DNA from: Dipteris shenzhenensis
Lineage: Eukaryota
Length of the DNA: 64,000 bases
Strand: one strand, 5' to 3'
NCBI GenBank assembly: GCA_047967505.1
Contig: CM106538.1
How positions within the stretch are numbered: position 1 is the stretch's first letter; every line of letters begins with the position of its first letter. The position numbers were made by a program, and so were the translations under genes. Under the pieces are notes generated by a model, which worked only from the letters and a program-made list of their open reading frames with translations, did no database searches and had not been told where the DNA came from. Positions 1 through 64,000 of this stretch are shown here, one piece after another.

Positions 1-1583
1 GCAGTAGTCTATTGGACAGCAGAGGAGTGGAGGACTGCAGCAGCAGAGGTTCTCACACACAATTCAGACTGGAAGCAGCCCTTACCTCTTGGGTCAAATG
101 TTGGTGCATACCGACAGCCAGTAGGAACCAGCACTTGTGCGCATAGGCACACTTTAACCATTTACTGTTTCCGCTGTGTGCATACGGACTATGTTTTTCT
201 AACAAAGAAGCCCATGAAAACTCAACGGAGGCCTAATCCAAGAGACTTGAAGCTCATAAAAGAAGAAAAGCTAATTAAATCTAAAAACAGTACTCAGTGT
301 TAATAAATTACTTCAATGCTACTTATTTGGTAATGAATTAACGGCTGATTCTAAATACTATTTGGAGGTAGATCTGTTGAAGATTGGCAGGCTGCCGTGG
401 GCATACTGCAAGATACCTTGGCTGCCAGGTTGGGATCGACATTTCAGCAGAGCAGCAAATCGCCCCGGTGCACCGTGCTGGAAGCTCTTGCACTAGACCT
501 CAGCCAAACTCTCTCTTGCAGGCAGAGCGTTGGTGGTCAACCAGGTCCTTGCTACGGCCTGGTACATAGCCTCTTGGTGGTGTGCTTTCATCAGGGATGC
601 AAGAGGCACATGAGACGGCTGGTGTGGAATTTCCTCTATACAGGATCGGATGGCACGCAGAACACTAGAGCCAGAGTCGCATGGCAGGCGTTGATTCAGC
701 CTCAAGTCACAGGGAGAACTAGGTGTCATTAATCCGGACATGTAGAGCAGAGCCCTCTTGGTCAAGTTAGTGGGACGAGGTCTCACCCCAAGCATGGAGC
801 TCTAGAAGCCCTTTAGCGCGGGCTTCTTGGGAACACACCCTGCACCGGTGGGCAGTGGCAGTATTCACTCAGATGGATCTTTTCAAAGGTCCCCTCATAG
901 GGAAGGGATCCTCCTTGATCAGGAGCCTCTTTAGAGTTTGGCAGCGGCTCTCCAGCGGACTTATTCGGCCAGCCCTTCATGCAATGAGGAGTTTGACCGT
1001 CAGCCACTTATCTAGCATCCAGAGGTCCGAGATGCAGAGGGACATATGTTAGGATAGAGGACGCACATCGGTTGGGTTTAGTGGGACAGTGGCCCAGCGA
1101 GGTCGTTCTTAGACTGGAGACAGCTTCCATGCGAGGAGACATAGGCACTTGTTCATTTGAGAGAGGCAGGCACCAGCATGATAGAGATCGACTGTAACCG
1201 GCCTTAGAACACTAAGGGCAGTTCACAAAGAAGAAAATACAGCCAACTTAATTGATTGCCTTTGTTCACAAACCAAACTCAAAGCATAGAACTTCATTGC
1301 ACAGCATCTTGGAACCATTCAAGACAAGGGAGGCTAGAATGTCCCTACTCAAAAACATAGAGAGTGACACCTATTGGCTCCAACACTTGGCGCCCCTTGC
1401 GGTTAGCTCAAAGATACAAAGGGACTCCCTTCAAGAGCTCACCCGCAGGTGCAACCCAGTACAACACTAACCCGTGGCTGTGCTAGTGACCAACTCCCAG
1501 ACATGCATAATCACAAGTATACCAGTCTGACGGCATGCCAAGCAATGCATTACCCATTTCCAAGCCATTACCGAGCCCAAGGC

Positions 1584-4500
1584 TGACACGACCCTGCAGA
1601 ATCTGACCCTATCACTAACCTAGAATCTTGTCCTCGATACAACCAGAATCATAGCGTAGGTGCCTCGATCCTCCCGACCACCCCCGAGCACGTGGGCTAC
1701 AGCTTGACTCATCCATAGGCCCGTATCTAACCCAGGCGTCCCATACCACGTGAGCCCGTCCAGAGGACCTTCGATACACCACCTATGATCCGCCATGTAG
1801 ATGGCCAGAGTCCCGGCCTGGGTCTAAGCCCCATCCATCAGTTGAGGAGCGCTCACAATAGCACTGGCCCTCCCTCTATATAGAAGGAAACCCGCTATAG
1901 ATAGCACAATGCTATGAATAGCTCCCTCCATATAAAGCGAGCATTATATATGAATCAATCTCTATATATAGCAATCTCGGCTAAAAATAGCCATCCAGCC
2001 CTATGCTATCCTGTAACCCATGTTCATCTGATATCCAACCCTAGGTACACCATGCACATGACATACTCCCCTTCCTCTAAGAACTCACTCCTGAGTTTAC
2101 TGGAAGCCCGAAAACTCTCTGTGAAGATGAGTCCATGCCAATAACTATACTCTGATTATCAGTTTGAGTGTGCTATACTTTCCATGAGATTCAAATCAAA
2201 GAAAATCTAAGGCCAAAGCCACAGTCTTTGATAACTAACCTAAGGAAAGTAAATCACTCAATCTAAACAAGGTTACATATCGTCGAGTAATCTTCTCGAG
2301 AAATCAAGTAACGCCTGAATCCACAGAGTTAATTCCGTTGACATATCCGTACACAAGCATGGTAAAATCCGTACGTGAAGGTAAATGATTCTATCAACCT
2401 TATCTATTGAGTATCCTTGAACTCAAAATCTTAGGTTGAGATCGAGAAATCACTGTTCGAACATCCCCATCAATTGAACCCCTCAAGGCCAATTTTTGGG
2501 TTGGAATTTCTATCAACCCTAATTCTTGAATTACTTAGTTTTCAAAAAATCCCTCAACGGAATACCCTTGTAATTCAAATTCTTGGGTTGAAATACATGA
2601 CAGACTTTCCATCGCAGAACAATTAGTTATCAGTTCATAACTCATGATGGAAGAATCTTCATGGAAAAGATATGGTCCCCCTGATCTATCCTCGAAATGC
2701 CCCTACATGAGGATAATCAGTAAAAAATAAGTTGGCTATATCCAGTCAATGGTACTGTTCTAGAGATGTATATAGTCAACCATCATAGGAATAACATCCT
2801 CTGTGATCCAAAGACTACAGAAACATACAATCCAAAATCTCTTAAAACAAGATCCACTATTGAATATCCTGTATAAACTTGTGCACAACAAAACCGCTGC
2901 AATCACAAGATCATCTAGTTCTTAGGATCTCTTATCTAGGAACATCAAGTTCCAAACAAGGCACTGACAGACCATCATCAGAAGAGATGCGGTAACCCTT
3001 CGTGAGATTGAGTCTAGACTATGGAGCTCCAGGGTTGAATCCAAAAAATACATGGCTTCTCTCAGGGTAAAGAATCTTAGTCAGCCCTCGTTATTTTTAA
3101 AAAAATAAAAAAATCTATTTAGGTTGCCCCCAATTCAATTCAGCCTACTTGTACTTCACCCTAGAGGTCCTTGGGTATTATTTCACGCTGGATTATACCA
3201 CCACATCAGAGAATCTTAAGTGTAATATACCTTAGTGTCCCATACCACCAAAGTATACTGCAAATAAAAAACTCAGTGGACAATATGAGTGAATCACGTA
3301 GCCAATCCCTCTTCAACTCAGATGATCCCAGATTGAGTTAGGGTGGCAAATCCGTACTCAATCCTTTTCTTAATGTGATTATATCACCCCCTTGTGTTAC
3401 AATACCCCAACCAATAGGTCAAAGAAGAAAACAGCAGGTAGCATCCCTAACAACTCTTGAATCCTGACTATCCGCGACCTCGGGCTAAAAGAGTGAGAAT
3501 CAGAATGACCCTGCCTTTGGACATGATTCAAAGAAGGTATCCAACAAGACTCATCCTGGTCTAATCAATAAGAACCTTCATATGTCCAAACGGTAACTCG
3601 AAGAAACGCCATAACTCACAATCACATCGAGATCAAAATTTCAAATAGAAACCAAACAGGAATCTATGCACCAAGATTCGAGAAAGGGAAATCCAATTGT
3701 CTTAGTTAAGTCCAGTTTAAGATGTAACAAAGTCTTAGGCATCCTCAATGTACCATATATCTAAAAAACTGCAAGATATATGGAACAAAAGTACACGTTA
3801 TATAATTTGAAAAAACCAATCAAATTATAAATGCCACTTAGTTACAAATCAAATCCAAATTAACCAAAACCTGGTCAATTTAATAACAAGACAATTTAGA
3901 ACATAATTCATACAAAATCGGGGAGCTTCTTGAACCAAGAGTGGTTCAAAAGATCCAGTCGAGCAAAAAAAAATTAGGTGTCGGTCAAAACTAAGGATTT
4001 CAACTTCTTCATCGCTTCTCAATAACTCGGAAGCAGTCTAAAGACTCTGAAACAAGCTGTCTACGTTTAGAACAGCATGAGCCTTCTTCAATATATTTCT
4101 GGTACTGAGGGGTTTTACAGTAGTGAAGAGCTGCCCAGAGTTCATCCATCAAGGAATCCATCTCTCGTAGCAGGTCATGAGGTCTACGAGGATTAATCTC
4201 CAATGTAGCCTCATCCTCCATCTCAATAAAACAGTAATCCAACGTAGGTGTCTCATTACTTTGATGTCCTTCCATGGCTGGAAAATATCTCACACGGGAG
4301 AGGGACTAGAAGAAAAACAACTGCGTCCAAACGCGTGCTCTTCACACTAACAAAAAGAGAATCTGGGGCTGTGTGGAATCAAGGAAGAAGGCGAGCAGAG
4401 GACAGCGAGAAAGATGGCGGAATCTGATAGGCTGATCTCAGACGAAAAGAGGGTGGGAAATTCGCCTTCATGCGCTGAAGTGCTGAAGTGAGAAAGAGAG

Positions 4501-5895
4501 AGAAATCCCGGGTATATAAATAGCCAGGAAGGGCCATCAAAAGCTAGGCGAATTTAGGGTGTGCTTGATTTAGAGCAAGTGCTTTTCTTGCTAGAGAAAA
4601 ACAAAAAAGCATACTGCTTTTTTTACCAAAAAACAGTCTCGCTTTTAATAGATCTGGTCCCGCTTTTCTCCAGCCAGCCAAAAATAGCCAAAATGCGCTA
4701 GATTTAGAGCAACTGCTTTCCTTGCTAGAGAAAAACAAAAAAGCAACCTGCTTTTTAACCAAAAAACAGTCTTGCTTTTAATAGATCCTGTCCCGCTTTT
4801 CTCCAGCCAACCAAAAATAGCCAAAACACGCTAAAATCAGGCCATACGCTCCTTCCCAAAGGCAAGTGCCTGCCCCCAATCATATCGCCCCTGTCTCTGA
4901 TGCCCGAATCTCCTAGACAAGCCGCTTTCTAGGCTTATGAACGCTCTCTCTTTCCTCCTACTTCTCAACTGCAGCAAATCTAGGTCTCTAGGGTAGGAAT
5001 CTCATCCTTGAGAACCTAGAGCAAATTCTTTCCCTAACCAGCCTACTGTCACGCGTCCCCACACAGCCAATCACATCAACAACCCAAGCGTGGGTAGTTA
5101 TAGGTCAGAAACGATCCATCCTCATATCTCTTGCTGAAAGCATCAAGTCTTCTCATCGCCTACCCTTCTCAAGGAATCACGATTTCCAAACACGTAGCAA
5201 CCGAGAGAGAGCACATAGCCTATGGACTTCTATTTCTTCCACAACTCTCCCAATCATGAGCGCACATCATCAGCCAACGATTCAGCCCATATATGAGCGG
5301 AAATTCAGATTTGCAAAAGCAATCTCAAAAAGCGTACCTAGAAGACATCTTTTCTGCATACCTCGCGTTGAATTCAATTGTGATAGGACGGCTCTGATAC
5401 AAGATGACACGACCCCGTAGAATCTTACCCTATCACTAACCTAGAATCTCGTCCTCGATACAACCAGAATCATAGCGCAGGTGCCTCGATCCTCCCGACC
5501 ACCCCCGAGCACGTGGGCTACAGCTCGACTCATCCATAGGCCTGTATCTAACCCAGGCGTCCCATACCACTTGAGCCTATCCAGAGGACCTTCGATACAC
5601 CACCTATGATTTACCATGTAGATGGCCAGAGTCCCGACCTGGGTCCAAGCCCCATCCATCAGTTGAGGAGCGCTCAACTGATCTACACAATAGAACTGGC
5701 CCTCCCTCTATATAGAAGGAAACCCGCTATAGATAGCACAATGCTATGAATAGCTCCCTCCATATAAAGCGAGCACTATATATGAATCAATCTCTATATA
5801 TAGCAATCTCGGCTAAAAATAGCCATCCAGCCCTATGCTATCCCGTAACCCATGTTCACCTGATATCCAACCCTAGGTACACCATGCACATGACA
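1584..5895 (-). mobile_element. Non-autonomous LTR retroelement B (LARD-like), LTRs 1584-2063 and 5405-5895
   Basis: Near-identical ~480-490-bp LTRs TGACAC...ATGACA; TSD AAGGC at 1579-1583 and 5896-5900; iMet-type PBS (minus strand TTGTATCAGAGC, 5391-5402); PPT AGAGGAAGGGGAGTA at 2064-2078; no recognisable gag/pol inside. Confidence 0.92.
4567..4832. repeat. Two-copy tandem repeat of ~134 bp inside element B
   Basis: GATTTAGAGCAA...CCAAAAATAGCCAAAA starts at 4567 and again at 4701. Confidence 0.85.
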
Positions 5896-8177
5896 AAGGC
5901 CAACCACTGCACCCCTAGGAAGAGAGTATCACAACCAGTGCCCCAATCCTCTTCCGGGCCAACAACAGGGCATCCAACTTAGTAGGAACTTAGTAGGAAT
6001 GGCTGTAGCAAAGAGTGTAGAAGGAAGATGATAGCACAGCCAACAGAAAGAGCTTGTTTCAGCCCGAAACAGCTCCAGAAGTAGGATGAGAAGCGGACAG
6101 CAAACTTTGGTAGGAGAGATCTACCTAGGAGTGTCTTCCAACACTAGAAAGGATCAGAGAGAAGTGCGTCTAGCAAGCTGTAGCAGATCAGCCAAGAATG
6201 CGTCCACCAGAACAGAGTTTACAGCCCACAAACAGCTCCGTTTTCAGTGTGCCTTGCAACAGGCAGGAGTAGGAAGAGAGGCGCCCATGAGTATGACTTC
6301 AGATGTAGAAAAGAACTTTTGTCGCGAAGAAAGTCGAAAACAGCCTCAAAAATGGCCCAGAATGAAGGCGTCCAAGTCCCACAAGCGTGCCAGCAACAAA
6401 GGGCACCAAGGGGAGGAGAACTGTCGCGAAGGAAGCATGAAATTCGAGTTCAGCAAGGAGAGGGAGAGCTACAGAAATATGCCATGAAGAGAATGAGGCT
6501 GCCCTGGTAGGGGTGAAGTCTCAAAACAGAAAGGAGAGCCAAGGAAGGGATCTAAGGGCTTCTAGAGGTGACACAAGGCAAGCAGATAGGCCACCAGGAG
6601 ACACCTAGGCAAAATGAGGTGTGGGATTTTTAATGCCCCTAGGGGGTCAAATGGCACACCATGACCCTAATGCAAAGGAACCAATGACCCTATTTTGAAG
6701 GATCTCTAGGGGGCCAGTTTTTAAAGGATGACCCCATTGAACCAAACCAATGACCTTAGAAAATGAAACCACTCTAATAGCATCAGGAGTTGCACTTGTT
6801 GCACATAAAATCATAGGTACCTTTTGGGCATTAACTAAGGGCCCTAGCCTGGTACCCTAGGCCAAATTCATTGACAGTTAGTTTAGACACTTCACCATCA
6901 CCACCACGTCCCCGTGACATACCCCCCTCTTGAAACAGCAAACTATCTTGTTGGCTGTCCCAAAATTACAGCAAATAGAAAAGGGTGTCACAATAGGCAT
7001 AAAACAGCCCATAATCAATAGTAGTACATCACATGAAGTACCAAAAATACAATGTACATACGGCAAGACTGCAGATCCATCCGTATGTCAGTGTATCAAC
7101 CAACTGGAGTGTCATGATCACTCATCGTAGAAGGATCATGGCAGAAACAGTCAGCATCAGTGCCTCGGGTGAAACCGCAGTGTCACCAAGCGACCTCTAG
7201 ATATCTTGTGAGTCTGTCTGCATTGTGGGTGTGGAGGTGCTACCGCCCCCATGAGCATCCGGTAATGCTCTACTGAACCGGCATGAGAGACTACCGTAGT
7301 AGGCTTGAGACGAAATGCCTCAAGGTAGAGCTGTAAAATCTGAGGTGAATCTGCCAATTCACTCTCTTTCATCCAGATCGCATCGTTTGCAGGATAGTTC
7401 TTGCACTTCGCACGATAGCGTCTAGTAACTCTACCATTAACTTTCCGTTCCTTGTGTGCCACAATCTGCTGAAGAATCAAGACCTCATCTTGCTCATCAA
7501 CTTCAGGCTGCTCTTCAACTGGCATATCCTGTGGCACTTCTCCATGAAAAGGCTTCAGCAAGCTAACATGGAAAGGATTGTGGATGGTCCACTGCTCAGG
7601 TAGCTTCAGCCTGTAAGCTACCTCATTGATCTTATCAAGAACTTGAAAGGGGCCGTAGTACCTCATATTCAGCTTAGTGTACAGCTTTACCTTCCCTTTC
7701 TTGTTCTTGAGGCGTGCTTCAAGAAAATGCAGCAGCACCCAATCACCTTCAGTGAAAACCAAGCCCCTGTGATGCTTATCTGCAGCTCTTTTCTGTTTAT
7801 CTTGGGTGCATTGGAGGGCACATACTCATCTGCCACACAATTTCTCCTTTGTATGCAAGATAGGAGGAATCTTCCTCGCTCCTTCCACTATTTCAAAAGG
7901 TGCCTTACCCGTGGAAGAGTGCACTGTATTGTTATATGCATACTCAATCAGTGGCAAGTACTGTTCCCACTTTGTTTTGTGCTCAGACACATAGCATTGG
8001 AGCAAATCCAAAGCTGTAGAATTTGCCTCTTCTGATTGACCATCAGACTGTGGATGATAAGAAGATGAAAACAGCAGTGAGGTTCCCATGTCTTCAAACA
8101 AACCTCTCCAGAACATGCTGGTCATCCGTGGATCTCTATCGCTCACGATAGACTCAGGCATCCCATGATACTTGAAA

Positions 8178-10393
8178 GAAAGAAAGAAAGAAAGTTTATT
8201 AAAGTCTTCGGAAGACCGATGGGTCTATGAGACTGTGAAAATCCTGATACAACGAGCTGTGGTAGTGGAGCTACTAAACGAGCGTCCATACCAATGCAAA
8301 ATGCAAAAATGCAGAATGGCAGTACTAAGTCCTAAGTCCTAATAGTCATGTCGATGGTCGACTATATATCAATCTCAGCATCATCATCAATATCATCATC
8401 ATCCCCAGCAACAGCAAGATATTAGGATGGATGAGGCAGTGGAGGCATGAAGTCGGCTAGAGTGCTGTCGGCCACTCAGAGGTGGGGTCCTGGCACGTCT
8501 CTTGGTCGCAGCTCTGTGTCTAACCAGGGCTATTGTGACCCGCGTCGGTCGGGCTCCGACTCTAAACAAGGAGGGGATGTCTCCAAGTGTGATCTGTGTG
8601 TCGACCCTCTGTCTGAGTTGTCGGGTCACGGGCTCTGGGTCACGGTCATGTCGAGGCCTCGTCTCGTTGGGGTCCATGTGATCTAGCTGAAAGAACTCCG
8701 TGATAGATTTCTGAGAGGGATCAACCGAGGAAGAAGTTTGCTCCTGTCTCTGTGCTTGGAGTATCCTCTCGTGGTGTCTAAGTGCCTCGTGAATGAAACC
8801 TACCAAACACCATTGGTCTGGGTAGGAGAGGAAATGGGCTAAACTCCCATAACTATCTCTGAAGAGGCAGTGGAAACGTCCTTGGATCTCATAGTACACA
8901 GGACACTTGAAGATGAAATGCTCCTCTGTCTCAACCTCCTGTATGTCACATAGTGTGCATATGCGCCGCTCCCTGGGTAGTCGCTGTGCTCTGCCACTCT
9001 CAATGCGAAGTCTGTGTGAAGAGACCCGGAACTGCCGAAGAGATCCTCATCGAGTGGGGTAGGTGAATCTGTGTGTATCCTGGTGGGTCAATGAAACCCT
9101 CCGGTGTGATATGTAAGAAGTGATCTCTGTAGAAGCTAAGCTTCACTGGGAGTTCACTTGGTTCCAACCAGGTCCGAAAAGTGTGTAGCTGTAGTAGATC
9201 CTCACGGATAACCTGGTTGACCTCGTGTGATAAGAGGGGAGAGAACGGAGCATCCATGCTATACTGGAAGGGAGGTAGTCTATCCATGTGGAGCCCCAGT
9301 CGCTCAAACCATCTCTCTGTATGTGCATACCAGCACCTCTGATCTCCTCCTGCTGCAAGTGCCATAGAAGAGGATAGAGCTATCCATGGTAGCCTGCTAC
9401 GCCCCGAGGTATAATCCCCATATTCCCTAACTTGGTACAGATATGTGATGACCTGAAATGTAGAATCTAGCTGTAAAGGGGGCATAGTTGTAAGACACGT
9501 TAAGACACGACACGTTAGACACGCTTTAGACACGAGTGTCTAGAGTGTCTTAAAGATAAGACACGTAAGACACGTTTGCCAGTTATAATAATATTAAATT
9601 TAAAAATATAAGTATGTATAAGTACAACTTGGTAGCATGACTAGCTGCTAGTTTTAACATTTTAGAAGTACAATGTGGTTAAGAGTGAAGACTTCTCACT
9701 TGTCAATTAAGACTTAAAAGTTAAATGCCAAGACTCGAGACTTAAAAGTTCAAAGTTAAGACTCAAGACTCATGGGCTTGCAAGTCATGACTCACAACTT
9801 TAAGGTTTAAAGTGCAAACCAACAATTTGATATTTAAAATTCCAAATTACAACTTAAAAAGAGCCTAGAGGGCTACATAGATGATAGACTGATAGTCAAT
9901 CATCATAGATCAATAAAGCTTAAACATATGTCATAAATAACTCGGCCAATGCCAACAATCTAGTAGTCACATGTTGACATGAATGAAATCTGAATCCTCA
10001 TACATATAACTGAATGGGAAACTTTTGAATGTCAAGAGTCAAGTCTCTCAAGACTCATCCTAGTCTGAATCTGCTAGGTCACTGCCAGTGCTGGATCCAA
10101 AGTCACCATCAGTGATAGTGTTAGCCTCACTATCATACTGTGGCTCCTTAGGCACCTCCTCCTCCTCCTCCTCCTCCTCCTCCTCATCCTTCCCCTCCTC
10201 CTCGTCCAAGGCATTTGCAAAGTCTAAGGTTCCAAAACGTAGGGTTTTTAAAATTTATAAAAAATTTAGAGTGTGTCTAAACGTGTCTTAAGGTAAGACA
10301 CGTGTCTTAAGTGTCTTACCATAAGACACGAGTGTCTTAACAACCATGAAAGGGGGTGACCCAAACTCAGCCTGAATGATCTGGTGAGGAACG
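8178..10393 (-). mobile_element. 5'-truncated non-LTR retrotransposon, RTEX-like, inserted in the Gypsy A integrase
   Basis: Minus-strand ORF remnant reads SSHRLRIESGR...RICTLC...ETEEHFIFKCP (CCHC); AATAAA followed by a (TTTC)n tail at 8178-8200; Gypsy integrase sequence resumes on both sides with GAAA shared (8174-8177 and 10394-10397). Confidence 0.85.
9483..10348. mobile_element. Non-autonomous hAT element (866 bp)
   Basis: 8-bp TSD AAAGGGGG at 9475-9482 and 10349-10356; TIR CATAGTTGTAAGACAC / GTGTCTTAACAACCATG; subterminal AGACAC repeats; retains an acidic poly-Glu coding stub on the minus strand near 10080-10210. Confidence 0.92.
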
Positions 10394-13300
10394 GAAAACA
10401 GATTTTAAGAACTCCTTTGCCATCTGCTCGGAAGTAATCTTCTTCCTTATTGGAATGAAATGAGCTGAATCTGCAAATTATGGTTCATATGCCATTATGA
10501 CCAGAAAGAGTGCGAGGGAGATCAAAAACAAAATCCATGGCGATACTTTGCCATGGTCTATCTGGGATAGGCAAAGGCTGAAGTAAACCGGGCTGTTTCT
10601 GCGTGTCATACTTCACCTTTTGACAAGTGATGCATGTTCTGACATAAGCTTCAACATCCTTCCGAAGTGAAGGCCAATAAAAGTAGTGCTCTACTGCTTT
10701 GACTATAGCCTCAATACCCCTATGCCCTGCATACGGTGGGGCATGACTTTCAATGAGCGCCTTATGCCTCAATGGCTGCGTTACACACAGCTTTCCATGC
10801 ATCATCATAAAACCCTCCTTAAGTGTGTAATGATCATGCCTATTGCCCTCCATAAGCTGATCATAAATACGTGCAAAGGCATATCTGTAGCATACTGCTC
10901 CTTCATGGCATCTAGCTCATTGTGATAAGCAATGGTAAGTGCAGATACCTGTGGTTTCTTGGACATAGCTTCCATACGTGGCCTTCTTGAAAGTACATCA
11001 ACCACTACATTTTTCTTTCCAGCCACATGTACAATCTGAAAATGAAAAATGGAAAGGAAGTTTGCCCATCTCATGTGCTTTTCTGATAACTTTCTCTGAG
11101 TGAGAAAGTATTGCAGCGATTGATGATCAGTTTGCACATTGAAATCAGCACCTAAAAGATAGTGCTTCCACACAGTAAGAGCATGAATTACAGCTACCAA
11201 CTCTTGCTCATATACATTCATGTTGTGTTCAGCATCTTGGAGCAGCCTGCTCTCATATGCAACCACTCTGCCTTCCTGCATGAGTACTCCTCCAACACTA
11301 TTGCCGCTTGCATCACATTGAAGAACAAAAGGCTTTCGCAAGTCTGGCAAAATGATGATAGGATTTGAGCATAGCTTTTCTTTCAGCTCATTAAATGCTG
11401 CAATTTCTTTCTTCCCCCAACAGAAAGGCACTGCCTTCTTCTCCAAAGCATGTAAGGGTGAAGCTATCTCAGCAAAATAGCGAATGAAGCGTGTGTAGTA
11501 TGAATACAAGCCAAGAAAACTACGAACTTCATGTAGGTTCTTCAATGGAGGCCAATTCTTGATTGCCTCTATCTTGGCAGGGTCCATTCTCACTCCATCT
11601 CGTGAGATGATGTGTCCCAAGAAATGTATCTCTGGCATGAAGAACTCACTCTTCTTGGTATTGACCAGTAAACTGTGTTTCTTGAGCTTTGCAAATACAA
11701 CTGCCAAGTGTTGCCGATGCTTCTCTTTATCTTTCGAGTGCACAATAATGTCATCAAAGAATGTACCCACAAACTTCCTGTGCTCTTTGAAAATGCGATC
11801 CATCATACAATTGAAGGTAGCAGGAGCATTGGTCAAACCAAATGGCATAACAAGAAACTCATAAAGCCCAAAAGTGGTCCTGAAGGCAGTCTTATGTACA
11901 TCTTCGGGCCTGATTCGTATCTAATGCTAACCACTCTTCAAGTCAATGCGACTGAAGATGGCTGATCCCTCTAATGGATCCAAGATATCATCAATGCGTG
12001 GAATAGGAAATCGATTCTTGATAGAGATCTTATTCAAAGCCCTGTAGTCAATACACATTCTCCAAGATCCATCCTTCTTCTGCACAAGTAGGACGGGAGA
12101 ACAATATGGAGAAGAGCTTGGCTGAATCAGCCCCTTCTGTAACAATTCATTCACCTGACACATGATCTCCTCCTGCTGTGCCGCACTCACCTTGTATGGT
12201 GGTCGGTTAGGTGGATAACTTTCAAGAATGATATCAATAGTATGATCTTCTGGCCTCTCAGGAGGTAACTCCTTTGGAAGTTCATTTGAAAAACAATCTT
12301 GAAACTGAAATAAAAACTCAGCGTGCTGTTTTTCCAGCTTGGAAAAATCAGAGTTATCCTCATCAGGTTCTTTTTCTTTGACAAAAATCAAATATGCAGA
12401 AAGATGCTTTTTCATTATAGAGGAAATCGCCGGAGCGGATACAATTGGGACTGATTCTCCCTTCGAATTTACATCAATGACTTGGGTTTTACCCCTATAA
12501 GTCAAAGTAAGCTTCTTGTCATGTGTATCTATGATAGTATGCACATGGTACATCCAAGGCATCCCCAGCAAAACATCACACTTAGGTAAAGGCATCACAT
12601 AGAAATCCTTATCCTTGAATGTGAATCCGTAACTCCCTATGATAGGGGTGATAGGGGTAGTAAGCTTCGGATTAGCCCTATTGGCCTCACAAAGAGGACC
12701 AATCTCCTCTAGTCGAAGACCCAACTGAGCTGCAAGTTCAGGAGTAATGAAATTTGCTTTGGCTCCTGAATCAAAGAAGTAGAGACAATGCTGATCCCGT
12801 AGCTTGCCCCATGCTCTGCACATGTCTGTCTTCTCTCATCATGCTCACCCCCAATAATGTCAAGTATATGGCCAGCACTTGGCTTGGGCTTCTTGCCTCT
12901 AAGGTCCTCTCTATTGCCTTGATTAGTGTCAGCCCGAGTTGCTGCAGGTTCTTTCCTCTTCTTGTTAGGACAATCTGCTGCCCTATGACCCGTCTCTTTG
13001 CAGAGAAAACACCTCCCTTCAGTAAACAACTTGTTCCTCTCCTCAGGAGTGAGAGAAGAGGGCTGCTGTTTTCTCCTTTGTCCTGCCACAAACTTTGATT
13101 TCAGAGGGACTTTTCCAGCTTGCTGTGGTTTCTTTCGCTCCTCCTTGAAGTTGCTCTTGAAACCTGAGACTCTACCTTGCATGAGTAAGTTGTGTTGGCA
13201 TTCTCTATCAACTGTGACATGCTGGAAATGTCTTAGTGCAATAGTCCCTCAACTCTTTGGGAAGACCACAACAATACTTTTCAGCTTGCTCTGAAATAGG

Positions 13301-14552
13301 GACTGTTCTGTAAGAGCTCACAGGTAGAAGCGTATCCCAAAACGTAATCCTAAAGATTCCTGCATTCCCTAGCATTCAAATTATGCCACTGAGTCATGAC
13401 ATCCACTTCAAAAGTAGTGGTGAGCCATGCGGCTGAGAATGCCTTTTGAATTCAACCCATATAGCAGGTGTTTGGCCCTGAAGGAGAAGGTTAGACCACC
13501 ATTGCATGGCATTTACCTTGAGGAATGTGGCTGCCTTCTTGATTTTCGAAGACTCTCTGAAGTACCCTCCAGCAAAAGTCAAATCAAATTGCTGCAAGAA
13601 AGTAAGAGCCTTCATTCTATCTGCATGACCATTAAAGGTCTCAAAGATCATTGCTGCCCCCCTTCCTTGTAATCCTTCATCTTGAGCCTAGGCTCCAGCT
13701 GATTATAGCCAGGGGGCTGCAAATAAAGGGCTGCTGTCCTTGGGGTCCCTCAGGAGCTTGAAGAACACCCCCCACAGCTGGGTTTGCAGGCACATGTGGT
13801 ACTGACTGAGTGTGTGACATCATAGGGCTGCCTCCTTGCAATCCAGGCTGTATCCCCACATTAGCATATAAAGAATTTGGGGCTCGCTGTGAGGTCATGG
13901 CCTGAAAAGTGGATCCTCCTCCAAGGTGTGTAGGCTGAACCACATATTGTGGTTGGGCTTCCCGCCCTTGCTGCACATTCTGAGCATTGCTACCATGCTC
14001 ATTCCCATTTGGTCCCTGCCTTTGTGGCACTGCAAGTGCCTGTACCAATGGTGTAGGTAGCTCTGATAGTGGCTGTACCATTGGTGTCGGTGGGTTTGGT
14101 AGTGGCTATCCTCACATGCATCTGTGGACCTTGAATGGGTTGTGCCTCTGCCCTTGTCATCAAAGCTAGATTATGCACAATCTCAGCAAAGCTCTGAGTG
14201 AGCTGAGTCAAAACTTGCAACACAGAAGCCATCTATGTTTGCATTATTGCCATAGCATTTGCCTGCACGCTTGGGTCAACACCCAATGCAACTGTATCCA
14301 TAGTATTTTGCATTTGTGGAGCTGGCTGCCCCAATGCATTAACTTGAACATTCTACCCTTCATGGGCTGCATTTTGCACTCTTATTCCAGGGTGTGCTCC
14401 CCTTATCTATGGGTCTGGGTCAAACTATGAGTCTGCGTCATAACCAAGTCTGATATTATCCATATCCAAAAGCAATGGATAGCTGTACCAAAATCAGCAA
14501 AGGCTTTCTCTATCCAAGCTGCCCAGGGACTCCTCTGGATGATTTGATGAGG

Positions 14553-14570
14553 GTCCCGGCAATGGAACCA
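14553..14570 (-). promoter_or_regulatory. Primer-binding site of Gypsy A, complementary to the tRNA-Glu 3' end
   Basis: Minus strand TGGTTCCATTGCCGGGAC, 1 nt from the LTR. Plant tRNA-Glu ends ...GUCCCGGCAACGGAACCA (recalled, not searched). Confidence 0.8.
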
Positions 14571-15529
14571 CTGTAACCGGCCTTAGAACACTAAGGGTAG
14601 TGTATCTGTCTCTACTATCTCACAAAGAAGAAAATACAGCCAACTTAATTGATTGCCTTTGTTCACAAACCAAACTCAAACCATAGAACTTCATTGCACA
14701 GCATCTTGGAACCATTCAAGACAAGGGAGGCTAGAATGCCCCTACTCGGAAACATAGAGAGTGACACCTGTTGGCCCCAACACTTGACGCCCTTTGCAGT
14801 ATTTATTTAAACTGGTTAGCTCAAAGATACTAAGGTACTCCCTTCCAGAGCTCACCCACAGGTGCAACCCAGTACAACGCCAACCCGTGGCTGTGCTAGT
14901 GACCAACTCCCAGTGCTATTACCTTGGTTCCTTTTAGCAGACATGCATAATCACAAGTAGACCAATCTGACGGCATGCCAAGCAATGCATTCCCCATTTC
15001 CAAGCCATTACCGAGCCCAAGGCCAACCATTGCACCCCCAGGAAGAGAGTATCACAACCAGTGCCCCAATCCTCTTCTGGGCCAACAAGGCATCCAACTT
15101 AGTAGGAACTCAGTAGGAATGGCTGTAGCAAAGAGTGTAGAAGGAAGATGAGAATTCAGCCAACAGAAAGAGCCTATTTCAGCCCGAAACAGCTTTAGAA
15201 GTAGGATGAGAAGCGGACAGCAAACTCTGGTAGGAGAGATCTACCTAGGAGTGTCTTCCAACACCAGAAAGGATCAAAGAGAAGTGTGTCCAGCAAGCTG
15301 TAGCAGATCAGCCAAGAATGCGTCCACCAGAACAGAGTTTACAGCCCACAAACAGCTCTATTTTCAGTGTGCCTTGCACCAGGCAGGAGCAGGAAGAGAG
15401 GCACCCATGAATATGACTTCAGATGCAAAAAAGAAGAACTTCTATCCCGAAGAAAGTCGAAAACAGCCTCAAAAGTGGCCCAGAGGTCCCAGAAGCATGC
15501 CAGCAACAAAGGGCACTGAAACCGGCCTC

Positions 15530-16093
15530 GCTGGTCAAAGTCCTCTTCTGAGGAGGCAGAGGTAACCAAGATTCAAAGGCATCAAACATGTCAACATCTG
15601 GCTTAGCTTTGCAGTCCACGAGGAGAAGCTGAATGTTCAGCAAAGATTACATCTCTACTGACAATAATCTTCCCAGTATTTGGTTGGTATAACCGATACC
15701 CTCTGCTCTCCTGGCTGTAACCAATAAATATGCATTTGATTGCCTTGTCATCAAGCTTATGTCTCAGCTGAGATGGTACATGAACATATGCAAGAGACCC
15801 AAAAACTCTCATGTGTGAAAGTGAAGGCTCCTTGCCTTTCCATGCTTCATAAGGTGTAACAGTCTGCAATGCCCATGTAGGTGATCTATTCAGCACATAG
15901 TTGGCACACATCACTGCATCAAGCCAAAATTTATTGGGCAAAGACTTGGCCTTAAGCATGCATCTGGCCATCTCCATTGTGGACTTGTTTTCTCTTTCAG
16001 AAACAGGATTCTACTGAGGAGTGTAAGGAGTAGTACATGAGTGAATAATAATGCCTCGTGAAGACAGAAATGCATCAAACTCCTTTGACATAT
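15530..16093 (-). pseudogene. Ty1/Copia integrase fragment
   Basis: MSKEFDAF...MEMARCMLKAKSLPNKFW...YVLNRSPT...RVFGSLAYVHVP...KLDDKAIKCIFIGYS...GYRLY...SRDVIF; closely parallels the Copia F integrase. Confidence 0.9.
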
Positions 16094-18614
16094 GCTACGT
16101 ATGAAACGCGTTTCATAAAGCCCCAATTTTCGGGTAGGGTTCAAAAGAGGGCAAAATCGTGATTTCACGCATTTCGCCGTACCCGTGCACTCCGTACTCC
16201 CGTAGCTCTGTCCGTGCAGCCCGTACGCTCCCTCTTGCTCATTCTCGAGGTTTGTGCCCCCAATCATCCCCAATGTGCATTCAATCGTCCTTTCTACAGT
16301 CTACCCTTCTTGAATTTGGCGCTGCATCCTTTCATGCAGGCTGAAATCTGCTGGCAGAAGTATGGTTGCACCTTGCTATATGATGGCTGGTCAGATGTGA
16401 GGAAAAGAAATGTCTACAACATTCTAGTTTCCTCTTGCAAAGGAACTATGTTCCTTCGCGCTATAGATGCATGAGCTTTAGGGACAGTGGTGACAGGTGC
16501 ATATATATGGTCTCATTTGCGCACAGCTATTCTTGAGATTGGTGTAGCAAATGTGGTGCAGGTGATCACAGATAATGGCTTCAATTGTGTGTCCATGGGA
16601 AGGATGCTTGAGGATGAGTTTCCCACTATTGTTTGGACACCATGTGCTTCTCATAGTTTGGATCTTGCCATTGAGGACATGGCAAAGTTGCCTTGGGTTT
16701 CTCATATATTTTCTAAAGCTTTGAGCTTGGTAAATTTTGTAACCAAAAGACCCAAGGTCTTGAGCATGTTCAGGGAAAATAGTGACCTCGACCTTTTAAA
16801 GCCCTCAAAGACACGGTTTGCTTATATGTTCATAATGTTAGAGAGGGTTGTTCAAGTGCGGCATGGCTTGCTGCGTACAGTTGTTTCCCGTGATTGGCAG
16901 CAATGGGGGGATAGGAATGAGCCCAAAGCAATTGGTTTCAGCCACATGGTCATGAGAGATGCATGGTGGGAGGAGGCTGCAGCTCTAGTGAAGACAATGA
17001 ACCCCATGTACAGCGTTCTCTGATTGATAGATATGGAGGGGAGCACCATTGGGCTTCTCTATGAGTTCATGGACAAAGTGGGGGAAGTCCTTGATGCGTG
17101 TACTCACCTATCTGCAGACAGGTATCCCGTACTCATGAGTCATCCTTTGAAGTTAGCATTTTTCCAATTAGAAAAGTGGCATGCTTAGAATTCCTTTTAA
17201 TCTATGTTTTCATTTTTTCTAAACATTATTGGTTTTGCCTTTGATTCATAATTTCTTATGAAGGATTGAAGACCTTAAGGAGATCTGGAACACGCGTTGG
17301 GATTGGTTTAATAGGCCAATCCATACTGTTGCTCATATCCTTCATCCTCTATGGAGGAATGAGCAGCAATATCTCGATAGAGAATTAGAGGATGGGTGGT
17401 CAGCTTATATGAGCAAGATCGTGGGAGATGATGATGATTTGCTTTTGAAGCTGGAGGATGAGCGTCTTCTTTTCCGCAACTGAAGTGGTGTTTTTGGATC
17501 ACGCAATGCACAGAGAGAGGAGACTCAGCTAGCAGCAGTTTCTTGGTGGGAAAAATATGGCATTGAGGCACCCCACTTGGTAATACTTAACCCTAGAGGC
17601 AATACTTTCTTATTACTTGAAAACATGTGGGTATAGCTCAGCAATTGGAAGCTGCCACTAAACTGTGAGAGAAACTGGAGTACATGGGCCTTACTCCATA
17701 CCAAGAAGAGGAACAAATTGTCCACTGTGCAATTGGAGAGGTTGGTCTTTTGCCACTGCAATCTACGATTGCTCGAGCAAACGAACTACCCCATTGAGCC
17801 TCGGCAGGTGAATCCCTATAAAATCGACATCACAAAGTGCAAGGAGATGCCGGTGATTCCACTTGAGGAGGGGGATATCTACGCCATGTTGTACAAGGAG
17901 ATCACGGCTTCATCTCACCACACCCGATCCTCCCAGGCAGCTGGTGCCAGTACTTCAATTGCACCTGCATCTCATGAGGATGCTTTTTATGAGTCTTCTG
18001 GGAGTTCCAGTAGCAGTGAGAAGGAGGCTGATGAGGACATGGATTTGGTTGAGGAGGAAGATGCTGACATTGATGATGAGGCTTGACTTTTGATTTGTGA
18101 CTTTGTCACTTGTGACTTATTATTGATAGACAATACTTTGAATTCCAGTTGTAGTTTGACCTTTTTACCTTCATGGTCCATCACCATGGAGGTCTTGGGA
18201 GGTTCATTGATGACTCTAGTTTTTATTATTATCAGTATTCAGTATGTGTGATCAGTATGATCAAGATTCAATTATCAATATGTACGATCATTCAGTATGT
18301 ATGTGTGAAGATGATCATTGAGTACTCTAATATGTATAATGTATGATCATTGATGACTAGCTTTTTGTATGATCAGGATTCAGTATGTATGGTGCTTATA
18401 CTTGATATGTATGTTTTTTGTATCATGTATGCACTATGGAGTCACTTGCAATCTTTATTTGCACATTTTTGTATATGGCATGATGCATACCCTGGTATGA
18501 ATGCACATATTTTCACATTCCGAATGAAACCCATTTCATTCATTTTTCGAAACACGTTTCAAATGTATGAAACCCGTTTGAAACCTCCCGTTTCACAAAC
18601 TCCTGGCAACTATG
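16089..18614 (+). mobile_element. hAT DNA transposon, internally deleted, left end damaged
   Basis: Right end ...GGCAACTATG (reverse complement CATAGTTGCC) with GAAAC/GTTTC subterminal repeats; left end carries TGAAACGCGTTTCA; transposase remnant inside; no TSD recoverable. Confidence 0.85.
16340..18086 (+). pseudogene. hAT transposase pseudogene (DUF659-type core plus C-terminal dimerisation domain) with a GT-AG intron at 17122-17263
   Basis: GCTLLYDGWSD, VVQVITDNG, WTPCASHSLDL, TRFAY, WWEKYG, CERNWS...KKRNKL...LVFCHCNLRL and an acidic tail; removing 17122-17263 restores the frame; in-frame stops at 16472 and 17021. Confidence 0.9.
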
Positions 18615-21600
18615 TATAATAGGGCATCACTAGAACAGATGGCCTACAATCAGGCCAAACGGAAGTCCAGGAATCCAAACGGGTGAGGAGTTATGAAGAA
18701 AAACGGAATTCAGCTGAAGGAGGCTGAAAAACCAGTCCAAAATCTCAGCAAAGGGAGAAGATGAGAGAGAAAACCACACATGTGAAGTTTAGAAGGCCCA
18801 CGAAGGTCCAAGAATGGCAAAGGAGCATGTAGAAGGCACTAGTCAAAGGCTTTCCAAAAGTCTACAAAACAAGTGTAGAATTTTTGGCCTCTCGACCTCG
18901 CACCCCTGTACTCAGCCTCTATGCTTGACAAGGCAACCGGGAGTTCCAGAATCATCCTTATCGGCCACCCGAAACTCTAGGGGGGCCACTGAAGGTACAT
19001 GGCTCTCTAGGGGGTCCATTAAAAATGACACGCCATCATTTCCCAACAACCACTCTTTTAATTCCCTAGAATGCCTTTGGGCCTAGGGATTAATTACGCT
19101 TATGTGCTAGGCTCCATGCCGCGTTTAATTACACATTATTAAGCCCATGCTTGGACTTTTAAAACCAAAGTTGTCACAGTCTTGTAGGACATTAAAGTAC
19201 TTAGAATTTCATGCCCCCGTGACATACCCCTCTCTTGAAACAGCAAACCACAATTTGCTGCCCCAAAACACAGGAGTGAGCATGAAATATACCATGAAAG
19301 AGCATACAAGAAAGCCGCAGCTATAGTATACAGAGACAGTGAAAATATGGCTAGGAGAGGCATGCATCCATCCATATACACTGCTCAAAATCTATGCGAT
19401 CCTCGGCGATCAATAGTCAAGATGCATCAATATCATGAAGTCTCACAGCAGAAATATTGTCAGCTCAATATCTCGGATGAAACACACAGTGTCATCAAGC
19501 GACCTCATGAAATCACGGTGAGCCCGTCTGTACTGAGGGAGTGGATTTGCTACCTCCCTCTCGAACACCAGGTAATGCTCCAGATGCTCGCTCTGCTGAA
19601 CTACCTATAGGAGCTTGGGCCGCAGTCGGCTCTAACTGGAAAGCATCAAGGTAAAGCTACAATATCCCATGTGAATCTGCGAGTTCACCTTCCTCCATCC
19701 ATTTCGCATCGAGTGATGGGTAATTTTGAAATTTTACCAAGTAGCGAGGGATAACTTTACCCTTGAGCTTTCTATCTCCGTGTGCCAGAATCTGCTCTGG
19801 GACCAGAAGTTCATCCTGTTCTTCCACTTCAGGCTGTACCTCATCAGGTAAATCCTCGGGAACATCTCCATGATATTGCTTTAACAAGCTCACATGAAAG
19901 GCATTATGTATGTAAGCTACCTTTCTAGGTTTCTGAAAAGATAAACGAGGACCATAGTAATGCATGTTCAGCTTTGTGTACAACCTTTCCTTGCCTTTCT
20001 TATTTTTCAGCCTTGCCTTCTAAAAACGTAGCAAAACCCAATCACCTTCTGTGAATACCAATTCCCTGCGGTGCTTATTTGTTGCTCTTTTCTGCTTGTC
20101 TTGACTTCTTTGCAAGGCATATTTGATCTTCTTGTAAGCCTCTTCAAGGCTTTCCACAAAACGATCAGCTTCGAAGATTTTCTCTTTTGTATGCAAAATG
20201 GGAGGTATCTTCTTGGATTTATTTCAATTTGATGATCCTCGGGTCTCTTGGGAGGTAATTCTTGAGGAAGTGCATCTGAGAAACAATCCTGAAAATCTGA
20301 AATAAAAGCCAGCCCTTTCTCTATCTAAAGCGGAAAGAGTAGAACCTTCTTGAACTGGTTGGCTGTCCTGTTTGACAAAAATCAAGTACGCTGAAATATG
20401 ATGCTTTATTACATTGGAAATATAAGAAGCTGAAACTACAGGGATGGACTCCCCTTTCAACTTTACATTAAGTACATGATTTTTGCCTGGAGTTAAAGAA
20501 ATCTTCTTGTTTCTCATCTGCACATCAGCCCCCACCTTGTACATCGAAGGCATCCCATGCAAAGCATCACACTCTGGCAAAGGCATAATGTAGAAGTCCT
20601 CTGCATCTTGATATCCGTGGTGAAAGGCACCAAGGGGAGGTGAACTGTCGCGAAGGAAGCATGAAATTCCAGTTCAGCAAGGAGAGGGAGAGCTGCAGAA
20701 ATCCGCCATGAAGAGAATGAGGCTGCCCTAGTAGGGGTGAAGTCTCAAAACAGAAAGGAGAGCCAAGGAAGGGATCCAGGGGCTTCCAGAGGTGACACAA
20801 GGCAAGCAGATAGGCCACCAGCGAACACCTAGGCAAAATGAGGCATGGGATTTTTAATGCCCCTAGGGGGTTAGATGGCACACCATGACCCTAATGCAAA
20901 GGAGCCAATGACCCTATTTTGAAGGATCTCTACATTGAACCAAACCAATGACCTTAGAAAATGAAACCACTCTAATAGCACCAGGAGTTACACTTGTTGC
21001 ACATAAAATCATAGGTACCTTTTGGGCATTAACTAAGGTCCCTAGCCTGGTACCCTAGGCCAAATTCAGTGACAGTTAGTTTAGACACTTCACCATCACC
21101 ACCACGTCCCTGTGACATCGACTCAGCGATACTAGCCTCTACGTTTGCCACATTGCTGGAATGGGCGATTCTCGAGGATAGGGGTACCCCTTAGGGTCTG
21201 CTTCTACAGGGACACTCCACTCTCTTTCCGCCATTGCTTCTACAGGGTGGGACCAGGTGACCAGCTACAGGCGGAGCTAGAGAGCGATGCCGAGAGTGCG
21301 GGTGATTTGTGGGGATTGGAGTGGTGGCGGATCAGAGTAGTACGCCGTCTAGGCAAGGCTTGGCACATTGACCTAGACACAATACTCTCGGGTTCGGAGG
21401 AAGAAGTGTGGCGTCGTTGGCTTTGGGAGGGCCAGCCTCTTCGCGATTTGCAGTGGGACCAAGGGAAGTGGTTTTGGCCCGTGTGGGTAGGAGAGTCGAA
21501 CAGAGTGGAGGAGGTGCCTTTCTTTTCTTACGCAATGCGCATCGGTTGACGGATTCAGATAGAGGCCGTAGCTTGGACCCCGTCGAGGGAGAGACACTAG

Positions 21601-23658
21601 GTAGAGTAGAACGTTCCCAAGGAGTTCATCTCAGGGCGGATTGCCCATCAGTCCTTGGCTAGAGCAGATGCGAGTCAACGACAAGTGTCTTTGTTGTGTA
21701 GAGGGCATGTTGGAGACGATCCTTCATTGCGTGTGGGGTTATGTAGTGATGTAGAGGATCTGGCTTGTGTCCTTTTGAAAAGTGGCCAGTACTTAGCGAT
21801 GTAGAGGGACTTCAGTTGGGGGATGGTAGCACGGCTCACAGAGGGCGAGCTTGCTTTTTTCATCGACCCAGTCGCCAGCTTATAGTATCCATGGCCAATA
21901 GGTCTCTCGGATAGAGGCCTATGATGCAGTACCGCCTTCTCGCTCACGCCTCGCTTTCTCACCAGAGGACAGTGTTTGGGAGACAGTGGCCAGCCCCCAC
22001 CTGGAACTCGGTGTAGGTAGGTGATGGGAGGACAGACGACTACTTCGACAGCCATCCTAGTGGCCATTTGGTAGGACATCATCTTCACGCTACACGCTAC
22101 TTGGGAGCGCGACACTTTAGAATCGAGAGAGATCTTCGAAAGGCAGGTTCGCTTCTCCAAGGCTTGGCTTGCATGAATTTTTTACACTTTCTCCACGGGT
22201 GATATCCGCTGGATGTATAGACCACCTCTATGGCTGTTAGCCCTTGTTCCTGAGGCAACCTAGGCAGTGAGCCGGCGACCTGGGAACAAGCTGTGTTTTC
22301 TAAACAGCCTTGCATTGTATTTATTGTCATTAGTCCCTTTATGGAGGCTAGAAGCATAGGGTTTTTTCAAGCATTAATAGAAGTTTCCTTTTCTCTGTTA
22401 AAAAAAAAATATTGGCAGGCTGCTGATGGAAGCTAAAGTGTTGGTAGCATGGTACTGATGTTATAAAATGGAATGGGAGCTTTTCCAAGCGTGGACTCCA
22501 TTCTTAGTCTTGCTTTGGCAATCCGTGGCAATGTGAAGTGCGGCCTAACTTGCCATGGTTCAGCATTGGCCAACTTGGATAGAGTGAGGGTCAATATATG
22601 TATAGTTAAACAACAGAGTGGTTGTTCCTCAGTCCATAAACAACAGACTCGCAGTATCTGGAAACATCATATTATTGTTCCTGCTCTGCCTATAGATAGT
22701 GTCACCAAATTGGTACTTCTCCCAAGACATAAAGAGGAATCTTTATTGCATTGATGATGGTCAAAAAATTTTGACTTTGGTTAACTAAGAATAAGTTTGG
22801 TTACTTTACTTTTGCTTTGCATTGGGGACGCCCACAAGGGACTAGGATTAGTTCGAGAACTAGGGATGCATGCATTTCGCTAACCTCTAGTGGGTTAAAG
22901 TGTTGGAACTTGTTTGTGCAATGACCTAAGAGAGTGCAAAAAGGACCTAAGAGTGGGGAGAAAAGCACAAAAAGTAGTTCCCACGAGGCGTAAAGGCATG
23001 GACAAGGGGGCACCTCTTTAAAAGGAGGGCCCACGAGATAAAAAAGGCACCAAAAGCACCATATCTAAAAAGAAAGCCTAAAAATCTTGGCTTCTATGTA
23101 AAAGTAGCTTTTAGAAAGCAGGCCCTAGCTTTTGGCTAGGCCTAGTTTATAAAAGAAAGGCTCTAGGCCTCCTAGATTCATTCAAGAGTTGCACTTAGCT
23201 TCATGCTCTTCTTAGAGCGAGTTGTACAAAGTATTTTCTATTCTAATAAAACCTTTGGGGAGTCTAGCCCCTATTTCTGGGCCCTAGTGCTATGTATTTT
23301 CGCTTTCCCTTCTCTCCCAACTCACCTTCTATGTTGTGAAATATTCCTAAAGCAAGAGCAGCGCTCCCTAAGCATTATATAGTTCAATCCAGTGTCACTG
23401 TGAAATATAAAGATATACCAAAGGGGCACCACGGTGTTTGGGGCCAATCGGGTGCACTTGTCTATGTTTGTTGAGCAGGGGCATTCTAGCCTCCATCCCT
23501 TTTTTAGTGGTTTTGTTTGTGAACAAATGGGTAAATGCCAAATGGTGATCATGCAATGGTTAATGGTTGTGATATATGCTTTGTGAACTGTAAATAAGTG
23601 CTGAAGTGATTAAAGGTTTAGTTCCACTGCCCTCTGAGTGATTAGAGGCCGGTTTCAT

Positions 23659-23676
23659 TGGTTCCGTTGCCGGGAC
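23659..23676 (+). promoter_or_regulatory. 18-nt tRNA-Glu primer-binding site of Gypsy C
   Basis: TGGTTCCGTTGCCGGGAC, 1 nt after the LTR end GGTTTCA. Confidence 0.85.
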
Positions 23677-23770
23677 ACCACACACTCTTTCTCAAGAGGT
23701 GGGCCTCAGTAGTTTGGTGGAAGGATATCTTTGCTGCACTTTTTGACAGCTGAATATTACAACCATAAAC

Positions 23771-26700
23771 ATGGTGAGTACCCATGAGCAAGAGAGCTCC
23801 ACAACTCCTCAAAGGAGAAGGCAGGAAAGCCTTAATGATCCAGCTAGTGTACAGCTGCAGGGAGCACAACAAATGTCTTTTGAGCAGGCCACACATGAAG
23901 CTACAACTGAGCTCAACGGTGATACTAGTTCTAGCAGTGAGTCAGATGATGCTACTATGTTGAATGCACAGCTTGCAAGTGCAGTGACTGCTTTGACTCA
24001 GCTGGCTCAAAATTTGGCTTAGATTGTGCAAACAAATGCCAAGAAGAAGAAGAAGAAATCAAGAAAGTACAAGCACGGAAAGAGTGAGTACACACATGCA
24101 TCAGCTTCTCATGGCGGACCGCACACTCATGCATCAGTTTCTCATGAGGGACAGCCATAAAAAATGACGCAGAAAGTGACTTCCAAGAGAGAGGAATCAC
24201 CCAAAAGAGCACTTGAGAAAGAGGTACAAAAAGTACAGCCAGTGCAACAGTATGAGCAGCCAGCACAAGGCCTTGGTTTGGGTACTTCTACTCCTCAAAA
24301 TAATAATGTGCAGTCCATAAATGTGGCTCAACCACCTCAGCCATATTTGAGGCAGCAACCTGAATATTTTGGTACAGATTCTATCTTTGATGCTATGTTG
24401 ATTTCACCACCAATTGGGCATAGAAAGCAAGCCATGTATGACAATGTGGGAATGCAGCCAGGCATGCAAGCCACAGCATATGCTCCCATGCCTACTGTTC
24501 AGCCAAGCATGGCTCTCCCTAGTGAATGCTGCAAATATACAGCCATCTTTGGGACAGCCAATATCAAATGTATATAAAGAATTTAAGGATGGTGGTTCTC
24601 ATGTCAAGTTTGATACATGTAATGGAGTACAGGACAGGTACAAAGCCCTCACATTCCTTCAACAGTTTGATGTTGCATTTCTTGGGGGTTTGTTTACAGA
24701 AGCATCCAAGATGAGGAAGGTTGCCACATTTTTGAAAGGCAATGCACTTAAGTGGTACACCAACCTTATGCTTCATGGAGATGCACCTACTACTTGGCTG
24801 GAATTTAAGCAAGTGTTCCATTCTACTTGGCTTACTCCAACTTTTGAAGTTGAAGTACTTTCACACTGGCATGACTTGTCATAGAAACTTTGCAAGAATC
24901 TTGATGATTACACCCAGAGGTTTTGGGATGTTTTGCTGCCATTGAGCTCTTACAGGCATGTTTCTTTGAAAGAGCAAATAGAGAGGTACTGTTGTGGATT
25001 GCCTAGTGAGCTACATGATTATTGCATCAAAACCAAGGTGGGTTCTATGACTCAATTAATTGAGAATGCAAGGACAGCATATGCATGGATGCAGGAGAAG
25101 AATTTGGGCTTTATGGACAGCAAGAAAGAAGACAACAAACGGACTGCCAAACACCGGGATGGACATCAAATCTGAAAATATAAATTATGGCAAACGACCG
25201 TTTCAAAAGGGAGGAAAAGCCCAATTCAAAGCTGGCCAAAGGCGTGGACAGCCTAATAAACAGCCCCGTACCAAGTTATTTGATGAAGAGAAAAAGTCAC
25301 TTATGGAGCAAAACAAATGTTTTATATGCAAAGGAGAGGGACACCGCTCTTATGATTGCCCATCCAAGAAAAGAGACAGGTCAAATGATATAAGAATGGT
25401 GATAAACAGGCTGATTGGAAGGGCAAAAGGCCTAAACCTTCCGCAGGACTTCTTCCAGATGTGATTGGGAGTTTGCCACATGCACATGATGAAGAGGAGA
25501 CGAAAAAGACTGAGATGTGCAGAGCATGGGGAAAAATCAGTAATCAAAATTGTTTGTTTTTCTTTGATTCTGGGGCAAAGGCGAATTTCATAACTCCTGA
25601 TATGGTAGGAAGGTTTGGCATCAAGCCTAAGGAAATGGGGCCATCCGGCATGTGTGATATGGCCAACCTTGAACTCAACACACCTATCACTCCTATCATT
25701 GGCAAGTTAAGGATGCATATCCAGGGATATTAGGATGCAGAGGACTTCTACATTATGCCTTTGCCAGAGTGTGATGCTTTGCTTGGGATGCCTTGGATGT
25801 ACAGGGTGGGGCTGATGTGCAGATGAGAAACAAGAAGATTTCTTTAACTCATAGAGACAAAAATCATGTACTTGATGTAAAGTTGAAAGGGGAGTCCATC
25901 CCTGTAGTTTCAGCTTCTTGTATTTCCAATGTAATAAAGCGTCATATTTTAGCATACTTGATTTTTGTCAAAGAGAACAGCCAACCATTTGAGGAAGACT
26001 CTACTCTTTCTGCTTTAGATAGAGAAAGGGCTGCTTTTATTTCAGATTTTCAGGATTGTTTCTCAGATGCACTTCATCAAGAATTACCTTCTAAGAGGCC
26101 CGAGGATCATCAAATTGATATAATTCCAGGAAGCTCACCGCCTAATATACCTCCCTATCGTGTCAGTAAGGCACAACAGGAAGAGATAATGTCACAAGTG
26201 AAGGAACTCTTGGAAAAGGAATTAATACAGCCAAGTAATTCTTCTTACTGTTTCCCTGTGTTGCTTGTGCAAAAGAAGGATGGCAGTTGGAGAATGTGTA
26301 TTGATTATAGGGCTTTGAATAAAGTCACAATTAAGAACCGTTTTCCAATTCCATGCATTGATGATATATTGGATCGGTTGGAAGGTTTCTCAATGTTCAG
26401 TCGTATTGACCTTAAAAGTGGATACCATCAGATAAGGATACGGCCTGAAGATGTCTACAAGACTGCCTTCCGCACTTCATTTGGCTTATATGAGTTCCTT
26501 GTGATGCCTTTTGGTTTGACTAATGCACCTGCCACTTTCAATAGAATGATGGATAGAATTTTTAGAGCACACAGAAAGTTTGTGGGCACTTTCTTCGATG
26601 ACATCATTGTGTTCTCTAAAAATGAGCAGGAGCACAGGAAACACCTCACTATTGTGTTTCAAGAGTTGAAAAGACACAAGCTATTAATAAACACCAAGAA

Positions 26701-28820
26701 AAGTGAGTTCTTTATGCATGAGATTCATTTTCTCGGTCATATAGTGTCAAAGGATGGAGTCAAGATGGATCCTGCAAAAGTTGAGGCCATAAGGAGTTTG
26801 CCAATTTTGAAAAATCTACATGAAGTCAAAAGCTTTCTTGGGTTGTGTTCATACTATCGGAGGTTTATAAAGTACTTTGCAGAAATTGCTTCTCCCTTGC
26901 ATGCTTTACAAAAGAAAGCTGTACCGTTTCGGTGGGGACCAAAGGAAAATGCAGCTTTTGAAGAGTTGAAGCAAAAGTTGTGTTATGAACCCATTATTAT
27001 CTTGCCAGATCTTGCAAAACCCTTTGCTGTAACTTGTGATGCATGTGGGAACAGCATAGCAGGCACTTTGATGCAGGATGGCAGAGTGGTTGCATATGAG
27101 AGTAGAGCTCTCAAAGATGCTGAATTGTACTTGCAGACATACGAGAAGGAAATGTTAGCAGTGATACATGCTTTGACCACATGGAAACATTACCTTCTTG
27201 GAGCTGATTTTTATGTGCAGACAGATCATCAGTCACTTAGATATTTTCTCACGCAGAGAAAATTATGTGAAAAGCACATGAGATGGGCTAACTTCCTCTC
27301 AATGTTTCATTTTCAAATTGTACATGTGCCGGGTAACAAAAATGTCGTGGCTGATGCACTTTCCAAGAAACCACAGCCTGAAGCAGTCTCCAAGAAACCC
27401 AGTGTTTCAGCAGTGAGCATTGCTTACAACAATGTGTTAGATGTGATGAAAGATCAATATGTTAATGATGCTGATTTTTCAACTATTTATGATCAGCTTT
27501 CTGATGGTCAAAGGCATGATCACTATATGTTGAAAGAGGGTTTCATTTTGATGCATGGCCGACTCTATGTCACTGATCAGATGCGACAGAAAGTCATAAT
27601 GGAAAGTCATGCTTCTCCATATGCAGGACATAGGGGAATTACAACAACAATTACAGCAGTGGAGCAATACTTTTATTGGCCATCTTTGAGGAAAGATGTG
27701 GAAGAATATGTGAGAACATGCATGGTTTGTCAGAAAGTAAAGTTTGACAAGTAGAAGGCACCTGGGTTGTTACACCCTTTGCCAATTCCAGATAGACCAT
27801 GGCAAAGCATAGCTATGGATTTTGTGTTTGATCTTCCATGTACTCCTATTGGACATGATGGATTGTGGACAATAATTTGCAGGTTTAGCAAACAAGCCCA
27901 CTTTGTGCCAGTACGAAAGAAAATTACAGCAGATCAAATGGCCAAATTGTTTCTGCAGCATGTCTTCAAGTATCATGGGATGCGGAGCAGGAAAACTCTA
28001 ACATCTTGGATATGTTTAAATGCTATGTCTCAGACCACAAAAGCAAATGGGAGCATTATTTGCCTTTGCTGGAATATGCTTACAATAATACGGTGCACAC
28101 ATCCACAGGTAAAGCACCTTTTGAAATAGTGGAAGGTGCCAGGAAGATACCTCCCATTTTGCATACAAAAGAGAAAATCTTCGAAGCTGATCGTTTTGTG
28201 GAAAGCCTTGAAGAGGCTTACAAGAAGATCAAATATGCCTTGCAAAGAAGTCAGGACAAGCAGAAAAGAGTAGCAGATAAGCACTGCAGGGAATTGGTAT
28301 TCATAGAAGGTGATTGGGATTTGCTGCGTTTTCAGAAGGCAAGGCTGAAAAATAAGAAAGGCAAGGAAAGGTTGTACACAAAGCTGAACATGCGTTACTA
28401 TGGTCCTTTCCAGGTTTCTGAAAAGATAAACGAGGTAGCTTACAGGCTGAAGTTGCCTCCGCATTGGAAGATACATAATGCCTTTCATGTGAGCTTATTA
28501 AAGCAATATCATGGAGATGTTTCGAGGATTTACCTGATGAGGTGCAGCCTGAAGTGGAAGAACAGGATGAACTTCTGGTCCCAGAGCAGATTCTGGCACA
28601 CAGAGATAGAAAGCTCAAGGGTAAAGTTATCCGTCGCTACTTGGTAAAATTTCAAAATTACCCATCACTTGATGCGAAATGGATGGAGGAAGGTGAACTG
28701 ACAAATTCACATGGGATATTGCAGCTTTACCTTGATGCTTTCCAGTTAGAGTCGACTGCGGTCCGGGCTTCTACGGGTAGTTCAGCAGAGCGAGCATTTG
28801 GAGCATTACTTGGTGTTTGA
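23771..28820 (+). pseudogene. Gypsy C gag-pol with stops, frameshifts and an integrase-core deletion near 27984
   Basis: Gag, CFICKGEGHRSYDC knuckle, FFDSGA protease, 653-aa RT/RNase H/zinc-finger ORF (25793-27754, FFDDII), GPF motif and chromodomain VPEQILAHR...RYLVKFQNYPSLDAKW. Confidence 0.95.
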
Positions 28821-29156
28821 AAGGGGGGTAGCACCTCCACTCCCTCAGTACAGACGGGCTCACCGTGATTTCATGAGGTCGCTTGATGACATTGTATGTT
28901 TCATCCGAGATACTGAGCTGACAGTATTTCTGCTGTGAGACTTCATGATATTGATGCATCTTGACTATTGATCGCTGAGGATCACATAGATTTTGAGCAG
29001 TGTATATGGATGGATGCATGCCTCTCCTAGCCATATTTTCACTGTCTTTGTATACTATAGCTGCGGCTTTCTTGTATACTCTTTTATGCTATATTTCATG
29101 CTCACTCCTGTCTTTTGGGGCAGCAAACTGTGGTTTGCTGTTTCAAGAGAGGGGTA

Positions 29157-30722
29157 TGTCACGGGGCGTGAAATTCTAAGTACTTTAATGTACTACAAGA
29201 CCGTGATAACTCTGGTTTTAAAAGTCTAAGCATGGGCTTAATAATGTGTAATTAAACGCGGCATGGTGCCTAGCACATAAGCGTAATTAATCCTTAGGCC
29301 CAAAGGCATTCCAAGGAATTAAAAGAGTGGTTGTTGGGAAATGATGATGCGGCATTTTTAATGGGTCCCCTAGAGAGCCATTTAGCTTCAGTGGCCCCCC
29401 TAGAGTTCCAAGTGGCTCTAGTGCCTTCTACATGCTCCTTTGCCATTCCTGGACCTTCATGGGCCTTCTAAACTTCACATGTGTGGTTTTCTCTCTCATC
29501 TTCTCCCTTTGTTGAGATTTAGTTTTTAAGCCTCCTTTAGCTGAATTCCGTTTTTCTTCATAACTCCTCACCCGTTTGGATTCCTCGACTTCCGTTTGGC
29601 CCGATGGTTTCCCCTCTGCCTCCCCTTCGTAGTGATATGTTTTTCCCTCCATGCGTTTGGTAGAACGGGCAGAGCTGAGCACTTCTTTTGCTGGTCGAAT
29701 TTGCAAAAGTGGCTTTTTCTGGACCTTTTTGCTTCTACCGCCTCCTGGGCCTCTCCTCTTGCAAAGCTACAGCTTTCTGTTGAATTTCAAGTGGCCCCAC
29801 GTGCTAGTTGACTGGTTTTTCTCACTTTTGGAGGACTTTCCGGCGATGAAACTTCTCCAAAACCTTCTCAATGCATTCCTCTCTGAAGCATGCTTCTTTT
29901 GAGCCCAAGAACTCCCATTTCTTCGCGACAGAAGTGCTTCTTTTCGCATTTTTCAGTGGAATTCTTGCTGGTCGGCTCTTGAAAATGCTCTTTCTTCATG
30001 CCTTTGCACCCCTCTTTGGCTGTATGTCCTCTTGGCGATTGAGGACTTGGTTCGAGTTTTCAAGGCTTGGTGAGTTGTGATTTTGCTGCTGCAATTTCTT
30101 TTTGCCATAAGCTATTGGTTGGCCTCGTGTGCCGCCTCTTTCTTGGCTCACAGGTGCCCAGGCAGTGCTACATGAGTCATTCTTTGGTTGGGTACTCTGC
30201 TGATTTTATTTTGGAGCTTTGAAAAGCTTTGTGAATGCCATCTGGAAACCACTCAAAGAGAGTGCAGCTGGGGTGTAGTGTGATTGCATCTGGACAGCCA
30301 ATGGAATTGCATATGGAAAAGATAATGCCTTTGGTTTGACCCTATGGGTTAAGTGCACTTATGTGATGGTGTTCTATGCTTGAAAGCCTTGCGAAGGCTT
30401 AGTGAATTGGGGCTACGTGCTCAGTTGTAGGGAGGGTCTCCCAGATGCAACTTGTAATCATTTCACTGTGAAATATAAAGAAATACCGAAAGGGGCGCCA
30501 CGGTGTTTGGGGCCAATCGGGTGCACTTGTCTATGTTTGTTGAGCAGGGGCATTCTAGCATCCATCCCTTTTTCAGTGGTTTTGTTTGTGAACAAATGGG
30601 TAAATGCCAAACGGTGATCATGCAATGGTTAATGGTTATGATATATGCTTTGTGAGCTGTAAATAAGTGCTGAAGTGATTAAAGGTTTAGTTCCAGTGCC
30701 CTCTGAGTGATTAGAGGCCGGT
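29157..30722 (+). repeat. 3' LTR of Gypsy C (~1.57 kb)
   Basis: Starts TGTCACGGGG after the PPT; last ~260 bp match 23396-23657; first ~440 bp match the reverse complement of 18650-19224. Confidence 0.92.
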
Positions 30723-31944
30723 TCCAGCTGCCGTGTGGGCAGCATATTCATGGACTTACTTGGCCAAGAGTGGAGCCTCTGGTGGAGTAATTCTGTACGA
30801 GGTGGACACATAGCTGGAGCAGACAGGTCGCAGCAGTTCTGGGGTTGGGGGCTGTTTGGAGCTCCAGACAGAGGCGGACAGAATCGAGCGGGTACATCTG
30901 CAGTACGACAGCAAGGCAAGGGCTATGGGCAGGGTCGGGGCCTGCATAAGACCCTGAAAGCAGGCCGTACAAAGGCGCAGTGGAGCATGATATGCTCAAG
31001 TACCAGCCCTCAATATGGCAGCATTTTATGGTCATTGTTGACCTGGTATTTTGTTCAGAATTCTATTATTCAATGGTTTCCATTGGGATTTGTTTTATAC
31101 AAGAATTCTTATGGTTTCTCATGGATTATTATGGCCAAAGCGACAGAGTTTTACAGTCATATGTCAGTTATATGTCCTTTTGGAAAGTTTAAGAACCCTC
31201 CGAGTCTATGTCTGACTAGCACGGTAAGTGTTTGGTAGGAAGAAGACCTTGAGAATTGGGAGCACTTGTGCAGTGAATGGAATCTATTTCAAAATAGTTC
31301 TTTCCAAAGCGATCCCAAGAAGAGGTTCACACTACTTGGAAACAATAATAGTATATCTGCAAATCACTCCATGAGAGAAGACTTGAGGGGTCTCTCAGGA
31401 AAAGAAGACGAAGAAAGGCTCCGAGAAATATATAAGGCTGAGTATCTCTTTTATGTTGATAAAGTTTGCCTTATGAAGATCTAACCCTTGTATGGCAATG
31501 GAAGGAGAAAAATGGATTGTTTTCTTGAATTGTCTCAGGGAAACACTACTCATAAATGAGAAGTCTTTAGAGCCTGATGCGCTCAAGTGTTTGTACAAGT
31601 GATCATTGGCCAAGTGTTTTTTCCCCTTATTTGGGAATCAAAGGTGGAGGCCAAAGAAGCCGAGGGGAAAACAAAGCCCTTGGAAGAAGCAGCCCATCTT
31701 ATCACCGAACTGTTGAGGTTCTCTGCAAGGAAGATAATTAGCAGAGCATAGAAAAAATGATGGATTTCTATTATTAGAGTCTTATGACTGTTTTGGAACA
31801 TTTTCCTTCCACCACCAGCATAAATGGCAAGAGTCAAGGCTTGTGAAAGGCAAAGCCGTCAACTCCATAGGAAATATGGGCATGGATTTGCCAAGAAAAA
31901 GAAGGGCCTATGGCTGCCTAGTGCTCTTAGAGAACAGGAAATGC

Positions 31945-33327
31945 TGCTAAGCCCAAAAAAGGAAAAAGCCTAGAAAATATTATATTACCAATTCACAATT
32001 GAAGATGCAGCTGGGACACCAACAGGATCAGCAACAGTGTGGAGCTCAATAGAAAATGAGTGTATGCACAGGTAACTAGGGCAGATATCGAGAAGATGTA
32101 AACATCAAGGCAATCTCTCACACAACTCGACTAGAATGCAATCAAACAAGGTCACATAATCTTTCCCAATTCACAAGGATCCAGGAAAGCTAGCATCTTC
32201 AAACTGATAGCGCTTCCACTCCCTCTCACAAGTCCTGTGTTCCTTAGGAAACCAGCCCGAATCAATGATCTCAATCAGCCTATCCTTCCTGACTGATGGC
32301 GCAACCCTCGACGAAGCCGCAACGAAGCCACACTAAAGCTCAGACAGGGCCGGACATTCTCAATTTACATATGAAGCAGGAAGGCGACAATGCTCAGCAC
32401 AAGGCGTTTCCGTGTGTTTGCTGGTACTTTGGTGTCAAAAACCATTCATGCCTTGTGCATAGCCATCAACCCGTACCAGCTCTCCGTAAGCTGGCGAATC
32501 TGTCATGCACCAACAAAGCCTCGTGTCCCCTTCCTTTCTCTTGGAAACAACCACCCAAACTCCTTTTAGCCAAGCTCCTGCAAAATCAAACTTGTATCCT
32601 CTAGATTTCTCACGACGTGTTCATGCCAACAGCTCCAAGATTCCAGCTCATTCTCTTCAGCGCACGATCATTCTCTAGAATTCTCCAGCAAATTCAATCT
32701 CACATGCCATCGCCAACTCGCCATCTAGAAGCATGGAGAACATAGTCACATAGCCACTATGCATGCAACAGGCACGTCTCGCTTCATTTCCAAATTTTCA
32801 GCCACGTAATCAGATTGATTTTACCACTCTTCCATCCCTTTCTCAAAGTCCTAGGACAAGGCAATTTATCCCTACTCTAGACCTTAGACACTCCCCCCAC
32901 TCACAAACTTTACATAGGGCAATTAATGCATGAATACCCACACTTGACCACACATAATGAATGCCCACACTTGACCACACATAAATCAGCCCCAACCTGT
33001 ACATGAATGCTCACATGACTTCACCACAATATGGACCACCACTCATGACAATATAAACACTTGGCAAAGGACTACAATGACGGACATATGTCATCCACGA
33101 CCAACACCGTGACACATTGGATACCATGTGCTCTGGATGCTTGGAACCCACATTGCATCTCATCATCTCCCATTGAGGTCCCTGCAAAACACACTTTAAT
33201 AACTTGAAATATTTACATTAGTTCATGGTAACTTGTAGAAGAGCTACCTCTAAACCCAAAAGCCCCCAAACTAGCTAGCTATGCACACCTAAGTACCTAC
33301 CCTTATGTACATGCAGTGCACAAATCA
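31945..33327. mobile_element. Probable solo LTR (1383 bp) inside E
   Basis: TG...CA ends; ATGC duplicated at 31941-31944 and 33328-33331; separates two copies of a ~53-bp tandem unit (GCCAAGAAAAAGAAGGGCCTATGGCTG...). Confidence 0.55.
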
Positions 33328-34619
33328 ATGCCAAGAAAAAGAAGGGCCTATGGCTGTCTAGTGCTCTTAAAGAGCAGGAAATGCCAAAGAAAAGCAAGAA
33401 TCTCTGTGTGGAAAGCACGTGTTTTAGATACAAAAAGAGGGGCATGTGGTTGCCTAGTGCCTTGGAAGACCAGTCGGCCAAAAGAAGCACTGAATGCCAC
33501 AAGACCGATCTAAGTCAACGATTGAAAGTTACCAGATTCCAAGATCCACTTTAGATGGAAGAGATGGAGGAGATCCTCCAGCAAACAAACTATGTACCGC
33601 ACAAAGAAGAAAAGAACCCAGAGGCAAGTTTATCTGTAGGTATCTTGCCAAGTACCAAAACTATTAGGCATTGATGCCAAGAAAGGAGGTATCCTCGAGT
33701 TTTACGGCTGTATGAAGAATCTTTTTAGTTGAGGACAACTGATTAGAAGCCGAGGGGATGTTACTAGATTGGTACTTCTTTCAAGACATAAAGAGGAATC
33801 TTTATTGCATTGATGATAGTCAAAGAATGTTGACTTTGGTTAACTAAGAATAAGTTTGGTTACTTTACTTTTGCTTTGCATTGGTAAAAGAGAACTGTGG
33901 GGACGCAAGGGACCAGGAATAGTCCGAGAATTATGAATGCATGCATTTCGCTAACCTCTAATGGGTTAAATTGTTGGAACTTGTTTGTGTAATGTGTAGG
34001 ACCTAAGAGAGTGCGAAAAGGTCCTAAGAGTGGGAAGAAAAGCACAAAAAGCAGGTCCCACGAGGCCTAAAAGCATGGACAAGGGGGCACCTCTTTAAAG
34101 GAGGGCCCACGAGAGAAAAAAGGCGGCAAAAGCACCAGATTTAAAAAGAAAGCCTAAAAATCTTGGCTTCTATGTAAAAGTAGCTTTTAGAAAGCAGGCC
34201 CTAGCTTTTGGCTAGGCCTAGTCTATAAAAGAAAGTCCCCACACCTCCCAGATTCATTCAAGAGTTGTACTCAACTTTATGCTCTTCTTAGAGCAAGTTG
34301 TACAAAGTATTTTCTATTGCAATAAAGACCTTCGGGGGGTCCAGCCCTTATTTCTGGGCCCTAGTGCTGTGTATTTTCTCTCCCTGGTCACCTTCTATGT
34401 TACGAAATATTCCTAAAGCAAGAGCACGCGCTTCCCAAGCATTGTACAGTTCAATCCAGCGCCAGCCCCTTCACTTTGACATGTGCAATTTTGTTCTGGA
34501 GACAGTATATATTTGCTGCGATCTGTTTACCAGCACCTTCTTTCATTGTGCATCAGTCCCAGGATTGGGTTTGGAGTTCCGGATTTGGTTACCAATAGGC
34601 CCTGCTTCTGCCATTGTCT

Positions 34620-35866
34620 GTGCAGTTCGAGGTGGACTATTATTGGCCTTGCAGGCCCACATGGACTGTCTCCATGGCAGTCCTACGTGGTCTGTTGTGC
34701 TGCTGTTTGGAAGCCTTTGTGGCTACCCTAGGTAGCTGTAGCCTGCCACAAGTGCAAATGCATCTCTCTCTCATTTTCAGGATCCTCCGATCAAGACTAG
34801 GTATGAATGGGAGCCTTTTTGGGGGCTACATCTATTGGAGACAGACTAGGCTCGGGTAGAGAGGCTTCAGGTTCTCATGCTTTCTCTGATGATTCGTAGT
34901 AAGGATTCAATCCCACGTCAAATAGTTTTGGCTGAGTTCGGGGCATCCCCACTACCGCTCAATGTGGGTTTTCAGGTCATCGCATACTTGCACCACAGGG
35001 TGATATAGGCTTCCTTTGTTGGCCTTATCTTCTCCATGGCATTGGCAGCAGAGGGTGACTAGTGGTGCTGGTATGCACACACATGCAGATGGTTTGAGAA
35101 CCTGCGGCTCCACATAGACATGCTACCTCCCTTCTAGTACAGGGTCGAGGTCCCCTCTATCTTGCTCACATATCAAGAGGTGAACTAGGTGATCTAGGAG
35201 GATCTGCTACAGGTACAAATGTTCAGGATTTGGTTGGCACTTCGTGATCTCCCTGTGAAGCTCAGCTTCTATAGAGACCACTGTCTATGGATTTCAGCAG
35301 AGGGGTTCATTGACCCACCGTACACATGGATCCACCTCCCCCACTCTGTGAGGATATCGATAGGGCAATTCTCTCCGTGTTGAGAGTGGTCAGGCAGAGG
35401 GCATATCTAGAGAGGTCCGCATCTGTACCTTATGTGAATCCCGGGAGATCGAGTTAGAGGAGCATTTCACTTTTAAATGCCTTGTGTACTATGAGATCAG
35501 AGGCCGCTATCATTGCCTTTTTAAATGCCTTATGTACTATGAGATCAAAGGTCGCTATCATTGCCTTTTTAGAGATGGTTTTGGATCCCTACCGAGTTTC
35601 CTACCCTACCCAGACTAGATATGCTTTGTTGCCTTCATCTATGAGGTTGTCCGACACAGGGAGCGCTTGTTGAGGGCACGCATGGGAGATCAGGATACAA
35701 AGCTAGACTCCACTCAAAGTATGATCATTGAGTTTTTCCAGCCAGACAACATCAAACAGTAGGACCCATGGAGGTGGCGGCTGCTAGGGACCTGAGCCAA
35801 AGTTAGAGACATATCAGGCTCGTTGGCGCACTAAGGCACAGATCACATTAGGGGACCTTCCTCATT
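34620..35866 (+). mobile_element. Second, more degenerate RTEX-like LINE copy (3' part of the ORF), interrupted by Copia F; start approximate
   Basis: Colinear with the reverse complement of 8580-10393 (QIVLAEFGASP, WYAHT, KLSFYRDH, EGFIDPP, RICTLC...EEHF.FKC, QITLGD); 48-bp internal tandem duplication near 35470-35570. Confidence 0.8.
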
Positions 35867-35959
35867 TGGTATCAGAGCAGGTTGAAGAGCTCCGTGCTCC
35901 CTGCTCCCTTCAGCTCCTACTCTTTGCCTCCAGCTCCAACCTCCCCGTTCAGCTTCAGC

Positions 35960-36850
35960 TACAGTCTGTGACACCTCGTCCGTACAGTCCGTACGACTGT
36001 ACGGAATCCTGCCGTACAGTTTCACCGTACAGCGCAGCTCCCGTACAACTTCGTCGTACAGCTCAGCTCCCGTACAGTTCCGTACGTACAACTCGCCGTG
36101 GTCGTCCGTACAGAGCGTACCGTATTGCTCGTCCATACACCCGTGTATCGTACAGTTTCGTCGTACAACGCAGTACATCGTGTACCATACTTGTCTTCGT
36201 ACCTGCGTACCGTATCTGTTGCAGTCGTTCTTGCATCACCTTCCGTACGAATTTTGTACCTGCAGTACTTGCTATCGGTATACTTGCGTGTACACACTGT
36301 ACAACAGGTAGTTGTACCTGTTTCCATACAGGTTCCTATTTCAGTACACCTTGTCATCGCCGTACAGTTCTGCATCATCAGTACTCTGTCGTACATCCGC
36401 ACGTGTGGCAGATTTGTACCTGCAGATCCGTACAGGATTTCCTTCATCTGCAGGTTCAAAGTTACTTGCAAAGCAAACATTGCAGATAGATCTGCAAATT
36501 TGGGGCTTTTGTTCAGAAATTGCAAATTTGGGGCTTTTGGTGAATTTGCCCCTTTTCTGATTGCAATTTCAAGCACGAAATTCGGGGCTTTCAGTTCTTC
36601 AGCACAATTTCTTGAAGAAATTTGGGGATTTTGTGATTACACTGCAATTTTGCAGTAAAATTTGGGGCTTTTGCAGACAGAGCGCAATTCTTGCAATATT
36701 TGGGGCTTTTGTTCAATTTGCCCCTTTTCGGTTGCAATTTCAGGCCTATTTTGGGGCTTTTGTGTTGAGAGAGCAATTTTTGGAGTATTCAGTTCATGCT
36801 GCCTTTCTTGGAGTGTTTGAAGCACTTTTGGCAGATTTTGGAGAGTTTTT
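35960..36850 (+). repeat. Two degenerate repeat arrays in the Copia F leader: CGTAC(A)-rich (~35960-36440) and TTGGGGCTTT/GCAATTT-rich (~36480-36850)
   Basis: Dozens of (C)GTAC motifs, then about nine TT(T/C)GGGG(C/A)TTT units. Confidence 0.8.
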
Positions 36851-36997
36851 GATGCTTGGACAGATTTCTGACAGTGCAAGTACAGAAATCTAAGTTGCAT
36901 TTACAGCCCGTGCTTGGCTGTGTTTTTTTGGGAGTTGTGCATTTCATTCCCAGTAAGGGAATTCAGCTTTGTATCTGCTTCAATCTTTTTCTCAGAT

Positions 36998-39900
36998 ATG
37001 GCCCATCAAAATCAGAATGAGTTCCAGTTCGGTGGTTTTTCACAGGAAGACAAGTTGGATGGTACCAACTACTCCCTCTGGAGTTTCATGTTACGCAATA
37101 TTCTGATTTCTTGCAATTTATGGGATTATGTCAATGGGGATGAGATCCGACCAGCAGATATTGCACCTGCTACCCCTCCCCAGCAAGGTGGAAGAGGTCG
37201 TGCACAGGGTGCAGCTGCAGGGGACAAGTTGTTGGTGCAGCTATAGTCACTACTCTAGAACAGAAGAGATGGGATTCACGGGATGCCTTAGCTTTGTCAT
37301 GCATCTCTCTTTCAGTGAAAAGATTTATCATTCCGCATATCCGGTCGTGTAAGACCTCCAGGGCAGCGTGGGATATTTTGGAAAGTATGTATGCAGCTCG
37401 GAATGATGCAAGAGTATCTTTCTTGAAAAGAGAGTTGAGTAATACACATATGGAAGAGGGTGACTCCATGTCAGTCCACCTCACAAAGCTACAGGATCTC
37501 AGAGAGCAATTGTTAAACATAGATGAAATTATTCCTGATTTAGAGATGATTACAACCACTCTGAATTCTCTTCCTGAGTCTTATCTCAGCTTTCATACCT
37601 CGCTGAACTTATCATTGAGGGGGGGTGCAAATCCTCTCACTTTTCATGAGTTGATAGGACTTCTGCTTCAGGAAGAGCAGACCAGGAAAAATTTGGCTTC
37701 ACGTGCAGGTGAACAAGCCATGCTCTCAAAGTTTAAATAAAAAACAAAGGGACAGGCAAAGACATCAGTAAATCAGCCTTCCAGTGGGTTAGGACAGCCT
37801 TCCCAAAAGGCTAAAAATGATGCAAGTAAGCCCAAGAAGAAGGGTTTTTGTCACTACTGCAAAAAGCCAGGTCATCACATAGCAGAATGCAGGAAAAGGC
37901 TTGCAAAAGAAAAGAAAAACAGCTTAGGTATGGCTGTTTTAGATTCAGCTCCTTATGCATCTGACAGTGAGAATGCTGCAGCCAACTTTGTTGGACAGGA
38001 TTATGCCTTTTTCTCTTGCATTTCAGATTCTAGGTTGACTGTTCCAGATGCTCGGGATAGTACAGTAACTTGCAGTGATGATACATATGCATTTTTAACT
38101 TGCAGTTATGACTCTTCTACAGATGCATCTGCTTTCAGTGTCAATGAAACACTGAACACTTGGTATTTTGACAGTGGTGCATCCAAGCACATCACTTCTA
38201 GGAAGTGTCTTTTTACTTCCTTGCATCCACCTCCTATTGGTAAGAAAGTCACTTGTGCCAACAACTCATCATATTCAGTACGTGGCACAGGAAATGTTGA
38301 GCTCACTGCCATTGATGGCTCAATTTTCAGACTTTCAGATGTCTTATATGTGCCTGGCATAACCAAAAATCTCCTTTCAGTGTCCACTCTTAACAGAGGG
38401 GGATTTCAGGTCATCTTTGAGGATGACAAATGTGCTGTCCGAGACAGGGAAGATGACTATGCCTTAAGGTTATCTGGTACTCTGCTGCGTGGGCTTTTTC
38501 AGCTTGATATTTTTGAGAAAAGAGCAGCCCACGCTCTTGCAGTTTCTACCCCTACAGCTGCCATGCAAAATGCAGAATTATGGCATGCCAGATATGGCCA
38601 CATGCATTACAACAGCTTGATGACACTTCAGAAGTTTTCCATGGTTGATGCATTGCCACCTCTTGAGATACCTCCTCCACATGCCTGTGAAGGGTGCATT
38701 TTAGGCAAGATGCATAGATTCCCCTTCAAGCAAGATGGTTCAGTTAAAGCTGTCCGCAAATTACAGCTTATACACAGTGATGTCTGTGGTCCCATGAGGA
38801 CTCCATCGTTGGGTGGTCATCTCTACTTCGCTACATTTATTGATGATTACTCCAATTTTACTTGGGTTTATGGGCTGAAACAGAAATCTGAAGTGTTCAC
38901 GGTGTTTAAACACTTTTCAGCCATGATTGAAAATGAGACCGAACTCAAGATACAGACATTACGCACAGATAGAGGTGGGGAATACTTGTCTGCAGAATTT
39001 GATGCTTTTCTGAAAGGCAAGGGTATTGTGCATCAGCTCACAGTCAGGCTGACCCCTCAGCAAAATGGCAAAGCTGAGAGGAAAAATAGAACCCTCATGG
39101 AGATGGACAGATGTATGCTGAAAAGCAAACACATGCCTCACAAATTCTGGCTAGAGTTTTTGATGTGTGCCAATTACATTTTGAATCGGGCTCCCACTAA
39201 GGCTTTAAAAACAAAAACTCCTTATGAGGTCTGGAATGACAGGAAGCCTTCAGTGGATCGCTTCCGAGTCTTTGGATGCCTTGCTTATGCGCATGTGCCA
39301 GTTGAATTTAGGCACAAGTTGTCAGATAAAGCCATCAAATGCATATTTGTTGGTTACAGTGCAGAAAGCAAGGGGTACCGTCTCTACAATCCTGCTACAC
39401 GCAAGATCATAGTAACTAGAGATGTGATATTTTCTGAAAATTCAGCTCACACTCGAGCTGAATTTCAAATGCCTTCGTCTTCAGAGGATGGCTTTGAGGG
39501 GTTGCTACCCATTGCCTTGGGTTCCCCTGCTCATTTTTCTGATGCAAATCAGAATTCACAGCAACCTCCAGATGCTTTAGTTCCGCCACAGGATGTCTTG
39601 CCCCCTCTATAGGCAGTGGAACAGGTGGTGTAGCAAGAAATTGCAGACATATATGCAGCAAAAACAGTCCCAAACTGGCTGTTACAGACCCTCAGGGAGA
39701 GTAAAATTGATGCTCCGTTATTTGGCAGGACTCGCAGTGCAGCAAGGCACATGGAAGGTGCTAATTCAGTGGAATCAGCATATGCAGGTACTCTCCTTGA
39801 TGAGGAGCCTGCCACATTCGAAGAGGCAAAGGATAATGTGCATTGGATGAATGCCATGCACGATGAGTTGCAGTCCATTGCAAAAAATCAGACTTGGGAT

Positions 39901-41299
39901 GTTGTAGACTTGCCACAGGGTAAACATGCCATTGGCACACGATGGGTTTTCAAGGTCAAACGAAAGCCAGATGGCTCCATTGACAGATATAAGGCAAGGC
40001 TAGTTGCTAAAGGCTATGCTCAGAAAAAGGGCATAGATTATGAGGAGACATTCGCTCCTACATCCCGGATGACCACCATCCGATCAGTTATTGCAATGGT
40101 TGCACATTTTGAGTGGAATGTTCATCAGTTGGACATAAAAACAGCCTTCTTAAATGGGGACTTGCTGGAAGAGGTGTATGTCAAACAACCTCCGGGCTTT
40201 GAAATTACAGCAAATGCACTTCAAGTATGCAGGCTCAACAAAGCTTTATATGCGCTGAAACAGGCCCCTCGTGCATGGTATGCCAAGATCCATGCCTTTT
40301 TGACCAGCAAGGGGTTGCACAATAGTCCTACTGAGAGCACCCTTTACATCAAGATGGATGGGGGGGAAATTTTAGTCATCCTTCTTTATGTCGATGACTT
40401 ACTGCTCACAGGGTCCAATGAAGACAAAATTGCAGATTTCAAAGCTGATTTGTAGACCAACTTTGACATGTCAGATTTTGGGCTGCTTCACTTTTATTTG
40501 GGGATCCAGTTCTCTCATGAGAGACGGTGGCACTGTTATGTCTCAATCCAAGTATGTTCAGAAACTCTTGGACAGATTTAACATGCATGAGTGTAAGCCC
40601 ATAGCCACTCCCATGGAGCCGGGGCTAAAACTCACAATGCATGATGCAGGAGAATCAGTTGATGCCACACTTTACAGTCAGGCTGTTGGATGCCTCATAT
40701 ATCTCTGCAACACTAGACCTGATATTCAGTTTGCACATGCACAGCCCAAAAACTATGCGCATCTTCCGTTATTTGCAGGGCAGGCACAAAGTCTTTTGGC
40801 TTGCTATTTCCCAGGGGGGGTGACTTGCAGATGCATGCCTACAGTGATTCAGATTGGGCTAGTGATTATGACACTAGGCAATCCACTAGCGGCAATTGTT
40901 TCTTTTTGGGTAAATCTTGCATTTCCTGGCTGAGCAAGAAACAATCTACAGTGGCTACCTCATCATGTGAAGCTGAGTACAGGGCAGCTTTCACAACAAC
41001 AGTTGAATGTGTCTGGCTGCGACGTCTATTTGCTGATCTTCATCTGTCTTTGGAGGGTCCTTCTCCAATTCTCACTGATAGTCAGAGTGCCATTGCAATG
41101 GCAAAGAATGTTTCATGCTCACACGAAGCACATTGAGGTTCACTATCACTACGTCAGAGAGAAGTTGCATGCAGGAGAGATCAGTATGATCTTTGTGTCC
41201 ACACATGACAATGTTGCAGATATTTTCACCAAAGCACTACCACGTGAAAAGTTTGAGGCATTTTGCAGTGCCCTGAACTTATATCCGTTTGGTGATTGA
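36998..41299 (+). pseudogene. Copia F polyprotein with several stops and frameshifts
   Basis: KLDGTNYSLW (gag), CHYCKKPGHHIAEC, WYFDSGAS (protease), LWHARYGH, HSDVCGP/TDRGGEY/QQNGKAER (integrase), [24 protein letters not shown] (RT), YSDSDWA/ADIFTKAL (RNase H). Confidence 0.95.
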
Positions 41300-41609
41300 T
41301 CAGCCTTGTACATGACATTGGCACTGCAGGGGGGTGTTAGAATTTTAGATATAATTCAGTAGTGACCAATGTAATATAATAAGCTAGTTAGGGGCACTTT
41401 TCCCTCTTTAAGAGGTTTTTTCCCCTAACCGCAGTTAGTTCACTAACTATGGTTAGTGACTACTAAGGTTTTGTCACTAGGACATGCCTGAGTCTAATCT
41501 CTTGTTGAGTTTGCGTGTTTGAAAGTCAAAGTTGCAGTCCAGCCATTTCTCTTGTGAAGATCTCATTTGTTTTTGGGGCTAGATCCCATTGGGCCTTGTG
41601 TTTGGACTC

Positions 41610-42010
41610 TAAGTTGGATAACCTTGTGTGTGAAGAGTGTGGCATCTCTCGTGTAAGTTTTTAATGACTTGCCCACATCCATGTATCCATGGGTGAATAT
41701 CTCGAATGCCTATTGTGTCCACAAAGGGCCAGCTGATTGATGTGAATGCCAAAGAGGTTGAAAGAAAGGGGTTACCCTTGCTTCACTCCAATGGTGCTGC
41801 TCACCTCCTCTGACAATCCCTATGTTGTGTGCACTTTGCCTATAACTCTTTCATACAAAGCCATGATTGTCCATATAACGTCGTGTGCAAGCGATGAGGC
41901 AAGCCCATGGTACTGAATCAAAAGCCTTTTGGAAGCTTACAAAGCAGCAATTGTGTTTATGGTGTCGTGCCTCCTCTTGATGGATCTGAGGGTGAAGATG
42001 TGATTTAGTG
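41610..42010 (-). pseudogene. LINE reverse-transcriptase fragment, probably the RTEX-like family
   Basis: Minus strand CCFVSFQKAFDSVP and STIGVKQG*PLS, which are non-LTR RT domain motifs. Confidence 0.75.
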
Positions 42011-42316
42011 TGGATTGGTCTTTTTTGAAACTTGCTTGCCAAGTTACTTGCATCCCCACACTCGCAGCATGTGCACTGGTGTGTATTTCAAGAGAGAGGG
42101 AGCACATGGACTCCCAAGATAAAGAAATAGGAAGATGTAGACAATAGTTTCTATTTGTATCACATTAGTTGTGAAGCTCGTGGGCACCTGCACAAGTACT
42201 AGTTGGATCAATCTGTCTATAATTGATGTGCTAGATGGTACGGCGTAGAACTATCCCTCTTGGAAGATGGGATTTAGATGTCTAACTTATTTTTATCCAT
42301 AGTCATGCAAAATTCC

Positions 42317-43258
42317 TTATGGCTGAATTGGACACTCTTTGGGATTGAAATTAGTGTCTGGGTACACCATATCAGTTTGCTGCATTTCCTCATTTGCAAG
42401 AAACATATTCCCATGTTCATTTGCAAAATGACTGTGACTAGAATGTCCACGATGATGATTTCCTCTGCCTCGAAAACTCCCTCGATTAACAGCTCGATTG
42501 ATCGCCTTGGTTGTACTGCTTCTTGCGGCAATCTCTTTCATAGTGTCCAACATTGTGATAGTAGTTGCACTGAATGTTTGACACGTTGGTGGATGCATTC
42601 CCTCGTCCTTGAAATCTTCCTCGGTTGGAATGATTTCCTCTTAATGTTGCTGAGAATGATGTTGATGTTGATCTTGATTTTGGCTTTGTTGATGATGACC
42701 ACTTTTCTGATATGATCTACCTCTGCCTCTGCCTCTGCCTCTGCCTCTACTTCTGTCTAAAGCTGTGAATGCCTGATCATTAGAATGACCTTTTCGGGCT
42801 TGAATTGCCTGAGTCCTAAGTTCTTCACCAAGTAGAACTGACTGAAGTTCTTTCAATGTCGGAATTTGCCATTGGATGGAAATACTTTGAACTAGATTCT
42901 CGTATCCCTCTCCTAGTCCATTTAGGATGACTTGAACCATTTCTGCGGGGTTCATGGTCTCTCCTGCTACTGCAAGTTGATTGTTGTAGTCTTTTATGCG
43001 GAGTACATGAGCATGACTGGTTCCACTGCTGTTGTGGAAACTCTGCTTGATCTGGTTTCTCAGTGTGAGAATCCTAGATGTGTTCTTGGACTCATAGAGA
43101 GCTGCGAACATATCCCATGCTTCTTTCGATGTCTTGACTGTGTTGAGCTGTCCTAGCATGACATCTTGCACATTCTGCTTTATCAGATGATAGGTGTACT
43201 TGTATTTCTTATCCCATTCTGCTTTTGTACTTGCCACCACAATGGTCAATTTCATCAA
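42317..43258 (-). pseudogene. Copia gag remnant
   Basis: KTSKEAWDMFAALYE...ILNGLGEGYENLV...LQSVLLGEE, an RG-repeat tract and a degenerate zinc knuckle. Confidence 0.8.
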
Positions 43259-43439
43259 TTCTTTGTAGGTAATCTAACTTTTTGATAGGCTGAGTGATCC
43301 TGTTTTTAGAACATTAATTTAACTCTCTGTGTCCTTTCCTTCTTTAGGTTCAAAGTCTTTTCCGTCTTTTTTTAAAAGTAATGGAAGTTGTCTTGTCAAA
43401 TACGTACTGATGTTTTCCCTTTATTTTTTTGTCTGGCAG

Positions 43440-43952
43440 GCAGGGTTTATACTTTGCCCAAGTTGTCTGTCAACCGCGAAAATTGGGGAAGGCTTGTCTA
43501 AGGACGATTTTAAAGAGGAGGGAACACGCTTAGATGCTCGCCTTAGTAGTGACAGTTGGACCAAGCAAGAAGCTCTTCTCCTTCTTGAAGCTGTCTCAAA
43601 ATATGGAGAGGACTGGAATTGTGTTGCAAACCATGTGGGAACAAAGTCCAAGGCTGAGTGTATAATGTATTTTATCAAGCTCCCTTTTGGAGATCAGTTC
43701 CTCAGCAATGTGGGTGCCCCACCTTCAGACTCTGCAGTCACTAACCAGAACATGATGGATTCTAGTGACAAGGGTGGGGTTGTGGAGCAGAAAGATAGTA
43801 GTGTGGGGGCTGATCTCACAGATTCAAAAATGTATGCGGCAATGCATGGCAGTAATGAGAACTATGAATCAATTGAAGATGCCGCTGAGCCACCTTTGAA
43901 GCGGAAGCGTTTGACGCCGCTTGCTGACACAAGCAATCCTATTGTGGCCCAG
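43440..43952 (+). CDS. SWI3: SWI/SNF chromatin-remodelling subunit SWI3 (SWI3A/B-like), exon with the ZZ-like C-terminal half and the SANT/Myb domain
   Basis: LCPSC...WTKQEALLLLEAVSKYGEDWNCVANHVGTKSKAECIMYFIKLPFGD...PLADTSNPIVAQ; polypyrimidine-CAG acceptor, CAG/GT donor, phase 0-0. Confidence 0.93.
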
Positions 43953-44068
43953 GTCAACACTTATCCACAACTGGATTGAAGTTCTTGTTTTAAACTAGGA
44001 TAGCAAAATCATATATGGATCTCTGCGATGCCTGGACCTTAACATTGAAATCACATGTTTCATGGTAG

Positions 44069-44244
44069 GTAGCTTTTTTATCTGCCATGGTGGGCCCACG
44101 GGTAGCTGCAGCAGCAGCGCAAGCAGCTGTGGCAGCACTTGCAGAGGAGGATCCTGTAGCTTCTCAAATTTTGTCTTTAAATAATCACAACTCTCAGGCG
44201 GCTCACAAAGACCCTTTGCCAATAAGTGGAATTCAGGCTACAAG
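44069..44244 (+). CDS. SWI3: SWI3 exon (SWIRM-associated region)
   Basis: VAFLSAMVGPRVAAAAAQAAVAALAEE continues NPIVAQ; AG/GT boundaries, phase 0-2. Confidence 0.9.
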
Positions 44245-44377
44245 GTTAATATACTGTGAAGGGAGAAAAAGTACTTTAATCTGTCTATCTTATGTGTCTG
44301 CATAGGTAAGCATTCTGACTGCATAATTAAAATCATAGCACTTAAATGACAATATCTTGTCACTGGTTTTTGTGCAG

Positions 44378-44424
44378 CAGCAAAGAGCATGGTGAGAAAG
44401 AAGATGTGTCACTTACTAAAGGAG
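44378..44424 (+). CDS. SWI3: SWI3 short exon
   Basis: TTTTTGTGCAG acceptor and GAG/GTGAG donor; phase 2-1 exactly bridges the neighbouring exons (SKEHGEKEDVSLTKG). Confidence 0.75.
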
Positions 44425-45106
44425 GTGAGGAGTCTCATCTCCAGATGCCTTGTCTTATTCAGTTCCTTCCTTTGAGAGTACCATTTAGCGATGCAGAACT
44501 TTCTCTTGGGCAATTGCTTCTTTCCTAAATGTGCCTGTTTTAGCCCCCGTCTGGACTTGACTTTCATCTCTTGCATTGTGCATTTACTTGTGTTATAGAG
44601 AAAGTTCTTGTGGCCTTACTGCAAAAATGACCCTAATGCGGAGCGGCTGAAAAAGTCAGTAAATGTATAAAGCAGAGGCTCTCTTACAGGTATATGCAGC
44701 TTGGTGTATGTAGAACGAGCTTTGTGAGGAAAAAATATTGTCATATGTAAGAGAATACTAGTTCATACTTCATGACCGAAGGGCTCTATCATGCAGAAGG
44801 GAGATAAAAGAAGCCAAAAAAACTAAAAAATTTCTCCTTGAATCAAACACTGTATAACAAGCCACCTTCCATGCATATCATTAAATGCCACTGTGGGCTG
44901 GAAATGATGTCTTACCAGAAAGGCTACGCCTAAAAAGAATGCTGGCCAGCATAGAAGATATCATAACCATGAAAGTGACCATGCTGTCCTGCATACGTGT
45001 GCTGATTGTGCTCTTACAGAGCCTTAATTTCAGGCTGCAAATTGTTGAGATACACAACAATCCCCAAGGAAATGGCAAGGATGTTTTGCTCCTCTACCCT
45101 GGCACA

Positions 45107-45765
45107 CACAGTTAGGGGAAACGGAAACGGGGAAATGGGGAACGGAAACAGAAACGGAAACGTTTTGGGATTTCTGGGAGGGCTGCAACGGGGAAACACC
45201 ACGTCAGCAAGATAGGTTTAGAAAAGGGGGTTTTGAGATGAGAACACACGCATTAGAATGCTACAGCCTACAGCTTGAAAGAGAGCCAAGGGTTGAAAGA
45301 GAGGGCTGAAACTTGAAAGTGGGGCCTGAAAGAGGAGGGAACAGAAGGCTGAAAGAGAGGGCTGAAAGAGGGGACTGAAGGAGGGGGCTGGAGGGGAGTA
45401 GATGATGATGGAGGGCTAAAGCAGCTTGCAGGAGAGAAAGGAGAGGAAAGGAGTGAATGGGGCTCAAGGAGGGCTGGAAAACCTTGAGGATGGAGAGAAT
45501 ATGAGGCTGAAGGAGTGGAAGGAGGCCAAAATCGAAAGCAAAAAGACCAAAAACGGGGCTGGCGGCGGATTTCTCGTCATTTTGGAGACCTAGCAGCCTG
45601 TGTTGTCTGAAACGGCCCGTTTCAGGGTTCTGAAACGCGTTTCAGACTGGCTGAAACGTTTCAGCCAGCCGTTTCAGGGTCCTGAAACGTTTCAGTAAAC
45701 GGGGCTTCTCTGAAACGGCGTTTCAGGCCTGGCTGGGCTCTGAAACGCGTTTCAGCGTAACTGTG
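45107..45765. mobile_element. hAT-type MITE (659 bp) in a SWI3 intron
   Basis: 8-bp TSD CTGGCACA at 45099-45106 and 45766-45773; TIR CACAGTTA/TAACTGTG; many GAAACG and TGAAACGCGTTTCA subterminal motifs. Confidence 0.93.
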
Positions 45766-45833
45766 CTGGCACATCAGTCACTCAACTGCATGCAGAGCTA
45801 GAGGTTTGTTTTCTTTGGCAGGCTATTTAGATG

Positions 45834-46521
45834 ACTCTTGATACCACAGTATAAGATGAAGCACAAACCAAGTGGAAATCTGGGTGAAGCACGTCCAAGT
45901 ATCAGGGTCAATTCCCCACATGCGAGCCTGTATGTGAGGGGGATGGCACGTAGGGCTTGGGTTGCTACACAAGCGACTCATCATTATGCATAGGCTTCCA
46001 CATGGACAGTGAATCAGCCTGCTGTCTGAGTAAATCTAGAGCATATGTGGGCTCCACTGTGGTTAGCACAGGTTTCTGCCACATGGGCAGCAAAAGGGCC
46101 CAACCATGTCAGCTGAGTAGCCCAGCAAAGGAGCAGGAAACCAGACCTAGAGAGGTTTATATAGGGCACTCAAAAGCCCTGGATACTAGACCTGACGAGC
46201 CGCCTTGGGGTCAGGCTGCATAAGAGGCATGGTTGGCCAGCAGGCAGGGGTTGGCCCCAGATAGGGGGTAGGCCAGTCTATCAGTCAGGCCCTTCTGGGG
46301 ATTGGTCGGCCTGCAGGGAGGGGAGGGTCTGTGACTAGTCCTCTTCTTCTATAGAAGGGGCTTTTGGGACCATGGATCCTATCCATGACAAGCCATTGAA
46401 GCATTCTTAGAGCACATAACAAGGAGGGAGTTTGGCAGGTGTAGGAGCACACAATTTTTGGTCCTTAGAGAGCAGCACCTTTGGACATATATGGTCCTAG
46501 AGAGAGCCGCATATCCCTACA
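45834..46521 (-). mobile_element. Possible LTR remnant with an adjacent iMet-like PBS
   Basis: Minus strand TGGTATCAAGAG at ~45835-45846 next to a ~670-bp segment ending CCTACA; no partner LTR seen. Confidence 0.4.
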
Positions 46522-46549
46522 AGTGACTCGGTCTCTAGTAAAAGACTGT

Positions 46550-46610
46550 AGAAAGAAGAAAGTTATATTGACGTCTTCAAAAGGCCTTACGGGCCTATGA
46601 GACAAAGTAC
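46550..46610 (-). mobile_element. 3'-terminal stub of the RTEX-like LINE family
   Basis: GAAAGAAGAAAG tail plus GTCTTC...CTATGAGAC, matching 8180-8234. Confidence 0.65.
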
Positions 46611-47659
46611 ACATCCAAAAGAGAGTAGCTATTACAACTCTGAGTGTCAGAAGTGGCCTTCATTTCATCTTTTTCAGACTGAGAGTCTTTGGGTCTAGAT
46701 TTGAAATCTTTGATTAGCATTATCCCATCTTGGTAAACAGCCCACTTTTTTTCCTTCCGGGCTTCATTTTACTCTAGGCAATAATGCATTTCTTGCCTTG
46801 AGCTAAGTGGGGGTGAGCTCCTCTGAAATCCACGTCTTGGTACTTCTCAGCTTGTTACTTTGTTTCAGAACCTTGCTCGTTGTTATCTTGTCCTAAAAGA
46901 CTACTTTTGCTTGTACCCCCTTTTGGAGGACATAAGCTATGCATTCTCAATCCCAATCAATCTGGGGTATTGTCTTCTTGAAATGGTCAATCTTTGTTTT
47001 CGTGCTTCCTCTCATAGTCCTGTGTCTGTGTCGTGTGTGTGTGTTCTACTTGGGTGCACGTGTTAGGAAGGATGATGCTTGCACCATGCCTTGTTCTACA
47101 TTGCTTCTTTTGAAGTCCATGCAACTTTATCTTCAAGGAGAGTCTTTGGAAAGAAGAAGAGCTCTGTAAAAAAGTTTGTTTCAATCAAGGAGCAATAGAA
47201 TACCTTTGGAGAGATTGTGAGCGCCCAGAACTACAAAACGAAAACATTGGTGCAAGCTTCTACACAAGGGACACAATGACTACACATCAGGCCAATTAGG
47301 TTTTGGAGCAACACACTAGGAATAGCATTTTCTATTTTGCACAACAAAAAAGAAAATTTCTTTTTTGGACTTTCGAACAACAAAATTACTGAATTTGTAC
47401 GATTGGATATATTCTAGTCGTACAAAGGTATGTTTTCTTTTCTCTTGGCAGGATATTGAGGGCTTGGAAGTCAGTGTGAGTCTATACAGCTACTGGAGCA
47501 GCCCGAAAATCAGCTACATGAACAAGTCTTTTTTTAAAGGTTTCACGTTATGTAGCTGGATGCTAATGCTCGGATTAGTGGACTTAATCCAGTAGGGTCA
47601 AGGGGCCCTAGCATTAAGGGAAGCAAGCTTACGTGGGGCTAGAGGAGTTAGAACACTAG

Positions 47660-48720
47660 CAAAGGGCCAATTGGCTATATTTAGCCAAGACGCTTTTTGG
47701 AAAGTGGAATGCTCCCATATATAAGAGTGCCCAAGGCAATGCCCAAAGCTCTAGTGTCTCGTAGCCACCAAAGCCGTCCACAAGGGACCTTCAGCATAGT
47801 ATCTTGTGATCCGCCATGTAGAAGGTAGGACTCTAGGCTCGAGGTCGAGACCAGACCAGACCATTCAAGCTTAACAAGATTGCCGATGCTTTGAGTCACA
47901 TTGGGGAGGCAACTCTTTTGAGTTTTACCGAGGCAAGAGCTGACCTTTATGATTCCTAAGAGGGCTATGTAGGATGAACAATCATTTCGATTAGGATTGG
48001 TAGCAAGTCCAGACAAGGAGCGCCACAAGATTCAGGGGTCATACCATCGATTTAGGTGTCGGGTGGTAAGTTCACATTCGGAATAGCTTGCTGTTCCGAA
48101 ATGGAAAGATTTGCATTCCTAATGATGTAAAGTAGGAGGAAGAACTTATACGAATATCATGATGCTCCAACCTCAGGTCATCTAGGAACTTAGGGAACCT
48201 ATGATTTAGTAAAACGAATGTTTTACTGAACTAAGATAAAGGCCGAGATAACTGACTATGTGATAAAATTCAAGTAGTGTAAAATCAATAAGATAGAACA
48301 CTTTAGGGCTAGAGGATTGTTGCATCCTCTAGACATCCCTGGGCGTGAATGGGAGAGTGTTTCTATGGACTTCATTGTGAAATTATCATGAAGCCAGCGA
48401 GTGCATGACACTATTTGGGTTGTGGTGGATAGATTGATGAATATGGCTAGATTTTCACCCACAAAGATAAGGGCTACTGCATTGGTTCATCAATTTGTTT
48501 AGCAACTCTTCAGGCTGTATGGGTTGCCTTGTGATATTGTCAGTGGCAAAGATCTGAAGTTCTCATGCATTTTGGGCAGGAATGTTTAAAAGTTAGGAAT
48601 CACTTGGAGTATGAGTTTTACTTATCATTTTGAGTCTGATGGACAAAAAGAAAGGGTGAATCCAATCTTGGAAGAAAGCTTGGAGCATACGTCTCCAAGA
48701 GGCCATCTAATTGGGAGAAG
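47660..48720 (+). pseudogene. Very degenerate Gypsy RNase H/integrase remnant
   Basis: HDAPTSGHLG, GLLHPLDIPGREWESVSMDFIVKL, IWVVVDRL, YHFESDGQKERVN. Confidence 0.8.
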
Positions 48721-50239
48721 ACGATTCCGGGAAGCTCCCATGCCGGGGTGTGGTTCGTTGAAGAGTGTGTTGATGCTGATTGGACGAGGTGTTAGATCAA
48801 CAGCGGATGGAGTTCACATTGGCGACGACTAGAGCGAGTGTAGTACTCATTGATATTTGATTATTTCCTTGGCAACTTAGGCGGGGTTTATAACTTGAGC
48901 ATTGGCATGGTGGAACAGAGCATTGTGGTTCTATTTGTGTGCTATTACTTTGTCATCCGCCACTTCAACCCAACAAAGGCCAATGACAAAGTAGCCATGG
49001 TGTGGATGGCCACTAGGAGATGTGGTAAATAGCCATGGCGTGAATGACATCTAGTCATAGGGGATAGCCATGTGGGATGAAGGTGTTCCCTTAAGCAGAA
49101 GAATATGTTGGAAATTTATAGAAGTGAAGTAGGTCTCTGGCATCAATACTAGGAGCATTTCGTGATCATTAAATGGACAGAAGTTAAGCTTTGTGATTGT
49201 AGTACAAAGCAATGTGAGCCCCCCTATGGCGATTGACTAGTGTGGGCACTCTAAAGAGCATTGATTGAAAACACAAGGTCATACAATGGACAAAAAGCTC
49301 AAATGGGCATGCGGAACACACGGGTTGTGGTGAATTTTACAGCAGCCCCTTGTAGAAGTAGGCGGTGGGGATTGTGGATGCAACATGGTAACCTACATAA
49401 ATGATAAGGTTCTTGGGAGGCTTTGTGGTAAGATGAGGCTAGTTGTTGAAACACAAGGCCATTGGATCAATGTGAAAATATTCATTGAGTTGGTGGCTAG
49501 GACAAAAAGCTCATAGTTTGTACTAGGGAGCCACGAAATTGTAATGGGAAACCCTGATCCATTACTACAATTTCTCCCAGTTAAGGATTGTATGTTTGGG
49601 TTGAATGATCGGATCAAAATGGAAGTTAGGGCTGAGTATGCCAATATGTTGGGTGATTCAATTGCTATCACATTAAATTACGAGGATGTAAGGGGCAAAA
49701 CAAGTGGTTTTGTGCATTTGAGTACCCCAAGAAATTAATGTCGGAGAGGAAGTTTACAAGGAAAGGAAATATACAACAAATCAATAATGAAGCCAAGCAA
49801 GTTAGGATAAGTGGCAATGGTTCCCAACCAAGTACCACCATAGGGGTGAAAAGAAAAAGGTCCCATATGTAGTTTGGGGTTGGTCAAAATCTTCTTCGAC
49901 TCTATAGCAGAAAGAGAAGGCAAGAGAACGATTATGCTTCAAATGTTTAAGCCATGCATGAATTTTCTATGCTATTTTTTGTGGGAAATTGCCTTGGGGC
50001 AAGTGATGAACGTAAGAATGTATGAGTGAGTCCTATAGAGGGATCACAAAAGGGGCATAGTGGGAAAGCGCATAGTAAGAGGACACTCGGCAAGATGCCG
50101 AGTGAGGACCCTTCTAGGGTCTAGGGGACAACATGCAGGTACAAAAACATATACAAGCTATGAAATTGTGATATGCTCATGTGGTAGATATGCGAGGTTT
50201 GCAAGTCAGAGGCAAGCGAGTAGATTGTGTTCTTTATAG

Positions 50240-50720
50240 GTCAAGCAAAAAGCAGGACACAATTGCTTTGCGACAACAGAGGTAGAGTATATTGCTTTAA
50301 CTGTGCTTGTGAAGCAACAGCAAAGGCTTCTAGGTGAACTTGGTTCACTCCAAGGGAATCTACTATGATCTTTTGTTGCAACATGAGTGCAATTGCTTTA
50401 GTAGATCATGGGCACAAACCAAAGAGAGAGAGACCTTTGACCTATCCTTTGTTTCTCTAAAGATCTGTCGGCAGACCTATTCACAAAGGCATTGCCAAAA
50501 TCAAAATTTGAGAAGCTCAGGGAGCTAATCAAACATGAGAGCTTATACTAAAGAGAAAGTGTTAGAATGATTAGTATGACAATCTGGTGTGATGGACATA
50601 GGCTATTGCATTGGTTGAGTCTGTGTGCGCAACTCTGTATATAATTTGTATGTCTATCTTCTTGTGTCGTGGTTTTGTGCATATGACTGTCCATCTCCCT
50701 CTTCATCTTCACTTTCTAAC
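50240..50720 (+). pseudogene. Copia RNase H remnant with a probable PPT and LTR start (TGTTAG near 50560)
   Basis: SSKKQDTIAL..TTEVEYIAL and ADLFTKAL motifs followed by a purine run and TGTTAG. Confidence 0.65.
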
Positions 50721-52201
50721 GCTATTCTACTCGTTTGCACATCTTTGTGACTGGGATCTAAGGGTAGTGTGATATTTGGGAACAATCCTCTGTGGGATGT
50801 GGTTAAACCAAATGTAGGCATTCACTTTATATTTCTGACAAGGCATTCCAACTTTTCAAGGTACTTTTACCAGGCAAATCCCAACAATCTCTGAACCACA
50901 ATTTTTTTGGTTCATTACAGGCACGGAGATTTTGGGTGGGCCGCCGCATGGTAGTGCTGTCACAAAAACCACCCCATCTGCCATCAAAACCTGTGTCAGC
51001 CTCCAAACCTGAATTTGATTTTCTGCCTGCACCAGTTGTCTGCATTTATGTTCCCTCAGCACCCACTTTTAGATCCCCACATGATCTGAGCAGGGTCCAG
51101 GAAGGATTCTCCTCTCATTGGGATTGATATAATAACTCACTGGAGATAACTCTCATCCTACATTTCTTTTTTCAATAGGGATTCAGAGTTAGGTTTTCAA
51201 GGATATTAGAAATTTGGAATCAGAACAAAAAAATCTGAATTTGCACCATTGGATATGTTCTTGTCTTACAAAGGTGTATATCTATATCTCCACACACGCG
51301 CGCACACACACACACATACATATCACAATGGAATGGTCATGCATGATATCTAGATTCCAAACTGGGACATGATCTACAGGCTTAAAAGATTAGTTTTTTT
51401 CAAATTGGGGCTATTAAGCTGGGGAATCACATCTGCTGAAGCTATTGGTGGGATTTGGTACGCCACCTTTCCCTTCCTCAGAAATTTGGGCTTCAATGCT
51501 GCAAATGAAGTGAAATCTGGCTGCACACTCTGTGCGTGTGAGTTTGCTCCAAATCGTGATTCTTTATTGTTGTGTGACCTCATAAGGAAGCTCCTCATGG
51601 CCCCTCGCTGCTAAATCTGTTGGAATTTACATATGTGCCAGGGTCCTTGCTGTTTGGACTGCAGATGGCCTGCAAATGGCTGGAAAAGTGATGGATCTAC
51701 CACAAACGTGTTGCATGTTTAGAAGGCACAATGGTGGTGTCAACTGCCTAGATCTTTTGCAAGTTGCCAATGTTTTATACTAAAATCTTCCCAGGTTGCT
51801 AGCATTTTAACTATTTTGCTGGTAACTCGAATTCTGTTGTGCCTCTGTTTGGTGAAATGCTGAACCTCAACAGGCAGCAAAAAGTCTGATGGATTGTTTC
51901 CTCAATTTTTGTGGTTGCAATAAAGAAAGTAAACTTTAGTGCTCTATCCTCTACCTTCATCCCAAAGCTAGCATGATTTATTACAAATGCCTTTTTCAGA
52001 AAATCCATCGTAGAAACTATAAGCTGAAAGGCTGGAAGCGGGATTACATACCAATTTTTGGAAATTTTTCGAATGATTGGACTCTTCTTTCTTCTTTCTA
52101 TGAACTCTACGATTAGGTGAAGATAGACACAGTGAGCCTAACAATTCTGAATACGGTGGATCTCTGACACTTTTGCATCCTGGCATTCAATTTGTGTGTA
52201 G

Positions 52202-52404
52202 TTCCAGAACAAATGCAGTTGGCAAAGGAGGTTGAGACTGAGAATGGAAATGCTGCTCCTTTAAAAGATCCAGTTCCATCAGTTACACAAATTCGAGCTG
52301 GAGTTGCTACCGCTATTGGTGCTGTTTCAGCAAATGCAAAATTATTGGCAGACCAGGAGGAGCGTGAAATAGAACACCTCATGGCAAGCATAATTGAAAA
52401 TCAG
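52202..52404 (+). CDS. SWI3: SWI3 exon (C-terminal SWIRM-associated / leucine-zipper region)
   Basis: IRAGVATAIGAVSANAKLLADQEEREIEHLMASIIENQ; AG/GT boundaries, phase 1-0. Confidence 0.93.
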
Positions 52405-52517
52405 GTAAATGGTGACAGTATTTTAGGCTTGTAGTAGAAGAAATTTGATATGTTCAGGTTACTCTTACAATCTCTAAGACATGTTGTAAGCGCACATGGG
52501 CTTTATTGTGAACGCAG

Positions 52518-52667
52518 TTTAAAAAGCTTCAAGGTAAGGTTGAACATTTTGAAGAGCTGGAGTTTCTACTAGAGAGGGAGCATGCACAGATTGAAAAGGC
52601 ACGAACACAGGTTCTTGCTGATTGGATACGTTATTCACATTATCATTATAATGCTGGCCCTGGGTGA
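52518..52667 (+). CDS. SWI3: SWI3 last coding exon
   Basis: CAG acceptor; FKKLQGKVEHFEELEFLLEREHAQIEKARTQVLADWIRYSHYHYNAGPG followed by TGA at 52665-52667. Confidence 0.92.
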   Translation, partial: FKKLQGKVEHFEELEFLLEREHAQIEKARTQVLADWIRYSHYHYNAGPG

Positions 52668-54236
52668 AGGCCGTAACTTGTTGTCATAGTTGTCTATTTC
52701 TAACAATCACCCTTATGCTCGCAATAGACGAAATTCTTTTTAGGCTTGACATTTAAAGCAGTGGAGGGGTTACAAAGTCTCAGTTAAGGCGTTGCAAAGC
52801 CTCAGCCCTATTGGATCCACTCACTAGATCAGTGGCAGCTGGCTTGTTGTCCATTTGCAAGATCTCTAGCAGATACTGATTCCTGCTTGTGGAGTATGGG
52901 ATGGAGCACATGCTGCCCTGATCTTTGCAAAAGCACTGGCAGTATGGAATTGCTTTCGAAAGAAGGCCATGATGAAAGAAGACCTTTGCAGGTCCCCTTT
53001 TTCGTGCAAGCATTCTGGATCAAACGAAGACAAGGGACTGCCTGTGTGTGACACTGGAATCTTGACAGTCTCAGTTGGTGGAACGCCTTTTGTACTCCCT
53101 GATGCCATGGACAGCTTTTCTTCTGTGAGAGACTATTTGCATATCGCGTTGTGAATAGCATTGCCTATTCCCTGTTTTTCCACATTTATTGTCGTGATTT
53201 TGACTGCCTCGAGTTGCAGTGAACTGTGAAATCGCTCCTTTTCCCATGACGTTCACAATGACTTGTTTTGACATTATACAGAAAATGTTGCTTTTTTATA
53301 ATTTTCCAGCACCTCTGCATGCATTATGTGTTCCAATCTTAAACATGCTACTATATATCATCTTCATCATAATCGTTTCCAATACATTCAGTTGATTGAG
53401 CTTGTATGGGATTGGTTTGGTTAGAAAAGAGTGATATATCATATGCTGTAGCCCATCACAACTGCTAAAAGATTTCTGGCACTTGTGTTGAATGCCCGGG
53501 CATACACCTTTTAAAGGTTCAAATAGAAAAAGAGCCAGACCCGCTGGGCTATCTAGATACACTCTTTCTCCATCACCAAGAGATAAAACCACTTAAAAGG
53601 TTCTTAGCAATCCAAGGAAGAGAAACCACCTGTGGAAGATCTAGATACTGCAATTCCAGCTTTATCAAAGCAATATTAGAAAGGATGTATGCATCAATAA
53701 AATCCTTTGTTTTCCAAAATTTAGTAAGAAACTACTGAGTTGAATGGCTGAGAGAGAGATTACAAGGACAGTTAATGGGAAGATCACAAAACAAATCAAA
53801 TTAACTGCGAACAATACCAAGTCTACATGCTTTGAAATCCAAACTATCATCCCATGCTACTATCAAGATTATGCACAAGAGGTGCCTTAAAGATCTTAAC
53901 ACAACTTAGAATCGAATTCTAGGTAACATCTATGAATCTTGTTGTTTTGGTGAGTAAGCAAGAGCTAGATTTGGGAATTGCAACCTCATGTATGGCAATA
54001 TGCTCAAATGACAAGCATCAATATAGCATTATGCTATGTGCCATCTATTGATGATTACAATAGATTTGAAAGTGAACTTGGATCTATCTGAGAAATTCAA
54101 AGAGTTAAAGAGAATGGTGGTAATCTAATAAAAAGGAAGACTAAGAGTTCAAAGGTCTATAACAAGAGCATATTTTTTGAGGTTTTTTAAATTTGGAAGA
54201 CAGTTATGTTGTGTAGGAGATATATATACATATATA

Positions 54237-54277
<41 letters not shown>

Positions 54278-54864
54278 CACGTGTAGTTTCCTGCTTAATG
54301 AAAGCTTTCACCAAATCATGCACTTTAATGATAAATTGTTGAGACAACATTAACAAGCATATGCATAGGATATAAATTAAATATTAATTATTTCAAAATA
54401 TGAAATTAGGCGGAGATTGAATTCCTTTGATGGATTGAAGTGTATGGGAATCAAACCCATGGTGAGACATATATGAGTATTTGGTTCAATAAGACATTCC
54501 CATATCCACAATAATAAATTAGGAAAGTTTGCATGAAAAAGAGAGAGAGCTTTTCCACTAGCTATTTTGATGAGAGAAATGCATATTGAATAAAGATAAA
54601 TCAAATCGATGTTTTTAATTTCATGCACATTGAACTCGTATGGATGTCAATTGGTGGATGTCAATTTTCTTAATGGAGATCTATGAGAAGAGGTCTATTG
54701 TATGTGAGTGCCACTACGTTTTGAAGTAAAGAAAAGAAGAAATGGGAAAAAAATCAAAGAAAAACAAGGTGAATGATATTTAATCATTCAGAATGCCTGC
54801 CCAATATAAAAAGAGCAAAAAAGAATCCATTGGAGATGGTGTGGAGGAAGATTGCAGAAGATAA

Positions 54865-54900
<36 letters not shown>

Positions 54901-55272
54901 AATGAATTTTTTTTAGAAGTTCACTTGAGCATTTACTCAAACTCCCCCTAAAATGCCTATAAGCCACAAATAAATCTGTGAGGAGGGAAACAAAAAACAC
55001 ATGTACCAACCAAATAGATCCACTCGCATCAACCACTTTAAAGTCTGCATTCAAGTCCATACTCGAGCTAATGAAGAGAAGCCACGTATCAAAATATTGT
55101 CCAATAGAAAAATTGCGCTTCCAAAAATTGTAAAAACGCCTAATTTTTGCTTTGCCCAATTTGAAACGTTGCTAAGGCTCCCCCCAAAGGGCAGGCCAAA
55201 AAGTATCCCACAAATTTAGTATAGAAAAATTAATGCATACTTCAAGCTAAAAGGATTTATCAAAAGTGAACA

Positions 55273-57631
55273 TGATGAGGGGTTATACTCAAAGGATAAG
55301 GAGCCTATGGTGTAATGTGTGGAACACCCAATCCTTACAAGGTTTATAGCTAATATACTATGTTACGTGTTGGCTCTATCTTCTTCTCCTCCATCTCCAT
55401 CCAAGTCATGGGGGCTCAAAGATGAGATGTCAGCCATTGGATCAAGTCTCCCTAAATCATGGAAAATGGTGGGCGCTATGAGCTGCATGATGTGTCAAAA
55501 GCTTACCCACCCACCCATCACATCATACCAAAGCACTTTCCTAAATGCTGAAGTGTCAAAATCTTCCTAACTTGCCCATCACATCAACCTTTTAATTGAT
55601 GATGTGTCAGCTCCTCGCCGCATGACTTTGGCAGTCGGGAGGTTGGCCTCTCCCTCATATGAAAGTGATTCGCGGCTTTGCCCCTGGCCACTTTCATATG
55701 AGGGAAAGGTCTGCCCATGGCCTCTCCCTACCCCTTCCTTATCCCACTCTTGATGCATAGCTCTCTCATGTGATTCTGTTATAACATGGTATCAAAGTCA
55801 TCCTGCCCTATCTCCCTTTTTTGATCGACTTTTTCACTGCAGCACGTTTTTTGCTCATGTAGAGCTACTGGCTTTTGGAGGAATTTTTTTCGTGGCTGCC
55901 ATTGCCATTTTTCACCATTGTCTATCTACCCTATTGGTTTTAGGCTGTAATACCATCTACACGTTGCCGCCATTTTGAGGCACGATTATTTCTTTGCATT
56001 TTGGGGAGGCTGTCTTCATCAAGATCTTCTGCCATCATTGACCAAGCCATCACCACTACTTTGCACTAGTCATCCTATTAAATGATTAGCCATCATTTCT
56101 TTAAAGAGCTTTTGTTATAGATCTACAGAGTAATTAATTATAGGCACAAAGATGGCTTGGAATAATAGGGGGTATTTTTCTATTCAGGTTGTTACAAGGT
56201 GCCTTACGTGGTGTCTTATTGATGTGGACTGCTACGAGTTTTCTTCTTGTGCTTCTGCTTGCTAGCTCCACAATCTTGTGGATCACCTCGAGTCATAAAG
56301 ACAACCTGCTTCAAATTGGATTGCCTAGTCTATTATAGAAAGCACCACCGACCTTCTTGGGAGTTGGCCTATGGTTGACATGTCATACAAGTTTCTTCTA
56401 GCTTTAGAAACTCAATTTTATGCTATTCATTTCTATGAAGAACTGCGTATTGTTGGTCATGCAATTGTTTATTTGCTGCAGCCACTATTGGTATTATCGC
56501 AGCCTATTCCTCGGGGTCCAAATTATCATATATTGGGCTGCATTGGCCAAGGAGCTATCTACCATAGAAAAGGTCAATAGCAATGGGTTTCATGCATGGA
56601 AAAATCAAGTGAAGTACTTTTTATAATGTCCAAAGGATGGTGGCCGTATGTCTATGGAAGAAAGAGATAAAAAACTCATCCCATCATATTAATGAGCTTT
56701 GAAATGACAAAGCAAGAGTGGGATCAAATCAAGAAGTTGTATAAGCCATGGATTAAGACTCAAAATTTGCATTGAAAGTTGATTTACTTAGCCTTGAATC
56801 TACTCAAAAAGACCTCGATACATTTATTTCTTGCATGCAAGAGATTATGGCCGAATTAGAATAAGGTTGTGGCTAAACCATATTCTACATTGGTCACAAA
56901 TTTGAAAAATGTTCCCAATCCTATGCTTAAGAGAGTCATCTCACCTCTTCTTGATGAGGAGGAATGAATCGAGTCCAATGGAGCATCCACACCGGGTGCA
57001 TTGGTTGTTATGAATGAAGCATTGTACTCTAAGTTTAGCTTAATCAAATGCTATTATTATCAAATAAGAGGCGCATTAATGAAGCATTGTACTCAAAGTT
57101 TAGCTCAATCAAATGCTATTATTGTAAAGTAAGGGCGCATTAAAGCTAAGTGCTTCAAGAAGGATCCAATGCACAAGCATGGCCACCTTTAACAAGGAGT
57201 GTACCACCATGAAGAAGAAGGGAAGTTCACATCTTTTTTTACATCGATATGCTACTTTAGTTAGTACCATGACTCTTATTAATTTAATTTTGTGATAAGC
57301 CTAGTTGATAAAGGCTTTTCCCTATGTATCAACTAATGTAGTGCAATACTTCTCTCTTGCTTTATATTGAGGGATGGTGTTGAGATATTATCCTCAGTTT
57401 GATTAGATGCTTCTAAGATTGGATAGGAATTTAGAGACATGTTTGCCTATTTAATAGGTGGAAGGTTTGGTGTAATGTGTGGAGCATCAAAGGAGCCTTG
57501 TCCTTGTTGCAAGGATGATAGCTAATATGTTATCTTATGTGTTGGCTATATGTTCTTTTTGTTATCCTCGTCCATATCCTTTCTTATCCCACTCCTGGTG
57601 CATAGCTCTCTCTCTACATTACTCTACTACA
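55273..57631 (+). mobile_element. Old non-autonomous Copia derivative with only a gag remnant (TR-GAG-like); ends approximate
   Basis: Diverged direct repeats at ~55273-55786 and ~57378-57631; PBS TGGTATCAAAG at 55787; gag N-terminus IEKVNSNGFHAWKNQVKYF..MSKGWWPYVYG near 56565-56660; purine tract before the second LTR. Confidence 0.65.
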
Positions 57632-58479
57632 AGCTCATTTTTTCTTAACACTCCAATGGTTTGCCTCCCAACTTTCATACAACCATAGTCTAGAACTTTA
57701 CAATACTCTTTCTAGCCTTATTGAAATCAATGTGGAAAACGTTCTTTCTTTGATGTGTTGTCGTTCTCTTTGTCTTTTAAGATCGCTCAGCACAATATGT
57801 GTCTCTCACTCAATCTTCTACCACATTTTTTTTCATGCACATCTTTCTCTCTACTTATGGGGTCAGTTTTTCTTGGTCACTCTTTGCTTCCTCTCTCAAT
57901 AGTCTCTCCCTCCCTACTTCCCTGCAACCATAATCCATAATATAGAACTTTGCAATGATCTTTGCAACAATATTTAGTGCTACAATGAGGGCATAATTTT
58001 TTGGTTGTTTCTACAATAAAGAGCTCATTATAGGAACTGAAGAATCCTAAATTGAAGAGGAGACTCTTTGTTAAGTGAAGCATACAAACCATATTAGCAA
58101 TAGCATTGTATGAAAATTATACTTCCATTCCTAGAGCATCAAGGGTGTTGAACATACACTTTAGGGAGAGCCTCAAGGGTGTTGGGCATACACTTTAGGG
58201 ATCTTTCGTCAATAATTAACACATTCTCAAATAAGGAAGATGGAAGCAAATTGTCATTTGGTCTTTGCAAAAGGAAATCTTATGATGATATGTTGATTTT
58301 GTCTTCACATTTTGGACATACGAAACAAGAGTGTCACCAAACAAGGACATTTTTCATCTTCAAATTGCCAGAAAGAAACATGTGAAGCAACTGATGCATT
58401 TCCTTGACAAGTCTCAAGTAAGTGATCTTTCATATGTTGGCTGCTACTATTTATTGAAAGTAATAAAATCTACTATACA

Positions 58480-60400
58480 CCGCTATGCATCACATATTAT
58501 GCACTCATATCACATATATTGGGTTGTATAGATAGCAATTGCTCATATCACATATTATACACTCATATCACATATACTGGGTTGTATAGATAGCAATTGC
58601 TAGATATCCACTAGATAGCAACAACTACATACCCACTACATAGCAATAAAATCTATTGTATAGTAATAAAATGTGCTATAAAACATGATATGTTGTATAC
58701 AATGTTCTACATAAAATGTGTTATATAGCATACACAATGTATTATGTGCTCAATGTACTACATACCATATATAGTGTGCTATATACCATAATCGATGTGC
58801 CATATAGTTTTCTATAGAGCATATATAATGTGCTATATAGCATATGTAGTGGGCTATATACAGGGTATATGCATAATGTACTACATAGCACATAAAAGTG
58901 ATATATGGCATGTACTTTCTTCACAACACTAATAGTGTGCTATATAGCACATACAATTTTCTAAATAGACTACAGTTGGATTTATAGCACCTAACTATGC
59001 TACATAGCACATCCATCATTCTAAATAGCAAACATTTTGATTTGTAGCAACTATAGTATGCTATATATCACATACACTTCTATAAATAACATATTTTGAT
59101 TTGTAGCAGCTATAGTATGCTATATAGCACATACAATTCTATAAATAACATTTACTTTTATTTAGAGCACATACAGTATGCTATTAGCTTTCTAAATATG
59201 CTACATGATACATGAGGACCTGAGAATTAGTCTCTAGTTTTTCATCCAACACCACTCAAGATATCATGGCACCATAGACCACCCCTTGGATTTTTTGTCA
59301 TATTGTAGAGGCTAGGGATAGAGTTCTTTCTCTCCCACATCTTGTATAATTTGTTTTGAACGGAATAAATAACCACATGCCCTAAATAGCCTATAGTTTG
59401 ATTACAGCCTACACATTAATTTATAGCACCTAAGTGTGCTATATAGCACATATAATGATCTAATTAACGTACACTTTGATTTATAGCACATATACATGTC
59501 ATATGGTGTTCAAAAATAGCATAAACTTTAAAAATTAGCACCTAAAGTGTGCTAAATAGCACATATAGCACTGTAAATAGCATACACGTTTATTCATAGC
59601 ACATACAATGTCCTAGATAAAACACATAGTCTTCTACATAGCCTATAATGCACAATATAGAGCACATACAATTCTACAAATAGAATCTACTTTGATTTAT
59701 AGCCCTTGTAATGTGCTATATAGCACATATAGTATTCTAAATAGCATACACTTAAATCTAAAGCATCTACAATGTCATATATAGCTAGTATATAGCACAT
59801 ACATGTTCCAAATAGCATACATATTGATTTGTAGCGCCTACAATGTGCTATGTAGCATGTATAGTTCTCTAAATGGCATATAGCTTGAATCATAGCACAC
59901 ATAGTGCTATATAGCAGACGCTTTCTAAATAGCCTACACTATGCTGCCTCTACTGTTTTAAATAGCATACATTTTGATTTATAAGACTATAGTGTGCCCT
60001 GAATGTGCTATATAGCATATACACTACGGTGTAGATGTTAGAATGTTCTAAATAGCATACACTTAGATTTAAAGCACCTACAATGTTGTAAATAGCATAC
60101 ACTTTGATTTGTACTACCTAAATGTACTATATAGCACATACAATGTGCTATATAGTGACACAAGTTTCTATATAACCTACATAGTGCTATGTTTGCATGA
60201 CATTGTTCTAAATAACATATAGCATACACTTTGATTTGTACTACCTAAATGTACTATATAGCACATACAGTGTGTTGTATAGTGAAACAAGTTTCCATAT
60301 AACCTACAGATTGCTATATTCCCATAACATTGTTCTAAATAACAGATAGCTTGACTTAAATCACCTACAATATGCACTATATAGTACAAATATAATGTTT
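58480..60400. repeat. AT-rich degenerate minisatellite built on TATAGCACATA / ATGTGCTATA, with higher-order duplications
   Basis: The motif recurs dozens of times in both orientations; ~55-bp duplication near 58490-58600 and ~127-bp duplication near 60090-60340. Confidence 0.8.
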
Positions 60401-60430
60401 TGATTTGGTCAAGATTCAAATGATTAAGTA

Positions 60431-60964
60431 CTTTTAATAGAGACCTTGGATTAAAGCAATCCAAAAAAGGAAATTGCTCAAAATTTTATGCTCTTCTTTT
60501 TATGCACTCAATTTGTGCTTTTGGAAAATGTAAAAGGGTCATTTGTGAATTCCAATAAGTATGCATGGGTAAAGATAAATTTAGGCACGCGTGTTATGTG
60601 ATGGTCTCAAGGGGTCGGAAAGCACAATGTATAATTTGGATAGCATGAATATAGAATTATAATGTAAAATGCATTACAGGGCCCCATATATGGATTACAG
60701 GGTCTTTTAATAGAGACCTTGGATTAAAGTGATCCAAAAAGGAAATTCCTCAAAATTTCATGCTCTTTCTATTTATGCATTCAATTTGTGCTTTTGGAAA
60801 ATTTAAAAGGGTCATTTGTGAATTCTAATACATATGCATGGTTAAAATTAAATTTAGGCACGTGTGTTGTGTGATGGTCTCAAGGGGGCACAAAGTACAA
60901 TGTATAATTTGGATAGCATGAATATAGAATTATAATGTAAAATGCATCACAGGACCCATATATG
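60431..60964. repeat. Two-copy tandem duplication, period ~273 bp
   Basis: CTTTTAATAGAGACCTTGGATTAAAG at 60431 and 60704 with colinear continuation. Confidence 0.9.
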
Positions 60965-61689
60965 ATACAACAAAATAACCCATGTCAAATGTATATAACA
61001 TAATTGTTTGGATTGTGATCATGTGCTATGCCTGCTATATAGCTATTATGATGTTGTGCTCAGGGAAAAACCTTAGGGGAGAATTTCAGCCCAATAGTGA
61101 ATTTAGAGGCTTCTTCAAGTTCACTGGGTTACAAATTATGGTGTACACCTATGGCGGGTTCTACTGCAGCATCTCCAATGCCTTCACCTTCACAACCAAG
61201 AGAGTAGAAATGTAATGTGCAATCTCCTCTATATAAGTATTTTTAATCAAATTTAGGTCTTATTAAGAGTCATTTTCATGTTTGGAAGTCAATGTAAGCA
61301 TGAAGAAGCAAGATGCCCTTTCATTTTTGAACACTTTCATGGAAGAATAGCTCACAAAATAAGAAAAAACAAAGTTAAAGCAGTGCTGTCTCTGTGCCAA
61401 CATGGACTTAGGTAGTACAGAATATGTGTGTAGAGCAGCGGCAAAGCTCCCATTAGGGGAGAATTGGGGTCTCAAAAGGGCCTCATAAGGAATGGGTTAA
61501 GAAATGGATTAGGCCTAATGCAAGTCCTCTTGTGGGGTCCAAGGGAGTCCTAACCCCCCCTACCTAGGTGGGTTAAGCCCAGTTGATCCCACCTCTTACA
61601 CCTCGGAGGGAGCCACCTCTTACACCTCTTACACTAAGGAGGGGGCACTTTTCCCAAAGTCAAAATTTCAAATTTCAAATTCGAATTTC

Positions 61690-62200
61690 CTCTCTCTCCC
61701 TCCTCCCCCCATCCTCCAAAGTCAAACTTTTGAATTTTGAATTTTGAGTCTGAATTCCCTCCTCCTCCCCCCATCCTCCTCCTTGTCTCCCTCCCTCCTC
61801 CTCTTCCACATGTCCCATTCCTCCTCCTCCTCCTCCTCCTCCTCCCTCCCACTACCTCCCTCCCCCCTCCTCCTCCCTTTGTCCACATGCCTCCTCTTCC
61901 CTTCTCCCACATGCATCCTCCTCCTCCCCTTGCTGCTTTTTCCTCCTCCTCCCTCCTCCCACATGTGTCCTCCTCCTCCCCCCTTGCTGCTTTTTCTTGC
62001 TCCTCCTCCTCCCTCATGCTCATCCATTCTCATCTTCCCTCATGCTCATGCCTACTCCTCCTTCCTCCTACTCATGCAAGCTCCTCTTGCCTCCTCATGC
62101 TCATGCCTACTCCTGTTGCTTCTACTCCTACTCATGCATATTCGTCCTGCCTTCATCCTCACACCTAGTCCTCCACTTGCTTCTCCTCCCTCGTAATCAT
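61690..62200. repeat. (CCT)n-rich polypyrimidine low-complexity tract
   Basis: CCT repeats interspersed with CACATG and CTCATG units. Confidence 0.9.
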
Positions 62201-63186
62201 TCATGGTCTCTCTCATCTCTCCTCAAACCTCACCTACCTTCTATCATGGCCTATCACAGTCTTTGTAAACTCTGGAGTATTGATAGCACCATTTGAGGAG
62301 ATCTCCCATGTTACCATATGACCGTACAGTTGCAGGATCAATATGTGATCCATGATTGTTTTTTTCAAGAAAAGAAGCATCTTGAACCTCAGTAGGTGCT
62401 CTAAAGAGGAGAATATGAGATAAAATGTTAATTTCGTAGTGTTTTAATGTAATTTCTTACTTTGGATTATCCATAGTGGTGCATTTCTTTTGCTAAGGTT
62501 CCCTTACTTGTTCTTTCAAGACCTTCATGGAGGATGATATGAGAATGGTGGGCATGGATGATATGGACTCTTCATATCAAAAGACACAAAGTCATGCATG
62601 AGCAAGTTGTTTTGGAGGTGATGCAGGACTTGAAGGGAATGGTGATGCAAACGAGATGCCTGGAGCTTGTGATGCTACTAATGTATGTCTTGAAGTCCAA
62701 AAGTTTATTGAAGAAGAAGAATTCACATGATGCATTACATCTATTTAAATTTAAATTTCTAAAATGATGTTTCTTCATATGTGTAGTAGCAAGCAGAAAT
62801 GGAGAATCTATCCATTTAGAACAAGAAGGCATGGAGAATTCACAATATTGACCCAAGGCAACCTACGTGATCCATTCCAATGTGTTGTACATGAGATTAT
62901 AAGAACTTACGAGTTGAATGTGAGATTCCAAATAGCATAGCAGTCTTTCTAAGGACTTAGTCGAGGATTCAAAGACCCTATTATTGGTGTATTAGAGTTG
63001 AAGTAGAAGAGAAATAGGCTATGAAGCCTCTTTGTAATACAATCTGAAATACAAACACCTATTTCTAATAATATTCTTCTATCTAAAGCAAAAAAGTTTC
63101 ATGTATCTATGGCTAAATGGTGAATCTTTTGTTATGTCTATTTTAATTATTTGTTGTTTTCAATATTGCATCTTTTTTTATATCAG

Positions 63187-63465
63187 CTTGCACACAAAAG
63201 TTATATCACATTTTGATGTAACTTACAAGTCAATAAAATGTTGATTGCCAAGTTTGGCCATTCCAATACATATGTAGACGGGATTTGACCATGGCACCAC
63301 ATTGATTAGATGGAGTGTTTAAAAACCTTGCACACAAAAGTTATATCACATTTTGATGTAACTTACAAGTCAATAAAATGTTGTTTGCCAAGTTTGGCCG
63401 TTCCAATACATATGTAGAAGGGATTTGACCATGGCACCACATTGATTAGATGGAGTGTTTACAAA
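63187..63465. repeat. Two-copy tandem duplication, period ~140 bp
   Basis: CTTGCACACAAAAGTTATATCAC at 63187 and 63327; copies nearly identical. Confidence 0.92.
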
Positions 63466-63503
63466 CCCAAATTTGAGATTTTCCTACATCACCTTGTAAA
63501 GGA

Positions 63504-63893
63504 TTGATGCATTTCATAATTTTCTACAAAGAAATATAGATTTTGAAGCGGTAGATGAAGAAATTTGACAACTTTGGCCATTTCAATATCAATTTCTAGC
63601 AAATGTAGGAGGAATTTGACCGCAGCGGAGAAGGCAAAGTTGGTCGGGACATCATGGGGTGTCCAAAAATGTAAAAATCCACCATGGCATGAATTTGGCC
63701 ATTTGGACACCAAATTTGCACTGTGGTGGATTTTTGCATTTTTAAACACCTCATGACATCTCGACCAACTTTGTCTTCAGTGCCGCAGTCAAATTCCTTC
63801 AACATTTGCCAAAAATGGACATTGGAATGGCCCAAATTGTCAAATTCCTTCATCTACCTAATTGAAATCCATGTGTCTTTATAGATGCATCAA
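63504..63893. repeat. Long imperfect inverted repeat (foldback, MITE-like)
   Basis: Arms pair along their length (TTGATGCAT/ATGCATCAA, GGTAGATGAAG/CTTCATCTACC, CAAAGTTGGTCG/CGACCAACTTTG, AAAAATCCACCA/TGGTGGATTTTT) around an ~11-nt loop at 63699-63709. Confidence 0.9.
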
Positions 63894-64000
63894 CTTCAAC
63901 ATAGATAAACATGGAAAAGAAAATATTTACAAAGTAACTTAGCAAATGATGGTTGGTCAATATGACAACTTATGTGCCTTGTAGCATAGCTTTGGTAAGA

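Follow-up and report, generated by a model that had tools for sequence, protein, structure and literature searches.

Two decayed LINE fragments in the window, by which is meant the whole 64,000-nucleotide stretch of Dipteris shenzhenensis DNA analysed here, carry a short linear motif with the spacing of a PIP box. Comparison among relatives supports this motif as real, family-wide and conserved at the protein level, far above its flanks. We consider it rather likely that the window sequences derive from an APE-type LINE family whose ORF2 protein bears, in its tail, a PIP box for host PCNA. The family is known from gymnosperms, ferns and lycophytes. We infer PCNA binding by the tail box, and the role that such binding would play, from sequence. 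Literature searches on PIP/PCNA and retroelements turned up no report on plant LINEs, in agreement with the first-pass annotation, which knew of none.

Two fossil copies and the chance level of the motif

Only two copies of the LINE family occur in the window, A on the minus strand and B on the plus strand (Table 1). Both are 5'-truncated, decayed fragments in which the motif lies C-terminal to a C-x2-C-x10-H-x4-C knuckle. The two boxes are found where the first-pass annotation had placed them, that of copy A inside the 215-aa frame, and they have Q, I, E, F and F in common, as it had claimed. The second block that it had called conserved, QITLGD(I/L)P(S/H)L, is present in both copies and has an aligned counterpart in P0008, a relative of copy A whose C-terminus is QSSIARFFFRPSI, but in copy B this block is out of frame with its box. 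The copies are 70.8% identical at the DNA level (538 nt) and 48.9% at the protein level (131 aa), with synonymous codon differences at the Q, at both F and at the D that follows.

Table 1. Positions of LINE-derived and associated features in the window.
Feature	Position	Strand	Basis or remark
Copy A, 215-aa open frame: end of ORF2 C-terminal domain, Cys-His knuckle and tail	8399-9046	-	translation
Copy A, TAA, probable original ORF2 stop of the lineage	8422-8424	-	suggested by the frame that 2 extra bases restore in related contigs
Copy A, remnant of second C-terminal PIP-like box, out of frame	8446-8469	-	alternate frame: DSTLADFM, 7 residues, stop
Copy A, second conserved tail block QITLGDIPSL	8567-8596	-	aligns with HIRVCDLPSM of P0008
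Copy A, PIP-box-like motif QKSITEFF	8690-8713	-	aligns with the family I-T-x-F-F column block
Copy A, zinc knuckle C-x2-C-x10-H-x4-C (C30, C33, H43, C48)	8903-8959	-	translation
Copy A, upstream ORF2 piece (C-terminal domain ahead of knuckle), other frame	9000-9539	-	tblastn to copy B 34949-35359, 57% identity
MITE-like insertion, TAAGACACG-type inverted terminal sub-repeats (inverted repeats I1-I3)	9490-10350		
Copy B, decayed 3' fragment: two in-frame stops, one frameshift, 48-bp duplication	34949-35868	+	
Copy B, PIP-box-like motif QSMIIEFF	35715-35738	+	
Copy B, QITLGDLPHL block, frame shifted relative to QSMIIEFF	35839-35868	+	

Copy A is damaged by a frameshift near 9000-9046 and by a 2-base deletion near its 3' end; related contigs have 2 additional bases at 8456/8457 that would link the alternate frame containing DSTLADFM to the copy A ORF. 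The MITE-like insert (about 860 bp) parts copy A from its final 20-40 bases at about 10352-10372, and the flank beyond the insert matches copy B only marginally (score 27; highest shuffle score 26). The two stops of copy B are in-frame TAG codons at 35616-35618 and 35760-35762, and its tandem duplication falls within the knuckle. Copies A and B are fossil 3' fragments, broken and unable to be active, so within this window nothing functional is at stake.

Six-frame translation of the window gives 127,996 residues, among which the regular expression Q..[ILM]..[FY][FY] has 8 matches (about 1 per 16,000), two of them with a stop inside; a single tail match in the window is therefore unremarkable. 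The pair of window copies taken alone was likewise rejected as proof, because the copies are homologous rather than independent and the expression is not rare. Among 166 collected relatives, however, 36 canonical matches occur, against 3.3 ± 1.7 (maximum 9) in 200 shuffles. It is the family-wide conservation of the sequence that raises the motif above chance.

Conservation and position of the tail motif in the family

A phmmer search with the 215-aa frame of copy A returned 3767 relatives at E ≤ 1e-3. The knuckle residues C30, C33, H43 and C48 are among the most conserved alignment columns; the Pfam family zf-RVT (PF13966) scores 17.9 bits on the copy A knuckle, below its cut-off of 27.5, and the pattern C-x2-C-x(7-13)-H-x(3-5)-C is present. 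About 55-65 residues past the last knuckle cysteine, the tail consensus is Q-[RQ]-x-I-T-[SDE]-F-F, which by its pattern is a canonical PIP box.

The motif site is covered by 64 of 156 aligned relatives, and in these the I-T-x-F-F block retains I in 51/64, T in 49/64, and F or Y in 52/64 and 49/64 at its two aromatic positions. Computed over all rows filled at each column, the information content of I, T, F and F is 2.41, 1.85, 2.28 and 2.31 bits, against 0.45-0.97 bits in adjacent tail columns, so that the column-wise comparison of motif and tail is in favor of the motif; these values are similar to those at core positions of the folded domain. The x positions of the box vary freely among relatives. 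The same four residues are nearly invariant in alignment A2, the rows of which were chosen for carrying the motif. The full canonical Q-x-x-[ILM]-x-x-[FY]-[FY] occurs in 22 of the 64 covering relatives and in both window copies; the PIP-pattern match seen in the first-pass annotation thus holds, with Thr at position 5 of the family motif as well. A further 23/64 have the I/F/F trident without the canonical Q, which stands one place late in 10 of them, so that [ILMV]..[FY][FY] is kept in 45/64. Of the positions previously taken as conserved, I and FF are conserved family-wide, whereas Q is variable, occupying box position 1 in 28/64 and absent from it in 36/64. The hydrophobic trident is missing in 19/64; some of these are chimeric gene models (P0001, P0042) or later-ranked matches, and the remainder are read as decayed copies.

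Loss of Q has a phylogenetic pattern. A tree of 100 columns of the domain, with the motif left out, places the Taxus sequences in a clade of 31 rows (SH-aLRT 96). Within this clade another residue takes the place of Q, or Q stands one place off, as in TQRITSFF; canonical forms occur on all deep branches outside it. Named carriers are Diphasiastrum, Adiantum, Ceratopteris, Pteridium and Taxus, with Pteridium represented by transcripts (the relatives include two EukProt ORFs from Pteridium transcripts). The four changes listed within 8690-8713 for related-genome contigs are TTT>TTC at an F codon, ACG>ACC at the T codon and two changes in the K codon of QKSITEFF, which is an x position of the box; the listing leaves out 82 further differences. 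No enrichment of basic residues in the box flanks was found by counting K+R, which make up 15.2% and 15.5% of the flanks against 14.0% of the family overall.

Intact ORF2 proteins place the motif within the coding frame. Their layout is an AP-endonuclease, RT, a helical C-terminal domain with the Cys-His knuckle, and a disordered tail whose length varies between family members. The tail is missing from the distant relatives P0085, P0116 and P0166, and P0066 stops shortly past the folded domain. Exo_endo_phos and RVT_1 score above the Pfam cut-offs in P0157, P0158, P0161 and P0163, and no RNase H family appeared in Pfam scans of these ORF2 proteins. Wherever the site is covered, box and knuckle share one reading frame, also in ORF2 proteins of 1195-1254 aa, and a canonical box lies C-terminal to the knuckle in 9 of 11 long relatives. 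In 8/8 long ORF2 proteins tested with the regular expression, the tail box is in frame and is the sole match in the protein; between EN and RT, or anywhere else outside the C-terminal tail, the count is 0/8. The objection that the motif might lie after the true stop codon is thereby answered: the box is inside the intact ORF2 frame.

Two elaborations of the motif were rejected for the family. A second PIP-like box at the extreme C-terminus, scored as [ILMV]..[FY][FY] in the final 24 residues, is found in 6/63 tails, against 5.1% in control windows; it is retained for just one sub-lineage, that of the window (P0008, P0097 and copy A). PIP degrons, as in CRL4-Cdt2 substrates, combine Thr-Asp at P5-P6 with a basic residue four places past the box. 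This full pattern occurs in 1/64 (P0015), and TD at P5-P6 in 14/64.

Structure prediction supports an accessible motif in a predicted disordered C-terminal tail, where one helical turn could form. In the AF2 model of the 215-aa copy A fragment, the fold spans residues 10-106 and the tail (107-215) is of low confidence; within tail residues 107-171 the sole helix, 115-119, coincides with ITEFF. The full-length AlphaFold2 model of P0158 has a body that extends to about residue 1120, with block means mostly of 77-94 pLDDT, followed directly after a confident helix by a 61-residue stretch (1121-1181) with pLDDT <50 that contains the box at 1124-1131. Because the P0158 alignment holds only 20 sequences, low tail pLDDT is weak evidence of disorder; given the position of the box in this stretch, AF2 does not dock it on the enzyme. 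A 30-aa window peptide, very short as a phmmer query, gave 0 matches to the PDB at E ≤ 10.

The PCNA reading and its alternatives

If the tail box binds PCNA, its I/F/F trident would form a one-turn helix in the hydrophobic pocket of the host clamp, with Q in the Q-pocket. The box would then tether the ORF2p-RNA particle to PCNA at 3'-OH junctions, for which replication forks, repair patches and the target-primed reverse-transcription intermediate are candidates. Such a tether could aid target access or processivity, and could recruit PCNA-bound finishing enzymes such as RNase H2. Known PIP boxes have Ile at P4 at least as favorably as Met, FF as a frequent P7-P8 pair, and Gln at P1 that is helpful but not essential; p21 and pogo are thought to owe part of their high affinity to Thr-Asp at P5-P6 (PMC8191301).

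A PIP-like short linear motif could instead be read by a partner other than PCNA, which we consider unlikely but the strongest of the alternatives. Such a partner could be another protein that recognises hydrophobic-aromatic helical motifs, for example an FF reader of the Rev1 or Mlh1 type; chaperones, import factors and the ORF1 protein of the element are further candidates. The nearly invariant Thr at position 5 (49/64), as strongly kept as I and FF although this position is free in the PIP consensus, may be a sign of another reader, in place of PCNA or beside it; Q is dispensable across the whole 31-row clade, and a predicted disordered tail would suit any short linear motif. Against such a reader, spacing is exactly canonical wherever Q is present (22/64 sequences; 9/11 long proteins), every deep branch apart from that clade bears canonical forms, PIP boxes that lack Gln at P1 are still able to bind PCNA (PMC8191301), and no result here points to another partner.

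It is less probable again that the motif is an intramolecular element, with the I/F/F helix packed against ORF2p itself (RT or C-terminal domain) or against bound RNA/DNA. This arrangement has a precedent in human L1 ORF2p, in which the PIP box helix anchors the tower to the palm and fingers (PMC10830420, PMC7617806), and the short helix that AF2 predicts exactly at ITEFF would fit it, but the P0158 box is undocked in its low-pLDDT stretch and the linkers to the folded domain vary in sequence and length. An explanation without any protein function, whether chance resemblance or conservation at the RNA/DNA level as a 3'-end recognition element in an incidentally open frame, has a negligible probability. 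Some LINEs have a reverse transcriptase that recognises the 3' end of the RNA, the regular expression recurs at the six-frame rate given above, and both window copies are related pseudogenes. The x positions and synonymous third bases vary, however, while I, T, F and F stay; the frame is shared with the knuckle at every covered site, full-length ORF2 proteins included; and 36 matches stand against 3.3 in the shuffles, which leaves this explanation close to refuted. Binding of PCNA by the tail box remains the preferred reading.

LINE placement, known clamp-binding elements and implications

The first-pass annotation called the LINE RTEX-like. The RTEX order of APE endonuclease and then RT within a single ORF2 is found in P0157, P0158, P0161 and P0163, but this order does not discriminate RTEX because it is common to most LINE clades; the passages on RTEX in PMC5753468, PMC11203168 and PMC3905857 give no sequence diagnostics, and an ESM Atlas look-up yielded none either. 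In a phmmer search of the PDB, P0157 matches R2 at E 1.2e-26 and human ORF2p at E 4.1e-23. The RT is no more similar to human ORF2p than to R2, and the family is therefore probably no close relative of L1; the tail motif is probably an independent acquisition.

Human L1 ORF2p is like the family in being APE-type and in having a canonical Q-x-x-h-x-x-a-a match (residues 407-415, helix 404-419). Retrotransposition of human L1 depends on PCNA, which is said to recruit RNase H2 (PMC10830420, PMC5371812). The L1 box differs in its setting, a folded tower/NTE helix between EN and RT, whereas the family box lies past the knuckle in a predicted disordered tail. The premise of the first-pass annotation, that human ORF2p binds PCNA through the EN-RT box, is disputed (PMC7617806, PMC10830420). 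The PCNA site has been placed on the 'PUB' motif of the wrist domain, and this newer proposed site is C-terminal to RT, like the tail motif here (PMC7617806). Human L1 is a cautionary case, with a PIP match that is canonical, conserved and mutation-sensitive, yet with PCNA placed elsewhere.

Other systems share parts of the proposed arrangement. The transposases of pogo, Tigger and Lemi1 have PIP boxes (PMC5371812), as the first-pass annotation had said of some DNA transposases, and are transposon-encoded enzymes like ORF2p, but they are not reverse transcriptases; the same review calls the functional relevance of their boxes unclear. Thr-Asp at P5-P6 occurs in pogo and p21 (PMC8191301), likewise in the 14/64 family sequences noted above. 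Matching eight-residue patterns in a disordered context that forms a single helical turn are found in p21, DNA polymerase delta p66, DNA ligase I and FEN1 (PMC8191301, PMC4615156); unlike the LINE proteins, all four belong to the replication and repair machinery of the host. The group II intron RT RmInt1 IEP is guided to replication forks through its binding of the host clamp (PMC6698660), but the system is bacterial, with the beta sliding clamp, a different motif and an element that lacks an endonuclease.

We tentatively suggest a fuller history, in which an old lycophyte/fern/gymnosperm LINE lineage independently gained a tail PIP box of high-affinity type and some sublineages added a second box near the stop; as a whole this is somewhat doubtful. 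If it is true, APE-type target-primed reverse transcription would generally require sliding-clamp capture, a convergent trait not peculiar to mammalian L1. The lineage would then make the role of PCNA in LINEs accessible through a clean, separable interface between peptide and PCNA, in contrast to the L1 site, which is folded and disputed. Non-flowering land plants have very large genomes that are rich in retroelements. The use of PCNA by LINEs is unsettled even for human L1 (PMC7617806), and an exposed canonical box in a distant LINE family would be independent evolutionary evidence for the importance of clamp binding in target-primed reverse transcription. Such a box would further extend transposon-clamp interactions, as in pogo-type transposases, L1 and group II introns, to the LINEs of non-flowering land plants.

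Two LINE fossils and their surroundings

The only LINE copies in the window are A and B (70.8% DNA identity over 538 nt, 48.9% protein identity over 131 aa), and both are fossils. The motifs QKSITEFF and QSMIIEFF lie where the first-pass annotation placed them, the coding strand of copy A being minus, and both copies carry the QITLGD(I/L)P(S/H)L block. Copy A is 5'-truncated, frameshifted and broken up by an inserted MITE-like element with an internal (CCT)n run; beyond it the LINE seems to continue for ~20 bases (10352-10372); this stretch aligns only marginally with copy B, scoring 27 where the best shuffle scored 26. In copy B, TAG codons stop the frame at 35616-35618 and again at 35760-35762, and a frameshift separates its two conserved blocks. 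Its knuckle contains a 48-bp tandem duplication (35471-35571, 2.1 copies, 94% matches), which repeats the second half of the knuckle and a YYEI(R/K)GRYHCLF segment.

Features of the two LINE copies and the elements around copy A
Feature	Position	Strand	Remarks
Open frame of copy A, 215 aa	8399..9046	-	spans knuckle, QKSITEFF and QITLGDIPSL
Knuckle of copy A, C-x2-C-x10-H-x4-C	8903-8959	-	
QKSITEFF, tail of copy A	8690-8713	-	
QITLGDIPSL, copy A	8567-8596	-	
Upstream piece of copy A protein	9000..9539	-	different frame
Copy B	about 34949-35868	+	
QSMIIEFF, copy B	35715-35738	+	
QITLGDLPHL, copy B	35839-35868	+	
MITE-like element, roughly 860 bp	9490-10350		each end carries nested sub-repeats of the TAAGACACG type, inverted and direct
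LTR-retrotransposon pol gene	7157-8224 and 10485-14105	-	integrase interrupted by LINE fragment and MITE

Copy A itself sits within an LTR retrotransposon, in the integrase part (Pfam: protease, RVT_1, RT_RNaseH and Integrase_H2C2 upstream, SH3_Tf2-1 downstream). The two integrase segments flanking the insert seem to encode overlapping stretches (…TSEQMAKEFLKSVF versus …SSEDFNKLSFFLSFKYHG), so that the junction may bring together separate elements or reflect a rearrangement. Compared with related contigs, copy A has a 2-base deletion at 8456/8457 (feature 8422-8469, minus strand); with these bases put back, the frame would run to …DFMPPLPHPS and terminate at 8424-8422. This restored end, together with those of its nearest relatives, QSSIARFFFRPSI (P0008) and LLQGFFRPPI (P0097), suggests that the sub-lineage may have a second PIP-like box adjoining the stop codon. 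As a family-wide feature such a box was rejected (6 of 63 tails versus 5.1% of control windows).

Conservation of the tail motif

The two window copies do not lift the motif above chance, because they are homologous and Q..[ILM]..[FY][FY] occurs 8 times in 127,996 six-frame residues. Synonymous codons differ between them for Q, both F and the next D, and the x positions differ in protein. Family-level evidence makes the first-pass observation much stronger. A HMMER scan with the 215-aa frame returned 3767 proteins at E<=1e-3 (109 at E<=1e-10). Canonical matches number 36 in 166 collected relatives versus 3.3 +/- 1.7 (maximum 9) in 200 residue shuffles. The best 150 of the 3767, each representing one 50%-identity cluster, were aligned together with copy A and the hits from before, giving 156 sequences, and 64 rows cover the motif with regular spacing and sufficient flank; 3 were too short, 6 irregularly spaced and 83 without a residue at the anchor columns.

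Among these 64 rows (from the best 150 of 3767 plus others), P4 is I in 51, P5 is T in 49, P7 is F or Y in 52 and P8 is F or Y in 49. The first-pass annotation counted Q, I and FF among the kept residues; I and FF are strongly kept, and P1 is Q in only 28. In the same rows the fully canonical box occurs in 22, [ILMV]T.[FY][FY] in 42, [ILMV]..[FY][FY] in 45 and a Q shifted one place late in 10. The trident is absent from 19 of them; some are chimeric gene models or later-ranked hits, and we read the remainder as decayed copies. Counted over every row that has a residue in the column concerned, I, T, F and F hold 2.41, 1.85, 2.28 and 2.31 bits, as much as numerous positions in the core of the folded domain, whereas adjacent tail columns hold 0.45-0.97 bits. 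The family consensus is Q-[RQ]-x-I-T-[SDE]-F-F. In related contigs (four DNA runs, at least 80% likeness), the best-supported changes at 8690-8713 are TTT>TTC (F), ACG>ACC (T) and two in the K codon, an x position; 82 less-supported differences were omitted from the listing, so these changes serve as supporting evidence only. Together with the free x positions they suggest that conservation acts at the protein rather than the RNA level, and RNA-level conservation or chance resemblance is scarcely credible.

A profile search for longer proteins gave 11 matches, in 9 of which a canonical box follows the knuckle at its usual spacing (QKEITNFF, QSQITDFF, QAQLTDFF, QTQLTDFF, QSLITCFF, QRRISEFF, QRQITDFF, QTRLTDYF, QRTITEFF); of the other two, one terminates 19 residues past the knuckle and one is distant and has no such tail. 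Exo_endo_phos and RVT_1 exceed Pfam cut-offs in P0157 (1228 aa), P0158 (1195), P0161 (1216) and P0163 (1254). Because the box is in frame inside long ORF2s, the possibility raised at first pass, that it follows the true stop codon of intact copies, does not tell against it. The motif is missing from four more distant ORF2s: P0085, P0116 and P0166 stop shortly past the folded domain, as does P0066, possibly at a contig end. Past the box, five relatives (P0160, P0162, P0058, P0037, P0157; P0037 and the P0160 cluster are from Pteridium) share extra conserved blocks, namely G-[VT]-[TL]-[LI]-x-x-A-…-R-R-P-R and, at the C-terminus, L-L-x-P-x-[IV]-x-x-G-W-x; the tail is thus not just a low-complexity spacer with a single motif in it. 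Over the knuckle-coding stretch 8861-8926, summed contig depth in two large DNA runs is ~1500-2000 versus 10-50 over the tail; in those genomes far more LINE copies or families share the knuckle than the tail at at least 80% likeness.

Distribution and ancestry

Named carriers are Taxus chinensis, the lycophyte Diphasiastrum complanatum, Adiantum nelumboides, Ceratopteris richardii and transcripts of Pteridium aquilinum. Flowering plants do not appear among the few relatives with names, from which we draw no inference. P0037 and P0184 are ORFs of assembled Pteridium transcripts in EukProt, one of them 1007 aa long and matching a 1142-aa ORF2 at 90% identity or better, so at least one fern transcribes the family. 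Five chimeric gene models (P0001, P0042, P0059, P0080 and P0164; from Taxus and Adiantum, plus P0042) join a LINE knuckle-plus-tail N-terminus to a host domain (AMP-binding, UvrD helicase, SLT, pseudouridine synthase or PF08568); they may reflect faulty annotation or the exonisation of LINE pieces.

In a quick tree of 61 rows (100 domain columns, motif excluded), all 20 Q-less forms fall within one 31-row clade (SH-aLRT 96) that includes the Taxus sequences. Outside this clade the deep branches all hold canonical forms; among them are a 10-row clade (SH-aLRT 99) with the named fern sequences, and copy A with P0008. Hence the canonical box is probably ancestral, with Q relaxed once and I-T-x-F-F retained. 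States scored as lost are scattered over the tree, as expected for decay.

PCNA as the candidate partner

In an AF2 model of the 215-aa fragment (32-row alignment, its rows chosen for having the motif, which biases the conservation line and not the fold), residues 10-106 form a folded domain (block means 56-92) and the sole helix in the low-confidence tail (107-171) is 115-119, exactly ITEFF. As judged from sequences and models, pattern, spacing, disordered setting and single helical turn all correspond to a PIP box; three of four listed defining features are present, the fourth being binding itself. As described in PMC8191301, a PIP box cannot do without the hydrophobic triad, at P4 Ile is no worse than Met, Gln at P1 raises affinity and is dispensable, FF often fills P7-P8, Thr-Asp at P5-P6 is believed to help p21 and pogo bind with high affinity, and a positive residue at P2/P3 is favourable with an acceptor at P6; the family consensus fits these preferences well. 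The PCNA interpretation of the first-pass annotation is plausible, though unproven, and we predict, with somewhat better than even confidence, that the motif binds PCNA. That a different partner reads this PIP-like motif is a live though less likely alternative, the very strong Thr at P5 being the main hint of one. A PIP degron was rejected, since its pattern occurs in 1 of 64 rows (best 150 of 3767 plus others).

An intramolecular role has a precedent in human L1, where a canonical, conserved PIP match serves to fix the tower to palm and fingers (PMC10830420). In the AF2 model of full-length P0158 (20 rows), however, the box (1124-1131) lies directly past helix 1099-1124 in a region of pLDDT below 50 (1121-1181), undocked on a confident body (about residue 700 to 1120, block means mostly 77-94); although this alignment is shallow, the model argues against such a role, which we keep as a live but improbable option. 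The human L1 precedent invoked at first pass stands as a PCNA link (PMC5371812), but its EN-RT PIP match is now described as structural, and a 2025 study using AF3, pull-downs and mutants places PCNA on the wrist-domain 'PUB' motif (PMC7617806). Unlike human L1, none of 8 long ORF2s here has a pattern match between EN and RT, the tail box being the sole match in the entire protein in all 8, and an L1 arrangement was rejected on this pattern; nor does the RT resemble L1 more closely than R2. Links between transposons and clamps are described for pogo, Tigger, Lemi1 and L1 (PMC5371812), and a group II intron RT has been linked with the beta clamp (PMC6698660). Among the papers listed for PIP or PCNA and retroelements (full text, few subscription journals), LINE-PCNA work concerned human L1 and the remainder was general reviews or other retroelements, plant LINEs being absent.

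In human L1, RNase H2 is reportedly recruited through PCNA (PMC10830420); Pfam scans of the present ORF2 proteins found no RNase H family. If the motif does bind PCNA, the C-terminal tail would tether ORF2p to the clamp at primer-template junctions, and this lineage might gain target access, processivity or the recruitment of PCNA-bound finishing enzymes.
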